Below, in pieces: positions 1 to 64,000 of a stretch of DNA of 64,000 nucleotides. A program made the position numbers and the translations under genes. This DNA is from Candidatus Parcubacteria bacterium. Lineage in GTDB: Bacteria; Patescibacteriota; Minisyncoccia; Phycocordibacterales; UBA2100. The notes below the pieces were generated by a model. The model made no database searches and had not been told where the DNA came from. It saw only the letters and a program-made list of their open reading frames with translations. Within the stretch, counting starts at the first letter, position 1; each line of letters begins with the position of its first letter. The stretch spans positions 2,228 to 66,227 of the forward strand of contig QZJK01000007.1 in the NCBI GenBank assembly GCA_003599295.1, read 5' to 3'.

Positions 1-28
1 CTTTTCTTTCTCGACTGCGCAAGCCCGT

Positions 29-1168
29 CTACTTCAGTACTTCGATACCGGGGAGGGTTCCTTTCAATAGATACTCGAGCATGGCACCGCCGCCCGTCGA
101 GAGGAATCCGAGTTCCTCTTGCGGGATTCCAGCCGCACGAATGGCCGCGATGGTGTCGCCCCCGCCGATGACCACATTCGCTCCGCCTCTATGCGCTTCG
201 GAAACGAGCGTTGCGATGTTCTCCGTGTATGAAATATAGCCATTCTCGTACATGCCCGTCGGGCCGCTCCAAAGAATACTTTTGGCCTCTGCGATGAACG
301 ATGCAATGAGCGCGACCGTGTCCGGCCCGATATCAACTATTTTGTCGTCCGCTGCGACTTCTTCCGGCTTTTTTACGCGCGCCTGCCCGTCTCCTCCTTC
401 CGCTGTCACATCTATAGGTGCAACGAAATGCGGGTTCGAGAGCACGTCTTGCCCTGGCAATTCTTTTGAAATGAGCGAGCGGCCCACCGGAAGTCCCCGC
501 GCTTTAAAGACATCATTCGCGAGTGCCCCTGTAATAAAGACGTGGTCATACTTTTCGAGCAGCAGTTTTATGAGCGGCGCTTTTGTTTCGAATTTCGCAC
601 CGCCGAGTATCGCGAAAGAAGGGCTTTTGGGAGCGCGCGCCGCGTCGAGTTCCCGCACTTCATCGCGAATGAGAAACCCCGCGTACGCCGGCAAAAGCTT
701 CGCTACCCCGACTACGGATGCGTGCTCCCGATGCACATCCGGGAACGCATCGCCCACGAATATGTCTGCGAGGCTGGCCAATAATTGCGCGAATGCGGCA
801 CCGTTTGTCTCTTCCCCGGGGTCACGGCGCGTATTTTCTAAGATAAGACATTCTCCTTCTTTCAAGGCAGCAACTTCTTTGGGAGCTTCGGCAAAAGGAG
901 TCCCGAAAAAATACATCGGTACGTTCGGCGCAAGCGCTTTCAGCGCCTCGGCAACTGGTTTGATCGATTCGCCCTTGCGACCGAAGTGTCCGGCGATGAC
1001 GACCTTCGCGCGCGACTTAACCAGATACTCTATAGTGGGAAGTGCTTGCTTCAGTCGAAATATATCCGTCACTCCCCCGTCTTTTGAGATCGGCAGGTTG
1101 AGTATCGTGCGCAAAAAAACGCGCTTGCCTTTTAATTCTTTCTCCGATAATTCGTCGAGGCTCTTCAT
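29..1168 (-). CDS. pgk: Phosphoglycerate kinase
   Basis: Motifs GKRVFLR..LN.P, GHFGR, LENTR, ILGGAK, DIGP, GGGDT and STGGGA.LE.L.G..LPG. Confidence 0.97.
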   Translation of the reverse strand: MKSLDELSEKELKGKRVFLRTILNLPISKDGGVTDIFRLKQALPTIEYLVKSRAKVVIAGHFGRKGESIKPVAEALKALAPNVPMYFFGTPFAEAPKEVAALKEGECLILENTRRDPGEETNGAAFAQLLASLADIFVGDAFPDVHREHASVVGVAKLLPAYAGFLIRDEVRELDAARAPKSPSFAILGGAKFETKAPLIKLLLEKYDHVFITGALANDVFKARGLPVGRSLISKELPGQDVLSNPHFVAPIDVTAEGGDGQARVKKPEEVAADDKIVDIGPDTVALIASFIAEAKSILWSGPTGMYENGYISYTENIATLVSEAHRGGANVVIGGGDTIAAIRAAGIPQEELGFLSTGGGAMLEYLLKGTLPGIEVLK

Positions 1169-1920
1169 ATGTTCGAAAGCGTACTGAGAAGCGCAGTGAA
1201 CCGAGCAACATCAACGCTGACGTGCCCGACGAGAATCCCGCTGACGTCGCCGTCGCGGAGCATTTCGTCGGCGTTGTCTTCATTCACGGAACCTCCATAG
1301 ATAACGCGGGTAGAGATACCTTTCGGGCCGTGGGTTTCGACGATGGTCTTCCGAATGAATATCGCCATTTCATGCATTTCGCGCGGGCTCATCGTTTCCT
1401 CTCCGCCGATAGCCCAGACAGGCTCGTACGCAACGATAATGTCGGATAGTTTTGAGGCGGGCACTTGTTCGAATCCTGCCTTCAATTGCTCCGCGACGAA
1501 CGCGAAGTGCGCGCCCGAAGGAGAGCGCTTCGCTTCGCCGACACACAATATCGGGCGCATGTTGGCTGCGAGTGCGGCAGCGACCTGCCGCCCCGCGTCA
1601 GTGTTCGACATGCCGCGCGCGCGAACCTCAGAATGTCCTACGAGCGCGTATGAAGCGCCCGCATCTTTTGCCTGACGCATGGATATTTCTCCGGTATGGG
1701 CGCCGCCGGCTGACGCTTCCGCTGACTGCACGCAAAATGAGACGCGCCCGCCGGCTCGCCCCTTCGCAAGTTCGCGAAGGTAGAGCGCGGGCGGAGCTAC
1801 GACAAGTGTTATCGTTCGCGCTTTCGCGGCCGCCTTTTTCGTTACCTCAAAGAGTTTCTTCGCTTCTCGCGAGGTCGCCGGATTCATCTTCCAGTTCGCG
1901 ACGACAAGCGGTTTCAGCAT
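1165..1920 (-). CDS. tpiA: Triosephosphate isomerase
   Basis: ANWKMN, GAHTGE, VGHSE.R, AYEPVWAIG, YGGSV; 4-nt overlap with pgk. Confidence 0.97.
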   Translation of the reverse strand: MLKPLVVANWKMNPATSREAKKLFEVTKKAAAKARTITLVVAPPALYLRELAKGRAGGRVSFCVQSAEASAGGAHTGEISMRQAKDAGASYALVGHSEVRARGMSNTDAGRQVAAALAANMRPILCVGEAKRSPSGAHFAFVAEQLKAGFEQVPASKLSDIIVAYEPVWAIGGEETMSPREMHEMAIFIRKTIVETHGPKGISTRVIYGGSVNEDNADEMLRDGDVSGILVGHVSVDVARFTALLSTLSNI

Positions 1921-1961
1921 GTCGCGATTGTACCATGACGAGTTTTATTCCCGGAAAATGG

Positions 1962-3407
1962 CTACTGTTCGCGCCAGAGAGCGAATCGGTAATCTGTGGA
2001 TACTGTGGGCGTAAAAGGCGGCGGGGAGAATGCGAGAAGCTGGTCGTAATAGTCATAGCGCTGTTGGTAGCCAGAGATGGTCGAACCGCCGGAACTCCAT
2101 GCCGTCCCGGTGCGCCCATTCGAGACGACGGTGCCGACCGTTGTGAGTTCGCTCTGAAGCACATATGAGGAGTACGCCTGTCCCACGCGCAAGCTTGGCG
2201 GATATGAAGAACTATTGGTGAAAAAATCGCGCCCGTAGTGGCCGCTCTGCGCGACAAAAATGCCGTGGATCTCCATAAAGTCAGGCGAGGTGAGCGGAAT
2301 AAGCACGTTCCTTTCCGCAATGACGGTGAGCCCATCACTTCCATCATTTGATGCGTATACGATATTGTTGCGAAGATAGACGTCAGGGCTTGTGCCCGAA
2401 TCATCAGGTGTCGCCGCGACCACGGCGACCTTGCTGCCCACCGTGCCTTCGAGCCACACGCGATCCTCGACGAAGATAAGACTGCATGAAGACGGGACGG
2501 CATACGTGCCAAGGAGCGTCTCGTTATTAATGATGCTGTATTCCGTCCCCCATCCGTACTGGCTCGAGTATGAGGGTTTCCCTATAGTGCTCGTCACTCG
2601 ATACACTGTCACCGTGCCGTCCGCATTGAATATGAGGTGGTAGCCGCGATTGTTGACGCTCCCGCTCGCCGGATCGTAATGGATACCGCCGTTATTCTCA
2701 GCCCTTGATTGCAAATCGGTAAAGTTCACGCCGATGGCTTCGAAGTTCACGTTCGGCACCGGATAGGTCCACAGTGCGGGATTGCTTCCGTCGCCGACGA
2801 CACCAGGCGCGTTCGGCTGTGACGGAGAACAATTGTAGTTCCCATCGCAATTCCACGTCGCGACGGCGCTCATCACATCGGAATTGTGAGTCGCGTCCAT
2901 TCTGATGCCGCCGTTCGAATGGTACGGACCCCGGATGTTCCTGTCGCTACCGGCCCATACATTACTGTTCAAAAGGTACGAGTACTCTGCGACGGAGGGG
3001 AGCATATAGCGGACGGAAAGCGTGCGCGGAAATCTCGTGTCGGCATTCGGCACGCCTTCCGAGGCGAGATCTATCCATTGCACGGCATCGCATTGAGAGT
3101 TGGCAGTCGCCGTAACTTCAGCGTTGCCAAGCTCGCCGCCTTCTGGATCTTCAACCGTGTATGTGTACGGGGATACCAAACCGACGCCGGTCTGGAGAAT
3201 CGCCGGATTGTGCGCAAGGAACCAGCGGTAGTATTCGAGGCCTGCTTCCGCGATGTGGAGCGCTTGCTCGCGCGCGTAGAGTGCACGACCGTACTTCGAT
3301 TGCATGAGAGCATAGCTTGTTACCGTCCCGAGTATCAATCCGAAAATCCCCAGGAATGCGAGGACGAGCATAACCGTGACGCCGGATTGTGAGGTTCGCT
3401 TGCGCAT
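1962..3407 (-). CDS. PilX/GspK-like minor pilin / pilus assembly protein with large extracellular domain
   Basis: Basic leader, G|VTVMLVLAFL hydrophobic helix lacking Glu+5, A..IAEAG.E motif of the PilX N-terminal family; last gene of the pilB-pilC operon. Confidence 0.75.
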   Translation of the reverse strand: MRKRTSQSGVTVMLVLAFLGIFGLILGTVTSYALMQSKYGRALYAREQALHIAEAGLEYYRWFLAHNPAILQTGVGLVSPYTYTVEDPEGGELGNAEVTATANSQCDAVQWIDLASEGVPNADTRFPRTLSVRYMLPSVAEYSYLLNSNVWAGSDRNIRGPYHSNGGIRMDATHNSDVMSAVATWNCDGNYNCSPSQPNAPGVVGDGSNPALWTYPVPNVNFEAIGVNFTDLQSRAENNGGIHYDPASGSVNNRGYHLIFNADGTVTVYRVTSTIGKPSYSSQYGWGTEYSIINNETLLGTYAVPSSCSLIFVEDRVWLEGTVGSKVAVVAATPDDSGTSPDVYLRNNIVYASNDGSDGLTVIAERNVLIPLTSPDFMEIHGIFVAQSGHYGRDFFTNSSSYPPSLRVGQAYSSYVLQSELTTVGTVVSNGRTGTAWSSGGSTISGYQQRYDYYDQLLAFSPPPFTPTVSTDYRFALWREQ

Positions 3408-3408
3408 A

Positions 3409-4014
3409 TCAATGTCCGATGAGGTTTCGAATAGCCGCCGAGGAACTAAGAGTGAACTGGTTCGGAAGCGCCGCCTCGTTTACGTTAACCGCCAAGTCCA
3501 CTTTCACGAAGCGGACTGCCGTCCAGTTCGTATAATTCGTGATCTCGGAGCCGAGCTCATCATAATAATGGAACAAGGAAATTCCCTGCGCCACATTGCG
3601 TACATGTTCCGCGATAACCGATGCAGTTTCAGCGCCTGTGTAATCCGGCGGGTCTCCCGTAGGCTCGAGAATGCCGCGCATGAGATTCGTGCCTGATATG
3701 TAGTAGTGCACGCGCTCGATGAGCGCGTCGCTGTCAATGTCTGCATAAAACACAAAATCATTGGCTGCGATCGAAACTATCGGGAACGCTCCCTGGCTCG
3801 AGTAAGCACCCTCGCGGATAGTGCGCACTATCTGTTCAAGCCCGCGCTGAGCAAACGTCACCGCATCCGCTTGTTCTATCGTATACGTATTAGTCTTGTA
3901 GAACGAAAGCAACGTCGACACGATAGCGAGCATTGCAAGAGTAAAGACTGATATCCATACGAGAACCTCTATGAACGTCATGCCGCGCGCGTTAGTCACG
4001 GATGCGGATCTCAT
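3409..4014 (-). CDS. Type IV minor pilin (PilW/GspJ-like prepilin)
   Basis: Class III signal RG|MTFIEVLV followed by a hydrophobic helix. Confidence 0.85.
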   Translation of the reverse strand: MRSASVTNARGMTFIEVLVWISVFTLAMLAIVSTLLSFYKTNTYTIEQADAVTFAQRGLEQIVRTIREGAYSSQGAFPIVSIAANDFVFYADIDSDALIERVHYYISGTNLMRGILEPTGDPPDYTGAETASVIAEHVRNVAQGISLFHYYDELGSEITNYTNWTAVRFVKVDLAVNVNEAALPNQFTLSSSAAIRNLIGH

Positions 4015-5813
4015 AAGCTTATGAGCACGACTGATAAGAGGGCTCCGTCAAACACCGTAACGTCCGCGCTTCCGTACGTTTGGTATCCGGTCTTCGACAC
4101 TTCGATCGAATAGGTAGCTTCTTCAAGCCCTTCGAAAAATATCTGTCCGCACGACGATGTTGAAAGCGTCTCGTCATAACCCGTTTTGTAGAGGCGGACG
4201 GACGCCCCCGTGAGAAGCGCATTACTCCCGGAAGCACGGACGTCGACAAGAAGCGTGCTCGGATCATACGGAACGACATAAAGCTGTGTCGTCTGCGAGG
4301 AAGCGGGGTCGAGAGTTTCCGGCTGAGGATCATCACAGCTTTCTGAAAGCGCGTAGTTTGTCGTGGTCGGCACGCTCAATGTATACGTGTCCCATTCGAC
4401 GTTCTGGAGCGTGAGCGATGCGCCAGCGCCGCTTGAATGCACTTCGTCGTATTTATACACCGTCGGATTATTGCCAATGGTCTTTAGGCCTTGCATCGAG
4501 AATGAAAGGTTTGGGAACGGGCTTGGACCCTCGTATTCGATGGTCCAGTCATCTATGGAAGGAGTCGGGGCGCCCGGGTTCTTGGTTTTCAGTATCGCTC
4601 CGATCCGAAGCCCGGGATATGTCCCGGCGGGGATAGTTGATATGTCCACCGATGAAGTGGAGAACCCTGTGGAATTATTCGGCAACACGGCGTCGGGAAT
4701 GAGCGTCGCGCCGTCCGATGTGTATAGCTGATAGAAAATCTCTGTATCAGAAGGCTCTACGTCGTTCCATGAGAGCGTCTTCCAGCGCGACACTTGTGAT
4801 GGCGCTATCGCGATCGATTGCACGCTCGCGGTCGGAGGAAACGGAGGGTTACCTGCGAATCTCACGCGACCTCCGGAGATTTCCGTACCGTTAAACACCG
4901 CTATCTTGGTATCATTCGCGAATGTGTCTTCCCATGTCGATGGCTCAAGCGCCTTGTACGTTTCCACCGTTTTCGTAGACACAAGATCGATCGCAAATGT
5001 CTGCGAGGTCGTCTCGTTGTCAGCAACGGTAAGATGGCGCGGTGTTGGATTCGGGTTCTCTGCCGTAACAGGATACGTCTGATCGGTCGAGTAGCCTGCG
5101 CGGGATACTGTTATTTGATAGTTGCTCGCCGCCGGCGCGCCAATGTACGTGACGGCTCCGTTCGAATTCGTGTAGGTCCTGATGTTAATTGCCGGCGAGA
5201 CTTCCGTATTAATGATATCTACTTGCGCATCGAATACCGGTTCGGCGGCGGCATTGACAACGGTGATGGCGAGTATCCCTCCCGCTACCGCAACCTCGAC
5301 ACCATTCGGGGATGCCCGGCCGACGAGGACGACACTCCGCTCTCCCTGACGAGCCGTCCATGAGACCTCTACACGTATCGTTTTGTAGTCCGTGATGATG
5401 CTGTTCTCGTCAAGCTCGCCGAGGCCATCGCCGGGATCATCCGCGTAGAGAACGGACGTGCGGCGCGTGTATTCGATACCGTTCCACGAAACCGTCTCCT
5501 CCTGCGGCACGATGCCGGCAGGGATCCCCCCTTCGACACCTATCTGCGTGTAAGAAAGCGAGCGTAAATATTCCATACGCTCGTTTCCGAGTGCGATGGC
5601 ACCAGCGCGCGCTTTGTTGTTCGTCACGACGTCGAGCGAGAGCTGGAAGGCGGCCGCGATGCCAAGAAATACGATGAGCATGAGCGCCGTCCCGACCACC
5701 GTATCGAGAAGCGTTGCACCTCGCGAGCCGGTGTCTCGTATTGCGTATTTCGTATAACGCATGAGATACCAGCGGCGGATTTTATACGCTATACGCCATA
5801 CCCTATACCGCAT
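4011..5813 (-). CDS. Large pilin-like protein with C-terminal beta-sandwich (carboxypeptidase-regulatory-like) domains; start may be 5762
   Basis: RG|ATLLDTVV prepilin-like site; repeated T..NG...Y.ITVS..GY motifs. Confidence 0.75.
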   Translation of the reverse strand: MRYRVWRIAYKIRRWYLMRYTKYAIRDTGSRGATLLDTVVGTALMLIVFLGIAAAFQLSLDVVTNNKARAGAIALGNERMEYLRSLSYTQIGVEGGIPAGIVPQEETVSWNGIEYTRRTSVLYADDPGDGLGELDENSIITDYKTIRVEVSWTARQGERSVVLVGRASPNGVEVAVAGGILAITVVNAAAEPVFDAQVDIINTEVSPAINIRTYTNSNGAVTYIGAPAASNYQITVSRAGYSTDQTYPVTAENPNPTPRHLTVADNETTSQTFAIDLVSTKTVETYKALEPSTWEDTFANDTKIAVFNGTEISGGRVRFAGNPPFPPTASVQSIAIAPSQVSRWKTLSWNDVEPSDTEIFYQLYTSDGATLIPDAVLPNNSTGFSTSSVDISTIPAGTYPGLRIGAILKTKNPGAPTPSIDDWTIEYEGPSPFPNLSFSMQGLKTIGNNPTVYKYDEVHSSGAGASLTLQNVEWDTYTLSVPTTTNYALSESCDDPQPETLDPASSQTTQLYVVPYDPSTLLVDVRASGSNALLTGASVRLYKTGYDETLSTSSCGQIFFEGLEEATYSIEVSKTGYQTYGSADVTVFDGALLSVVLISL

Positions 5814-5817
5814 ACGT
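5737..5817. repeat. Two degenerate 7-bp tandem arrays in inverted orientation
   Basis: CGTATTG-CGTATTT-CGTATAA-CGCATGA (5737-5764) and TATACGC-TATACGC-CATACCC-TATACCG-CATACGT (5783-5817). Confidence 0.75.
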
Positions 5818-5818
5818 T

Positions 5819-7036
5819 TTAGATGTTCTCCGACAGCTGATAGATGGGCGATATCATCGAAATAGCGAAAAAGCCGACCGCGACCCCGATGAATATCATG
5901 AGGAACGGCTCGACGATGGTCGACATGTCTTTTGTTTTCCGGTCAACCTCCTCCTCGTAGAAGATCGCGAGCCGCTTTAGCATTTCGGTCACCTCGCCTG
6001 TTTCTTCTCCGACCGACATCATTTCGCCGACAAATGCCGGATATAGGTCCTCACGGCGAGTGAACGCGGCAGACAACGGCTGGCCTTGAGAAACGCCCTG
6101 ACGCGCTTCGGCGATGACTTTCCTGAAATATGAATTTTGCACGACTTCGCCGACGATCTCGAGGGATGCGAGCACGTCCACGCCGGAAGAAAGAAGGGAC
6201 GCGAGCGTTCGAGCAGTGCGTGCCGCATTGACCTCACGGACCATTACACCAATAAGCGGCATGCGAAGAAATACGAGATCGAATACGCGTCTTCCCACGG
6301 GCGTTCGCGCCGCGACATACACAGCCGCTCCGAGGGCGACGAGGCCTCCAAGCGCAAGTACCGTGTAGTTGACCAAAATATTGCTGACCGCGATGACGAA
6401 CTGGGTCGATTTCGGCAATTCCGCATTCATTTCGGCGAACGTCTGCGCCAAGGTCGGCACGACATTTATCATCATGAGAATGCCGATGCCGATGATGGCG
6501 ACGATGATGACTATCGGATATATGAGTGCGCTCCGTATCTTTTTCTTGAGCTGATACATGCGCTCCATCTGGTCGGCGGCGGTAGCGAGAGCACCCGGAA
6601 GATCGCCTCCCTCTTCGCCTGCGCGCACCATCGCGACGAATAAGCGGCTGAACGTCTGCGGGAATTTAGCGAGGGCGGCGTGGAAGGTGTCGCCGCGGCG
6701 GACATCGCCCGCTATTTGCGCGATTGTGCTTGAAAGTTTTGCGTTCCTCGTCTGGCGTTCAAGGACCGCAAGAGCGCGTGCGAGCGCAAGGCCTGCAGAA
6801 AGCATCGCGCCAAGATTCCGCGCCAGAAGTATCTTGTCGTACTGCTTGACGCTTGAGAGCTTCGCGTTCCATCGCGACAGATTCCAGACACTTCGGGTGT
6901 CTTCCTCCGTCATCGACACTATCTTCGCTCCTTCCTTGCGGACTATCTCGTAGAGCTCGAAGCGGTCCTGCGCTTCGACTACTCCTTTATATATCTCCCC
7001 GTTCGATTTTTCGGCGGTGTACGTAAAACGAGCCAT
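5819..7036 (-). CDS. pilC: Type IV pilus platform protein (T2SS F family)
   Basis: ML.AGL, MVRAGEEGG.L, AL.YP, LLSSGV, VGEETG, VEP motifs; 405 aa. Confidence 0.93.
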   Translation of the reverse strand: MARFTYTAEKSNGEIYKGVVEAQDRFELYEIVRKEGAKIVSMTEEDTRSVWNLSRWNAKLSSVKQYDKILLARNLGAMLSAGLALARALAVLERQTRNAKLSSTIAQIAGDVRRGDTFHAALAKFPQTFSRLFVAMVRAGEEGGDLPGALATAADQMERMYQLKKKIRSALIYPIVIIVAIIGIGILMMINVVPTLAQTFAEMNAELPKSTQFVIAVSNILVNYTVLALGGLVALGAAVYVAARTPVGRRVFDLVFLRMPLIGVMVREVNAARTARTLASLLSSGVDVLASLEIVGEVVQNSYFRKVIAEARQGVSQGQPLSAAFTRREDLYPAFVGEMMSVGEETGEVTEMLKRLAIFYEEEVDRKTKDMSTIVEPFLMIFIGVAVGFFAISMISPIYQLSENI

Positions 7037-7104
7037 TCAACTAAGTATAGCGCGTAGTTAAGCGCTCTTTTGCTCGAATCGGGCGAATATGTACATAAGG
7101 AAGT

Positions 7105-8841
7105 TTATTCCGAGATCACGCGCAACACTTCTTCTATCGTTGTTACTCCCTGCGCGGCCTTGAAAATGCCGTCTTCGGCCATGGTGAGCATGCCTTCGCT
7201 TTTTGCCCGGCTTTCTATCTCATCGGCGGTCGCATTTTTCATGACGAGCTCCTTTATCGACGAAGATACTTGCAGTGTTTCGTAAATGCCGACGCGGCCG
7301 GAATAGCCGGACGGACATTCGGCGCTCTCTTTCGGCTTATAGAATGAAACATTTTTCCATGTCGCGTCGCTATGGACGGCCTTTTCCTCCTTCATCGCCT
7401 TGAGGACGGCTCCCGCGTCCACTGTTTTCTCGAGATGCGCTTGTTCGTCGCGAGAGAGTTCGTACTTCTCTTTTTCCTGACAGAGTTTTCGGACGAGGCG
7501 CTGGCCGACGCAGATGCGGAGCGTTGAAACGAGAAGGAACGGCTCGATACCCATGTCGAGAAGGCGCGGAATGGCGCCGGCGGCGGAATTGGTGTGCAAC
7601 GTCGAGAGCACGAGGTGACCCGTGAGAGACGCGTTTATCGCGAGAGACGCCGTTTCTTTGTCGCGAATTTCCCCCACCATCACGATATCCGGGTCCTGGC
7701 GCACAAGCGCGCGCAAACCGTTCGCGAATGTGAAACCTATTTCCGGACGCACCTGCGTCTGGTTGATGCGCGCCATTTGGTATTCGATAGGGTCCTCGAT
7801 GGTGGAGATGTTCACGTGCGGCGTGTTCACGATGTCGAGAAGCGTGTAGAGCGTCGTCGATTTGCCGGCGCCGGTCGGCCCGCACGCGAGTATCATGCCG
7901 GTCGTCGCGCGGGTCGCATCATGCATGCGCTCGAGCGCCGCACCGTGGAATCCGATGGATTCGAGCGTGAAGCCGGAAACGGAGTCCCGCAAAAGACGCA
8001 TGACTATTTTCTCGCCGTAGTAGGTGGGGAGGACCGACACGCGGAACGAGACTTTCTCGCCGCTCGATTCGGCGCTGAAACGCCCGTCTTGCGGCAAACG
8101 GTGCTCATCGAGCCGCATGCTCGCCAGGACTTTGATGCGCGCGGTCACCGCGGCCGCGGCATGTTTCGGGAGTTCCATCGCGTCATGGAGGATGCCGTCG
8201 ATGCGGTAGCGGATGAGGAGCGATGATTCCATCGGTTCGATATGAATGTCGGAGGCTCCCTGCGCGTTCGCGTGCCGGAGCAGCGTATCCACGATGCGGA
8301 CCGCAGAAACGCCTTCGGCCATCTTGTGGAGGTCTTCGTCTTTGACCTCGCCCGTCTTTTCAAGCGCTGCGGTCTCTCGTTCGATGACATCGCCGAGGTT
8401 CGCTTTGAGGCCCTGCTGGTACTGCTTCAATGCGTATTTGATGCTCGCCGCATCCGTGAGGCGGGGCAGCACTTTGAGCCGCGTTTTTTTCTTGATGAAA
8501 TCGATGGCCGCGAGGTCGTCGGTGTCGAGCATCGCCACCTCCAATTCATCGCCGTGGTGGCCATATGCAATGATGTTGTTCCTGCGAGCGACCGGCTCCG
8601 GGATAAGCGAAAGGGTGTCGTATTTTATGTCGGTCCCGGCAAGTGAAACGAACGGGATCCCCAAGATGTAGGCATAGGTGCGGCTCAATTCATCCTCGCC
8701 GATAGCGCTGTGCGCTTTCAAGACGTCGCCCACCGACGTACCGCTTTCTTTCGCCTCTTTTTCCGCTTCGTCGAACAGCTTTGTCGAGACGAGCCCCGCG
8801 TCGGCGAGAAACGATTTTAAATGCGTATCCGAGATGTACAT
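7105..8841 (-). CDS. pilB: Type IV pilus assembly ATPase (PilB/GspE)
   Basis: ASDIHIEP, RLPQDGR, Walker A GPTGAGKS, TIEDPIE, RQDPD..VGEIRD, TGHLVLSTLHTN. Confidence 0.95.
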   Translation of the reverse strand: MYISDTHLKSFLADAGLVSTKLFDEAEKEAKESGTSVGDVLKAHSAIGEDELSRTYAYILGIPFVSLAGTDIKYDTLSLIPEPVARRNNIIAYGHHGDELEVAMLDTDDLAAIDFIKKKTRLKVLPRLTDAASIKYALKQYQQGLKANLGDVIERETAALEKTGEVKDEDLHKMAEGVSAVRIVDTLLRHANAQGASDIHIEPMESSLLIRYRIDGILHDAMELPKHAAAAVTARIKVLASMRLDEHRLPQDGRFSAESSGEKVSFRVSVLPTYYGEKIVMRLLRDSVSGFTLESIGFHGAALERMHDATRATTGMILACGPTGAGKSTTLYTLLDIVNTPHVNISTIEDPIEYQMARINQTQVRPEIGFTFANGLRALVRQDPDIVMVGEIRDKETASLAINASLTGHLVLSTLHTNSAAGAIPRLLDMGIEPFLLVSTLRICVGQRLVRKLCQEKEKYELSRDEQAHLEKTVDAGAVLKAMKEEKAVHSDATWKNVSFYKPKESAECPSGYSGRVGIYETLQVSSSIKELVMKNATADEIESRAKSEGMLTMAEDGIFKAAQGVTTIEEVLRVISE

Positions 8842-8976
8842 GTTGCTCTATTATATACCGCTATATACCGCGATACTTCAGGGATTTGACACAGGTGGGT
8901 AAAGATATATACTGCCTGCATTGGTTCCGCCCTTGGGCGGACGCTTTTTTTAAAAGTCTTTACTACAAGCTATTGT

Positions 8977-10224
8977 ATGGCACTACTTGACCTCAAATCA
9001 TTGAACGCCGCCCTTGATGAGCTCCAGCAGGAGCGCGGCATTTCGCGCGAAAGCGTTATTGACGCCCTTTCAACGGCGCTCGCCGCCGCCTACCGCCGCG
9101 AATACGGCAAGCGCGGGCAGATAATCCGCGCGAATTTCAATCCACAAACGGGCGACATGGAATTTCGTCAGGCGAAAATAGTCGTCGACAAGACTCTGGT
9201 GCGCGCCGAAGACGAAGAGCTCGGCGACGATGACCACCGTTCCCGCTTCAACCCTGAACAGCACATCATGATAGAAGACGCACGGCGCATAAAAAAAGAT
9301 GCCGTGCTCGACGAGGAAATATCGTTCCCGCTTGAAACGCACGAAGATTTCGGCCGCATCGCCGCACAGGCTGCGAAGCAGGTCATCATGCAGAAGGTGC
9401 GCGAAGCGGAGCGTGCGTCCATCATTTCAGAATACGGCGAGCGCGAAGGCGAGATAGTGACGGGCCACGTCCAGCGCTTCGAGCGCGGCAATCTCTACGT
9501 GGACCTTGGCCGCGCGACAGCAATCCTTCCCTACGACGAACAAATTCCGGGCGAGCGATACCGCCAGGGCGAGCGCGTGCGCGCGCTTCTCCTTCGTGTT
9601 GATGAAAGCGCGCGCGGCACGTTCATTCGGCTCACGCGCTCGCACCCGCAATTCCTCGTAAAACTTTTTGAGACTGAAGTACCTGAAATGGCGAACGGCA
9701 TCGTCGAAGCAAAAGGTGTCGTCCGCGAGCCGGGCAGCCGCGCGAAAATAGCGGTGCACTCGAAAGACGAGCACGTGGACCCTGTTGGGGCGCTTGTTGG
9801 CCAGCGCGGCGTTCGCGTCGCAGTCGTCACGTCGGAATTGGGCGGCGAAAAAATCGACGTCGTTGAGTGGTCGGAGAATCCCGGCGACTTCGTGAAAGAA
9901 GCTCTCAAGCCCGCGCAGGTATTGGGTATCGAATTGTTCGAAGAAGAGAACCGCGCAGTCGTTTCTGTCGCAGAGGACCAGCAGTCGCTCGCGATAGGGC
10001 GCGGAGGCCAAAATGTTCGCCTCGCGGCACGCCTCACAGGTTGGAAGATCGACATACGTTCGAGCGGCGGCGAGCAAGTCGCTCCCGCAACCGAGGGCGG
10101 CTCTGCGGAGGTACCTCCGGGCGAAACTCCGGAAACCCTGCCGAAACCGGATGAGGTTATCGAGGAGCCGGCTCCACAAGACCGAGATGTCCCGAATGCA
10201 GAGGCGGAGAAGCCGAGCGAATAG
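8977..10224 (+). CDS. nusA: Transcription termination/antitermination factor NusA
   Basis: FGRIAAQ.AKQ, S1 domain, REPG.RAK, DPVGA.VG.RG.R, AIGRGGQNVRLA. Confidence 0.97.
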   Translation: MALLDLKSLNAALDELQQERGISRESVIDALSTALAAAYRREYGKRGQIIRANFNPQTGDMEFRQAKIVVDKTLVRAEDEELGDDDHRSRFNPEQHIMIEDARRIKKDAVLDEEISFPLETHEDFGRIAAQAAKQVIMQKVREAERASIISEYGEREGEIVTGHVQRFERGNLYVDLGRATAILPYDEQIPGERYRQGERVRALLLRVDESARGTFIRLTRSHPQFLVKLFETEVPEMANGIVEAKGVVREPGSRAKIAVHSKDEHVDPVGALVGQRGVRVAVVTSELGGEKIDVVEWSENPGDFVKEALKPAQVLGIELFEEENRAVVSVAEDQQSLAIGRGGQNVRLAARLTGWKIDIRSSGGEQVAPATEGGSAEVPPGETPETLPKPDEVIEEPAPQDRDVPNAEAEKPSE

Positions 10225-10267
10225 TGAACGATTGCTTCAATACACCGAAAACGGTACACTGTCCGCT

Positions 10268-10804
10268 ATGAATTTGTGGCACGATATACCGCTCGGAGAA
10301 AATGCACCTGAAGAGATAAACACCATCATTGAGATACCGCGCGGGAGCCCTAATAAGTACGAAATAGACAAGGCGACAGGCCTCATCAAGCTCGACCGCG
10401 TGAATTATTCCGCTGCACCGTACCCCTTTGATTACGGGTTCGCTCCGCAGACCTATTGGGAAGACAAAGACCCGCTTGATGTCATTGTTCTGACGTCCTA
10501 CCCTCTTTCCCCCGGCATTCTCGTTACCGTGCGACCGGTCGCGGTCATGGAAATGATCGACGATGGCGATTCCGACTATAAAATTATCGCCGTTCCCGTC
10601 GACGACAAGCGCTGGGACGACGTGAAGGACTTGAAAGATCTGAACAAGCACGCGCTCAAGGAATACCAGCACTTTTTCGAAACGTACAAACAGCTCAAGG
10701 GAAAGCCGACGGTCGTCACCATCCGCGGCATCAAGGGCAAGAAAGAAGCGTTGGAGGCGGTCAAGCATTCTGTGAAGCTCTACAAAGAGAATTTCGCCAA
10801 CTAG
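10268..10804 (+). CDS. ppa: Inorganic pyrophosphatase, family I
   Basis: IEIPRGS.NKYE, YG..PQT...D.DPLD, D.G.SD.K; start moved to the ATG at 10268, 7 nt after TACACT. Confidence 0.96.
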   Translation: MNLWHDIPLGENAPEEINTIIEIPRGSPNKYEIDKATGLIKLDRVNYSAAPYPFDYGFAPQTYWEDKDPLDVIVLTSYPLSPGILVTVRPVAVMEMIDDGDSDYKIIAVPVDDKRWDDVKDLKDLNKHALKEYQHFFETYKQLKGKPTVVTIRGIKGKKEALEAVKHSVKLYKENFAN

Positions 10805-10913
10805 TTTCTCCACAATACCCTGTAATAGAGCGCCCCATCGGGCGTCTTCTCTAGTGATATGATGGATACAAGGTATTCACCACATCGGGTTATCAGCCAA
10901 CATCACCATACAT

Positions 10914-11645
10914 ATGCAATTAGTACGATATTCAGGTCTTTCGGTCCTTCTCGGACTCACGCTCCTTCTCGCAAGCGCTAGCATAGCCTTCGCGCAAGAA
11001 GCGAGCGCGGAAGCGAATGCAGAGACGGAGACCAACGTAAAAATACGCCTCCTTCAGTTATTGCACGACACGCGCGCCGAGCTTAAGGCCGACGCTCGCA
11101 CTGAGCTTGGCGGCCTAAAGAATGAGGCGACGGGTATCCGCACGGATGCGCGCATCGAACTTAAGAACGCATCATCGGGCGCGGAGCGCCGCGACGTTGC
11201 AAGGCAAGCTGGCGTGGAATTGCGTGCGAACATCAAGGAACGCTTGCAGGTCCTCTTCCGCACGCACCTCGGTTCCATCATGGCGCGTCTCAACGCGGCG
11301 ATACAGCACTTCGACAACATCGGGGCACGCATCGAATCGCGCATCGAGAAATTGAATGCAAACGGCGTGGATACGACCTCTGTCGAAGCTTCGCTTGAAA
11401 CCGCGGTTGAAGCGAATGCGGAGGCAGAAGCGGACGTCGAGGCGCTTTCGACCCTTGCGTCATCGGTCACGGAAACGAGCAACGCCGACAGGGTGAAAGC
11501 CGAGATACGCGCTGCGATACAAGAAGCGACTGCGAGCATCAAGGCCGCGCATCGCGCGTTCCTTGACACCGCGAAGCAATTGAACGCGCTCGTCCGGGCA
11601 TCTCTCGAAATCAACAGTGAGGCCCGTGTTGACACGGGAAACTAG
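10914..11645 (+). CDS. Secreted alpha-helical/coiled-coil hypothetical protein
   Basis: Sec signal ending A-F-A; Ala/Glu/Arg-rich helical body. Confidence 0.8.
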   Translation: MQLVRYSGLSVLLGLTLLLASASIAFAQEASAEANAETETNVKIRLLQLLHDTRAELKADARTELGGLKNEATGIRTDARIELKNASSGAERRDVARQAGVELRANIKERLQVLFRTHLGSIMARLNAAIQHFDNIGARIESRIEKLNANGVDTTSVEASLETAVEANAEAEADVEALSTLASSVTETSNADRVKAEIRAAIQEATASIKAAHRAFLDTAKQLNALVRASLEINSEARVDTGN

Positions 11646-11660
11646 CGCTACAATAGCAGC

Positions 11661-11987
11661 ATGGACCAAGCTCCCTACACCTCTCCCATTCCTCCAGCTC
11701 CTGCGCAGCAGGCTCCGGCAAGTTCTTCGCTCGGGCCGGTCATCGGCGCGATAATCGTGATTCTTGTCTTGGGTCTCGGCGCCCTCTACTTCTGGGGAGC
11801 GCAGCTCAACGAACAACCTGACGAGCTTCCGTTCATTCCGGGCGATGGGACGAGCGAATCATGGATGCCGCAATCGTCGGGTTCCGATGAAGCAGCCGCG
11901 ATAGAAGCGGAACTGCAGGCGACCGACATGAGCGCGTTCGAACAACAAATGAATGCCGACCTTGAGGCGACTGAGTCGGGCTTGTGA
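11661..11987 (+). CDS. Small single-TM protein with acidic C-terminus
   Basis: Pro-rich N-terminus, TM helix GPVIGAIIVILVLGLGALYFWG; TACAAT 6 nt upstream of ATG. Confidence 0.8.
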   Translation: MDQAPYTSPIPPAPAQQAPASSSLGPVIGAIIVILVLGLGALYFWGAQLNEQPDELPFIPGDGTSESWMPQSSGSDEAAAIEAELQATDMSAFEQQMNADLEATESGL

Positions 11988-12002
11988 TGAACGAGCATGT
12001 GC

Positions 12003-12041
12003 AAAAAAAACGCCCGCGGTTTTGCCGCGGGCGTTTCGTTT
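12003..12041. terminator. Intrinsic terminator, probably bidirectional
   Basis: AAACGCCCGCGG-TTTTG-CCGCGGGCGTTT flanked by A-rich and T-rich tails. Confidence 0.8.
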
Positions 12042-12055
12042 GATAGACTCTCGCG

Positions 12056-13123
12056 ATGGCACACCAACTCGCGAACGTAAAAGTCTCGCGCGATACTGAG
12101 CGATGGGAGGCCGAAGTGAAGGCCGAGGTTCCCGCGGACGTTCTCGAGAAATACCGTACGGAAGCACTCAAAGAAATGCAAGCTTCCGCGACACTCGACG
12201 GTTTCCGGCCAGGGAAAGCGCCTATTGAGCGCATCATCGCCGTGTATGGAGAAAGCACTATCCTCAAACACGCGGCTGAGCACGCGATACAACACGAGTT
12301 GCCGGAACTGCTCGCAAAAGAGTCCCTTCTCGCCATCGAATCACCGCACGTATCCATAGAAGAACCGAAAGCGGGCTCGCCGCTCCCCTTCAGCGCACGC
12401 GTCGCACTCTTGCCGAAGGTCGAACTTCCCGACTATAAGAAGATCGCGGCGCGCCAGAACGAGCAAAAAGAAGAAATTACAGTGTCCGACGACGAACACA
12501 AAGACGCGCTCGTGCACTTGCGGCGCGAACGGTTCCGGGTAGAGAAAATGGAAACGGGCACGGAGCCGCAAAAAGCGGCCGAAGAAAGCCGCTCCGCGGA
12601 AGAAAAAGATCTCCCCGCCCTCGACGACGCATTCGTACAATCGCTCGGCTACGAAAACACCGCGACATTCTCCGATATGCTCCGCACGAACATCAAAACG
12701 GAAAAGGAGCGGCATGCGAAAGAAAAAAAACGAGCGGCTATTCTTGACGAACTCGTTAAGGGCGCGACTATTTCCTATCCGGCGCTTCTCAGGGAATACG
12801 AGCTTGATGATATGGAAGCACACATCAAAGATGACCTCATGCGGATCGGCAGAACGTTCGATGAATACATCGCGGAAGTGAAAAAAACACGGGAGGAATT
12901 GCGTTCTGATTGGAAAGACGCCGCGGACAAGCGTGCGCGAACGCGTCTTATACTCTCCGAGATCGCCCGCACCGAGAAACTTGATGCAGATCCGACGGAA
13001 CTCGCGCACGAACTTGAACATGCAAAAAAGCATTACTCCTCCGCAAGCCCGGAAGTGCTCCGCACCAACATCGCGCACGCGCTGCGGAACGAAGCGGTAC
13101 TCCGATTTTTAGAAAGTCAGTAA
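12056..13123 (+). CDS. tig: Trigger factor, short form apparently lacking most of the FKBP domain
   Basis: Ribosome-binding signature GFRPGKAP, LPDYK, LPALDD.F; 355 aa; near clpP. Confidence 0.9.
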   Translation: MAHQLANVKVSRDTERWEAEVKAEVPADVLEKYRTEALKEMQASATLDGFRPGKAPIERIIAVYGESTILKHAAEHAIQHELPELLAKESLLAIESPHVSIEEPKAGSPLPFSARVALLPKVELPDYKKIAARQNEQKEEITVSDDEHKDALVHLRRERFRVEKMETGTEPQKAAEESRSAEEKDLPALDDAFVQSLGYENTATFSDMLRTNIKTEKERHAKEKKRAAILDELVKGATISYPALLREYELDDMEAHIKDDLMRIGRTFDEYIAEVKKTREELRSDWKDAADKRARTRLILSEIARTEKLDADPTELAHELEHAKKHYSSASPEVLRTNIAHALRNEAVLRFLESQ

Positions 13124-13128
13124 AAACG

Positions 13129-13152
13129 AAGGGGCGCCATGGGGCGCCCCTC
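13129..13152. terminator. Hairpin between convergent genes
   Basis: GGGGCGCC-ATGG-GGCGCCCC directly after the tig stop. Confidence 0.6.
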
Positions 13153-13171
13153 GATGAATTGTTCGCCCGGC

Positions 13172-13399
13172 TCAGGAGAGCTCGAGAAATTCAGCTCTTC
13201 CTTTGGGCGTGAGTTCGACACCGACGGACACTTTCCACCAGATGTCGAACAAGACCTTGGTGTGCCCTTTATCGGGCACGAGTTCGCAGAGACCTGCGTC
13301 GCAGGCCAAGACCACCGAGGGCACCTCTTCTCCTTGGAAGACGTGCGCTCCCTCGGAGCCAACCAATTTCACCACCCCCATTACGACGTCTCCGTACAT
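13172..13399 (-). CDS. Small hypothetical protein (~75 aa)
   Basis: GGAGA SD-like sequence 7 nt before ATG(MYGDVV); G/C-ending codons; followed by a hairpin. Confidence 0.55.
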   Translation of the reverse strand: MYGDVVMGVVKLVGSEGAHVFQGEEVPSVVLACDAGLCELVPDKGHTKVLFDIWWKVSVGVELTPKGRAEFLELS

Positions 13400-13497
13400 G
13401 GGATGATCTCCATTCGGCACGCGGGATGCATGCTTACCGCACTTTCATGCGTAAACCACCGAGAGTCAAGTGTGTCCGCTGCTCGGCACCCGCTTCG

Positions 13498-13890
13498 TTA
13501 GAAGAGGCCGAAGCCGACGCCTGCCAGGTAGATACCGAGCGCGACCGAAATAAAGCCGCCAGAGATATACCAACGCGAATGATTGAACGTACGGACCAAT
13601 TTCCGCATGCCGGAAAATGGGAGGACGAGATAGATGACGCTCTCAACGATGAGCCACCAACCGATAAGCGTCACAATGCCTCGCCAATCGGGAGAGAGGA
13701 GCGGATGCGCGATAACGATGGCGAGACCTGCGATAAGCTCGACAAGCGCCACGATTAAGACGAGTGCACGGCTGTGCCCAAATTCCGTGACTGCTGGGAT
13801 GAGCGATTTCCGGCGGATCATGATGATAACGCCGGCAATGATGAAATAGAGCCCGAAGAGCTGCGCGAGAAATATGGAAAGTTCATCCAT
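13498..13890 (-). CDS. Four-TM hypothetical membrane protein
   Basis: Four hydrophobic segments; TACACT 8 nt upstream of ATG. Confidence 0.8.
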
Positions 13891-13997
13891 GCTTCAATAG
13901 TGTACCGTTCATTCGTAAAAAATACTTTCTAAATCCGCTGACCTGTGGAAAGATGGACTATTTGCAAGCGCCGCAAACTCTCTGTACACTGTCCGGC

Positions 13998-14591
13998 ATG
14001 AATACTCCTACATCTCAAATGCTTGTGCCGATGGTTGTGGAAAAAACTTCCATGGGAGAACGCGCGTACGATATTTACTCGCGCCTCTTAAAGGAGCGTA
14101 TCGTATTTCTGGGCGGTCCCATTGATTCCGACGTCGCGAATCTCGTTATCGCACAGCTCCTCTTTCTCCAGTCGGAAGACCCAAAAAAGGACATATCGTT
14201 CTACATCAACTCCCCCGGCGGCCATGTATCCGCAGGGCTTGCCATCCTCGACACGATGAATCACATCCAGCCGAACGTCTCGACTGTCTGCGTCGGTATG
14301 GCCGCTTCCATGGGCGCCGTGCTTCTCTCTGCGGGTGAAAAGGGCAAGCGTTTCGCTTTGCCGAACGCGGAAATTATGATCCACCAGCCTTCCGGCGGCG
14401 CCGAGGGTATGGCTTCGGATATCGAGATAACCGCGAAGCAGATTCTCCGCCTTCGCGAGCGTCTCAATAAAATACTCGCAAAAAATACCGGCCAAAAAGT
14501 CGAGAAGGTGGCGGACGACGTGGACCGCGACTACTTCATGGACGCCTCCGAGGCAGTAAAATACGGCATAGTGGACAAAGTCCTCACGTAA
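13998..14591 (+). CDS. clpP: ATP-dependent Clp protease proteolytic subunit
   Basis: [24 protein letters not shown] (Ser), MIHQP (His), DRD; start set at 13998. Confidence 0.97.
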
Positions 14592-14810
14592 TTGTGTGCT
14601 GCATGGCAAAGAGACCCGAGAGCCCTCTCCTTCGAGGGTTGCTTCTCAAAATGTAAAGGGGTATACTCGCGGTACACCAGCTTAGTATTTATGAAATTTG
14701 CATTTTCCACCGCGCAGAGTGCTATGAACGCGAGCCTCTTTCTTACCAAAGAACTGCACAACACAGCCGTGACGCCGCGTACGTAATCTCGCGCGTGGGA
14801 ATCCACGCGT

Positions 14811-16340
14811 ATGTCAGTACAAACAATCTTGATTCTAGTCGCCCTCGCGGGTCTTTCCGGCGTTGCGTTCGGATATTTCCTGCGGTGGATAATCTCATTA
14901 GGCAAGCGCGGCTCGATGGAGCTCGAGATACGCCAGATGCGGATGGATGCGGAAGAAAAAGCCAAGCGCATCATCACTGAGGCGGAAGAAAAGGCGAAGG
15001 AAAAGGCGATAGAACTCTCGGGTGAGCACAAAGAGCGCGAGCGCGAACTGAAAGCAACGGAAGAGCGACTTGTCCGCAAGGAGGAGCTTCTCGACAAGCG
15101 GCAGGTGAACGTTGACGCAGAAGCGGAGACGCTCTCAAAGAAATTGGAGGAGGCGCAAGCGACAAAAGAAAAGGCGGAAGAGCTCGTCCGAGCTCAACAG
15201 GAAAAATTGGAGAAAGTCGCCGGTCTTTCCGCGGCTGAAGCGAAGGAGGAGCTCATACAGTCGGTGGAAAAACAGTACGAGACCGACCTTGAGGGCCGCA
15301 TGCGCAAGCTCGAGATCTCCGGGAATGAGCGGCTTGAACAGCGGGCAAAAGAGATACTTACGACCGCTGTCCATCGCCTCGGGAATTCCGTCGTGTCCGA
15401 CGTCTTGGCGACGACCATTTCTCTTCCGAACGACGAGATAAAGGGGAAGATAATCGGCAAGGAGGGGCGGAATATTCGCGCGTTCGAGCGCGCCACGGGG
15501 GTCGACGTCATCATCGACGACACTCCCGGCACCATCACCCTTTCTTCCTATGACCCGATACGCCGTCAAATAGCACGCATCGCGCTTGAAAATCTCATCC
15601 TCGACGGCCGCATACAGCCGGCAAAAATAGAAGAGGCGGTTGAAAAAGCCGAAGCGGAGATAAATACCATCATCAAGAAGAAAGGGGCCGAGGCCGCGTA
15701 TGAGGCCCGTGTTCCGAATTTGGACCCGAAGCTCCTCATGATCCTCGGCCGCCTCTACTTCCGCACGAGTTATGGCCAGAACGTCCTCGACCACTCGGTC
15801 GAGATGGCGCATCTCGCCGGCATGCTCGCGGAAGAACTGGGTGCTGACCCTGCCGTCGCGCGCGCGGGAGCGCTTTTCCACGACATCGGAAAGGCTGTCG
15901 ACCATGAAGTGCCGGGTACTCACGTTGAGATAGGCCGCCGCATCCTTCAGAAGTTCGGCGTAGACGAAGCAGTCATCAAGGCGATGCAGGCGCACCACGA
16001 GGAATACCCGTATGAGACGCCGGAATCTATGATAGTGCAGGTCGCCGACGCCATTTCCGGCGGCCGCCCGGGTGCCCGCCGTGATTCCGTCGAACACTAC
16101 ATCAAGCGTCTTGAAGAGCTTGAGGCGCTGGCGAACTCGGAGCCCGGCGTTGAGAAGAGCTACGCCATCGCCGCCGGCCGGGAGATACGCGTCATTGTCA
16201 AACCGGAGGACATTTCGGACCTCGATGCGCGAAAGCTAGCCCGCGATATTGCGGACAAAATAGAGAAAGAGCTTCAGTATCCGGGTGAGATAAAGGTGAG
16301 CGTTATCCGGGAGATGCGGGTTATCGAGTACGCGAGGTAG
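14811..16340 (+). CDS. rny: Ribonuclease Y
   Basis: N-terminal TM, coiled coil, KH domain KGKIIGKEGRNIR, HD domain FHDIGK, AD.ISG.RPGAR. Confidence 0.97.
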   Translation: MSVQTILILVALAGLSGVAFGYFLRWIISLGKRGSMELEIRQMRMDAEEKAKRIITEAEEKAKEKAIELSGEHKERERELKATEERLVRKEELLDKRQVNVDAEAETLSKKLEEAQATKEKAEELVRAQQEKLEKVAGLSAAEAKEELIQSVEKQYETDLEGRMRKLEISGNERLEQRAKEILTTAVHRLGNSVVSDVLATTISLPNDEIKGKIIGKEGRNIRAFERATGVDVIIDDTPGTITLSSYDPIRRQIARIALENLILDGRIQPAKIEEAVEKAEAEINTIIKKKGAEAAYEARVPNLDPKLLMILGRLYFRTSYGQNVLDHSVEMAHLAGMLAEELGADPAVARAGALFHDIGKAVDHEVPGTHVEIGRRILQKFGVDEAVIKAMQAHHEEYPYETPESMIVQVADAISGGRPGARRDSVEHYIKRLEELEALANSEPGVEKSYAIAAGREIRVIVKPEDISDLDARKLARDIADKIEKELQYPGEIKVSVIREMRVIEYAR

Positions 16341-16427
16341 AATTACAATCGAGGAACCTGCCGAAAGTCCCACAAAATGGGGATTATTTGACTTATCTCC
16401 GCATACAATCCGAAATCTCATTTCGGG

Positions 16428-16455
16428 TTGACACCCCCAAAAAACGGCTCAAAAT
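16428..16455 (+). promoter_or_regulatory. Probable sigma70 promoter of hup
   Basis: TTGACA followed about 16 nt later by CAAAAT. Confidence 0.4.
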
Positions 16456-16518
16456 GGTTCGGTCTAGGTCGAATACACTAAACATAGTGCGCATTACTAT
16501 TTCTAAAACGTACACAGT

Positions 16519-16794
16519 ATGGCAAATAAGATGGATTTGGTGGAAAAGGTCGCCGCAACGATAAATTGCACCAAGGCGGACGCAGAACGTGCGGTGGAAT
16601 CTGTCATCGCGACGATAACCGGCTGCCTCAAGAGAGGCGAGGAAGTGTCCGTGGCAGGGCTTGGCATCTTTGAGGCAAAGACGCGCGCCGGTCGCATGGG
16701 AAGGAACCCACGCACCGGAGCCACTATTGAGATAAAGGCCATGAAAGTTCCGAAGTTCCGGGCTTCCAAGACCCTCAAGGACGCCATTAAGTAA
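16519..16794 (+). CDS. hup: DNA-binding protein HU
   Basis: NK.DLV, G.G.F, R.GRNPRTG, PKF...K.LK. Confidence 0.95.
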   Translation: MANKMDLVEKVAATINCTKADAERAVESVIATITGCLKRGEEVSVAGLGIFEAKTRAGRMGRNPRTGATIEIKAMKVPKFRASKTLKDAIK

Positions 16795-16806
16795 TTTTTC
16801 TCTTGC

Positions 16807-16843
16807 AAGCAAAACCCCGCTCTTTTGGCGGGGTTTTGCTTTT
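16807..16843. terminator. Bidirectional intrinsic terminator between hup and tRNA-Gly
   Basis: AAGCAAAACCCCGC-loop-GCGGGGTTTTGCTT. Confidence 0.85.
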
Positions 16844-16846
16844 GTG

Positions 16847-16917
16847 TGCGGGATACCGGAATCGAACCGGTAACTACAGTTTGGAAAACTGTCGTTTTAC
16901 CACTAAACTAATCCCGC
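16847..16917 (-). tRNA. tRNA-Gly(UCC)
   Basis: GCGGGAT/ATCCCGC-A acceptor stem, anticodon arm ACAGT-TT-TCC-AA-ACTGT, GGTTCGATTCC; CCA not encoded. Confidence 0.96.
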
Positions 16918-17013
16918 TCTTCATCCACGGTTGGATTGACCTCGAATCCTATCAAAGTTTTCTCTTTGAAGGAACTTGAGCTCCGTCCGGGAACGCCGTA
17001 TATTCCTTTTATC

Positions 17014-18180
17014 ATGCTCATTCTCATTCAGCGGCTGCTCCCGCTCGTTGGAGCGATCGGGGTTACCGTGCTAGTACTGTTCTTACTCGCTTCGCTGACA
17101 GCTCCCGAATCTTCCGCGAGGAACAGCGGGACTTTGAGCAGTACCGTCGAAATCGTAGAGCTCGAGACGGAACCCGCAACGACGACCGCAGTAATTACAG
17201 AAGCGGAAGTTGCTCCCCCGATCCCTGAAGAAAAAGCCGTAAAGCCCGCTCCCCCGCCCCCGACAGAGGAAGAAAAAATCCAAAAAAACGAAGTCGCACG
17301 CATCCAAGATCCCTACCCATTTCCCCCGTTCTCGTTCGAAGAGATCAATACGGATGCCCGTGCAGCCCTAGTGAACTTGCTTTGCATCACCAACGGCCAG
17401 GCGAATTTACTTCCTACGACTGCGAGCGGTGTTTTCATCGATAGCCGCGGGGTAATCCTCACAAATGCTCACGTTGCACAGTACTTCCTCCTCTCGGAGA
17501 GCAAGCGCACAAATCTGGAATGCGTCGTTCGCCAGGGCGCCCCTGCCAAGGCTTTGTGGAAGGCGGAGGTGCTGTATGTTCCCCCGATCTGGATAGAGGA
17601 GCACGCAAAAAGCATCACGGAAGAACGGCAGACGGGAACAGGTGAACACGACTATGCGTTGCTTCGCATCAAAAGTGCGCTTGATGGTACTCCTTTACCC
17701 TCAACTTTCCCGGCGCTTACGCCGGATACGCGTGAGAACATAGCGTTCCTCGATGACCCCATGCTCACAGCAAGCTATCCGGCCGAATTTCTATCGGGAG
17801 GGAACGCTCAGTTCTCCCTATTCCCCGTATCGGCACTGACGACCGTGCGGGAACTTCTTACCTTCGGTAGCGGAAAGGTCGACATCATCTCCCTTGGCGG
17901 TATCGCGGCTGCACAAAGCGGGTCATCTGGCGGAGCCACGGTGAACGCATGGAGTCGTCTCGTCGGCATCATAACGACGACAAGCGAAGGCAAAACAACA
18001 GCGGAACGCGATCTGCGTGCCGTGACGCTTTCCTACATTGACCGGGATATAGGCATTCAATCAGGCTCAAATCTATCCGATCTTCTCTCCGGAGACATTG
18101 CGCAAAAAGCCTCGGACTTCAATCTCAATACGGCGCCGAATCTGGTGCAGCTCCTCCTCGACGGAATAGCTGCACACTAG
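17014..18180 (+). CDS. Membrane-anchored trypsin-like (S1C-type) serine protease without PDZ
   Basis: N-terminal TM, Pro/Glu linker, triad motifs ILTNAHV, HDYAL, SGSSGG. Confidence 0.85.
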   Translation: MLILIQRLLPLVGAIGVTVLVLFLLASLTAPESSARNSGTLSSTVEIVELETEPATTTAVITEAEVAPPIPEEKAVKPAPPPPTEEEKIQKNEVARIQDPYPFPPFSFEEINTDARAALVNLLCITNGQANLLPTTASGVFIDSRGVILTNAHVAQYFLLSESKRTNLECVVRQGAPAKALWKAEVLYVPPIWIEEHAKSITEERQTGTGEHDYALLRIKSALDGTPLPSTFPALTPDTRENIAFLDDPMLTASYPAEFLSGGNAQFSLFPVSALTTVRELLTFGSGKVDIISLGGIAAAQSGSSGGATVNAWSRLVGIITTTSEGKTTAERDLRAVTLSYIDRDIGIQSGSNLSDLLSGDIAQKASDFNLNTAPNLVQLLLDGIAAH

Positions 18181-18214
18181 TTATAGGCTGGTAATACGCG
18201 CTCGCGCGAAACGT

Positions 18215-18285
18215 TCGGGCCGCCCAGAATCGAACTGGGTCATCTTGCTCCCAAAGCAAGCGTACTACCGGTATACGACGGCCCG
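18215..18285 (-). tRNA. tRNA-Pro(UGG)
   Basis: CGGGCCG/CGGCCCG-A acceptor stem, anticodon arm CTTGC-TT-TGG-GA-GCAAG, GTTCGATTC. Confidence 0.95.
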
Positions 18286-18339
18286 TAATCAGGCATACTA
18301 GCACGGATTCTAAAAGACATTCTATAGGACAAGTGTCCT

Positions 18340-18738
18340 TTATAAATTCTCCTCCAGTGCCTGCTCAAACAAACGGCAGCGGGCAGTTTTTGTGCTCTCC
18401 GATAAAATAACGCCGACTACATCGATTTGATACTCACGTAGATCGTGCATGGTTTCCATAAACAGCGTGGCGGTGCGGCCTAGTTTCTTAAGCTTTTCTT
18501 TTGTCACCATCTCCTCGGGGCGATAATCTATCTCTTCGAGAGAATCTGGGAGAATTTCACGTGAAATGGCCTTTACCTCAACAAATCGAACCACATCATC
18601 CTTTTCCGCGATAATATCTATCTCGCCCCAAGGTTTCCTGTAATTCCTATCGAGGATCTTAAATCCCCTCTTAACGAGGAATTGCGACGCTATTTCCTCC
18701 CCAAGTCTTCCAATATGTTTGCGCAATCGGTCTTCCAT
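18340..18738 (-). CDS. yraN: YraN/UPF0102 family putative nuclease
   Basis: G..GE..A..FL...G..IL.RN, GEIDII, FVEVK. Confidence 0.92.
   Translation of the reverse strand: MEDRLRKHIGRLGEEIASQFLVKRGFKILDRNYRKPWGEIDIIAEKDDVVRFVEVKAISREILPDSLEEIDYRPEEMVTKEKLKKLGRTATLFMETMHDLREYQIDVVGVILSESTKTARCRLFEQALEENL
18553..18568. promoter_or_regulatory. parS-like palindrome inside yraN
   Basis: ATTTCACGTGAAAT; the 12-bp core matches parS consensus TGTTTCACGTGAAACA. Confidence 0.6.
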
Positions 18739-18788
18739 GTGTGAATTGTACCTTAGACCCTCGAAGATATGTCTGCCGGATTTGAGGA

Positions 18789-18804
18789 TATTTCACGTGA
18801 AAAC
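18789..18804. promoter_or_regulatory. parS-like palindrome
   Basis: TATTTCACGTGAAAAC. Confidence 0.6.
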
Positions 18805-18957
18805 ACATCTTGACGTTTCTTAGTACCATTTTCTACCTTAAAGTCCATGTGATAGTGGTTGACCGAGACTGTCTTTTTCTCGCAAATACCTATTATTTGG
18901 CTTATACCCTCTAATTTCTTCACTTTATGGATGAAGTTCTGGACAGAAAAGTGTCCT

Positions 18958-18999
18958 TTATCCACATTTCCACAGAGTTTTCCACATATATGTGGTTAA
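18958..18999. promoter_or_regulatory. DnaA-box cluster
   Basis: TTATCCACA (18958, perfect), ATTTCCACA (18966), TTTTCCACA (18978), TGTGGTTAA (18991). Confidence 0.7.
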
Positions 19000-19174
19000 T
19001 AGAAGATGAAGAAATACGGGAAAAAATCCTCATTACATATGCGGGGCACACAGAATCGTCTTACGGTGTCATTCGTCCGTTTCCTGTCCTTTAGAAAACA
19101 AAACATGACGCTTGTCAACATTGCAACACACATCCAACTTGATTGAAAGATTCTATCCGTACTAACTTGTCCCT

Positions 19175-20239
19175 ATGATAAAGAGCGAGAGCGTGTCCTC
19201 ACGAATACTAGCGCTCATCCTTGTCTCAGCGACGCTCTCTGTTGGGGCATCCATGTTCCCGACTGCTGTTGCGGCTGATACGACCAGTGTCCGAACTCAA
19301 CAGCTCCTCCCCACGACAGGGAACTCTTGCGTCCCGCTTTCTGTGTACGGTTTCACTCCGTACATATATGAGGGCGCTCTACACTCTTTCGAGTTCACGG
19401 TAACGGATGATTCATATGTTGCGATCTCTGGCTCCGCTGGAGAAACACTACTTCCATTCAATCTAATGACGAGGTGGAGAGATACTTCCGGCGCCCTGCG
19501 TATACACGTAGATGTCCAAACAATAACGATATTGAACGGTTTAGAGCTGTCCGTGACGCTGCTTTCTGCAAAGGGAGTGGGACAACCGATTTGCGTATCC
19601 GTAGCCTCTCTGTCCATTTCACCGATGGCAGGGGTAGTGCCTGTCCAAGAAACACCGACAACGGACACGACCCCGGTTACTTCAGGAGGTACTGGAGGGG
19701 GTGGTTCGCCGGTGACGTCTCCAAGAGGAGAGGTAGCTCCCGGAGCAGGTGGGGAGACCACGAGCACATCAACTCCTGGTCCGGCCGCTACGACATCAGG
19801 AGCCGAGAGCCCTTCAGCTATCGCCAGTCTACAAGACAGGCTTTTCGAGCAGTGCGCCGCGGGTGGAGCATTCCGGCTATGGATCGTTCTTCTCGTGGTC
19901 TACGCGCTCATCATGGTCACGGCAGTCTTCGGCCAGTTGCCCGCACCTCAAACCTTCTCGCCTGGCCAGCGGAGTGCGACTATTCTCGTGCCGTTCGCGC
20001 TTCTTCTCGTCTTCTGGTACTTCGTTGAGAGCTGCCGCGCCAACCTTTGGATGCCTATCATTGCATTCGTCATAGCTTTGTTGGGTCTTCTCGGAACGTA
20101 TCGGAACGACCCTCGCGTGACCTCGTACACCGCACGAGTGCGAACATTCGGCGAAGGTCCGAAACCGAAAGAAACGACTCCTGTAAAAAAGGATACGGTC
20201 ATCATCACGCCGCCTCCAACGAAAGGGCCGGATGCTTGA
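19175..20239 (+). CDS. Surface protein: signal peptide, beta-rich domain, Thr/Gly/Pro linker, three C-terminal TM helices
   Basis: Hydrophobic N-terminus ending AVA-A, low-complexity stalk, three hydrophobic segments, basic Pro-rich tail. Confidence 0.75.
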   Translation: MIKSESVSSRILALILVSATLSVGASMFPTAVAADTTSVRTQQLLPTTGNSCVPLSVYGFTPYIYEGALHSFEFTVTDDSYVAISGSAGETLLPFNLMTRWRDTSGALRIHVDVQTITILNGLELSVTLLSAKGVGQPICVSVASLSISPMAGVVPVQETPTTDTTPVTSGGTGGGGSPVTSPRGEVAPGAGGETTSTSTPGPAATTSGAESPSAIASLQDRLFEQCAAGGAFRLWIVLLVVYALIMVTAVFGQLPAPQTFSPGQRSATILVPFALLLVFWYFVESCRANLWMPIIAFVIALLGLLGTYRNDPRVTSYTARVRTFGEGPKPKETTPVKKDTVIITPPPTKGPDA

Positions 20240-20285
20240 TTGGCCACGGATATCAGGCTACTGTATAATCCCACGCGAAGTTTAC

Positions 20286-20356
20286 GCGGGTATGGTTTAG
20301 TGGTAGAACGCGTCCTTGCCAAGGACGAGAGCGGAGTTCGATTCTCCGTACCCGCA
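20286..20356 (+). tRNA. tRNA-Gly(GCC)
   Basis: GCGGGTA/TACCCGC-A acceptor stem, anticodon arm CGTCC-TT-GCC-AA-GGACG; TATAAT upstream at 20264. Confidence 0.96.
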
Positions 20357-20645
20357 CAGAGTGAACGAAGTGAAGCCTGTGCGGGTACAGCACGCAAATT
20401 TATTTGCGTGCGTGGAGAATCGAACGCCGGAGCGATGTGAGGCGAGCTTGCCGAACAGCGAGGCGGTGCCCAGCCCGAGGCGAGCGACGGCGAGCCGAGA
20501 GGCGCGGGCGATTCCCGTACCCGCACAATACGATTCGGAATTGTGGTCACAACGCTCGTCGGCTTCCGCCTCCTCGGTCGCGACCCCGGCTCGCTGTCGC
20601 TCACACCCGATGTGTTCGCGACAACGCTCCGCCCAGCACATGCGC
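20357..20645. repeat. tRNA-associated palindromic element with inverted and direct copies of the tRNA-Gly 3' end
   Basis: CTGTGCGGGTAC (20377) and GGAGAATCGAAC (20414) are reverse complements of 20336-20359; direct copy CGATTCCCGTACCCGCACA at 20509-20527; inverted repeat 20482-20497/20587-20602. Confidence 0.75.
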
Positions 20646-20648
20646 AGC

Positions 20649-20672
20649 GAAAAGCGACGCAGGTCGCTTTTC
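20649..20672. terminator. Bidirectional terminator between convergent tRNAs
   Basis: GAAAAGCGAC-GCAG-GTCGCTTTTC. Confidence 0.75.
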
Positions 20673-20680
20673 TTGCCATG

Positions 20681-20752
20681 TGCTCCCGCCAGGATTCGAA
20701 CCTGGAATAGCAGTTCCGAAGACTGCTGTGATATCCGTTTCACCACGGGAGC
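20681..20752 (-). tRNA. tRNA-Arg(UCG)
   Basis: GCTCCCG/CGGGAGC-A acceptor stem, anticodon arm GCAGT-CT-TCG-GA-ACTGC, GGTTCGAATCC. Confidence 0.95.
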
Positions 20753-20846
20753 GTCGGGACCATGATACCTTACGGCATACTTCCGCCACAACCAGACATC
20801 CTTTCTTCGCTACGATTGATAGCAACTTTTGAGATACAATGCGTGC

Positions 20847-22316
20847 ATGAAAAACCGTCGACTGAATGTGCCTCAAGAGATACAAACGCTTTGCGAGACT
20901 CTCCGCGCAGCCGGATTCGAGGCATACCTCGTCGGCGGCTGTGTGCGGGATCTTCTTCTTGAACGCGAACCGAAAGATTGGGATATCACGACGAACGCGA
21001 AGCCAGAAGAGATACAAAAGTTGTTCAGGGAAACGTTTTATGAGAACGATTTCGGTACGGTGGGTGTTGTCACGGAATCCGGAGATCCGCGTTTAAAAGT
21101 CGTCGAAATAACGCCCTACCGCATCGAAGGGAAATATTCAAACGCGCGGCACCCGGATGAGGTGAAATTCAGCGACAACCTTTCTGATGACTTGAAGCGG
21201 CGCGATTTCACCATAAACGCCATCGCCTACGAACCCACGGCGAGGGCCCTCATTGATGAGCATGGCGGACAAGAAGATATACAAAGGCGGCTCATTGCCG
21301 CCGTGGGCGACGCAGACTTGCGTTTCAAAGAGGACGCGCTGCGGATGCTCCGGGCAGTGCGTCTTTCAGCAGAGTTGGACTTCGCCATCGAAACGAAAAC
21401 GGCGAGTGCACTCGTGAAGAATGCTCAACTTCTCGAAAAAATATCGCGGGAGCGCGTGCGCGATGAGTTCACGAGAATACTTGAAAGCCCGAGGCCGATG
21501 CAGGCGCTCTACGTTGCGCAAAAACTTGGCATTCTCCGGTATATTTCCCCGGAACTTGAAGAGGGGATGGGTATCAAACAGAACCAAGCGCATGCATTTG
21601 AAGTATTCGAACACCTGCTCCGCTCTCTCCAGGCCGCCGCGGATAAGGGGTGGTCTCTCGATGTCCGGCTTGCCGCGCTTCTTCACGACGTCGGCAAACC
21701 ACGCGTACGCGCATGGTCGGATGAAAAGAATGACTGGACGTTCCATGGGCACGAAGCTGTCGGTGCACGCATGGCGAAGAAGATCCTCTCTGACCTTCGA
21801 TTCTCTAAAGAAACGACAGAAAAGGTGGTGGCGCTTATCCGCACGCACATGTTCTTTTCCGACCCTGATACGGTGACGCTTTCCGCGGTCCGGCGCACTA
21901 TCCGCAATGTCGGCCCCGAAAACATAAAAGATCTGCTCAATCTGCGCATTTGCGACCGCATCGGCACGGGACGACCGAAGGAGCAACCGTTTCGTTTGCG
22001 CAAGTACATGTCTATGGTGGACGAAGCGCTCCGCGATCCCATTTCCGTCGCAATGCTTAAGATGGACGGCACGCGCCTTATCGAGATGGGTGAGAAGCCC
22101 GGGCCTCGCATCGGCTGGATACTCCATGCACTCCTTGAAGAAGTGCTGGATGACCCAAAGAAAAACACGGCGGATTATCTTGAATCTCGCTCGCAGGAAC
22201 TGGCTACACTCGGCAACACAGAGTTGAAGAAATTGGGGGAGGCAGGAAAGGAACGACTCACTGAAGAAGAAGAGGCGGCTGTAGAAGAATTACGAAAAAA
22301 ACACCACGTGTCGTGA
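20847..22316 (+). CDS. cca: CCA tRNA nucleotidyltransferase with HD domain
   Basis: LVGGCVRD, KDWD, RRDFTINA, EDALRMLRA.R, LLHDVGKP; all four tRNA genes here lack encoded CCA. Confidence 0.9.
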   Translation: MKNRRLNVPQEIQTLCETLRAAGFEAYLVGGCVRDLLLEREPKDWDITTNAKPEEIQKLFRETFYENDFGTVGVVTESGDPRLKVVEITPYRIEGKYSNARHPDEVKFSDNLSDDLKRRDFTINAIAYEPTARALIDEHGGQEDIQRRLIAAVGDADLRFKEDALRMLRAVRLSAELDFAIETKTASALVKNAQLLEKISRERVRDEFTRILESPRPMQALYVAQKLGILRYISPELEEGMGIKQNQAHAFEVFEHLLRSLQAAADKGWSLDVRLAALLHDVGKPRVRAWSDEKNDWTFHGHEAVGARMAKKILSDLRFSKETTEKVVALIRTHMFFSDPDTVTLSAVRRTIRNVGPENIKDLLNLRICDRIGTGRPKEQPFRLRKYMSMVDEALRDPISVAMLKMDGTRLIEMGEKPGPRIGWILHALLEEVLDDPKKNTADYLESRSQELATLGNTELKKLGEAGKERLTEEEEAAVEELRKKHHVS

Positions 22317-22741
22317 ATCGACCTTGCTCCGCATAAAGCTATGCGGGGTTCCTCCTTCGGGGAAAAACAAAAGGCCGCGCCCGCGAATGGACACGGATTC
22401 AGAGAATCTGTGCCCGTTCGCGAGAACGGCCTTGGGGCTAGGTTCGGTTTGGGTCTAACGACGGCACTTTGCCTAATAATTTTGGGTCGCTATGCGAGCC
22501 CTTTTAGGATGTAGTGTGCCTGTTTAAGGCCCCGGACTGGTGTCCGTCTTGCTCTATCGTTAGCAAGAATGAAATCCCTGCTGGGATAAAAGACAAGAAA
22601 AGAACTTGAACCTAACCATAGGATCCAGGGGCTAGGCCCTAGATTCCCTGTCCTATAGGATACATGGCTAAAGGACACTGTAAAGGACGCCCTGTGGATA
22701 TCTTTCAGGTCCCGCGGGACCCAATGTCCTTTAAATCAGCC

Positions 22742-23545
22742 TTATTTTAGATCTACATCGAGAGATACCGGGCAATGGTCAGATCCTTCAAATTCGGGGT
22801 GAATGCTCGCCCGCTTCACACGGGAGCGAAGCGCTTCGCTGGTGAAAAAATAATCTATCCGCCAGCCGACATTTCTCGCACGGGCATTCGAGAAGTGGCT
22901 CCACCAAGTGTAATGACCGGATCCCGCATGAAAGAGCCGAAAGGTATCCATAAATCCTTCGTTAAGGATGTTGTCTATTCCTTCGCGCTCTTCTTTCGTG
23001 AACCCGTGTTCGCCCTCGTTCGCTTTTGGATTAGCGAGATCGTCCGGCGTATGAGCTACGTTGAGATCTCCGCAGAAAATGACCGGTTTTTTTGCTTCAA
23101 GACGTTTCAAGAACTCAAGGAACGCAGGGTCCCAGAGTTTGTGGCGTAGCTTGAGCCGGCTTAGGTCAGGTTTTGCGTTCGGCGTATATACGTTTACCAC
23201 GAAAAAGTGCTTGAATTCTGCCGTGATGACGCGTCCTTCGTTATTCGGGTCGCCGTAGCCGTCTGCTTCGAGTTTGTACCGTTTCACGAGGTCCTGTGGC
23301 AAGTCAAATATAAGGCTTTCGGGTTTCACTTTGGTGAATATGGCGGTACCGCTGTATCCCTTCCGGTTCTTCGCAGAATTCCAGAACTCTTCGTATTCCG
23401 GCAGGTCTATTTCCGCCTGACCTCGCTCTGCCTTCGTCTCTTGGAGACAGATAATATCGGGTTTCAGCTTGGTGATGACCGGCAGGAACTTGGCCTTATT
23501 GACGATGCTCCGTATGCCGTTCACGTTCCACGACACGAGTCTCAT
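22742..23545 (-). CDS. xth: Exodeoxyribonuclease III / AP endonuclease
   Basis: SWNVNG, LQETK, GYSG, GDLNVAH, GWRIDY, SDHCP. Confidence 0.96.
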   Translation of the reverse strand: MRLVSWNVNGIRSIVNKAKFLPVITKLKPDIICLQETKAERGQAEIDLPEYEEFWNSAKNRKGYSGTAIFTKVKPESLIFDLPQDLVKRYKLEADGYGDPNNEGRVITAEFKHFFVVNVYTPNAKPDLSRLKLRHKLWDPAFLEFLKRLEAKKPVIFCGDLNVAHTPDDLANPKANEGEHGFTKEEREGIDNILNEGFMDTFRLFHAGSGHYTWWSHFSNARARNVGWRIDYFFTSEALRSRVKRASIHPEFEGSDHCPVSLDVDLK

Positions 23546-23563
23546 ACCCGCATCATAGCGCGT

Positions 23564-24469
23564 TCATTTCCTCCGTTTCCCATGGAACGCCCTGTGCACT
23601 TCCCGAAGATGCTTGTCGGTCACATGCGTATACACCTGCGTCGTTGCGATATTCGCATGTCCCAGAAGCGCTTGCACCGAGCGGAGGTCCGCACCGCCTT
23701 CTAGAAGATCGGTCGCGAACGAGTGTCGTATGACATGCGGCGTAACCTTGCGCGTGATGCCTGCCTTGGTGGCGTATTGTTTCACGATGCGCTCCACGGA
23801 ACGCGGCGTAAGACGGCCGCCTTTTTCCTTAGTGCCTTTTCCGTAACCTGCGAACAACGCTTCTCCCATATCGCTTCGCTTCTTGAGATATTCCGCCACT
23901 GCTTTTTTTGCGGAGGGGGACAGGAACACGACTCGCACTTTATCTCCTTTGCCGCGCACCGAGAATTCGTCGCGCGTAAGGTCGAGGTCAACATTCAGGG
24001 AACACAATTCCGATACGCGCAAGCCGGTAGAGAAGAGGAGCTCGAACATGGCGCGGTCCCGGAGAGCGGTCTCCGAGTCGCCCGCCGGGGCTTTGAGAAG
24101 GCGGTTAAGCTCGTCCGCCGTGATGAGGTCGAGATCGCGCGAGCTTACCTTCGCAAGCTCTATTTTTTCCGGTTGGAGCGACTCGATCTCCATCTTGCGG
24201 AGAAACTTGAGGAACGCCCGGAGGGCTATCATGTAGTAATTCTGGGTCTTCTTTTTCATCGAACCCGAGACGCCCGATTGGCGATTGAGCCACATGCGAA
24301 ATTCGCGCACCGCTGACTCCGAAAGTTCCGAGGGCTTGCGCAGTTTCGTATGCGCGAGAAAGCGAGAGAGGTACCGGTCGTAATTCTCAACGGTCTTCAC
24401 GCTTCTGCCTTTTTCTATCTCGATGTATTCGAGGAATTGAGTTTTGAGGGCGGCGAGATCCGATGCCAT
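23564..24469 (-). CDS. XerC/D-family tyrosine recombinase
   Basis: SAM-like N-terminal domain, TGLRVSEL, GKGDKVR, HVIRHSFAT, LLGH...TTQVY. Confidence 0.92.
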   Translation of the reverse strand: MASDLAALKTQFLEYIEIEKGRSVKTVENYDRYLSRFLAHTKLRKPSELSESAVREFRMWLNRQSGVSGSMKKKTQNYYMIALRAFLKFLRKMEIESLQPEKIELAKVSSRDLDLITADELNRLLKAPAGDSETALRDRAMFELLFSTGLRVSELCSLNVDLDLTRDEFSVRGKGDKVRVVFLSPSAKKAVAEYLKKRSDMGEALFAGYGKGTKEKGGRLTPRSVERIVKQYATKAGITRKVTPHVIRHSFATDLLEGGADLRSVQALLGHANIATTQVYTHVTDKHLREVHRAFHGKRRK

Positions 24470-24498
24470 TCTTTCCATTGTAGCGCATGCGATGCGCG

Positions 24499-25644
24499 TT
24501 ACTTAAGGTACTTTTTCTTCTTGAGTTTTTCCGGAAGATACGATTCCGCATCGTATTTCTCATAGTCTTTCCCGTACTCAAGCTCTTTCATCAATTTCGT
24601 GACCGGATTGCGGACCTTGAGCGGAATGGGGAGAGCGCCGAACCTTTCGACATCTGCCTGCGCGGCGCGCAGCGCATCATATGCGCTGCGGTCCTTTTTG
24701 CATTCAGCGAGGTACGCAACGCCGTGCGCGAGGTTGATGGCCGCCTCGGGATAGCCGATGGTCTCGACCGCGCGAAAGACCGCGTTCGCGACGACGAGCG
24801 CCGTTGGTTGAGCGAGACCGATATCCTCGCTCGCGAAAATCACCATTCTCCTCGCGATAAAGAGCGGGTCTTCTCCGGCCGCGACCATGCGCGCGAGGTA
24901 GTAAAGCGCCGCGTCCGGCTGAGACGCGCGCATGCTTTTAATGAACGCGGAAATGGTGTTGTAATGCTCTTCGCCTTTTTTGTCATAGCGGAGATGCTTC
25001 GACTGAACGGCTTCTTTCAATGTATCTACCGTTACTTTGTCATACAATTTTTTCGCCGTTTCGAGTATCGTCAGCGCCTGGCGAGCGTCTCCTCCCGCGA
25101 TGGCAATGAGCCAGTCCGCAGCCTCCTTTGGCATTTTTATCTTCGAACGGGCAAGTATCTTTTGCATGTCTTTCTCGGAGAGTTCGTTCAACACGAACAC
25201 GCGGCAGCGTGACAGGAGCGGAGAAATCACCTCGAACGACGGGTTCTCGGTCGTGGCACCTATAAGCGTCAGATCGCCGCGTTCGACGAAAGGCAACAGA
25301 AAATCCTGCTGAGCTTTGTTGAAGCGATGTATCTCATCGATGAACAGGATCTTCGGCTTCATGAAGCTGAGCGCGCGTTCGTGTCTGCGCTCGCCGAGTA
25401 TTTTTTTAATATCGTCTTTTCCCGCGTCGACCGCGGAAAGTTCGTAAAACTCCGCGTCGAGCGCTTTCGCATAGAGTTTGGCGAGCGTCGTCTTTCCGCA
25501 CCCCGGCGGCCCCCATAGGAGGAAGGAGAAAAGCTCTTTTTTCTCAATGGCAACCCGCAGGGGTTTTCCTTTTCCTATAAGGTGCTCCTGGCCGAAGAAG
25601 TCCTCGAGCGTGCCAGGCCGTATCCGTGATGCAAGGGGTTCCAT
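24499..25644 (-). CDS. rarA: Replication-associated recombination protein A (RarA/MgsA)
   Basis: PLA.RIRP, GPPGCGKT, FIDEIHRFNK.QQD, GATTENP, SAFIKS.R.S, ASEDIG; true start at MEPLASR. Confidence 0.96.
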   Translation of the reverse strand: MEPLASRIRPGTLEDFFGQEHLIGKGKPLRVAIEKKELFSFLLWGPPGCGKTTLAKLYAKALDAEFYELSAVDAGKDDIKKILGERRHERALSFMKPKILFIDEIHRFNKAQQDFLLPFVERGDLTLIGATTENPSFEVISPLLSRCRVFVLNELSEKDMQKILARSKIKMPKEAADWLIAIAGGDARQALTILETAKKLYDKVTVDTLKEAVQSKHLRYDKKGEEHYNTISAFIKSMRASQPDAALYYLARMVAAGEDPLFIARRMVIFASEDIGLAQPTALVVANAVFRAVETIGYPEAAINLAHGVAYLAECKKDRSAYDALRAAQADVERFGALPIPLKVRNPVTKLMKELEYGKDYEKYDAESYLPEKLKKKKYLK

Positions 25645-25713
25645 ACAGGTGCATTGTACTCTTTTTGAGTTTTCCACTATTGCATATTCTCCGGTGTGCG
25701 CTATCGTAGGTGC

Positions 25714-26205
25714 ATGAAACGAATTCTTATCATACTCGTTGTACTTATCATTCTTATTGGCGGATATTTTGTGTTTACGAACTATTCGGCTCCGGACACG
25801 ACTTCGGAGGAGAATACCAGTGGGGTAACCGAGGACGTGCAGATCCAAGACACCATTGTAGGGGAGGGCATCGAAGCGACCCCGGGTGCGACTGTTTCCG
25901 TTCTCTACGTGGGACGGCTTGAGGATGGGACTGTCTTTGACAGTTCGGAAGCGCACGGAAATGTGCCGCTTACCTTCATCCTTGGCGAGCCAGGGCTTAT
26001 TCCAGGCTTTCAGATCGGCGTGAACGGCATGAAAGAAGGGGGTGAGCGAGTTATGGCGATACCGCCATCCTTGGGCTACGGGGCACAGGCCGTGCAAGAT
26101 ACTGAAGGGAAGACCATCGTGCCGGCAAACTCAGTACTCATCTTTAACGTACGACTTGTGTCAGTCGAAGCAGCGGCCACAACTACTTCGGAAACGGCAG
26201 AATAG
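25714..26205 (+). CDS. FKBP-type peptidyl-prolyl isomerase with N-terminal anchor
   Basis: V.Y.G.L.DG.VFDSS, GM..GG.R...IPP.LGYG, VPANS.LIF.V.L. Confidence 0.93.
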   Translation: MKRILIILVVLIILIGGYFVFTNYSAPDTTSEENTSGVTEDVQIQDTIVGEGIEATPGATVSVLYVGRLEDGTVFDSSEAHGNVPLTFILGEPGLIPGFQIGVNGMKEGGERVMAIPPSLGYGAQAVQDTEGKTIVPANSVLIFNVRLVSVEAAATTTSETAE

Positions 26206-26286
26206 GGGCATTTCTTAGCTCGACTTTTCGCTCTTCCAGACCAAAAAAGCCTTGCGTGAAGGCGCAGATTGTGCTAGTATTTGTTG

Positions 26287-26553
26287 ATGCTTTCGAAGCG
26301 TAAGAAGCAAAACGAGATAGCAAAGGCAAAACGCCACGATACGGACACCGGCTCGCCGGAGGTCCAGGTTGCCGTCCTTACGAGGCGTATTGAGGAGCTG
26401 TCTGCGCATCTCGATAAGAATCGCAAGGACAAGCACTCGCGCCGGGGACTCCTCGGGCTCGTCGCTGACCGCCGCAAACACCTGAAATACCTCGAAACGA
26501 ACAACAAGCGCGCATACAGCACGCTTGTGAAGAAACTTGGTTTGAAAAAGTAG
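26287..26553 (+). CDS. rpsO: 30S ribosomal protein S15
   Basis: DTGSPEVQVA.LT, H...KD.HSRRGLL..V..R. Confidence 0.98.
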   Translation: MLSKRKKQNEIAKAKRHDTDTGSPEVQVAVLTRRIEELSAHLDKNRKDKHSRRGLLGLVADRRKHLKYLETNNKRAYSTLVKKLGLKK

Positions 26554-26684
26554 GCGATTCCCCTTCGCGAAGAGAGCGTTTTGCGTCTTCGCCGCTTTGA
26601 GAGTAGACTGAGGTAGTTTTTATAAGGTTTAGTTCTAATTTTTTAAACATATCGCTGTTAGCTTCGCGCTAACGCAGCATTTCT

Positions 26685-27278
26685 ATGAGCATCATTAAAC
26701 ACCCCGAACAGCGTGTCGGCGTATTCATCGACACGCAGAACTTGTACCACAGTGCAAAAAATATTTATCACGCACGCGTGAACTTCTCGAACGTTCTCAA
26801 GGACGCCATCGCAGGGCGTCGGCTCGTGCGAGCGCGCGCCTACGCTGTTACCACTGAAAGCGGCGAAGAAAAAGGCTTTTTCGACGCGCTCGCGAAGATA
26901 GGCGTCGAAATGCGAACGAAAGACCTCCAGATTTTCGCCGGCGGCGCCAAAAAAGCCGACTGGGACGTCGGGCTCGCCGTCGACGCGATAACCGCTTCTC
27001 CGAAACTCGACACTGTCATCCTTCTTACCGGCGACGGCGACTTCGTGCCGCTCGTCGAATACTTGCAGCGGCACGCCGGCTGCCAGGTGGAGGTCGTATC
27101 GTTCGGACGTTCGAGCTCGGCAAAGCTAAAAGAGGCGGTCGACGACTTTCTCGACCTTGATTCCGATCCTCGCCGATACCTTCTCAACTATCGTCCACAA
27201 CGCGGGCGGTATACTCCGCGTTCGGATACGCCCGAGACAAGGACCGAAGAGCCTGAGAGCGACCTAGGCACCGAGTGA
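26685..27278 (+). CDS. NYN-domain (LabA/DUF88) PIN-like nuclease
   Basis: VFIDTQNL, KKADWDV, LTGDGDFVP, L....DDF. Confidence 0.9.
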   Translation: MSIIKHPEQRVGVFIDTQNLYHSAKNIYHARVNFSNVLKDAIAGRRLVRARAYAVTTESGEEKGFFDALAKIGVEMRTKDLQIFAGGAKKADWDVGLAVDAITASPKLDTVILLTGDGDFVPLVEYLQRHAGCQVEVVSFGRSSSAKLKEAVDDFLDLDSDPRRYLLNYRPQRGRYTPRSDTPETRTEEPESDLGTE

Positions 27279-28268
27279 TCACGCGTTCACTTTCCGCATT
27301 TCGCGGCGCGATGACACATACGCAAGTGCAACGAACACGAGTCCGATAAGGCCCGTGAACGGTTCCGGCACATGCACGAAAATGCCGAAGAGCATCGCGA
27401 GCGCGAGACCCATGATGGCCCAGTGCGCGCCGTGCTCGAGGTAGACCAGCGTTGAGAGCGTCCGGGCGCGCACAAGCGCGATCGTGAATGCGCGTACGAA
27501 GAGCGCGCCGATGCCGAGACCGACGACGATGATGGGGAGACTCGACGTGATGGCGAATGCGCCGACAACGCCGTCGAGAGAGAACGCGGAATCGAGTATG
27601 TTCAGGTACACGAAGAGCGCCGCGCCGCCGAGCGCGGCGGCATGAGCGCCTTCCATTTCGAATGATTGAGCCACGCCTTCAATGACGATGAATAGCACGA
27701 CCCCGATGAGACCGGCGAAGAGGAGCGTTGCCGCTTCTTGGGGAATGAAATAGGCGCACACAAGAAGAATACCGAGCACGAGCGCTATTTCTATCGCTTC
27801 AATACCGCCCCAACGTGAGAGCCTGCGTTCGACAATGCCGATCCAATGCACCTTTTTCCTGTTATTGAAGAAATATTTCAAAGAAACGAGGAGCAGGAAG
27901 GCGCTGCCGAAGGCGGCTATCGCGGTGTGGGCTCCTTCAAGGTAGCGGCTGTACGCCTCCGCGTCGAAAAAAGCGAGCTTCGCGACAGCAACGGGCCCGA
28001 GTCCCGCAGCGAGCGCTACGATGAATATCGGAAGAATAAAGCGGGTCCCGAACACCGCAATGGGGATGCCCCAGGTAAGGAAGCGGCGCTGCCAGCGCGC
28101 ATCCATCCGATTTAAGACTTTCGCGTTCACGACTGCGTTGTCGAACGAGAGTGTCGTTTCAAGAATGGCGAGCAAGACCGTGAGAAATAAGGCTGAAAAG
28201 CCTCCCCAAAAGAAAATTGCGGTAAGGGCGATGAACGAAATTGCCGTGGGGAATATATAGAATGTCAT
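27279..28268 (-). CDS. DUF475/TerC-like integral membrane protein
   Basis: LE..LSFDNAVVNA, D..FSLDGV.GAFA, YLEHGAH; multi-TM. Confidence 0.9.
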   Translation of the reverse strand: MTFYIFPTAISFIALTAIFFWGGFSALFLTVLLAILETTLSFDNAVVNAKVLNRMDARWQRRFLTWGIPIAVFGTRFILPIFIVALAAGLGPVAVAKLAFFDAEAYSRYLEGAHTAIAAFGSAFLLLVSLKYFFNNRKKVHWIGIVERRLSRWGGIEAIEIALVLGILLVCAYFIPQEAATLLFAGLIGVVLFIVIEGVAQSFEMEGAHAAALGGAALFVYLNILDSAFSLDGVVGAFAITSSLPIIVVGLGIGALFVRAFTIALVRARTLSTLVYLEHGAHWAIMGLALAMLFGIFVHVPEPFTGLIGLVFVALAYVSSRREMRKVNA

Positions 28269-28328
28269 GCGCCGTGTCCGTTTTCAGTATTCGGGAAGTG
28301 TGCTACACTCGCATACATTAGCATAATC

Positions 28329-28394
28329 GTGGCGGGCGGATAGGCAGAATTGCTCCAAACAAACGAGGAGCCAATGCTGAAATCCGAACGTCAC
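28329..28394 (+). promoter_or_regulatory. Long hairpin in the pnp 5' leader
   Basis: GTGGCG/CGTCAC, CGGAT/ATCCG, GCTCC/GGAGC nested stems, downstream of TACACT (28304). Confidence 0.6.
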
Positions 28395-28404
28395 CCAAGA
28401 ACGA

Positions 28405-30597
28405 ATGCAAAAGAAAGAGTACGCCGTCGAAGTCGGCGGCAAGCAGTTAGTGGCCGAGTTCAACGACTGGGCGGACCAAGCGAACGGTTCAGTGCTTCTC
28501 CGATACGGCAACAGCGCGGTCCTCGCGACTGCCGTTATGGGAAGCAAAGAATCGAATCTCGATTATTTCCCGCTCTCCGTCGAGTACGAGGAAAAATTCT
28601 ATGCCGCCGGCGCGATTTTGGGCTCGCGGTTCATGCGCCGAGAAGGGCGTCCTTCCGACGAAGCCGTGCTTTCCGGCCGCATCGTAGACCGCACCATCCG
28701 CCCGCTCTTCCCGAAAGGATTGAAACGCGACGTGCAGGTCATCATCACCGTGCTTTCTATTGAAGATTACGATACTGATATCCTCGCGGTGAATGCGGCG
28801 TCGCTCGCCATCGCAACTTCGGACATCCCGTGGAACGGCCCCGTTTCCGCAATACGCGTAGGGCTTGAAGAGGGAAATGATTCTCTTATCGTTAATCCTA
28901 CGTACGGCCAGAGACAGGATGAGTTGCCGCCCAAAGCGCGGATGGACCTTACCGTTTCGGGGAAAGACGGCCTCGTCAACATGATAGAAGTGAACGCGCG
29001 CGAAGTGCCGGAGCCGATACTTGAAGCGGCTTTGAAGAGAGCGAGTGAAGAGATAGAAAAGATACAAGCGTGGCAAAAACAGATCGTCGCCGAACATGGA
29101 AAAGCGAAACAGGCGTTCAAAGCTCCGGAGATAACGCCGGAGATCAAGGCTGCGTTCGCAGAGGTAGTAGAACCGAAGCTCCGTGCCCTGAACGGCACCA
29201 TGTCCAAAGAGGCGTTCGGTGAAATGAAATCGGAGTGGGCAACACAGTCGGCCCTGAAATTCCCTGACACCAAGCCGCAGATGCTCGACGGATATTTCGA
29301 ACACCGCATCGACGAGTACGTGCACGACCTTGCCATCAAAGAAAATAAGCGCGTCGACGGGCGAGCGCTCGACGAGATACGGCCGCTCTCGGCTGAGGCC
29401 GGCGGCATTTCTCCTATCATTCACGGAACGGGTCTTTTCTTTCGCGGACAGACGCACGTCTTGGCGGCGCTCACGCTTGGCGGGCCGGGCGATGCCCAAC
29501 TCATAGATACCATTGAATTCCAAGATACGAAGAAGACCTTCATGCTCCACTACAACTTCCCGCCGTTTAGCGTAGGCGAGACCGGGCGCGTCGGCGGATT
29601 TAACCGCCGCATGACGGGACACGGCGCGCTCGCGGAAAAATCGCTCCGCGCAGTACTGCCCTCGAAAGACGTGTTCCCGTATACGATACGCATCGTCTCG
29701 GAATGTCTCGCGTCTAACGGCTCCACATCCATGGCGACCGTGTGTGCTGGAACTATCGCTCTTATGGATGCAGGTGTTCCCATTCAAAGGCCCGTTGCGG
29801 GCATCGCGATGGGTCTCATGTCCGACGGAAAGACATACAAAGTGCTGACCGATATCCAGGGACCTGAAGACCACCATGGAGACATGGATTTCAAAGTCGC
29901 GGGTACAAGCGAAGGAGTCACGGGGGTGCAGATGGATGTGAAAGTCGACGGAATCCCGATACCTGTTCTCGTCGAAGCGTTCGCGCAAGCGAAAAAGGCC
30001 CGGCTACAGATACTCGACGTCATCTTAAAGGCAATTCCTGCGCCCCGCGCCGACATCTCACCGCGTGCGCCGAAGATACTTTCTACAAAAGTGAAGGTAG
30101 ACCAGATCGGGCTTGTCATCGGCCCCGGCGGCAAGACCATTAACGGCATTAGAGAGCGCACCAAGTGCGACGACATTACCATCGAAGAGGACGGCACTGT
30201 CTTCGTCACCGGAAAGAACGGCGCGGCAGAAGCTGCACTCAAGGAGATAGTGGACCTTACGCGCGAATACGTGGCCGGTGAACGCTTTGAGGGTCCGGTC
30301 GTGCGACTTATGGACTTCGGCGCATTCGTGAAGATCGGTCCCAACACGGATGGGCTGGTGCACGTTTCGGAAGTTGCTCCGTTCCGCATAGAAAAAATAT
30401 CCGACGCTGTCTCGCTCGGTGATGTTGTTCCCGTCATCATTAAAGAAATTGATGAGAAAGGACGGTATAATCTTTCCATCAAAGCCGCTGATCCGGAATG
30501 GGCCGGGCGAAAGGGCCTAAAGCCATCTTCTGGCGGTGGAGGAAACCACGATGACAGACGAAACAACAGGGGGGAACACGGGCGCCGCAGGATCTAA
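28405..30597 (+). CDS. pnp: Polyribonucleotide nucleotidyltransferase
   Basis: R.EGRP, DR.IRPLF, F.RG.T, HYNFPP, SNGSTSMA, GDMDFKVAG, KH and S1 domains. Confidence 0.98.
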   Translation: MQKKEYAVEVGGKQLVAEFNDWADQANGSVLLRYGNSAVLATAVMGSKESNLDYFPLSVEYEEKFYAAGAILGSRFMRREGRPSDEAVLSGRIVDRTIRPLFPKGLKRDVQVIITVLSIEDYDTDILAVNAASLAIATSDIPWNGPVSAIRVGLEEGNDSLIVNPTYGQRQDELPPKARMDLTVSGKDGLVNMIEVNAREVPEPILEAALKRASEEIEKIQAWQKQIVAEHGKAKQAFKAPEITPEIKAAFAEVVEPKLRALNGTMSKEAFGEMKSEWATQSALKFPDTKPQMLDGYFEHRIDEYVHDLAIKENKRVDGRALDEIRPLSAEAGGISPIIHGTGLFFRGQTHVLAALTLGGPGDAQLIDTIEFQDTKKTFMLHYNFPPFSVGETGRVGGFNRRMTGHGALAEKSLRAVLPSKDVFPYTIRIVSECLASNGSTSMATVCAGTIALMDAGVPIQRPVAGIAMGLMSDGKTYKVLTDIQGPEDHHGDMDFKVAGTSEGVTGVQMDVKVDGIPIPVLVEAFAQAKKARLQILDVILKAIPAPRADISPRAPKILSTKVKVDQIGLVIGPGGKTINGIRERTKCDDITIEEDGTVFVTGKNGAAEAALKEIVDLTREYVAGERFEGPVVRLMDFGAFVKIGPNTDGLVHVSEVAPFRIEKISDAVSLGDVVPVIIKEIDEKGRYNLSIKAADPEWAGRKGLKPSSGGGGNHDDRRNNRGEHGRRRI

Positions 30598-32275
30598 TCC
30601 GGCGGCATCTCCTGCGCCGGAGAATAAAGACCTTGAAGAGGCGCGTATCATCGAAGAAGTAATAGTCCGTCCTGCGGCCGCTCCGGAGACGAAGAAAAAC
30701 ATCCCGGATGCCGCAGGCGTTCCTTTGGCGCCGACATCGCCGACGCCTCCTCCGAAACCGACCCCTGTAGAAGCACCTCGACCTCTGGCCGCGTCGATAC
30801 CTCCTCCCGCGGCACCACTTCCACCGAAACCGCCACCGCCCGCACCGCGAAGGCTCTCAAGCTCCGCGCTCTCGGCGGGCATGATGGGTATGCAGCCGCC
30901 GATGCCGCCAGAGGTGCCGCGCCCTCCTCAGAACGCGGCTCCTGTAGTACCGCCATCAATCGTGACCTCTGCTGCCGTTCAAACTCCTGCTCCGGTCATT
31001 GAGACCAAACCGGCACCACCTCCACCGAATGTTCCTCCTCTCAGTGCACCCGCGCCAACACCTGCACCAGCACCCGCGATGCCCATCATCGAACCCGTTC
31101 CTCTTTCAACAGAAAAACCAGCGGCGCCAAAAGAGGATGTTCAGAAAATACTTGGGGGTATTAAACTTCCGGAACGCCCGGTCGTTCCCGATAAGAAAGT
31201 GGAGCCGGAGAACAAAACTGCATATGACACATCGCTTGCTTCCCCGTTCGCACCTGCTCCGAACACGGCACAGATAAATCTATCGAATGAAGCCATCCCG
31301 AAGGGCGTACCTTCAGGAATGACTGCATCTACTTCCGAAGCTCCTGCAAAGGGTGTGGCGCAGAAAACGTTTGAGAGCGCCGCGTCTATCGTGGCGCCGC
31401 TCCGCACGCTCAAGAACGATTTTCAGGATATCGTCCGTGATAAAAAAATGTCGCTGGTGCGCGCCGCAGCACTTGAGCAAGAGAAACGCCGGCCGGACCG
31501 GATGAGCCAACTCGACGCATCGAACGCGGGCAAGCGCAGGACCGTAAAGATCGTCCTTGCCGTGATATTTCTTGCCGTGCTCGGCAGTGCCGCCCTGTTC
31601 GGAGTTGCCGTCGTAATGCAAGACAGGAGTGCCGGGGCGACGACTCCCGCGGACACTTCGCTCTTGTTTGCCGAATCAACCGTTCCCTTGGTGCTTGAGA
31701 ATCTTTCGTCATACGACTTGAAAGGGCTTCTCGCGCAAGCGCGGCTCGGAGGAAGCGGAACACTCGGCTCCATCACGCGCATTCTCCCGGTCATACCGAC
31801 GGTCATAGAAGAAGAGGCGAGTCCCGATACGCCACTTGAGAGGCCCGCGACGCTCGAGGAGTTCCTACGGGCCATAAACGCTCGTGTCTCGCCGGACCTT
31901 CTGCGCGCGCTCGACACCGAATTTTTCTTCGGACTGCACACGGTTGACGAGAACGCGCCGCTTTTCGTCATACCCGTTCTCTCCTACGAGCGCGCATTCG
32001 CCGGCATACTCGAATGGGAGGAGACTATGAACGCCGACCTCGCGCCTGCGTTCACGACCGTGCCAGACACGAGGCTCGGCGCGGACGGACTCCTCGAAAA
32101 ACGCGCGTTCGAGGATCTCATCATGAGGAATTACGATGTGCGCGCGCTCAAAGACGATGCGGGTGTCGTCCAGCTCTACTATTCGTTCCCCACGAGAGGA
32201 TTCCTCATCATTGCGGAAAGCCCGCATTCGTTCGCCGAGATACTTTCGCGCCTGCGCGCAGAGCGGAAGCTCTAA
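30551..32275 (+). CDS. Membrane protein with long Pro-rich disordered N-terminus, one TM and a C-terminal domain
   Basis: More than 200 aa of Pro/Ala-rich sequence, TM IVLAVIFLAVLGSAALFGVAVV; overlaps the pnp 3' end. Confidence 0.75.
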   Translation: MTDETTGGNTGAAGSNPAASPAPENKDLEEARIIEEVIVRPAAAPETKKNIPDAAGVPLAPTSPTPPPKPTPVEAPRPLAASIPPPAAPLPPKPPPPAPRRLSSSALSAGMMGMQPPMPPEVPRPPQNAAPVVPPSIVTSAAVQTPAPVIETKPAPPPPNVPPLSAPAPTPAPAPAMPIIEPVPLSTEKPAAPKEDVQKILGGIKLPERPVVPDKKVEPENKTAYDTSLASPFAPAPNTAQINLSNEAIPKGVPSGMTASTSEAPAKGVAQKTFESAASIVAPLRTLKNDFQDIVRDKKMSLVRAAALEQEKRRPDRMSQLDASNAGKRRTVKIVLAVIFLAVLGSAALFGVAVVMQDRSAGATTPADTSLLFAESTVPLVLENLSSYDLKGLLAQARLGGSGTLGSITRILPVIPTVIEEEASPDTPLERPATLEEFLRAINARVSPDLLRALDTEFFFGLHTVDENAPLFVIPVLSYERAFAGILEWEETMNADLAPAFTTVPDTRLGADGLLEKRAFEDLIMRNYDVRALKDDAGVVQLYYSFPTRGFLIIAESPHSFAEILSRLRAERKL

Positions 32276-32319
32276 CGCCCGTTTGCGCACTTCGTTTTTA
32301 CCGGTATCATGCTCCTGTT

Positions 32320-32682
32320 ATGAAGCATTTGAGCAAGGCACAACTGGAACAACTGCGGGCGGCGCTTGACGCCGAGCAGGTGGATATCGAAGAGCAGCTT
32401 GCGGAACACGGAAAGAAGGTTGGCGGTAATTGGCAAGGGACGCCTGCCGGTTTCGAGACCGAGACTGACTCTGACCCAGAGGATGTCGCCGACCGAATGG
32501 AAGAACTCACGACCAACGTGCCGCTTGTCGAAGAACTCGAGTCGCGCCTCAAAGATGTCAAAGATGCCATTAAGAAAATGGACAAGAAACAGTACGGCAT
32601 CTGTGAAAAGACGGGGCAGGAAATACCGTTCGATAGATTAGAGGCGAACCCTGCAGCGCGAACTATCATCGAAGCGGATTAA
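32320..32682 (+). CDS. DksA/TraR-family transcription factor with degenerate zinc finger
   Basis: Coiled coil with DPEDVA (DxxDxA), L.DV..A...M....YG.C...G.EIP..RL.A.P.A. Confidence 0.85.
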   Translation: MKHLSKAQLEQLRAALDAEQVDIEEQLAEHGKKVGGNWQGTPAGFETETDSDPEDVADRMEELTTNVPLVEELESRLKDVKDAIKKMDKKQYGICEKTGQEIPFDRLEANPAARTIIEAD

Positions 32683-32706
32683 TTCCGTCTACTGTTCGAC
32701 TGTGAC

Positions 32707-32733
32707 GCGGGTGTATTCCCGCTTTTTCTTTTT
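32707..32733 (+). terminator. Intrinsic terminator
   Basis: GCGGG-TGTATT-CCCGC followed by TTTTTCTTTTT. Confidence 0.65.
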
Positions 32734-32762
32734 GCCGCACGAAAGCGGGATACAATAACTGT

Positions 32763-34310
32763 GTGGCAACGAAGCAAAAAATCGCGTCCGGTTTCAACAG
32801 AGTGTTCGGTGCACAACCCGCGCTTCCAAAAGGTGTTGTTGTTTCAGTCGAATGCGATATTGCGAAAGGATTGCACGCATTCACCATTGTCGGTCTTCCC
32901 GATAAAGCGGTTGAGGAAGCAAAAGACCGCATCGCTGCGGCGATAAAAAATACGGAGGGCCTAGAATCGCCGAAGAAAAGCAACAAGAAGATAGTGCTCT
33001 CGCTCGCTCCCGCCGCACTCAAGAAAGAGGGTGCGGTATTCGATCTCCCGCTCGCGCTCTCGTTCCTCCTTGCGTCGGAACAAGCGATGTTCGACCCGAA
33101 AGGAAAGCTCTTCGCGGGCGAACTTGCCCTGAACGGCGACGTGCGCGGCATATTGGGAGCGCTTTCGATAGCGCTTGCCGCGCGCGACGGCGGATTCACT
33201 GACCTGTATCTTCCTGAAGAGAACGTGGCGGAAGCATCCCTTGTTCCCGAACTGCGTGTTCATGGCGTCGCCTCGCTCGAAGACGCACTTTCCGAACTGA
33301 AAAAACCTTCCGAACGCAAACGGGCGAAACAAAATACTCGAATGATGCAGGGCGAAGACGATTTCGCGCTCGACGAGATACGAGGACAAGAATCGGCGAA
33401 GCGCGGACTCATCATCGCGGCCGCAGGCGCGCACAACGTTGCGCTCTACGGCCCGCCCGGAACGGGAAAGACTTTGCTCGCACGCGCGACCGCCTCTATC
33501 CTTCCCGACCTTTCCGAAGAAGACATACTTGAGGTCACGACCATTCACTCGCTGGCCGGGACGCTCCACGGAGGAGCGATGTTCAGGCCACCGTTCCGCT
33601 CGCCGCATCACACATCTTCTTATGCGTCCCTTATTGGCGGCGGCTCCGCATCACCGCGCCCCGGCGAGGCGACGCTCGCGCATCGCGGTGTTCTTTTCGC
33701 GGACGAGTTTCCCGAATTTCATCGGGATGTAGTGAATGCGCTTCGCGAACCACTCGAAGACCGTGTCGTGTCCATATCGCGCTCGAAAGGTTCTGCGATA
33801 TTTCCCGCGAATTTCATGCTTATCGCCGCACTGAATCCATGCCCCTGTGGATTTTGGGGGAGCGCTCGATGCGAGTGTATGCCGCACCTCGTCGAAAAAT
33901 ATCGCCGAAAGATCTCGGGGCCCGTCGCGGACAGAATAGATCTCTGGGTGTCCGTTCCCGAGATGCCGCCGGAATCAATGCGGACGAGCTTAAAAAAGAA
34001 AAGTGGCGAGACAGAATCAGCGAGAAAGACAATCGCGGCCGCGCGGAACACGCAACGCGAACGATTCAAGAACACAAAAGGCGTTTCAACGAACGCGGAC
34101 ATGCGGCCGAAACATATCGAGCTGTACGCGAATATCTCATCAAAAGCGGAAGATGCACTCGTTTCCGCCGCGCGTGCAATGAAACTATCGCCGCGCGGCT
34201 ACCATCGGACGATAAAAATTGCACGCACCATCGCGGACCTGGCTGGTAGCAATGTAATCGAACCGCCCCATATGTTGGAAGCGTTACAATACCGGGCGCG
34301 TGAACTCTGA
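32763..34310 (+). CDS. comM: ComM/YifB Mg-chelatase-like AAA+ ATPase
   Basis: VGLPD.AV.E, GELALNG, GPPGTGKT, PFRSPHH, AHRGVLF.DE, NPCPCG, ARTIADL. Confidence 0.93.
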   Translation: MATKQKIASGFNRVFGAQPALPKGVVVSVECDIAKGLHAFTIVGLPDKAVEEAKDRIAAAIKNTEGLESPKKSNKKIVLSLAPAALKKEGAVFDLPLALSFLLASEQAMFDPKGKLFAGELALNGDVRGILGALSIALAARDGGFTDLYLPEENVAEASLVPELRVHGVASLEDALSELKKPSERKRAKQNTRMMQGEDDFALDEIRGQESAKRGLIIAAAGAHNVALYGPPGTGKTLLARATASILPDLSEEDILEVTTIHSLAGTLHGGAMFRPPFRSPHHTSSYASLIGGGSASPRPGEATLAHRGVLFADEFPEFHRDVVNALREPLEDRVVSISRSKGSAIFPANFMLIAALNPCPCGFWGSARCECMPHLVEKYRRKISGPVADRIDLWVSVPEMPPESMRTSLKKKSGETESARKTIAAARNTQRERFKNTKGVSTNADMRPKHIELYANISSKAEDALVSAARAMKLSPRGYHRTIKIARTIADLAGSNVIEPPHMLEALQYRAREL

Positions 34311-34339
34311 ATACTCTTTTTCCTGACATAGATGAAAGA

Positions 34340-34366
34340 AGTGGCCGGAGCAAAGCTCCGGCCACT
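34340..34366. terminator. Perfect hairpin between convergent genes
   Basis: AGTGGCCGGAGC-AAA-GCTCCGGCCACT; T-rich tail on the minus strand. Confidence 0.75.
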
Positions 34367-34398
34367 GAATGAAATCGCTCAATGCGATTGGGGGACGT

Positions 34399-34761
34399 TT
34401 ACCGCGCCAGCGGGTCAGGCCGCTGATCTTCGACAGCGGGAGACGCGCGAACCGGCTGGTCCGCCTGCTCGACGCCGACGCCGTTCTCGCCCGCCTTCTG
34501 CGCCTCGATTGACTCGACCGTCCGGTCGATCTGGTCGGTCGCCGTGACCACATCGTCGTGACCCACGCCAGTCTCAGCGAGCTCGTTCTTGAGGTTGGTG
34601 AACACGCTGATGACATCGCCGCGGGCGGCGGGCGGCACGTGCACGTTCTCGTAGCTCTTCGCGAGGAGGAAGGCGGCATAGGCCGCGCCCGGCTTCGCGC
34701 AGTTGATGGTCGGCAAGGTGGCGATTAGGCCCTCGTGCGCCTTACGTTCGGCCGTTTTCAT
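34399..34761 (-). CDS. Small hypothetical helical protein (120 aa)
   Basis: Minus-strand promoter TTGACC-17-TACGGT (34840-34812), GAGG SD-like sequence, strongly G/C-ending codons, downstream terminator. Confidence 0.7.
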   Translation of the reverse strand: MKTAERKAHEGLIATLPTINCAKPGAAYAAFLLAKSYENVHVPPAARGDVISVFTNLKNELAETGVGHDDVVTATDQIDRTVESIEAQKAGENGVGVEQADQPVRASPAVEDQRPDPLAR

Positions 34762-34836
34762 CTGGTCTGTTCCTCTTGTGCATGCTGCCACGGGATTGCG
34801 GCAGTCGCGAAACCGTACCACTCTACGAATAGTGGG

Positions 34837-35844
34837 TCAAATCCGATTTTTCGACTCCGAGAAAAACACGTGCGGGCGGGTGATGCCGAGTGTGCGCAAG
34901 CGCTTCACCACGAACTCCCGCATCGCTTTCTCGCTTTTGAATTTCCGTACGCTTCCTTTGTCGATGACCGCCCACTGCCCAATCGCGCGGAGCACGTCTA
35001 CTTTGTTGAACACGATATGTGTGACGCCGTTCATGCGGATGGCGCGCTCGAGGTTTTGCATATTCATCCAGTTCGTCTGCCGGCGGCGGCCTGTCGTCGA
35101 GCCGTATTCCTCTCCAATCTCCGCGATTTTATTGAACACTTCTCCTTTCGGCTGGAATTTTTTTGCTCCGACGTACGTTTCGTATATCTTCGCAACGCCC
35201 CACACGTCCCGGACCACGCTCGGCGGAAGGCCGTTCAGAAGCGCGCCCGCAGTCGTGCAGTGTGATGACGTGACGAACGGGTAGTCGCCCCAATCGATGT
35301 CGAGCCCGAAACCCTGCGCTCCTTCGGCAAGAATGTGGACAGGCTTTCCCGAATACCATTCTTTGTAAAGGTCTATGAGATACGGCCGAAGTCTCGGCAC
35401 GCTGTTCGCGCGCGTTCCCGTACGGCCGTACTTGTCGCGATAGGCGGGACCGTTCCCGCGGCCGGTCGTGCCTATTTTTCCGCCGCGCTTCCTGTCTTCC
35501 GCCTTATTTGCCGGCGTGATGACGTGCGTGTTCTCTGCGATGAATATCTTGCCTTTGGTGCGAACTCCGCCTTTTTCAAGCATTTTGATTTCGCGGAAGA
35601 ATTGGTCGGGGTCAAGCACGCATCCGCTTCCGATAATGCTCTTTATACCGAAAAACACCCCTGCCGGGATGTGATGAGTGATGAATTTTTTGCCCCTATG
35701 AAAGATGGTATGCCCCGCGTTGCAGCCGCCGTTATAGCGGAGTACGTGGGTATAGGAGTGTTTGTGGCTTAAGTAGTGGGCGACCTTGCCCTTGCCGCAA
35801 TCCCCGTACTGGAGATCGACAATTACGTCAGCCGTGAGTGACAT
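34837..35844 (-). CDS. purA: Adenylosuccinate synthetase, short form
   Basis: QYGDCGKGK, GG.NAGHT, IGTT.RG.GPAY.DK, EGAQG, YPFVTSS, EYGSTTGR.R, NKVD. Confidence 0.93.
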   Translation of the reverse strand: MSLTADVIVDLQYGDCGKGKVAHYLSHKHSYTHVLRYNGGCNAGHTIFHRGKKFITHHIPAGVFFGIKSIIGSGCVLDPDQFFREIKMLEKGGVRTKGKIFIAENTHVITPANKAEDRKRGGKIGTTGRGNGPAYRDKYGRTGTRANSVPRLRPYLIDLYKEWYSGKPVHILAEGAQGFGLDIDWGDYPFVTSSHCTTAGALLNGLPPSVVRDVWGVAKIYETYVGAKKFQPKGEVFNKIAEIGEEYGSTTGRRRQTNWMNMQNLERAIRMNGVTHIVFNKVDVLRAIGQWAVIDKGSVRKFKSEKAMREFVVKRLRTLGITRPHVFFSESKNRI

Positions 35845-35972
35845 GACTGACCCATGCTACTCCGAAAAATCCTCGAATGCAAATTTTTCAATCCGCGCGA
35901 AAACACTGGTCTTTAGAGAAAGATGCGGATGATGCTGAAAAACGACTCTAAGAGATTCTTATACATACGAAA

Positions 35973-37010
35973 TTAGAACGGGTTGCGGGGGCCGTTGCGT
36001 ATCTCGAAGTGAACGTGCGCACCCGTCGAGCGGCCGGTTGAACCGACGTACCCGATGACTTGTCCCTGCACGACTCGCTGGCCGACGGAGACGACGTTGG
36101 CCGAATTGTGCGCGTAGAGCGTTTGTGTACCGTTATCATGGCTGATAACGACGTAGGTGCCATAGCCTCCGTTCCAGCCTGAACTGCGCGCAACGATGAC
36201 GTCGCCCGCGGCTGCAGCCATGATGGGGGTGCCGATAGGCGCTGCAAGATCGACGCCGTTGTACCCGTGAATCCCCTGCGTTTTCACGCCGCCTGTAATA
36301 GGCCGCATGAAAAATCCGGCATACGAAGGCGATGCACCTGAAGAAGATGGGCGCGGAGCAGGCGTCGCGACAGCAATTGCGATCTCCCCGTTGGGGATGA
36401 TGAGCTCTGTTCCAAGAGCAAGCGCGCTTCCTTTCTCTATGCCGTTGTACTGCGCTATCTCGTCAGCGTCTCCGTGCAAGTCTTTTGCGATGGAGGCGAG
36501 CGTGTCACCCTTCTTGACCTTGTATTTAACCCCCGTGACAGGAAGTATCGTCAGGGTCTGCCCGACACGTATCGTTGATGAGCGTGAAAGGTCGTTTGCC
36601 CATCGGATGGTGTTGACTGTTACCTCGAACATTTCTGCTATTTCCGAAAGAGTGTCGCCCTCTCGCACAACGTAGAGGCTGATGGTGTTATTTTTCGGCT
36701 TTTCAATATCTGCGATGGTTCCGGAGGGACCTTCTTCGGGGAGAAGCGCAGAGTTGTCGACTATGGTGATGTCGCCGCCACCGCGCCCGGGTGCAGGCGA
36801 AATATTCATGGCAGGACGCAAGAGCGCCATGGTCTGGAGATTGCTCGAAGAAGATTGCCCACCCGCGGCCTTACTTGAAGCGAACAAGTCTCCCAAAAAA
36901 CCGGCCCGCGCAGCGGCGGGCACCAGTGAACCGACAAGGAGGAGGAGAGAAATAAGGGAGATAGCCGCTCGAGCGGACCGAAGGGGACTATGTGCTTTTC
37001 CTGAGCCCAA
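35973..37010 (-). CDS. LysM(x2)-M23 family peptidoglycan endopeptidase
   Basis: Signal peptide, two YxVxxGDTL LysM repeats, H...GVD.A, TLYAH, G.TG.STG.H.HFE. Confidence 0.93.
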   Translation of the reverse strand: MGSGKAHSPLRSARAAISLISLLLLVGSLVPAAARAGFLGDLFASSKAAGGQSSSSNLQTMALLRPAMNISPAPGRGGGDITIVDNSALLPEEGPSGTIADIEKPKNNTISLYVVREGDTLSEIAEMFEVTVNTIRWANDLSRSSTIRVGQTLTILPVTGVKYKVKKGDTLASIAKDLHGDADEIAQYNGIEKGSALALGTELIIPNGEIAIAVATPAPRPSSSGASPSYAGFFMRPITGGVKTQGIHGYNGVDLAAPIGTPIMAAAAGDVIVARSSGWNGGYGTYVVISHDNGTQTLYAHNSANVVSVGQRVVQGQVIGYVGSTGRSTGAHVHFEIRNGPRNPF

Positions 37011-37144
37011 AAGACCCTTGAAAAGTTCCTGAATATGACGATATATAAGCCTTTTTCAGGCCTTTCCCTATGGCTATATCCGGAAACGCGAACAAGCACG
37101 TCGCGCACGCCCTCCGTATATTGCCAAGTGTTAAAGCCTTTTTC

Positions 37145-37294
37145 TTGACGGAAGCTCAGAGAATCAGGAAAATCTGGCTCTAAACCTCGCTTTTTGCCCT
37201 GTCGCTTTGTTATGAGCTTGGGGGGAGGACCAGATCGGATAAGCAACCATGCCACCGTCCCCTTCACCCTACCCTCATGGGTCTCCACCGTCAA
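37145..37294. ncRNA. Candidate structured RNA (multi-way junction)
   Basis: TTGACGG/CCGTCAA closing stem around AAGCTCA/TGAGCTT, GGAC/GTCC and ACCC-TCAT-GGGT stems. Confidence 0.35.
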
Positions 37295-37365
37295 TCCATC
37301 TTTGATAGGAGAGGGGGATAACGGTCGTGTCAAGGAGTAGCGGCCGCTCATGCTATAGTGCGCAG

Positions 37366-39267
37366 GTGCCGCTGCAGAACGACAAAAAAGCCTTAAATAC
37401 AGCCCAAAAACAGGCTGTTTTGCATACAGAAGGCCCCCTTCTTATAGTCGCCGGGGCGGGCGCGGGGAAGACGAGGACCATCGCCCACCGCGTCACCCAC
37501 CTAATAGGGCAAGGGGTGCCGGCCCACCGGATACTTACCGTCACCTTTACGAACAAGGCGGCGAGCGAGATGCGAGAGCGGATCCGGTCGCTTGTCCCGG
37601 AGGGTCACGGCATGCCTCTCGTCGCCACGTTCCACGCGCTCGGGGTCCGGCTCTTGCGTGAGTTCCATGCCGAAGGTGGGTTCGCGCGCGATTTCAGCAT
37701 TTGGGATAGGGAGGACAGCATCAAGGCCCTCAAGCGCATTCTTGAATCGCTCGGCATCGGCGATGCGGCGCCTCGCTCCGTCCTCGCCGCTATCTCGCGA
37801 GCTAAGGCCGGGGGGAACTCGGGAAGCGCGTATGCAGAACGTGCGCGCACATTTCGAGAACAGCAGGTTGCCCGTGTTTGGGATGCGTACGAACGCGCGC
37901 TTTCGGAAGAAAATGCATTCGATTTTGACGACTTACTTCTTCGTACACTTCTTCTCCTTGAAGGTTCGGATAAGGTACGCGCGCTCCTTCAAAATCGCTG
38001 GAGTCATGTTCACATTGATGAGTATCAGGATACGAACAAGGTGCAGAACAAGATAGCGCGCATTCTTGCGGCTCCGGAAAATAATCTGTGCGTCGTCGGC
38101 GATGGGGACCAGAACATCTATTCGTGGCGGGGCTCCGACATGGAGCTCATGCTCAATTTCGAAACGGAGTTTCCCGCCGCGAAAACGGTTCTTCTGGAAC
38201 AGAACTACCGTTCAACGCGAACCATCCTTGCAGCTGCGAACGCCATCATCGAAAAGAACGTGCGCCGAAAACCGAAAAGGCTGTTTACGGAAAATGAGAT
38301 AGGAGAAGCGATAGTACTCTACGGAGCAAGGAATGATCTCGATGAAGCGTGGTTCGTCGCAGAGAGCGCGAGAGAATTGATCGAGTCGGGGACGAAGCCG
38401 AACGAGATAGCCGTGCTCTACCGAGAGAATTTCCAGTCGCGCGCGCTGGAAGAAGCGTTCCTTACGCTTAGCGTCCCGTACCGCGTCCTCGGCACCCGCT
38501 TTTTCGAACGCAAAGAAGTGAAAGATGTGCTTGCGTACGTGCGCGCATCCCTCAACCCGCGAAGCAAATTGGATGTTTCCCGCGCCGCGACCGCGATCTC
38601 GCGAGGTATCGGAAAGGTCACGCTCGAGAAAATGCTCGCGGGAAACCATGATGCTCTTTCGAAAGCGGCGCGGGAAAAAGTCGAAGTGTTCCAACGCGTG
38701 CTCGCGGAGCTCAAGCATGCGGTCAGAACGCTTCCGGCATCGGAAGCTATTCGTTTCGCGGCGGAGCGGAGCGGCATAGAAAAAGCGCTTCGTGAGGATA
38801 CTGAAGAAGGGCGGGAGCGCCTCGAGAACGTGCGTGAACTTGTGAATCTCGCGGTGCGCTTTGATGACATGACGCCTCCGGAAGGCATCGAGCGGCTGCT
38901 CGAAGAGGCGGCTCTCCAAAGCGAGCAGGATGAGCTTGATGAGGGCGCCGAGGCGGTATCCTTGATGACCGTGCACGCGTCGAAAGGCCTCGAATTCGAC
39001 GCCGTATTCGTGACGGGGCTTGAGCAGGGATTATTTCCGGCCATGCGAGCCGATGACGAAACGTGCGACCCCGAAGAAGAGCGGCGCCTTTTCTACGTTG
39101 CTCTCACGCGCGCCCGGAAACGCATCTTTCTTTCGTACGCGAGCGAGCGCATGCGCTGGGGCTCGCGCGAATACACGCTTCCTTCCGAATTTCTTGAAGA
39201 CATCGACCCGCGCCTCATGCAGAGCGCGGAACGAGGAGCGCCGAGAAACGAACGCATAATTGACTAG
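37366..39267 (+). CDS. pcrA: UvrD/PcrA DNA helicase
   Basis: AGAGAGKT, TFTNKAA, DEYQD, VGD.DQ.IY..RG, NYRS, TVHASKGLEF, EERRLFYVALTRA; GTG start 6 nt after TATAGT. Confidence 0.95.
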   Translation: MPLQNDKKALNTAQKQAVLHTEGPLLIVAGAGAGKTRTIAHRVTHLIGQGVPAHRILTVTFTNKAASEMRERIRSLVPEGHGMPLVATFHALGVRLLREFHAEGGFARDFSIWDREDSIKALKRILESLGIGDAAPRSVLAAISRAKAGGNSGSAYAERARTFREQQVARVWDAYERALSEENAFDFDDLLLRTLLLLEGSDKVRALLQNRWSHVHIDEYQDTNKVQNKIARILAAPENNLCVVGDGDQNIYSWRGSDMELMLNFETEFPAAKTVLLEQNYRSTRTILAAANAIIEKNVRRKPKRLFTENEIGEAIVLYGARNDLDEAWFVAESARELIESGTKPNEIAVLYRENFQSRALEEAFLTLSVPYRVLGTRFFERKEVKDVLAYVRASLNPRSKLDVSRAATAISRGIGKVTLEKMLAGNHDALSKAAREKVEVFQRVLAELKHAVRTLPASEAIRFAAERSGIEKALREDTEEGRERLENVRELVNLAVRFDDMTPPEGIERLLEEAALQSEQDELDEGAEAVSLMTVHASKGLEFDAVFVTGLEQGLFPAMRADDETCDPEEERRLFYVALTRARKRIFLSYASERMRWGSREYTLPSEFLEDIDPRLMQSAERGAPRNERIID

Positions 39268-39272
39268 CCTGT

Positions 39273-40064
39273 ATGGGACAAAAACTCGGTCAGCATTTTT
39301 TGAAGGGGGCGTGGGCGGCGCGCGCGCTCGTACGCGCCGCCGGTATTTCGAGCAGCGACACCGTGCTTGAAGTCGGTCCCGGAAAAGGCGCTCTCACGAA
39401 AGAACTTCTTGCAACAGGCGCACGCGTCATCGCGCTCGAGAAAGACGCGCCTCTTGCGAAAGTACTCGAAGAAAAATTCTCCGCGGAGATTCAAGCCGGA
39501 ACTTTGACCGTAGTCTTAGGGGATGTGCGAGACGCGCTGCCCGAACACCTTGGCCTCGAAAATGGACAGTACATCGTTGCGGCGAACATTCCGTACTACA
39601 TAACCGGAGAGATACTGCGGCAGTTCCTCACGGCACAAGCACAGCCGAAACGAATGGCGCTTCTTGTGCAGAAAGAAGTCGCGCAGAGGATAGTTTCAAA
39701 AAGGGAAAGTATCCTCTCGCTTTCGGTGAAGGCGTACGGGGTGCCAAAAATTGCGGCAAAAGTCCCTCGCGGGAATTTCTCCCCGCCACCTTCCGTGGAT
39801 TCTGCGATCATCGTTATCAACGATGTCTCCCGTAACTTTTTCGATACCATTTCGGAGAAGACTTTCTTTGCAATTGTGCGCGCCGGATTTTCCTCGAAGC
39901 GAAAACTGTTATCCGGAAATCTCGCTACTCACGGGCACGCGAAAGATACTGTTACTTCTGCCTTCGCCGCGTGCGATATACCGGAAAAAGCGCGGGCCGA
40001 GGACGTCCCGTTAGAGCAGTGGAAATGCCTGATTGAGAAGCTTGCCGCTCCGGAAAGCGCTTGA
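39273..40064 (+). CDS. rsmA: 16S rRNA m6,2A dimethyltransferase
   Basis: LGQHFL, VLEVGPGKG.LT, ANIPYYIT, QKEVA.R, F.PPP.VDS. Confidence 0.96.
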   Translation: MGQKLGQHFLKGAWAARALVRAAGISSSDTVLEVGPGKGALTKELLATGARVIALEKDAPLAKVLEEKFSAEIQAGTLTVVLGDVRDALPEHLGLENGQYIVAANIPYYITGEILRQFLTAQAQPKRMALLVQKEVAQRIVSKRESILSLSVKAYGVPKIAAKVPRGNFSPPPSVDSAIIVINDVSRNFFDTISEKTFFAIVRAGFSSKRKLLSGNLATHGHAKDTVTSAFAACDIPEKARAEDVPLEQWKCLIEKLAAPESA

Positions 40065-40067
40065 AAG

Positions 40068-40397
40068 TCACTGACTTGAGCCGTGCATCGTTATCGCTAT
40101 GCCCGTATAGATAGTGAGCGGTTGGATCTTGTAAATGCAATAGTACGGAGCGCCAGCAAGGCCGAGGAGCCACTGTCCTGCATGGCGCGGCGGCCCGAAG
40201 CTATAGGTCTTGGTCGCCCTTGTCCATATGTACTCTCCGCCCCGAGGCGGACCGAGACTTGAATATATCGTCGAGTTGTAATAGCAGGGAAGAACGATGC
40301 GCGCTTGTCCGCCGAAGGGGAACGCGTACGCAGCGAGCGGGAACAGCGCGCATAACAATCCGACAACTATCGCGAGGACAGGGAATCGCATCGTCAT
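40068..40397 (-). CDS. Small secreted hypothetical protein with a Cys pair
   Basis: Signal peptide ending AYA, then FPFGG...PC...G.WLLG....C; TACAAT 6 nt upstream. Confidence 0.7.
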   Translation of the reverse strand: MTMRFPVLAIVVGLLCALFPLAAYAFPFGGQARIVLPCYYNSTIYSSLGPPRGGEYIWTRATKTYSFGPPRHAGQWLLGLAGAPYYCIYKIQPLTIYTGIAITMHGSSQ

Positions 40398-40456
40398 GCC
40401 CACATTGTATCATCGCATGTGCTGTTCACTGACAATTTACCTTGTACACTGTTCGT

Positions 40457-41359
40457 ATGGATTGGCTTCGCCTGCACCCGTACACGCTCATCGCCGTCGC
40501 CGTTTCGATACTTGTGCTCGCAGGCGCGTATGTGATCCAGCAGCGTCTCGGTGTGGAACCGGATCCGAACCGGACGGTCGCTTGGGGCGGATTCAACGGG
40601 CTCCTATATCCGGTGGATACGAGCGGGAGAGCAAATACTGCTGCTGAACAAACACTGCCTGACCTGTATCGCGATGTGCAAAGCGGACCGCCGTTCTGGT
40701 ATTCACCGCCCGCTATGGGGGACGCGGGGACGGAAGGGGATGCCAGCACCTTCGATATCGAGGCCTTCATCGCGATGCTTTCCGAAGACTCACCGAACAC
40801 GGGCGGTGATACTGGTTCGGTCGGAGCCGAAACATTCTTCGATGCGTACTCCTTCATTCCGCGGGGGCTTATAGCAACATCTGCGCCCACACAAGTCTTT
40901 ACCGAATCGCAGCAAGCGCTTCACACCTACGGCAATGAGGCCGGTTCTTACATTCAGGTGTTTGAGGATAGGAATCGCGACATGACCCGCGTACTCAAAG
41001 ACCAATTCGAAGATCCCGAGGACGCCCTCAAAAGAAATGCTTTGATAGGGCTTGCGGGAAGTCTCGCGGGCGTCGGGGAGTCGCTTGAAAACATACAAGA
41101 AGTGCCGACAGAGGCTCGGAGCGCAAATACGAAACTCGCTGGAAGCTACCGCGATATGGGAGCCAAACTTGCGCTCGTTCCAAATGCAGGAACGGAAGAA
41201 GAGCTCATCAGCGCGATGCTCACCTATAACGCCGCAGTCGAGGGGTATGTGAAAAATTATGTTGCGCTCGTGACCCTCTTCTCGCTCGCCGAGGTAACAT
41301 TCCGAGACGACGAGCCGGGGAGCGTCTTCATGTTCAGCGGAGGAAGTGGAGGATTTTAG
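40457..41359 (+). CDS. N-terminally anchored hypothetical protein with C-terminal helical bundle (T4SS-cluster associated)
   Basis: N-terminal TM helix; TACACT 6 nt upstream of ATG. Confidence 0.75.
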   Translation: MDWLRLHPYTLIAVAVSILVLAGAYVIQQRLGVEPDPNRTVAWGGFNGLLYPVDTSGRANTAAEQTLPDLYRDVQSGPPFWYSPPAMGDAGTEGDASTFDIEAFIAMLSEDSPNTGGDTGSVGAETFFDAYSFIPRGLIATSAPTQVFTESQQALHTYGNEAGSYIQVFEDRNRDMTRVLKDQFEDPEDALKRNALIGLAGSLAGVGESLENIQEVPTEARSANTKLAGSYRDMGAKLALVPNAGTEEELISAMLTYNAAVEGYVKNYVALVTLFSLAEVTFRDDEPGSVFMFSGGSGGF

Positions 41360-41457
41360 ATACCCGAAGGAAGTAGATAGCCGGAAGTTTTTGAGTATTC
41401 CCCTGAACGTCTTGCGGGCAGGGCTTGGAAGCGTCATCGTACGCTATACTTTCCTAT

Positions 41458-42291
41458 GTGAGAAACGAATCCTGGCATATCGGGAGTTCTCCCTCTATAA
41501 CACTCGCCGCCGGGTTTGCAGTGCTTGCACTCATAGCCGTTGCGGTATGGCAATTTGCGGAGCAATCGCGGGGCGGAAACATCACCAGTAATCCGGAGGA
41601 CGGGAGGGTCAGCCTTGCCGCACCCGAACGCGCGCCGAAGAGCTATTTTAATTGGCAGCAGGCGCCGGACTCGCTCTTAACCGATGCCTCCTCTGACACA
41701 TCCGATCCGGACGGTCTTTCATATATAGAAGACAATGTATTGGGAGCCCTGGTCGGTTCTTACGTCGCGTTGAATGATGCTGGTACCTACACCTCGAGCG
41801 CGGGACAGGAGGTCGCTGAATTCATCGCCTCGGACCTGCGCGCGAATGTCTCGTATGAGATATATTCTCCCGAAGATTTCCAGATAGACGCTGATGATTC
41901 TCTCGGACGAATGCTTTCATACCGGAACGATCTGCGCATTGCACTTGAACCTCTGCTCCAAAACACTACATACGAACTTGAGGTGTTCGCGTACTATGTC
42001 GACACGAATGACGAGGCATATCTTACTGAACTCGCTCGCATGGCCGGAAATTACCGCAGTGCCACCGACAATGCGCTCAAAGTTGTCGTCCCCGCAAATG
42101 CCGTCGCGTACCACGTCGGCATACTGAACGCATTGTCGGAATTCGAGGTGATACTGGCGAGACTGACCGAAAACGCCGATGATCCGTATGCTGCTGCAGC
42201 GCTCCTGCGCACGTTCAACAGCGCGGAAATGAACATGCTCTCGTCATTTAACGCACTCGCGGGCTATTTCCGTGAGAACATCCAATCATGA
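41458..42291 (+). CDS. N-terminally anchored hypothetical protein, probably a distant paralog of the preceding gene
   Basis: TM, acidic linker, helical C-terminal domain with a VP...H motif; GTG start 7 nt after TATACT. Confidence 0.7.
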   Translation: MRNESWHIGSSPSITLAAGFAVLALIAVAVWQFAEQSRGGNITSNPEDGRVSLAAPERAPKSYFNWQQAPDSLLTDASSDTSDPDGLSYIEDNVLGALVGSYVALNDAGTYTSSAGQEVAEFIASDLRANVSYEIYSPEDFQIDADDSLGRMLSYRNDLRIALEPLLQNTTYELEVFAYYVDTNDEAYLTELARMAGNYRSATDNALKVVVPANAVAYHVGILNALSEFEVILARLTENADDPYAAAALLRTFNSAEMNMLSSFNALAGYFRENIQS

Positions 42292-43916
42292 ATACTCGAA
42301 CCCTGATTCTCCACGTGCTCATACTCGCAATGCTTCTTATCGGCCTTGCAGGTGTCGCAACACCCGCGTACGGGCAAACGTGCGTGAACGGCAATCTCAT
42401 TGATGACCAAACCGGCGAAGTGATAGGGGTGTGCGATCCGTTCCAATTCCAGCGCGCGGGCATATTCGGCTGCAATCAAACCGGCTCGTACTCAATGAAT
42501 GTCGGCGCGCTTTCAGCTGTTGGCGGCGTCTATGTGCCGGTCAACGACGCGGCGGTGACCCTGAATACCGGATATCTCGTTTATAAGGAGTGCGTGCTTG
42601 ATGGCATCAGCAAACGCATGGGCGAGAGCGCTTCGACCGGACTTGTGAACAAAGGCGTGACCGATGTTGTCACCGGAAGAAACGGCGGTCCGCTTTGGCC
42701 CGTGGATCTTGCGGCTGACGTGAAGGAGCGAAGTAATCAATCTCGCTTGCATTCTCTTGAGAGTGGCTTCTTCTCTGACGTTCACCCCGCTCTTCGGAAC
42801 GATGTCATCCGCGCAACTACGTTGGATTACCAAGCGAGAACGCAAGACCCAACCCGTATGCTTACATGTCCTTACTCAGGAGATATTAGGGCAGTCTGGG
42901 AAAACAGGTCCGGTGACATCCTAAACGGGCTTCTTGCTCTTTCGAACCCTGCATGCAACCCTTTGGGTGCTACGATTCTCGCGCAATATCAAGCTGATAC
43001 AAAAGATGCCGCCGCGGTTGATGAAATGGCTTTCCGACTCACTACTGCCCAAGGTTTTTACGGCATCGAAGAATTCAATCCAGAAACTGGCAGATACGAA
43101 ACACGTACGCCGGGATCCGTTGTCTCTGGTAATCTTCAACAACTCCTCCAATCCGGTTTTAGACAACTTGAGAACGCTACTGAAATCGACCAAATGGTCG
43201 GGGCGCTATTTTCCGGTCTTTCTACGCAGGCCATTTCCGACAGCCGGGGTCTTATCGGCCTCTTACAGCCATCTCTTGGGCAACCTTCGTACTTGGACCA
43301 AATGGCACGAGAGGCATCGCAAGGTTTGCGCGATTCTGCCATCAATGCTGCACTTCAGATCCTTTCTGCCGCGCGACAAGTTGAAACGACGTACTTTAAC
43401 GCCATGAACGCGATAGCAAGCAACTTAACGCAAACAATAAATCAGCTTCGTTCGGCAGAGACCAGTTGCTGGGCGCTCGTCGTGCCAGCCGCACAGGCAT
43501 ACGCGAATCAGAACGGATTCCAAATAACCGCGGCAACTACCACGACAGCCTCACAACAAATAATAGATTCGCAGATTTCCCCCTTGGCGACAACGACTGT
43601 GTCTAACATAGCGCGAAGTCAGCAGGCGCTTGAGTTGATAAACCGACTCATCGCTGGAATCACTAATACCTCTTCTATCGAATCTCAGCGCCTCGCACTT
43701 CAGCAGCTGGACTCACTTGTTGCACAAGGACTGCTTCATAACCAGTACGACGCGCAGCAGGCAACGCAACGGCGTGAAGATGTGCAAACCGCGATGGCAA
43801 CACTTGTGGAGGATACCATTGTTGCGTGGGCGGATTCTCCGGACACGAACGTTGGCTGGTGCAACGTCAACAATCCGGAAATTGGCATGATTTGGGCAGA
43901 GCGGTGGAGAAGATAG
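42288..43916 (+). CDS. Secreted Cys-containing helical hypothetical protein (T4SS cluster)
   Basis: Signal peptide, scattered Cys, TPG...QL motif; directly upstream of the VirB6-like gene. Confidence 0.75.
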   Translation: MNTRTLILHVLILAMLLIGLAGVATPAYGQTCVNGNLIDDQTGEVIGVCDPFQFQRAGIFGCNQTGSYSMNVGALSAVGGVYVPVNDAAVTLNTGYLVYKECVLDGISKRMGESASTGLVNKGVTDVVTGRNGGPLWPVDLAADVKERSNQSRLHSLESGFFSDVHPALRNDVIRATTLDYQARTQDPTRMLTCPYSGDIRAVWENRSGDILNGLLALSNPACNPLGATILAQYQADTKDAAAVDEMAFRLTTAQGFYGIEEFNPETGRYETRTPGSVVSGNLQQLLQSGFRQLENATEIDQMVGALFSGLSTQAISDSRGLIGLLQPSLGQPSYLDQMAREASQGLRDSAINAALQILSAARQVETTYFNAMNAIASNLTQTINQLRSAETSCWALVVPAAQAYANQNGFQITAATTTTASQQIIDSQISPLATTTVSNIARSQQALELINRLIAGITNTSSIESQRLALQQLDSLVAQGLLHNQYDAQQATQRREDVQTAMATLVEDTIVAWADSPDTNVGWCNVNNPEIGMIWAERWRR

Positions 43917-43939
43917 TTTGAAAGGAGATTTACTACCGT

Positions 43940-46093
43940 ATGGGTTTCCTTTTAAGATTTCCGGGGGTTACGAGCGCCATTGGAGCGCTTGCAAGTTGGC
44001 TGGGTCTCGGTGCCGCAGCAATCGGAGCAGCGTATTTGTTTTCGAGCTACCTCATAGCGGCGATAACCGCGCTACTTTTGGAGATAGCTGTTCGTATACT
44101 AGTCATAGCGAGCACGATATTTAACTTCCTAGTCGAGCGAATTGTTATCGCTTTTGGACAAACTTTGAGGGAGTTGCAAATAAGTGGCGGCATAGAGACT
44201 GTGTGGGAGGTTTTTAGAGACCTTTCAAATATCGTAATAATCGGCATGTTCGTCTTTATTGCGATATCTTTGATCCTCGGCATTAAAGGATACGGGGAGC
44301 GTAAGATGATAGCGAGGGTGCTCGTCATTGCTGTTCTTATGAACTTTAGCCTGCTTTTCACGAGAATTATCATTGATGCCTCGAACTTCACCGCGTATCA
44401 ATTTTATACGGCGGCAGCACTGTCGAACGCTGGCGGAAATCCCGAGCTCCTTGAACAAGAGCGCGCCAACGGCATCGCCGGGAGATTTCTACAAATAATG
44501 GGGGTCGGCGGCTTCCTGGCAAACGCTGACGTGGCGTATGACATCGCCGAAAATCAAGGTGCAACTGTTGCGGCAACATATGGTTTAGTCGCCATCTTCC
44601 TAGTTGTCGCAGTAATTGCGACTCTGTTGTATGCGTCGTTCCTCATTGTAGCGCGTGGTGTGCTTTTAATATTTCTAATGATAGTTTCTCCATTAGCTTT
44701 TGCCAGTTATCTAATGCCTACCTACGAAAAAAGCGGCTGGAAAAGGTGGTGGGAAACATTGCTGAAGAGTGCTATTTTCTTTCCGCTCCTTACCATCTTT
44801 CTCTGGGCGTCACTCGTGTTATTAAGCAACGCAACGGGAGGCACCATAACGATCGCGGAATTTCTTGCAAACCCCACTACGCCTAATGCATGGCAGCCTA
44901 TTATCATTCTACTGTTTTCCGTTGCACTCTTATTCTTGTCGATACGGTTTGCGAGCAATTTTTCCGGTTCTATCGCCGGATGGAGTGGTGCAGCTGCGGC
45001 AACGTTGGCGCCATTTACGCTTGGTGCTCGGTTCGGCTTGGCGCCGGTTTTACGAACATGGCGCGGTAGAGCAAATCAGAGGCAGGCCCTGGGAATCGGT
45101 GAGGAGATCGAGAAGGAAAAAATGGAGGCGGCCAAGGCTCGCGCAGCTGGTAAGACATACGACATGACAAATATGTCGAAACTTATTAGAAAGCAGGAGA
45201 GAAAAGAGGGGTGGGCGAAGAGCGATTACAATGTATTCCAAACAAAGCCGGCTCAAATGTTTACAAAGGGAGTCGGTGTTACAGGACTTCTGTCAGGTGC
45301 GAGAGAGAAACCGCTCGGAGGGTTCGCTGCAGGAGCAAAGGCACGCTCCGAAGCAGCAGCAAAGGCAGCGTCGGAAAAGGTCGTCATCACTGAACGTGCC
45401 GCCGCAGAGAAACTTCGCGAAGAAAAGAAGAGTGACAGGAACTACAAGCTACAGCGTGATGCAATAGAGGAACAACGCAAGAATAGTTCTGAGCTTTTGA
45501 AGGCAACCCGAGAAGCTGCTCAACAATTGAGTGAAAAACATCAGGTTGCCAAAGAAGAAGCCGGCCGAGTGGAGAGCGAGGCGAGGGCAGCAAAGGTGCA
45601 GATTGAAGAGCAATATCAGGGCGGAGCGGGCTCAATAAGCAAGGCAGACCGAGACCGTCTTATTAGGGAACAGGATGACCGTATCGAGGGCGCTAAAAAA
45701 CAAGTCCAGACATCTGAAAGTCAGATTACCGAAATTGAGAGTAGAACGAAAGATCTAGAGAAAACCTTTAATAAAGCAGTGGGTGAATTACGAGAGTTTG
45801 ATAAGAATGTAGAAACGGAAATTAGTCAGAGCGCGAGAAAAATTGCTGAACAGAGCGTCAAAAACGCCCAAGAGGTAGGGGCTCGGCTCACAAGCAATAG
45901 GTTTACTGATTATCTTCCACGAGGGGTCAGGGAAAGCTTGGATGGCAGAACTGTGGCTAAAATGGCCAGGAGTAGTACAAAGAAAAAAGCTGGGTTAGGA
46001 AGACTCAAACAACGCATCCAAGCTGAACGTGAGATACTGGATTCCGCTGGCGAAGGGAGTGCCGGCAATGGAGCATCTGAAGAGAAGAAATAA
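43940..46093 (+). CDS. virB6: VirB6/TrbL-like polytopic membrane protein with C-terminal coiled coil
   Basis: W...RD.SN, L.NFSL...R.IID, R...L...L...SPLAF, W..WW motifs; multi-TM; next to prgI and virB4. Confidence 0.7.
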   Translation: MGFLLRFPGVTSAIGALASWLGLGAAAIGAAYLFSSYLIAAITALLLEIAVRILVIASTIFNFLVERIVIAFGQTLRELQISGGIETVWEVFRDLSNIVIIGMFVFIAISLILGIKGYGERKMIARVLVIAVLMNFSLLFTRIIIDASNFTAYQFYTAAALSNAGGNPELLEQERANGIAGRFLQIMGVGGFLANADVAYDIAENQGATVAATYGLVAIFLVVAVIATLLYASFLIVARGVLLIFLMIVSPLAFASYLMPTYEKSGWKRWWETLLKSAIFFPLLTIFLWASLVLLSNATGGTITIAEFLANPTTPNAWQPIIILLFSVALLFLSIRFASNFSGSIAGWSGAAAATLAPFTLGARFGLAPVLRTWRGRANQRQALGIGEEIEKEKMEAAKARAAGKTYDMTNMSKLIRKQERKEGWAKSDYNVFQTKPAQMFTKGVGVTGLLSGAREKPLGGFAAGAKARSEAAAKAASEKVVITERAAAEKLREEKKSDRNYKLQRDAIEEQRKNSSELLKATREAAQQLSEKHQVAKEEAGRVESEARAAKVQIEEQYQGGAGSISKADRDRLIREQDDRIEGAKKQVQTSESQITEIESRTKDLEKTFNKAVGELREFDKNVETEISQSARKIAEQSVKNAQEVGARLTSNRFTDYLPRGVRESLDGRTVAKMARSSTKKKAGLGRLKQRIQAEREILDSAGEGSAGNGASEEKK

Positions 46094-46098
46094 CAATT

Positions 46099-46683
46099 AT
46101 GGACCCCGAAGAAAAGGAACTTGACGCAAAAATGAAGGAGCGTTTCGCGCAACTGCCGAAAGTAGTGCAGGATGCCATCACATCTGCCGACGTTGAAAAA
46201 AGATTACGTGCTCTCGCGGACACGCATAAATTGCATCTCGACCAATGGGAGACGCTCGAGAACGAGGTAATGCTCTCGCTTCTCGGATTTTCTCCTGTCG
46301 AGGAGCTCAAGGAAAATATACGGGTGGAAGTCGGCGTGCCGGAAAATACAGCGGAGCAACTCGCGAGTGATATCTCAAAATTGGTATTTGAACCTGTTCG
46401 ACAAGAACTCGAACGCGGACTTGCGCATCCGGAAGCAAAGAAGGAGGACGTAAGCAATGTCGAGGCGGCGCGTCGAGAGGTGCTCGAGAAAGCTCCGATT
46501 CCCAATGAAACCGCGGTTCCGAAACCGACCGAACCGATACCGGTGGTTGGAATACCTTCTTCGGCGGTACCTCCGGAGAAAAAAGCGGAACGCGGACCAG
46601 CCTCCGGCGCATACATACCCGGCGAACCCTCTTCTGCGAGAAAAGTCGTGGAAGACGACCCCTACCGCGAGCCGCCGGCGTGA
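46099..46683 (+). CDS. Hypothetical cytoplasmic protein ending in DPYREP
   Basis: LP..VQ.AI, L.LDQ...LE.E....LLG, Pro-rich tail; co-oriented in the operon. Confidence 0.75.
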   Translation: MDPEEKELDAKMKERFAQLPKVVQDAITSADVEKRLRALADTHKLHLDQWETLENEVMLSLLGFSPVEELKENIRVEVGVPENTAEQLASDISKLVFEPVRQELERGLAHPEAKKEDVSNVEAARREVLEKAPIPNETAVPKPTEPIPVVGIPSSAVPPEKKAERGPASGAYIPGEPSSARKVVEDDPYREPPA

Positions 46684-46725
46684 ACAACCGAGAATTCTTC
46701 AGCTTTGCGCTGATATAATGAGCGC

Positions 46726-47232
46726 ATGCAATTTCAGGTCCCTCAATTCATAGAGGTGGAGGATAAGATATTCGGACCCCTGACCTTCAAGCAGTTCGTG
46801 TACATTGCTGGGGGAGCGGGCGCGGCCTACCTCTTGTGGCGCGTATTGCCTCTGTTCCTTGCGGCCCCGCTCATTCTCGCCGTTGCAGGGTTCGCCGCGA
46901 GTCTGGCGTTCCTGCAATTCAACGGTCGTCCGTTCATCCTCGCAATAGAGAACAGTTTCTTTTATTTTCTAAAGACAAAGCTTTACCTCTGGAATAACGA
47001 GGAGAAAACCAAGAAAGTGGAGGCTCGCCGCTCCACTCCGAACGCCGCAACGCCATCGCAGGTGTATGTTCCGAAGCTTTCCGACAGCAAGCTGCACGAA
47101 CTCGCGTGGAGCCTCGACATTAAAGAACGCATCGCCGGAGGGGTCGCCTCAGGCGAAGAGCGTAGTGAGATTACTACTCCCGCTCCCGGCATCGTCGCAC
47201 CCGTGCGCACTGCGCGCGAAGCGCGCATATGA
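46726..47232 (+). CDS. prgI: PrgI-family (VirB3-like) membrane protein
   Basis: FQVPQFIEVEDKIFGPLTFKQF, two TM helices, NGRPF. Confidence 0.88.
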   Translation: MQFQVPQFIEVEDKIFGPLTFKQFVYIAGGAGAAYLLWRVLPLFLAAPLILAVAGFAASLAFLQFNGRPFILAIENSFFYFLKTKLYLWNNEEKTKKVEARRSTPNAATPSQVYVPKLSDSKLHELAWSLDIKERIAGGVASGEERSEITTPAPGIVAPVRTAREARI

Positions 47233-47255
47233 TGAAATCATCTAACTGAATCGCC

Positions 47256-47939
47256 ATGCCTCCAAAACTCCAAAATATCCGAGCAAGCAAGAAGTCCACA
47301 CAGGAATTCGTCCCCATTTCCGAGGTGCGCGACGGCGTCGTCGTTCTGAAAGACGGCGGTCTTCGCGCTATTCTTTTGGCGTCCTCGCTCAACTTCGCCC
47401 TCAAATCAGAAGATGAGCAGACCGCGTTCATCGTGCAATTCCAGAACTTCCTCAACTCCCTCGATTTCTCTGTGCAGATATTCATCCAGTCGCGCATGCT
47501 CGATATACGACCGTACGTCGCGACCCTCGAAACAGCATATAAAGGACAGCTCGACGATCTCATGCGCATTCAGATACGCGAATATATCGAATTCGTCAAA
47601 AGTTTCACGGAGGCGGCGAATATCATGACGAAGAATTTCTTCGTTGCGGTCCCCTATTCTCCCGGCGCCGTGCAGATATCGAAAGGGGGTCGTTCTTCTT
47701 TTCTTCCTTGGAACAAGAACAAGGGAGGGGGCGAAGAGCTCAACAAGACATTCGAGGAGCAGGTGACCCAGCTCGAGCAGCGTGTTGCGATCGTGCAGCA
47801 GGGATTGATACGAACAGGCGTACGCACGGTGCAATTGGGGACGGAAGAGGCTATCGAGCTTCTCTATAAGATGTTCAATCCCGGTGAAGAGGGAAAGCCG
47901 ATGACGTTGAACCAAGAAGTCGCAAACGCGAAGCAATAA
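47256..47939 (+). CDS. TraC/VirB4 N-terminal-like accessory protein
   Basis: STQ.F..I.E..DG.V, NF.LKS..EQ, FLNSL.F.VQI, L...G.....L; lies between prgI and virB4. Confidence 0.75.
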   Translation: MPPKLQNIRASKKSTQEFVPISEVRDGVVVLKDGGLRAILLASSLNFALKSEDEQTAFIVQFQNFLNSLDFSVQIFIQSRMLDIRPYVATLETAYKGQLDDLMRIQIREYIEFVKSFTEAANIMTKNFFVAVPYSPGAVQISKGGRSSFLPWNKNKGGGEELNKTFEEQVTQLEQRVAIVQQGLIRTGVRTVQLGTEEAIELLYKMFNPGEEGKPMTLNQEVANAKQ

Positions 47940-47940
47940 T

Positions 47941-49866
47941 ATGGCACTCAAAGACCTTCTCTCATTCGGAAAAAAAGCGGCTCCTGAAGCGCGGGTGCTT
48001 CCAGTCTTGCCGGAAGAAATCTATGAAGCCGGTGTTTTGGACCTCCAGGACGTCATCGCCCCCCACGCCCTTCGCATTAACTCCCGTGAACTGGATTTGG
48101 GAGAAAAGATCGCTCGCACGTTCTTCGTGATTTCCTACCCGCGCTTCCTCACGACGGGATGGTTCGCACCAATCATCAACATGGACAAGGTCATTGATAT
48201 TTCCATCTTCGTGCACCCGATGGATACAAATGAAATGCTCCGAAAGTTCCAAAAGAAGGTCGCCGAGGTGCAGAGCCAGATCGCGACGCGGGAGGAGAAG
48301 GGCATGGTGCGAGACCCTGTTCTTGATACAGCATACTCCGACCTCGAAAAGCTGCGCGATTCACTTCAGCAGGCCCAAGAGCGCATCTTCGAAGTCGGCC
48401 TCTATTTGACGCTGTACGGAAATACCCGCGAAGAGATAGACAAAGTGGAGAGTGAGGTGCGCTCCATCTTGGAATCGCGTCTTGTGTATATTCGGCCCGC
48501 CCTCTTTCAGCAGGAAAGCGGCTTCAGGAGCGTGCTCCCCTTGGCGACCGATGAGCTCGACGTGCACACAAAGCTCAATTCCGCGCCGCTTTCCTCCATC
48601 TTCCCGTTCATCTCGTTCGACCTCACGAGCGACCGAGGCATCCTCTACGGCATAAACAGGCACAACTCCTCGCTCATTCTCTTCGACCGCTTTTCGCTCG
48701 AGAACTACAACTCAGTGACGTTCGCAAAATCGGGTGCGGGGAAATCGTACATGACGAAACTCGAAATTCTCCGTTCGCTCATGTTCGACACGGAAGTCAT
48801 CGTCATAGACCCGGAACGTGAATATGAATACCTTGCGGAAACAGTCGGGGGGCGCTACTTCAACATTTCACTATCGTCCGAGCACCACATCAATCCGTTC
48901 GACCTTCCAATCCCACGGGAAGACGAGAACCCGGCAGACGTGCTCCGGAACAACATCATCACGCTGGTCGGCCTCTTCCGCATCATGCTCGGCGGTCTCA
49001 CACCGGAAGAGGACGCCATCATCGACAAAGCCATAACGGAAACCTACGCCCTCAAGGACATCACGCCGGACGCGAACTTCGCAGCGGTCGAGCCGCCGCT
49101 CCTTTCGGACTTCGAGTTGGTGCTCTCTGGCATGGAGGGTTCGGATTCCCTCGTTGCGCGTCTCTCAAAGTATACAAAGGGGACATGGGCGGGATTCATG
49201 AACCGTCCGACGAATGTCGACATGAACAAACGACTTGTCGTATTCTCCGTGCGCGACATGGAAGATGACTTGAAACCCGTTGCCATGTACACCATTACTC
49301 ATCACATTTGGAATACGATACGGAAAGAACTGCGAAAGCGGCTCCTCGTCATAGACGAGGCGTGGTGGATGATGCGCGCCGAGGATACGGCTTCGTTCCT
49401 CTTCGGCATCGCGAAGCGCGGACGCAAATACTACCTTGGCATCTCTACCATTACGCAGGACGTCTCCGACTTCTTGAACTCTCCCTATGGCATTCCGATG
49501 ATAACGAACTCATCTATCCAAATACTGTTGCGGCAATCGCCGACATCCGTCGACCTCGTGCAACAAACATTCAAGCTCTCCGATGAGGAGAAATATCTCC
49601 TGCTCGAATCGGATGTGGGGGAAGGCATTTTCTTCGCAGGATTAAAACACGTGGCCGTGAAGGTGATAGCCTCATACACGGAAGACCAGATAATCACTTC
49701 CGACCCGTCGCAGATACTTGCGATACGAAAAGCGAAACGAGAACTTGAGGACGCGAACGCCACGGTCACAGAAACGGCATCTCCGCGGTACGTAAAGGAC
49801 CCGGGCCCCGCGCCGGCAACGCCGGCCGGGCAAAATGCTCCGACCCAAAATCCGGTCGCCGTATGA
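47941..49866 (+). CDS. virB4: VirB4-like type IV secretion ATPase
   Basis: FPF, YG.N, Walker A AKSGAGKS, IDPE.EY, INPFD, Walker B LLVIDEAW, KR.RKY, ITQ. Confidence 0.93.
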   Translation: MALKDLLSFGKKAAPEARVLPVLPEEIYEAGVLDLQDVIAPHALRINSRELDLGEKIARTFFVISYPRFLTTGWFAPIINMDKVIDISIFVHPMDTNEMLRKFQKKVAEVQSQIATREEKGMVRDPVLDTAYSDLEKLRDSLQQAQERIFEVGLYLTLYGNTREEIDKVESEVRSILESRLVYIRPALFQQESGFRSVLPLATDELDVHTKLNSAPLSSIFPFISFDLTSDRGILYGINRHNSSLILFDRFSLENYNSVTFAKSGAGKSYMTKLEILRSLMFDTEVIVIDPEREYEYLAETVGGRYFNISLSSEHHINPFDLPIPREDENPADVLRNNIITLVGLFRIMLGGLTPEEDAIIDKAITETYALKDITPDANFAAVEPPLLSDFELVLSGMEGSDSLVARLSKYTKGTWAGFMNRPTNVDMNKRLVVFSVRDMEDDLKPVAMYTITHHIWNTIRKELRKRLLVIDEAWWMMRAEDTASFLFGIAKRGRKYYLGISTITQDVSDFLNSPYGIPMITNSSIQILLRQSPTSVDLVQQTFKLSDEEKYLLLESDVGEGIFFAGLKHVAVKVIASYTEDQIITSDPSQILAIRKAKRELEDANATVTETASPRYVKDPGPAPATPAGQNAPTQNPVAV

Positions 49867-50930
49867 GGACGCCTTTCGTTCGGGCACTTGTACTATCGAT
49901 AGTGTTCGCGGCGATGCTCGGAGCTGTCCCGGCTGGAATGCCTACGCATGCGCAATTTGGCATTCCTGTTGGCATTCCTGGCACGAGTCTTTCCCTAAGC
50001 TCATCCCCTGAACACCCTGCCCCGAACTCATCCGTGCGCCTCTCTCTGCAGAGTGTGTTTCTCGACCTCGCCGATAGCAACATCACCTGGTACGCGAACG
50101 ATGCCGTTATCGCGGAGGGGATCGGGCTCAGGGAAACGAGCCTGATTACAGGATCTCTTGGTTCTGAAACCCGTATACGAGTCGAGGTCGCAGGACAGGA
50201 CGGAACTGCTACCGCAACAGGGACACTTCGGCCGACTGAAGTAGATCTTCTCTGGGAAGCAGACTCGTACGTACCTCCGTTCTATAACGGCCGCGCACTT
50301 CCGTCGCCGGGAAGCAACGTCCGTCTCTTCGCGATACCACGTTTTCAACGTGCGGGAGCTAGTTCTACGGTGTCCCCTGACGAGCTCATATACACATGGA
50401 AGAAAAACGGCCGCGTCGTACAAGCCGTGAGCGGGCGCGGGAAACATACCGTGGTCATGGAAAGCCCTGTCCTTTTCGGGACCGATACGGTCTCGGTCGA
50501 GGCTCGTACTTCAGATGGAGTATTACGCGGCTCGACATCCGTACGCATCGCCTCAGTTGAGCCCGTCCTCTCCTTATACGAGAATCACCCTGTGTTCGGC
50601 ATTTTGTACCACCGCGCACTTCAAGACGGGTCCGTGGTCTCTGAAACCGAAGCGGTGTTTACCGCGGTCCCATACTTCGTTCCCGCCCGAACTCCCGACA
50701 ACAGCGCCCTTGTATACGAATGGAGCATCAACGGAACACCTATCGCGAACGATCCGAGGCACCCGAGTTCTATTACTATCAATGCCGAGGGGTCGAGCGG
50801 GCTCGCGCAGATCGCACTTGCCCTTACGCATGCGACGAACTTCTTCTTGAGTGCCTCAAGCGCTTGGAGTGTCACGCTTTCCGGAACTGGTCAGGGGAGC
50901 ATCCCCGACCTGTTCGGAGTGGAAGAATGA
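49863..50930 (+). CDS. Secreted Ig-like/beta-sandwich repeat protein
   Basis: Signal peptide, repeated Y.W..NG motifs, WEADSYVPPFY.GR.LP. Confidence 0.75.
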   Translation: MRTPFVRALVLSIVFAAMLGAVPAGMPTHAQFGIPVGIPGTSLSLSSSPEHPAPNSSVRLSLQSVFLDLADSNITWYANDAVIAEGIGLRETSLITGSLGSETRIRVEVAGQDGTATATGTLRPTEVDLLWEADSYVPPFYNGRALPSPGSNVRLFAIPRFQRAGASSTVSPDELIYTWKKNGRVVQAVSGRGKHTVVMESPVLFGTDTVSVEARTSDGVLRGSTSVRIASVEPVLSLYENHPVFGILYHRALQDGSVVSETEAVFTAVPYFVPARTPDNSALVYEWSINGTPIANDPRHPSSITINAEGSSGLAQIALALTHATNFFLSASSAWSVTLSGTGQGSIPDLFGVEE

Positions 50931-50934
50931 GCAT

Positions 50935-52218
50935 ATGCCCGCGACCTCTCGAACATCCAAAATCCTGCGCTATACGCTCATTGGCGTTATCGTGCTTTCG
51001 CTTGCAGGACTCCTCTCTTGGTACTTTTTCCTGCGGAATCAGGGGGACGTGCTTCGCACACAGGATGAAGGGAGGGGGGCCGGTATCGCGCCCCCGTCGT
51101 TCGGAGGCATTATCGGAAGCACGTATGACAATATCGTGGAAAGCATCTCTTCTCTTGCCAATGGAAATAGCGCTGAAGCACCGGCCCAGCCTCCTCGTTT
51201 ATGGCAGATAACGAAAACGCCCGTTGCCGGCATGGGGTTCGTCTCGCCGGAGTTCGGCACAGCTTCTTCAACGGCACGCAACGTGCTGTACACGGTGCGG
51301 TTCGTGGAACGCGGAACCGGTTATGTCTTCGACGCGAATCCGGCAAGCGGGGCGTTGACGCGGCTTACGAACACTCTCGTGCCGCGAGTGTATGAAGCGT
51401 TCGTCGGCATAAACGGCACTCTTATCTTGAGAGGTCTCGATGAAGATACGAGTTTTGTTATGACGAGCGCCGGACTCGCGACGAGTACCCCAACTTCGAT
51501 AAAAGAACCCGCTGCGCTTTCGCTCATAACGCTTCCGCAAGACATCCGAGAACTCGTTCTTAGTCCTTCTGGAGAAGAAGTTCTATATCTTATTGAACAA
51601 TCTCCCGGTTTCTCAGTAGTGCGTTCTGCGTGGAATGGTGGAGATTCCGAACGAGTTATGAAAGTCGGCGTTTCGGGCTGGCAAATCCGTTGGCTTTCGG
51701 ATGACCGCATCATACTGACGCAACATACTGCAGACGGTACTTCCGCTCACGTGTATGCGCTTGAGAGCGGGAGGCTCGTACCGCTCATTCCGGGGGGAGG
51801 CGCGCTCACGCTTCTCCCACGCGCCGGTTCACCTGCGATACTATACGGAAGCGTTTCCGGAAATGCCGCGCTTGCCGCAAGAATAGACGAAAAGACGAGT
51901 GCCGTTCCTATACCCGTATGGACAACGACAGACAAGTGCGTGTGGGCACCCGGTACGGAGCTTGTTGCATACTGTGCCGTTCCTCGGGTATTGCCGAGTG
52001 CGGAAAACGTTCGCGCGAAACTTCGCGGGGAAATCTATTCTTCCGATACCTGGTGGAGAATTGACGTCCGCGCGGGGCGAGCGGAATCAATGTATGACCC
52101 AGGAGGCAACGCCGATATTGATGTTGAAAATCCGATGATAGACGCGGGCGGCAATTACATTGCATTTACCAGTGCGCGCGACAAAACGCTTTGGGTGTTG
52201 CGCATCGGAGAGGAATGA
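50935..52218 (+). CDS. Membrane-anchored beta-propeller-like protein
   Basis: N-terminal TM; SP.G..V.Y and D.G..IAF repeats; KCVW...YCAVP. Confidence 0.7.
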   Translation: MPATSRTSKILRYTLIGVIVLSLAGLLSWYFFLRNQGDVLRTQDEGRGAGIAPPSFGGIIGSTYDNIVESISSLANGNSAEAPAQPPRLWQITKTPVAGMGFVSPEFGTASSTARNVLYTVRFVERGTGYVFDANPASGALTRLTNTLVPRVYEAFVGINGTLILRGLDEDTSFVMTSAGLATSTPTSIKEPAALSLITLPQDIRELVLSPSGEEVLYLIEQSPGFSVVRSAWNGGDSERVMKVGVSGWQIRWLSDDRIILTQHTADGTSAHVYALESGRLVPLIPGGGALTLLPRAGSPAILYGSVSGNAALAARIDEKTSAVPIPVWTTTDKCVWAPGTELVAYCAVPRVLPSAENVRAKLRGEIYSSDTWWRIDVRAGRAESMYDPGGNADIDVENPMIDAGGNYIAFTSARDKTLWVLRIGEE

Positions 52219-52219
52219 T

Positions 52220-53131
52220 ATGGCGACGTTTTTCAACAGAACATTGTTCCTCGCGAGCATCATGGCTCTCATGTGGATGAGCGGCATTTCGATAGCTGAC
52301 GCGCAAGCGTGCGGAGACCAACCGAACGGATGTCCTCAAGGACAGATCTGCGTTCATCAAAGCTTCGGTGTTGAGTTTTGCAGCGCGGATCCCGCATTCC
52401 AAGGATGTACCGGTGCCGACCCCTCGAACGGCACGCGCATATGTACCTGTATCTCATCCGGAAGCATCTATACGTGGAGCTGCACGAATAGGAATATTAC
52501 CCCCGACCAGTGTCCCCAACCGCAGCCCAATGTCGGGCGCGCATGCAGCTGCGTACTTTCAGGAGGGAATTACGTGTGGGATTGCGGTTCCGGCGCTAGC
52601 TCCATTCCTGCTGGGCAGCAATCAGCTCCGCCGGCATTCGTGCCTCTTGCCAATGTCACCGGCTCCAAACTCGGTAACTTATACGGCGGTGCGAGCGGCG
52701 ACCTGGCAACGTTCATCGAACGCCTTTTCGGGTTCGCACTATCGCTTGGCGCGATACTCGCGATACTTCGGATAGCGTGGGGAGGGTATCTCTATATGAC
52801 TACCGACTTGTGGAGTTCGAAGGAGCACGCACGAGAAGTCATACGAGAAACGGTTCTTGGCTTGCTGCTATTACTTGCCGTGTGGGTTATCCTTTCTCAA
52901 ATCAATCCGGACATTCTGAGGCTGAACGTATTGGAGACCCTTAAGGCAAATCCCATTCCGGCTTCTTCTTCCGTGCGGAGCAATGCTTTGAGCGGTTCCG
53001 TGCCGATTATTCAAAATCCATCCGGCGGGGCGAGTCTTATTATCCCCCCGGGGACAAATCTAGCCCCTAACTGCATAGTAAATGGCCAGCCCGGTCTTTT
53101 GGGCGAGAGCGGAACATGCTTCCCGCTCTAG
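52220..53131 (+). CDS. VirB2-like (T4SS pilin-domain) protein with Cys-rich N-terminal repeats
   Basis: Signal peptide; two-TM pilin core I..GGY.YMT....AR..I.....GL...L..W.IL..INP. Confidence 0.75.
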   Translation: MATFFNRTLFLASIMALMWMSGISIADAQACGDQPNGCPQGQICVHQSFGVEFCSADPAFQGCTGADPSNGTRICTCISSGSIYTWSCTNRNITPDQCPQPQPNVGRACSCVLSGGNYVWDCGSGASSIPAGQQSAPPAFVPLANVTGSKLGNLYGGASGDLATFIERLFGFALSLGAILAILRIAWGGYLYMTTDLWSSKEHAREVIRETVLGLLLLLAVWVILSQINPDILRLNVLETLKANPIPASSSVRSNALSGSVPIIQNPSGGASLIIPPGTNLAPNCIVNGQPGLLGESGTCFPL

Positions 53132-53140
53132 TTAAGAGTT

Positions 53141-53647
53141 TCACCCCGCGTACTTAATTACAACTCTACGATTCCGCCCTTCGCCCTGCGATTCGGTTTT
53201 CACATTCGGCGCATCGGAAAGCGTCGTGTGGATGATGAGACGTTCATAAGAACTCATAGGGGAGAGTTCGACGTCGTATTGGAATGAACGGGCGCGCTCT
53301 GCCATCATGAGCGCTTTGCTTTGCAAATCCTTTATCTGTTTCGAGCGATACTCGTTGACGTCCACCAGAAAGTGCGGTCCCGTACCAGCCTCACCATCTC
53401 CTGCGGATGCTTCTCCGGTTCCCGATGCCGAGCCCTCGCCCAAGCGTTTCTCAACGATCTTCTTTACGAGCATATCGAGCGCCTGCACGGTTTCGCCTCT
53501 CATGCCGATAAGCGCGCGGCCGTCGTCTACCTGGATGGAGAAAATGTTTTGTCCGGCGATCTCGCTTTGAGCCACTCCGGAGTACGCAGCGCCGAGCGCA
53601 TCGAGAAGTTCTTTGATGGCCGCTTCAATAACGGAGTTTGCGTGCAT
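53141..53647 (-). CDS. jag: Jag/KhpB-like RNA-binding protein (KH plus R3H, no Jag-N domain)
   Basis: LIG.RGETV.AL, VDVN.Y, L.PM...ER..IH..L, S.GEG..RRV. Confidence 0.9.
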   Translation of the reverse strand: MHANSVIEAAIKELLDALGAAYSGVAQSEIAGQNIFSIQVDDGRALIGMRGETVQALDMLVKKIVEKRLGEGSASGTGEASAGDGEAGTGPHFLVDVNEYRSKQIKDLQSKALMMAERARSFQYDVELSPMSSYERLIIHTTLSDAPNVKTESQGEGRNRRVVIKYAG

Positions 53648-53777
53648 TCGCGCACTATACTCCGTGAGATGGGGCACGTCTATTTTGCGGAATATCGGGC
53701 TGCATTGTCGACGATGAGTCAACAGGAAGAAAAGCGCAACAAATCAAGGGCTGCACTGCGTTGAAGAGCCGTTCGCC

Positions 53778-54497
53778 CTAAAACCGCCTTCCCATCAAAT
53801 ACTCCTGTCCTATCATAAAAAGGTTGCTCGTCGCCCAATAGAGCGGTGCCGCGGCTACAACGTAGTAGGAGATGACCGCGACCATGACGGGAAGTATGTA
53901 GCGCACCTGGAGGTCAAAGCTGCGCGCCATATCAGCGGAGAACGACGCGCCCGCAGGTTGCGCGACTGGAGTGCGTTTACCGGTCGAAAGCCGCGTGTAG
54001 ACGAACTGGGTCACTCCCGCGAGCGCTGCCAAGAGTATGCTGTGGCCGTCCATCGCGATAATGCCCAAAAAGACCATCTCTATGGATTCCGGAACCGGCA
54101 CGAACGAATACAGCAAGGCCATGTTCACTTCCGGAAGTCCGCCGTGAGAGAACACCCAGTAGAGCCCGATCAGAATGGGGAGTTGCACGAGAAGGAGCGC
54201 GAAGCTTGCGAACGGCCGTACGCCGCGCTCTCGGTAGAGCGCAAGTATCGCGCGCCCCTGCTCCTCCCTTTTATCCTTGAACTTTTCCTTCAGCGCCTCG
54301 ACTTCCGGTGCGATCTTCTTCATCTGTATCTGCGTTTCGATCGCGCGCCGCGAGAGCGGGAACAAAATGAAGCGAACGACAATGGTAAGCGCGATGACCG
54401 CAAGACCGACATCGTGAGAGGGGATTAAGCTTACGAAAAACACGAGCCCGTTATAGAGGGGCTCGTATACCAACGTATTGAAGGCTGCTGAAATCAT
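53778..54497 (-). CDS. yidC: Membrane protein insertase YidC (short form)
   Basis: G.A.I.LT..VR..L.PL, LVQLPI, LYW..SN..Q; follows rnpA. Confidence 0.93.
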   Translation of the reverse strand: MISAAFNTLVYEPLYNGLVFFVSLIPSHDVGLAVIALTIVVRFILFPLSRRAIETQIQMKKIAPEVEALKEKFKDKREEQGRAILALYRERGVRPFASFALLLVQLPILIGLYWVFSHGGLPEVNMALLYSFVPVPESIEMVFLGIIAMDGHSILLAALAGVTQFVYTRLSTGKRTPVAQPAGASFSADMARSFDLQVRYILPVMVAVISYYVVAAAPLYWATSNLFMIGQEYLMGRRF

Positions 54498-54545
54498 TGG
54501 AGTAGTATCGCGTAGAGAAGGGCAAGTATCAAGCGGGGACGGGGA

Positions 54546-54887
54546 CTACTGACTCGCTTGAATTTTCCGAAGCAGCCCGTCGATATCATCATGAATCGCG
54601 GCGCGCGGAGCGTTTGCCGCCTCCCGCTTAGCATAAAAAACGAGTGTAAGCGATTTTTGTATGCCCGCAATGCGGGAACTGACCGCTTCGCGACACAATC
54701 GCTTGATGCGGTTGCGCTCCACTGCCTTTTTGGAGACCTTCGTAGATACCACGCACGCGAATTTAGGCGCGACGCCTCCTGAAAACGGAGAAGCCGCGAG
54801 TGAGAAACACGTGCCGTGAACACGCGACTGCCGTTTGCTACCCCGTATGCGGACGAAATCGCTCCGCGAAAGCCTATGCGTGGTCAT
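54546..54887 (-). CDS. rnpA: Ribonuclease P protein component
   Basis: VVS.KV.KKAV.RNRIKR..RE; located after rpmH. Confidence 0.93.
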   Translation of the reverse strand: MTTHRLSRSDFVRIRGSKRQSRVHGTCFSLAASPFSGGVAPKFACVVSTKVSKKAVERNRIKRLCREAVSSRIAGIQKSLTLVFYAKREAANAPRAAIHDDIDGLLRKIQASQ

Positions 54888-54890
54888 TTC

Positions 54891-55028
54891 CTACGCCGAC
54901 AAGCGGGCGCGGCCTTTTCGGCGGCGTCGCGCCAAGATGGCGCGGCCAGTACGCGTGCCTGAGCGCTTCATAAATCCATGTGCCCTCACTCGCTTTCGCT
55001 TTTTCGGCTGATAGTTTCTTTTTACCAT
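54891..55028 (-). CDS. rpmH: 50S ribosomal protein L34
   Basis: [30 protein letters not shown]. Confidence 0.97.
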
Positions 55029-55083
55029 CTTCCTACTATACGACATTTTTGCCGGTATGCAAAGGGAACGAACGAGAAATAGC

Positions 55084-55115
55084 TTGTCCCCAGAAAATCC
55101 ACACGTTGTGAACAC
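55084..55115. promoter_or_regulatory. Degenerate DnaA boxes upstream of dnaA
   Basis: TTGTCCCCA, AAATCCACA, TGTGAACAC; TATAAT at 55160. Confidence 0.5.
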
Positions 55116-55192
55116 AAACGGTCGCGGGGTGTGTCGCTTCCGCCCGGCACCGAAGCGCGTATAATGTCCTCTCCTGTGCGCATGACGTCTTC

Positions 55193-56554
55193 ATGACTAC
55201 GACAACACTCAGCAACCGTGAACTTTGGCAAAATGCGCTTGTTCAGATAGAGCTAAGCACCTCGGAAACGAGCTTCCGGACGTGGTTCAGGAATACGGAC
55301 ATCGCATCGCGAAGCGGCGGGACAGTGCAGGTCGCTGTTCCGTCGAAAATCGTGAAAGAATGGCTGATGGAGAAGCACGGAAAGCTTATCTTAAAGACAT
55401 TGCGCTCTCTCGACAGCACGGTTCGGACCGTTGAATATGTCGTGCACCGCTCTCCTCCGAAAGAAGAGCGGAAGCCGGGTCGCGCACTCTCTTCTCCGCA
55501 ATCCGCCATCGACCTTTCGGCCCTGTACATCGATAAGCGCGATAATTTGAATCCTCGCTACACATTCGAAACATTCGTCGTCGGGCCGTTCAACCAGCTC
55601 GCACACGCCGCAGCAAAGGCGGTCATCGAGCGACCGGGATTGGCCTACAACCCGCTTTTCATCTACGGCGCAACGGGACATGGCAAAACACATCTCATCC
55701 AGGCAGTGGGGAACTACTTTAAGAAAACACACGCCAATAAAAAAGTGTTATACGTCACCTCCGAGCGTTTCGCGGTTGATTACATGAACGCGGTACGCGC
55801 CGGGCGTGCGAACAGTTTCAAAGATCAGTATAGAAGCCATGACGTTCTTATCATGGATGACGTGCAGTTCATCGCGAATACGGAAAAAACCCAAGAAGAG
55901 CTCTTCCACCTTTTCAATACTCTCCACGACAATAACAAGCAAATTGTTTTTTCTTCGGACAAGCATCCTGCGCTTTTGCCCGGGCTTGAAGAGCGACTCA
56001 AAGGGCGTTTTTCCGCCGGCATGATAGCGGAAATACCTGAGCCGGATGTCGAGTCGCGCATCGCCATCATCAAAGCGAAGCTCGAGAGCCATGGGTTCTC
56101 CATCCCTGAAGACGTCATTCTCTTCATCGCGGAGAATGTCCGCGGGAACATCCGCGAACTTGAGGGAATACTTAATATGATCGTCTGTAAATCCCAGTTA
56201 AAGGGGCGAGGGGTGTCCCTCGCGGATGTGCGGGTCCTCATTAAACACAATGTGCGCCCCGCCAGAGGCGTTTCTGTCGACGAGGTCGTGCGTAGGATCG
56301 CTCAATATTATGAGGTCGCGGAGAAAAGTATTTATGAAAAGACCCGCAAGAAGGAGGTGGTAAAGCCGCGGCAGATAATCATGTACATTCTCCGAGAAGA
56401 ATTCAGTGTTTCATACCCATCAATAGGCGAGAAGTTGGGCGGAAGAGACCATACGACAGTCATCCATTCCTGCGAGAAGATAAAGGAGGAAATAAAATCG
56501 AATACCGCGCTTGAGCAAGAGCTTGATCATATCCGCGCGCTTATACACGCATAG
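55193..56554 (+). CDS. dnaA: Chromosomal replication initiator DnaA
   Basis: LNPRYTF..FV.G..N, NPLFIYG.TG.GKTHL, DDVQF, N.RELEG, GGRDHTTV. Confidence 0.98.
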   Translation: MTTTTLSNRELWQNALVQIELSTSETSFRTWFRNTDIASRSGGTVQVAVPSKIVKEWLMEKHGKLILKTLRSLDSTVRTVEYVVHRSPPKEERKPGRALSSPQSAIDLSALYIDKRDNLNPRYTFETFVVGPFNQLAHAAAKAVIERPGLAYNPLFIYGATGHGKTHLIQAVGNYFKKTHANKKVLYVTSERFAVDYMNAVRAGRANSFKDQYRSHDVLIMDDVQFIANTEKTQEELFHLFNTLHDNNKQIVFSSDKHPALLPGLEERLKGRFSAGMIAEIPEPDVESRIAIIKAKLESHGFSIPEDVILFIAENVRGNIRELEGILNMIVCKSQLKGRGVSLADVRVLIKHNVRPARGVSVDEVVRRIAQYYEVAEKSIYEKTRKKEVVKPRQIIMYILREEFSVSYPSIGEKLGGRDHTTVIHSCEKIKEEIKSNTALEQELDHIRALIHA

Positions 56555-56776
56555 TGTGTGAAGAACGCGTGAATAACGAAAGGAAAAATAGTAATTACTG
56601 TGCATAAAAAATAGGAATTTCAATTTGTTCACAAACAATCCACACTAACCAGACACTTCTCAACAAAACAAAACACTCATTTACCCCAGTCTTTCATTTA
56701 AAAATTACACTTACCAACATTCTCCACACCTATAGTAGTAATAGTATGTATTAAATATATAAACATCTAACAAGGT
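56555..56776. other. Replication origin oriC
   Basis: AT-rich dnaA-dnaN spacer with at least seven DnaA-like boxes (56568, 56599, 56625, 56636, 56657, 56711, 56720), followed by ATA-GTA-GTA-ATA-GTA trios and an AT tract. Confidence 0.85.
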
Positions 56777-57871
56777 ATGAACATCTCAACAGTGAAAGAA
56801 AAAATACTTCAGGCGACACTGATCGCTGAGCGGGTAACCGGGAAAAAAGAATCTCTCCCGATTCTTTCCTGTGTCCTTCTTGATGTTTCGAAAGAGTTGA
56901 CCATTCGGGCAACTAATTTGGAGGCGGGTATTGAGATCCGGATACCTTGTGATGTTGTTGAGAAAGGCGTGATCGCTGTCCCGACGAATGTTCTTTCACA
57001 AACACTACGTTCCATTGGGGGTGAAAAAGTGAGCCTTAAAACAGATGAGGGTAATTTGGTTATAGAGTCAAAAGGAACGAGGACCCTTATTAAATCCATA
57101 CCCCACGATGAGTTTCCCGCGCTCCCAGGAGGCGCTGAGGGCTCAGGAATATCAATATCTCGGATGAACCTCATCGAAGGGATACAAGCTGTCTCGTACG
57201 CAGCGTCCCCGTCGATGATACGACCGGAATTAGGCAGTGTGTACGTTTCCATGCACCGTAACGGTTTGACGTGCGTTGCAACAGACTCCTTCAGGCTTGC
57301 CGAAAAAACAATCAGGGGAGAGAAGGGGAGCACACAGGATATCCTTGTACCTCTTAAGCACGCGCTCGAGGTGGTGCACATTTTGGAGCGCACCGAAGTG
57401 GACGACATAAAACTATCGGCAGACGAGTCGCAGCTGACGGTCTCCGCAGATGGGGTAAGGTACGTATCTCGCGTCATTGACGGCACATTCCCGAATTACA
57501 CAGAAATTCTTCCGAAGAAATACAGCGCCGAGGCAACTGTTCTTAAAAGTGATTTTTCTGAAATGTTAAAGAAGGCCCGCGTGTTCTCCGGGAATGAACA
57601 GAATATAGGGCTCCACCTGTATCCGAAGAAAAAGGTGTTCACGGCAACCGCACAGAGCGCTGATGTCGGAGAAATGTCCGACTCCATCGACGCCGCAACC
57701 TCAGGCGAGGACACCGACATAAACTTTCATATCGGATACCTCGCGGATTGTTTGCCTTCGATCGCGTCCGACTCAATCACACTTTGTTTTTCCGGCGCGG
57801 GCAAACCACTTGTCATTAAAGGAGTTTCAGACCCGACATTCACCTATCTCGTGATGCCGTTGAACAGATGA
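56777..57871 (+). CDS. dnaN: DNA polymerase III beta sliding clamp
   Basis: LPIL, ATNLE, FP.LP, RPEL, VATDSFRLA, G.FPNY, YLVMPL. Confidence 0.97.
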   Translation: MNISTVKEKILQATLIAERVTGKKESLPILSCVLLDVSKELTIRATNLEAGIEIRIPCDVVEKGVIAVPTNVLSQTLRSIGGEKVSLKTDEGNLVIESKGTRTLIKSIPHDEFPALPGGAEGSGISISRMNLIEGIQAVSYAASPSMIRPELGSVYVSMHRNGLTCVATDSFRLAEKTIRGEKGSTQDILVPLKHALEVVHILERTEVDDIKLSADESQLTVSADGVRYVSRVIDGTFPNYTEILPKKYSAEATVLKSDFSEMLKKARVFSGNEQNIGLHLYPKKKVFTATAQSADVGEMSDSIDAATSGEDTDINFHIGYLADCLPSIASDSITLCFSGAGKPLVIKGVSDPTFTYLVMPLNR

Positions 57872-57890
57872 GGTTTTTCAAATCTTATCT

Positions 57891-57910
57891 TTGAGAACTC
57901 GGGTTCTCAA
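57891..57910. terminator. Hairpin between convergent dnaN and PBP genes
   Basis: TTGAGAAC-TCGG-GTTCTCAA. Confidence 0.5.
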
Positions 57911-60310
57911 CTATTGAATTGTGAACGCGGCGGTGCGCTCCACGGGACCTGAGGGCGTATCGAACACGACGCGGAGGAGTGCCTCGCCGCGCGCCGCGGT
58001 TGTTAATGAAAAATAGAACGGCGGTTCGTCCGAAGAGCCAACGGGCTCGTTGTTAAGATAGAACGACACGCTCGACACCTGGATCCCGCTCGGGTACGTA
58101 ATGAGAACCGGGATCGCGGCCGAGCCGGAGAATGTTGAATTTTGAAGCGGCAAAATAATGGAGAAATCCATACCTCCCGCTCCCGGCACTAGTACTCCGG
58201 GGGTTGTGCTCGCTTGCTGTCCCGCCCAGACCGCGACCGGATACTCCCAATGTGCGTATTGCGAATCCCCCCACGGGTTCGTGGGCCTCCCGCCGCGCGG
58301 ATTGTCTTTGTCCACCCAGTGAAGGATCTCGTGGACCCCCTGCGCAGAGTCAGTGTTCCATTCGCCCCGGAGGACTGGCGGGATGGATTCCAAATTGCTT
58401 TCCGGAGAGGGCGGTGTGAAAGGTCCCGGCGGATATTTTTCAAGCGCATAATCCATGAACTCGCGCCACATGGGGGCGACGATAAAACCCGCCACGCGCT
58501 TTTCCATCGGCGAGTTATCGTTGTTCCCCGCCCACGCGCCGGCGGAAATCGTCGGCGTGTAGCCGACGATCCAGGCGTCGCGGTAGTCGTTCGTCGTACC
58601 GGTTTTTACTGCGACCGCATGTTCCGTGAACGACAACGCGGAGGTTTCGCCGAACGCCGGCGCGCGCGCGATGTTATCGGACAGGATATCCGAAACGGCG
58701 CGCGCGATCTGCGGCTCCATGACGCGTTCGGCATGTTCTTCGTACTCTTCGAGCACATCTCCGTTTCTATCCGTGACGCTCTGTATCGGAGCGGGCGGAT
58801 TTCTCACGCCGTCGTTCGCGAACGTGGCGTACGCGCCGACCATGTCGAGAAGGTACACTTCGCCTCCTCCGAGGACGAGGGTGAGCCCGTAGCGGTCTTT
58901 ATTTTCGAGCGTCGTAATGCCCATGCTCCGCGCAGTGTCTATGGAATCATCGATGCCGGCGAGGTAGAGGACCTTTACCGCCGGAATGTTCACGGATTGC
59001 GCGAGCGCGTTCCGGAAGGAGATGGGACCGCGGAACACGTTGTCGTAGTTGTCGGGAGAGTAGCAGTCGTCGTGCGTTTCGAGATCGTTCGGCTCGCAAT
59101 GCGCGGTAAATTGCGTCTTGAGATCGAAAACGACGGTCTCTGGCGTATAGCCTTTTTTGAATGCGGTCGCGTAGACGAATGGTTTGAACGCTGAGCCCGG
59201 CTGCTGCGGGGTCACAGTAACATTCACCATGCCGTCGATGTTCTCGTCGAAGAATCCGCGCGAGCCGACCATCGCGAGCACTTGGCCCGTCTTCGGGTCT
59301 ATTGCAACAAGGCCCGCGTTCTCCGCATTGAAATTCCGTTCGTTCGCGAGCGCGTGCTCCCGTACGATGCGCTCGGCCTCTTGCTGGAGGTCGTAATCAA
59401 GCGTCGTGATCACCTGGAGACCGCCGTTCGCGACGACCTCGGGTCCGTACTTCTCCTCCAAATACTCGCGCACATAGAAGACGAAGTGCGGCGCCTTAAT
59501 ACCCACTTCGGCCTCGCTCTGGAACTCAACCTCTTCCGCGAGCGCTTCTTCATAGGTTGCCTCATCGATAAAGCCGTTCTCAAGCATGCGGCTGAGCACG
59601 AGGTCTTGGCGAGCCTCCAACTCGTCTCGGCGGCTCCCGTATGGCGAATAGCGCGTCGGCGCCTGGGGAAGCGCGGCGAGGTATGCGGCTTGCGCAAGCG
59701 TCACGTCGGAGGCGGAGACACCAAAGAAATATTTACTTGCCTCTTCTACCCCGTATATAGTCCCGCCGTACGGCGCCTCATTGAGATACGTTTCAAGTAT
59801 CTCATCCTTCGAATACACGCGTTCAAGACGAAGAGCAAGGATTATCTCTTTCGCTTTTCTCGTCAGCGTTTTATCCGTCGTCAGGAGCGTATTTTTTACG
59901 ACTTGCTGGGTAATGGTCGAACCGCCTTGCCCGGCGAAACCCTCGCGCAGGCGCAAATTCACGAGGACCGCGCGAAGGAAAGAGAGCGGCCGGAACCCGT
60001 TGTGTTCATAAAACGTCGCGTCTTCAATGGCGATGGTCGCGTTCCTGATGTGTATCGAGATATCTTCAAGGGGTACTTCAGTGCGCCGCATGGAGCCGTG
60101 CACATCGTAGAGAATGACATTGCCCGTCCGGTCATAAATCTTCGTGGATTCAGCGACGCGACGGCTCTCGAAGTTCTGAATGGAAGGCAGCGGCACGACC
60201 GTAGCCCAGATGACGCCCGCGCCAAGGGTAAAGAGCGCAACGGCGACACCCAAGACCACGATGACCTCGAGCCATACCAGTAGCTCACCCCTTTTTGGCA
60301 GCCGCCTCAT
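57911..60310 (-). CDS. Class A penicillin-binding protein (PBP1A-like) with C-terminal Ig-like domain
   Basis: Transglycosylase motifs ED..FY.H.G, GGSTITQQ, RK..E; transpeptidase motifs SAFK, SVN, KTGT. Confidence 0.95.
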   Translation of the reverse strand: MRRLPKRGELLVWLEVIVVLGVAVALFTLGAGVIWATVVPLPSIQNFESRRVAESTKIYDRTGNVILYDVHGSMRRTEVPLEDISIHIRNATIAIEDATFYEHNGFRPLSFLRAVLVNLRLREGFAGQGGSTITQQVVKNTLLTTDKTLTRKAKEIILALRLERVYSKDEILETYLNEAPYGGTIYGVEEASKYFFGVSASDVTLAQAAYLAALPQAPTRYSPYGSRRDELEARQDLVLSRMLENGFIDEATYEEALAEEVEFQSEAEVGIKAPHFVFYVREYLEEKYGPEVVANGGLQVITTLDYDLQQEAERIVREHALANERNFNAENAGLVAIDPKTGQVLAMVGSRGFFDENIDGMVNVTVTPQQPGSAFKPFVYATAFKKGYTPETVVFDLKTQFTAHCEPNDLETHDDCYSPDNYDNVFRGPISFRNALAQSVNIPAVKVLYLAGIDDSIDTARSMGITTLENKDRYGLTLVLGGGEVYLLDMVGAYATFANDGVRNPPAPIQSVTDRNGDVLEEYEEHAERVMEPQIARAVSDILSDNIARAPAFGETSALSFTEHAVAVKTGTTNDYRDAWIVGYTPTISAGAWAGNNDNSPMEKRVAGFIVAPMWREFMDYALEKYPPGPFTPPSPESNLESIPPVLRGEWNTDSAQGVHEILHWVDKDNPRGGRPTNPWGDSQYAHWEYPVAVWAGQQASTTPGVLVPGAGGMDFSIILPLQNSTFSGSAAIPVLITYPSGIQVSSVSFYLNNEPVGSSDEPPFYFSLTTAARGEALLRVVFDTPSGPVERTAAFTIQ

Positions 60311-60345
60311 TTGTGCGGCATTGTAGCGTTTTTCGGGCAATTTTG

Positions 60346-60816
60346 CTATCGCGTGTGGGCGAGGTGCGTGACGCCGATGGCGATCGCATCGTACTCGTCG
60401 TCGTGTTTGATATCCTTCTCTATCTTCAGGAGGACGTGGAGCATCTTCATCACGTGGGTTTTATCCGCGCCGCCCCAGCCTGCCGCGGCGCTCTTCACCT
60501 GGCCCGGCGTATACTCGAAGACCCGAATGCCGGAGCGCGTAGCGAGGGCGATCAATGCGCCGCGCACCTCCGCGACGCGCATCGCGGTTTTTTGGTTATT
60601 CGTCAAATAGAGTTTCTCAAGGGCCATCGAATCCGGCGCGTGCTCGTCGATGAGCCGGGCGCACTCACCGACGACTTTCCCGAGCCGCTCTGGGAACTCC
60701 GACTGCGCCGACGTTTCGATGCAGGCAGAGTGGATGAGGAGCTCCTCGCCGTTCGATTTCTCGACGACTGCGACGCCGCATCTGCCGTAGCCCGGATCAA
60801 TAGCGAGAACTCTCAT
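60346..60816 (-). CDS. ruvC: Holliday junction resolvase RuvC
   Basis: LAIDPG, A.E, E.RG, EYTP.QVK, G.ADK, DD..DA.A. Confidence 0.96.
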   Translation of the reverse strand: MRVLAIDPGYGRCGVAVVEKSNGEELLIHSACIETSAQSEFPERLGKVVGECARLIDEHAPDSMALEKLYLTNNQKTAMRVAEVRGALIALATRSGIRVFEYTPGQVKSAAAGWGGADKTHVMKMLHVLLKIEKDIKHDDEYDAIAIGVTHLAHTR

Positions 60817-60827
60817 GTGTATCGTAT

Positions 60828-61358
60828 CTACGCCGCATTCGTGTATACATGCTCGACATCGTCGTGGGTGTCTATTTCTTGGAGGACCTTCATCAATACT
60901 TCGTTATCGGCCTCAGATAGGGGAACGGTTGTTTTCGGCGCGTAGCCTTCTGCGGACTTCTCGAATGCCCACAAAGCACTTCCGGGTGCCGCAAGCGCAA
61001 GACCGTTCTTCGTCAGCAAGTGTTTGATCTCTTGCGCGGTACGGTTCCTACTGTCAGTAAGCGCTTCAATGACTATCGCAGCACCACCGGGCCCGTATGT
61101 TTCGTACGTTACCGATTCGAGCGCGCCGGTATCAGCCGATGTTCCGCGTGCGACCGCGCGCTCAATATTATCTTTCGGCATGTTTTCCTTTTTAGCCGTC
61201 TCGATGATCGCACGGAGGGCGGGGGAGTTAACGTCGCCACCCGCTTTTTTCGATTCGACGGTGATGCGCTTCGCAAGCTTGCCCCATACGTTGCTTTTTG
61301 CCGCGTCATTCGCACCCTTTTGCCGCTTTATTTGAGACCATTTATTGTGTCCGCCCAT
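60828..61358 (-). CDS. yebC: YebC/PmpR family protein (short form)
   Basis: M.GHNKWS.IKR.K, NMPKDNIERA, YE.YGPGG, TD..NRT, D..DDV..VY.N. Confidence 0.93.
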   Translation of the reverse strand: MGGHNKWSQIKRQKGANDAAKSNVWGKLAKRITVESKKAGGDVNSPALRAIIETAKKENMPKDNIERAVARGTSADTGALESVTYETYGPGGAAIVIEALTDSRNRTAQEIKHLLTKNGLALAAPGSALWAFEKSAEGYAPKTTVPLSEADNEVLMKVLQEIDTHDDVEHVYTNAA

Positions 61359-61379
61359 GAATGCATCCTAGCATTTTTG

Positions 61380-61421
61380 CTATTCACAATGCTATCCACG
61401 CGCTATCCACGATTTTCGACA
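61380..61421. promoter_or_regulatory. Phased DnaA-box-like array
   Basis: CTATTCACA (61380), CTATCCACG (61392), CTATCCACG (61403), TTTTCGACA (61413). Confidence 0.55.
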
Positions 61422-61432
61422 TGTTGCATGCA

Positions 61433-61460
61433 TTTGACGCCAAAATGCATGCTTTACAAT
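61433..61460 (+). promoter_or_regulatory. Sigma70-type promoter of the candidate ncRNA
   Basis: TTGACG (61434) and TACAAT (61455), 15-16 nt spacer. Confidence 0.55.
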
Positions 61461-61466
61461 CACAAG

Positions 61467-61694
61467 TCTGATGCGCTTTACCGTGCGTCAGCGGGTTCCA
61501 GGGATGTTCCGCAAGGGACATCCCAAGGTTCCCAGCTCCTAGGGTTTCTCGTGCGCAAGCGCGAGACACTGCAGGAGCCGTCGGACGGAGCAGTGGAGAG
61601 CAAGGGGATGTCGGGCGCAAGTTTGACACCTCCGGCTTTCGAGGGAAGATCGTATCAACCCAAGAAAAGCCCGCCACGAGACCAGGTCGTCCGA
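61467..61694 (+). ncRNA. Unassigned highly structured ncRNA candidate
   Basis: Three GCAA-capped hairpins, several G-U pairs favouring the + strand, long-range stems and a crossing 7-bp pairing. Confidence 0.65.
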
Positions 61695-61770
61695 GAACAC
61701 AATCGCCTCCGCGCAAGCGGAGGCGATTGTGTTCTACACGCACGAAGCCTCGGTGTTTGCCGAGGCTTCG
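61694..61770. terminator. Two hairpins between the ncRNA candidate and convergent ruvB
   Basis: 19-bp perfect stem AGAACACAATCGCCTCCGC-GCAA-GCGGAGGCGATTGTGTTCT; CGAAGCCTCGG-TGTTTG-CCGAGGCTTCG. Confidence 0.7.
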
Positions 61771-61854
61771 GAACGCTTTACCGTGCTTTTGCTAGATCAG
61801 CCACACAATTGTATACACGGTCGGAGCGACGAAAGCTTCTTATCCCCATATTCT

Positions 61855-62868
61855 CTAGAGAAGCGGTTCTTGTGCGGAGCGAGGCGGAGGGATCCCCACA
61901 TGCTCGTATCCCTTTTTTGTCACCGCGCGCCCGCGTGGGGTTCGCTCCAAAAGACCAAGCTGCATAAGGTATGGTTCGTGCACTTCTTCGATAGTGGCTT
62001 CTTCTTCCGAGAGCGACGCCGCAACGGTTTTCAATCCGACAGGACCACCCCCAAATTTCTCGATAATAATGGTCAGGATATCGCGGTCGGTCTGATTTAA
62101 GCCGCCCTCGTCGATCTCCAGGAGCGCGAGCGCCTTCTTTACGGTTTTCATCGCGAGCGGTTCCTTATTCACTTCGGCAAAATCGCGGGCGCGTTTCAAG
62201 AGGTAGTTCGCGGTGCGCGGCGTAGCGCGACTCCTCCGCGCGACCTCCGCGAGTGATTCGCCGTCAACACCTATACCTAAGATACTCGCCGAGCGTTTCA
62301 GGATTTCCGCTATCTCACCCTCGTTGTAATAGTTGAGGCGGAACGTGCCGCCGGAGAAACGCGAGCGCAGTGGCGCGGAGAGCAAAGAAATGCGCGTGGT
62401 CGCCGCGATGAGCGTGAACGGGGGAAGCTCCAATTGCACCGTGCGCGCGGCGGGGCCTTTCCCGATGACGATATCGAGGACCCCCGACTCCATCGCCGGA
62501 TAGAGCACTTCTTCAATAGTCCTGTTCAAACGATGGATCTCATCGATGAAGAGCACGTCTCCCGGGGAAAGATTAGTCAATATGGACGCGAGATCGCCGA
62601 CACGCTCTATCGCAGGTCCCGAAGTCGCGCGTAGCGACGCGCCTATCTCTTTCGCCATTAAATGCGCGAGTGTTGTCTTGCCCAATCCGGGCGGTCCGTA
62701 GAGCAGCACGTGCTCCGGTTGGTGATTCCTGCCTTTTGCGGCGGTGAGAAGGATGCGGAGATTCTCTTTAATGGTCGGTTGCCCGACATATTCTTCCCAT
62801 AGGCCGGGGCGGAGCGCTTGGTCAAGCGTCCGGGAGCCTTTTTCTTCCAAGTTCGGTTGTTTCCCCAT
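61855..62868 (-). CDS. ruvB: Holliday junction branch migration ATPase RuvB
   Basis: LRP...EY.GQ, GPPGLGKTTLA, FIDEIHRL, EEVLYPAME, GGPVGL, EPYL, RTPRGR. Confidence 0.97.
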   Translation of the reverse strand: MGKQPNLEEKGSRTLDQALRPGLWEEYVGQPTIKENLRILLTAAKGRNHQPEHVLLYGPPGLGKTTLAHLMAKEIGASLRATSGPAIERVGDLASILTNLSPGDVLFIDEIHRLNRTIEEVLYPAMESGVLDIVIGKGPAARTVQLELPPFTLIAATTRISLLSAPLRSRFSGGTFRLNYYNEGEIAEILKRSASILGIGVDGESLAEVARRSRATPRTANYLLKRARDFAEVNKEPLAMKTVKKALALLEIDEGGLNQTDRDILTIIIEKFGGGPVGLKTVAASLSEEEATIEEVHEPYLMQLGLLERTPRGRAVTKKGYEHVGIPPPRSAQEPLL

Positions 62869-62914
62869 ACCTCATGGCTCTGCCGGGCTCAAACGAGGCG
62901 GGCAAAGGCATGCA

Positions 62915-62942
62915 TTGACATTTAATTATTATATGATATACT
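62915..62942 (+). promoter_or_regulatory. Near-consensus sigma70 promoter
   Basis: TTGACA-16 nt-TATACT, with TG extended -10. Confidence 0.55.
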
Positions 62943-62989
62943 CTTTGCCGGTTGGACGTTCTCCAGCTTTTTTATTTTACCGTACCTTC

Positions 62990-63131
62990 GAGACACTCAG
63001 TTTCGGGCGATGGTGGCTTCTTCCGAGGACGGTGGCGGTTTGCCGCTCGCTTGCGAACGGCTCGCGGCCCCTATCCTCAGGCTCTTGCTGCAACTTTCTC
63101 CATGAAAGCATCGCCCGAAAGTGCGTGTCTC
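62990..63131. ncRNA. Rod-shaped RNA candidate with central bubble (6S-like)
   Basis: GAGACAC/GTGTCTC, TTTCGGGCGATG/CATCGCCCGAAA, bubble, GAGGA/TCCTC, apical GCCG..CGC/GCG..CGGC. Confidence 0.5.
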
Positions 63132-63190
63132 CAAACTGAATTCACGATAGCATCGCTTTCAATGCGCACAAGGTGCTTTCGTGGTCTAAA

Positions 63191-64000
63191 TCATCCTATT
63201 GTTTCCAACATGACCTCGTCATGAAGGTCAACAACACGTGAGAGTTCATCAAGCGAGGTAACACCTTGAAGCACCTTCGCCGCACCATCTTGCGCCATCC
63301 GGCGTATTTTTTGATGCGCGGCGGCTTTCCAGATGTCGCGCTCACTCGAGCTTGTGCGCACGCACGCCTCTATCTCTTTGTCCATAAGGATAACTTCGAC
63401 GACCGCGATGCGGCCCTTGTATCCGAGACCGCCGCACTTCGGACATCCCTTCGGCACCCACATCGTGTCGCGATTCGCGGGAAGGTCTTCCGGATGCGGT
63501 ATGTTCCTGATAAGCGGTGCGAGCAATTTCGCGTCTTCTCCCATGATGGGTTTTGCCTCACGGCAGTGCGGACACAGGCGTCGAACGAGACGCTGCGCCA
63601 TTGCCGTCGTTATCGCAGCGCCCAAAATGTCGGCATTCACGCCCATGTCGATAAGCCGCGGGAATGTGCCGGCCGCATCGTTCGTGTGAAGCGTCGAGAA
63701 GACGAGGTGCCCTGTAAGCGACGCATTGACCGCGGTCGATGCCACTTCGGCATCGCGTATTTCGCCGACCATGATGACGTCCGGGTCTTGGCGCAGCGTG
63801 CTACGCAGTCCCTCGGCGAACGTATAGTCCTTTGAGACCTGCGTTTGGACGATGCCGGGCAGGTGATACTCGATAGGGTCTTCGATGGTGACTATCTTTA
63901 TGCCGGGGTTATGGACCTGCCGGAGGAACGCGTACAACGTCGTCGTTTTTCCGCTTCCGGTCGGTCCGGTGTTCAGTATCATGCCGTTCGGCTTCGCTAT
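63191..64000 (-). CDS. Second PilB/GspE-family ATPase (5' part lies outside the window)
   Basis: GPTGSGKT, TIEDPIE, RQDPD..VGEIRD, TGHLVFSTLHTN, intact CPHC...CPKC zinc motif. Confidence 0.93.
   Translation of the reverse strand: MAKPNGMILNTGPTGSGKTTTLYAFLRQVHNPGIKIVTIEDPIEYHLPGIVQTQVSKDYTFAEGLRSTLRQDPDVIMVGEIRDAEVASTAVNASLTGHLVFSTLHTNDAAGTFPRLIDMGVNADILGAAITTAMAQRLVRRLCPHCREAKPIMGEDAKLLAPLIRNIPHPEDLPANRDTMWVPKGCPKCGGLGYKGRIAVVEVILMDKEIEACVRTSSSERDIWKAAAHQKIRRMAQDGAAKVLQGVTSLDELSRVVDLHDEVMLETIG

Follow-up and report, generated by a model that had tools for sequence, protein, structure and literature searches.

A doubly pseudoknotted RNA of one patescibacterial genus, with a predicted convergent antisense partner and likely DnaA gating

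The interval between yebC and ruvB in a 64,000-nucleotide stretch of a Candidatus Parcubacteria genome (the window, whose numbering is used throughout) almost certainly encodes a noncoding RNA, RNA A, and the sequence around it predicts a short convergent antisense RNA, RNA B, and DnaA sites at both promoters. The locus appears to be a par-like sense/antisense pair with a new noncoding fold and likely DnaA gating. We assign a probability of roughly 45% to the reading that it is a two-RNA cassette, consisting of RNA A and the predicted RNA B, that acts as a DnaA-gated sense/antisense switch reporting replication status. This reading rests on sequence: the fold of RNA A as judged by covariation, a repeat of part of RNA A, an opposing −10 element, a two-way terminator, boxes at fixed spacings, and the joint presence or loss of the parts. 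The features are collected in Table 1.

The region 61433–61770 folds far better than chance (z −11.2 on the + strand); without the terminators, z is −7.1 on the + strand and −2.8 on the − strand, in agreement with the RNA strand proposed in an earlier sequence-only reading of this DNA. In the consensus structure 86.1% of cells pair, compared with 72.8% in shuffles and 31–43% in slid controls, and an unguided list of conserved helices made from the first alignment recovered P4, PKb, P3a, P5, P2b, P1, P3, P2a, and PKa. A tree-aware helix test with 131 sequences gave E=0 for P2b, P3, P4, P5, and PKb; the nearly invariant P1 gave little signal. It should be noted that this helix-level test, which uses its own null model and 15 simulated alignments, is the only covariation test that reached significance. 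Single-pair covariation in 76 sequences, an underpowered test, placed no pseudoknot pair at E<0.05 (best PKb pair, E 2.4), and the independent-pair sign tests, also underpowered, have a median above 0.05, with changes towards pairing far commoner (e.g. 4.2 versus 0.1, among those listed). The helices follow one another in the order P1, P2, P3, P4, with the internal loop of P3 giving one strand to each knot and the internal loop of P4 taking both; this compact four-helix knot has conserved junction bases, the internal loops of RNA A are purine-rich, and the loop of P2b is a GNRA loop in 130 of 131 homologues.

The sequence-only reading had proposed a stand-alone, pseudoknotted RNA. Covariation identifies two true pseudoknots, PKa and PKb, but not the one that was drawn: the pairing of TCGGACG with CGTCCGA (61581/61688) is real, and compensatory changes across homologues include it, but it forms the ordinary closing stem P4. 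The two long-range stems proposed, GCGGGTT/AGCCCGC (61491/61668) and TTCCC/GGGAA (61529/61643), can pair in the window but do so in 48.0% of cells among 56 homologues, compared with 46.8% after shuffling, and the first has a tree-aware p of 0.96; the proposed GAGAGC/GCTTTC helix is displaced by the covarying P5. The hairpins and GCAA loops that it named are all present, as are its promoter and the GCAA-capped ending hairpin, which was described as having 19 bp and is an 18–19-bp stem. RNA A is an independent + strand noncoding RNA, as that reading held, but it is partnered rather than alone, with a predicted convergent antisense RNA and DnaA boxes in the unit; the two pseudoknots, the box array at 61380–61411, and the P1-loop repeat at 61774–86 with its opposing promoter were absent from the first reading.

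Table 1. Positions of the cassette features in the window, and of neighbouring DnaA domain-IV proteins at homologous loci
Feature	Position	Strand	Remarks
Array of three DnaA-box-like 9-mers	61380..61411 (61380-88, 61392-400, 61403-411)	+	11-12-bp period; predicted sites
Promoter of RNA A	61434..61460	+	-35 TTGACG (61434-39), 15-nt spacer, -10 TACAAT (61455-60); start site predicted
RNA A	61467..61734	+	228-nt structured core (61467-61694) plus terminator, about 270 nt; from homologues and fold
P1 hairpin	61468..61491	+	nearly invariant; loop UUUACC; two conserved G-U pairs; 99.8% of cells paired; predicted RNA B binding site
P2 arm	61493..61533	+	with GNRA-capped P2b (61501-61524); P2b E=0
P3	61535..61578	+	stem 61535-40/61573-78, inner hairpin P3a (61549-64); both internal-loop strands in pseudoknots
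Pseudoknot PKa	61543-48 with 61678-83	+	86% of cells paired, double changes at all 5 pairs; p 2.9e-5; E 0.47, borderline after all helices are counted
Pseudoknot PKb	61567-72 with 61590-95	+	88% paired, double changes at all 6 pairs; E=0, p<4e-6
P4 closing stem	61581-87/61688-94 (span 61581..61694)	+	covariation; encloses P5 to tip
P5	61595-601/61669-75	+	covarying; inside P4
Clade-specific hairpin	61604-32	+	inside P4
P6	61634-39/61666-71	+	inside P4
Conserved tip GAGAU-NNN-AUC-RA	61646-58	+	inside P4
Two-way intrinsic terminator hairpin	61695..61734	.	18-19-bp stem in window
Predicted antisense RNA B, ~60 nt	61743..61801	-	seed 61774-61786, exact complement of RNA A 61474-61486
Second hairpin	61743..61770	-	predicted terminator stem of RNA B in source clade
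Promoter B -10 TACAAT	61808..61813	-	no -35 consensus
DnaA-type box TTATCCCCA	61840..61848	+	26 nt beyond -10 of promoter B
DnaA domain-IV proteins	L202:1064-1789, L208:1024-1749, L189:1075-1767, L211:390-827; also in genomes G017, G102, G060, G146		yebC-ruvB interval

The family comprises 132 distinct full-length sequences, mostly of 200–240 nt; 7 short forms occur among the homologues, and indels of any size are found in the alignment. The P5-to-tip part is absent in 7 of 131 homologues. Natural deletion forms occur at L207:2046-2185, L017, L199, and L256:2029-2178; that of L207 lacks the knotted core and keeps the promoter, P1, tip, and repeat, and in the others nothing is left inside P4 but the knot strands, the forms of L017 and L199 being single-copy variants without the part from P5 to the tip. 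No single domain of RNA A is an obvious effector, because single-copy variants lack either that part or the knotted core, and the only universal parts of the cassette are P1 and the repeat. A pairing of the freed 5′ strand of P1 with the conserved tip was rejected (the variable position is paired in 82 of 124, compared with 88 expected), as was a peptide starting at the ATG of P1, a codon that is absent in 12 of 132 sequences and opens frames of <10 to >150 codons.

RNA A is uncatalogued, since no Rfam family fits it and no paper describing it was found. At the gathering score its region has no Rfam match, relaxing the threshold to E 10 brings up nothing more than terminator-like fragments, and no published description appeared in the literature on raiA, Patescibacteria, Kaiserbacteria, CPR, DnaA box, or par; ruvB, yebC, and DnaA do not occur in the main text of two 2026 bioRxiv surveys of noncoding RNAs, whose supplements could list the family. 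The earlier view that it is not RNase P RNA, tmRNA, or SRP RNA is borne out. The genome has its own RNase P RNA (RF00010) at C1:7469-7827 (119 bits) and its own tmRNA at C1:63904-64291, and RNA A has neither tRNA-like ends nor a tag frame; there is no RF00169 match and no Ffh/FtsY partner in the 97.9% complete source genome. 6S RNA was also rejected, there being no RF00013 match and RNA A being branched and knotted rather than a rod with a central bubble and paired ends, and a dispersed REP/MITE repeat does not agree with a single copy in the source genome and one or two copies in each of 70 genomes. The closest orphan RNA considered is the raiA motif (RF03072), which, as portrayed in the available parts of two accounts, is of similar size and has two pseudoknots and optional peripheral stems (PMC12968392, PMC10861870). 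However, raiA is described in the available part of one of these as pairing its own 5′ and 3′ ends as P1 and using a hairpin loop with a linker for its knots (PMC12968392), whereas the 5′ end of RNA A is a free hairpin and its knots join two internal loops. Identity with raiA was rejected, both because of this topology and because the locus gives no RF03072 match even when E values as high as 10 are allowed.

A covariance model, R1, built from the alignment of 56 homologues found RNA A in 70 of 116 genomes of the genus (~60%; 44 of 82 high-quality ones); BLAST had found relatives in 20 of 60 genomes of the same genus, and the P1 sequence pattern is present in 61 of 116. Outside the genus, R1 gave one weak match in 35 family genomes, two in 149 order genomes, and none in 150 class genomes; the two of these matches that were inspected (L214 and L404) fall within protein-coding genes and are attributed to chance, and other weak matches are L215 and one of 22 nt in G146. 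RNA A is thus restricted to one genus, apart from chance matches elsewhere, and is not the CPR-wide class first suggested. Among metagenome contigs there were 113 matches to P1, and all 80 of the loci scanned with R1 were positive. In one public sequencing run (X1), whose status as RNA is a guess, a 185-nt contig from a relative lies inside 61501–61685 with 12 differences and no long cover on the flanks; of the 9 differences that were listed, 7 leave a pair intact or improve it and 2 disrupt one, a reading that is not counted as evidence. In a control region of 20 kb around tmRNA, no long close piece was present among the matches listed, and run X1 is thus not evidence of expression. A pattern made from the 3′ motifs of the window, which is not conserved in the homologues, was discarded after matching at least 119 unrelated stretches, an Rfam scan of 20 of which yielded nothing but unrelated riboswitches; the Clostridia loci that it fetched (L041, L045, L075, and L080) are ZMP/ZTP riboswitches unconnected to RNA A.

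The promoter of RNA A is a family feature: in 123 of 128 homologues its −10 hexamer precedes the RNA by 6–7 nt, and the spacer is 15 nt, the family norm, in 42 of the 50 that have a recognisable −35; a consensus promoter scan did not list the copy in the window (spacer only 15 nt). This spacer is shorter than the usual 17 nt and may reflect the sigma factor of the lineage or DnaA dependence. The terminator that follows RNA A has a stem of at least 10 pairs in 125 of 129 homologues, with a T-rich tail on the + strand in 121 and on the − strand in 125. Beyond it, 13 nt of the loop and arm of P1 are repeated identically at 61774–86. Of the 128 homologues whose downstream sequence is long enough, 117 have such a repeat, which abuts the shared terminator in 89 of 116 and lies away from it in 27. 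Among the 11 homologues without it, 9 share a genome or contig with a repeat-bearing copy, 1 was missed by the search rule, and only 1 (L190) is a true exception. A TA..T hexamer stands 8–13 nt from the repeat in 101 of 115 homologues and reads TACAAT, TACTAT, or TACACT in 99 of 103. RNA B is predicted because of this repeat, the opposing −10 element, and the two-way terminator; it would be ~50–60 nt long across homologues, and its 5′ end would be the P1 repeat, complementary to the loop and 3′ arm of P1.

The two copies have changed in a way that points to base pairing. P1 and the repeat agree at 918 of 936 positions of the 8-nt core (4 of the 8 by the search rule), and the differences comprise 9 that are compatible with G-U pairing, none of the opposite kind, and 9 others. 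Both copies changed jointly, through G-U intermediates to a new Watson-Crick pair, in two lineages (L027 then L181; L011 and L201b then L189, L201a, L202, L207, and L208), or about two independent events. The predicted duplex of RNA B with P1 has a mean energy of −19.4 kcal/mol, compared with −12.1 kcal/mol for the P1 hairpin, and is the stronger in 103 of 103 cases, partly because RNA B replaces two conserved G-U pairs. RNA A therefore probably pairs with RNA B.

The three boxes of the array upstream of promoter A each have 2 mismatches to TTATCCACA, which we take to be the DnaA-box consensus and used in the scans. In homologues the boxes lie at about −110, −99, −87, −76, and −64, with the best at −87 and weaker ones nearer the promoter, and paired boxes are present upstream of promoter A in 117 of 128 homologues, compared with 3 of 2768 background windows. 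The box beyond promoter B, often TTATCCCCA and then 1 mismatch from the consensus, is present with at most 1 mismatch in 109 of 115 homologues, at a spacing of 25–27 nt in 99 of 115; exact matches to TTATCC[AC]CA number only 12 in the whole source genome. The boxes at both promoters are likely to be bound by DnaA, the cassette having the conserved boxes at fixed spacing that mark DnaA-regulated promoters, and we hold with some confidence that DnaA controls it. Additional matches to a divergent, stand-alone DnaA domain IV without the ATPase domain were found 9 times in 8 genomes, all in or beside the yebC-ruvB interval; 7 of the 8 genomes carry RNA A, with the match within 0.5 kb of it in 6 and at 1.7 kb in one, and G146 has no RNA A. 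The link of these neighbours to RNA A is suggestive only, because the interval is a hotspot, which may partly explain them.

The source genome, from a groundwater-type bacterium, is 716 kb and 97.9% complete; the window lies on its contig C3, and no 16S marker was found in the assembly. RNA A is flanked by yebC (60828–61358, minus) and ruvB (61855–62868, minus) and lies 5 kb downstream of dnaA, a distance of 5.0–12.4 kb in 49 of 49 cases; this nearness is a by-product of the yebC-ruvB location and adds no independent support. Across the genus the interval is hypervariable, from a 30-bp gap to several kilobases (L216–L242, L011–L211), with DoxX, DUF2585, Usg, Fic, YafQ, RelA/SpoT, and Panacea genes among its cargo, and is a hotspot that collects many unrelated genes; a Pfam scan of 98 of the 137 frames adjoining RNA A found no constant partner gene. 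On the ruvB tree of 36 positive and 27 negative genomes, presence of the cassette requires about 9 changes, compared with 20.7 for shuffled labels, a pattern that fits inheritance with repeated loss, gain and loss not being separable by the tree alone. Because of these changes, and because RNA A was not found by R1 in 46 of the 116 genomes (38 of 82 high-quality ones), the unit is dispensable. At the 27 ruvB loci of model-negative genomes, 20 of which were rescanned with R1, RNA A is absent and neither a repeat with its promoter nor a three-box array was found; some of these loci have yebC-ruvB gaps of 30 bp. The cassette is therefore gained or lost whole.

Three observations concern the rest of the window and genome. 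In the dnaA-dnaN gap (56554–56777), TAG repeats and an AT-rich tract come after a DnaA-type box, and the gap is likely to be the replication origin. Neither SRP RNA nor an SRP54-family protein was found in the whole source genome (G000). Between ruvB and a pilus-type ATPase gene lies a second conserved, uncatalogued noncoding RNA (62917–63135, + strand; core about 62990–63135), with its own predicted sigma-70-type promoter, a fold z of −6.5, BLAST matches in 54 of 116 genus genomes, some of which have no RNA A, and no Rfam match; it forms a rod whose ends are paired and whose centre is open, and 12 of 41 pairs show double changes. We take this shape to recall 6S RNA, for which the source genome has no match.

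In the favoured DnaA-gated switch, RNA B would be transcribed from a promoter that has no −35 element and depends on DnaA at about −46. Its free 5′ end would pair with the loop of P1 and then invade the 3′ arm, exchanging the conserved G-U pairs of P1 for Watson-Crick pairs, and its binding would either free the 5′ end of RNA A for decay or shut off RNA A activity. The graded box array would tune promoter A to the level of DnaA, and the knotted P3/P4 core may be a nuclease-resistant scaffold, with the conserved tip as a protein-binding site. RNA B would disarm RNA A while replication can start, and RNA A would be free to act once DnaA activity falls, so that free RNA A would be a marker of low DnaA activity. 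As a guess, free RNA A might slow growth or re-initiation, as a checkpoint similar to that of sda in Bacillus subtilis but made of RNA; such an output is put forward tentatively. P1 itself may carry the activity of RNA A, because there are natural variants without the tip domain or without the knot. No target of RNA A was found in the source genome, and for RNA B or P1 there was nothing convincing, the best duplexes with the dnaA, dnaN, yebC, and ruvB mRNAs being unremarkable. An RNA-only replication checkpoint of a new kind, in which DnaA-driven RNA B would unzip and disarm a doubly knotted effector whose promoter reads the DnaA level through the graded array and, in some lineages, through domain-IV competitors, is a bolder version that we consider rather unlikely.

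The CcnA RNA of Caulobacter is reportedly a noncoding RNA in cell-cycle control that acts on the mRNAs of master regulators; unlike RNA A, it has no matching fold or repeat-guided partner. The sda gene provides a nearer parallel in control, being, in the available part of one account, DnaA-activated with a short-lived checkpoint product, and its DnaA boxes, like those predicted here, lie at the promoter and turn replication status into a short-lived signal (PMC4447404). However, sda encodes a protein and also lacks a matching fold or repeat-guided partner.

The roles of the two RNAs could be exchanged, with RNA B an active small RNA that has mRNA targets elsewhere, RNA A a stable sponge for it, and DnaA setting their ratio. 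The universality of P1 and the repeat alone would suit such an arrangement, as would the two paralogous RNA A copies that share one common RNA B in several genomes, but outside the cassette the source genome has 6 copies of the 9-mer where 4.5 are expected, which is no enrichment, and no convincing target site at a start codon was found. RNA B was never seen without RNA A at the 27 model-negative loci, and a covarying double pseudoknot is unnecessary for a sponge. We regard this exchange of roles as improbable.

It is more doubtful still that the cassette is a selfish addiction module made only of RNA, in which RNA A would inhibit growth, RNA B would be an unstable antidote, and the DnaA sites would tie the antidote to growth with no benefit to the host. 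RNA A is almost never found in a genome without RNA B, tandem paralogues occur, and YafQ, Fic, RelA/SpoT, and Panacea domains are among the neighbours. CreTA and SdsR/RyeA are RNA-RNA toxin-antitoxin pairs. In the latter, according to the available part of the source, two complementary noncoding RNAs are encoded on opposite strands, as are RNA A and the predicted RNA B, and one neutralises the other (PMC8167048); the cassette differs in pairing through a short repeat rather than a long overlap and in its predicted DnaA sites. The layout is most like that of par of the Enterococcus plasmid pAD1, a type I toxin-antitoxin system of RNA I and RNA II, which, as far as the available part of its description goes, shares convergent promoters (predicted here), a common two-way terminator, a direct repeat read in opposite directions, and RNAs of ~230 and ~40–60 nt (PMC7472228). 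Unlike par, the cassette has no conserved peptide or short hydrophobic toxin frame among the frames checked from the ATG of P1, and it has a covarying double pseudoknot, DnaA boxes, and a repeat away from the terminator in 27 of 116 homologues. Its single repeat is near-invariant, whereas par, in the same part of that source, has two variable repeats, poorly conserved between systems (PMC7472228), and near-invariance of the seed argues against addiction. The fixed chromosomal place in nearly all genomes, with clustering on the ruvB tree, and the absence of RNA A from viral contigs, phages, and plasmids also argue against it.

Similarly doubtful is the interpretation of the repeat as a DNA operator through which a single protein would control two promoters, RNA A being an independent, DnaA-controlled RNP scaffold without A-B pairing. 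In favour of an operator, the near-invariance of the 9-mer is what a protein-binding site would show, and each copy sits immediately downstream of a predicted start; the conservation of the tip and the purine-rich internal loops also hint at a bound protein. Against it, the motif in RNA A is built into a hairpin with 99.8% pairing, mismatches between the copies are one-sided, as G-U pairing predicts, and the spacing of the RNA B copy from its −10 element varies from 7 to 20 nt.

A domesticated replicon or helper origin without an initiator protein, with RNA A as a ColE1-like primer RNA, RNA B as a copy-number antisense RNA, and the boxes loading DnaA, is very unlikely. Replicons of this kind are made up of a structured RNA, an antisense RNA directed at its 5′ end, and DnaA boxes, and ColE1 RNA II/RNA I similarly combines a structured RNA with antisense control at the 5′ end, as set out in the available part of the source (PMC5043065); RNA A is also oriented away from dnaA. 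However, ColE1 RNA II, in that part of the source, runs through the origin, whereas a strong terminator ends RNA A in 125 of 129 homologues, the match of RNA B is a 10–13-nt seed and not ~110 nt, the cassette has no AT-rich unwinding tract, whereas the dnaA-dnaN gap has one, and RNA A is chromosomal only, without a plasmid or phage copy.

HDV-like ribozymes have a nested double pseudoknot, a catalytic C, and a first pair that is G-C or G-U. That RNA A is a self-cleaving double-pseudoknot ribozyme switched by RNA B is scarcely credible: the compact four-helix knot with its conserved junction bases, and a first P3 pair that is G-C or G-U and so resembles that of the HDV-like ribozymes, are offset by the lack of any Rfam ribozyme match at E up to 10, a strand order unlike the topology of those folds, the lack of an invariant C before the last pseudoknot strand, and single-copy natural variants without the inner domain or, as in L207 with its retained promoter, P1, tip, and repeat, without the knotted core, which also speak against the ribozyme first suggested.

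Regulatory RNAs of CPR bacteria are barely described, and how replication is coupled to a host-dependent life is an open question in these organisms. RNA A represents a new fold in which two internal loops are locked by two pseudoknots, in a size that suits cryo-EM; natural deletion variants already dissect this fold, and its predicted partner is precise, a 10–13-nt seed with natural compensatory alleles. Generality is limited by the narrow range, one genus, and by frequent loss. If DnaA gates both RNAs, the replication initiator would be tied to an RNA-RNA switch, for which no precedent was found in the literature searched, and if the RNA-only checkpoint is true, an ultra-small, host-dependent bacterium could shift between growth and dormancy without a protein regulator.
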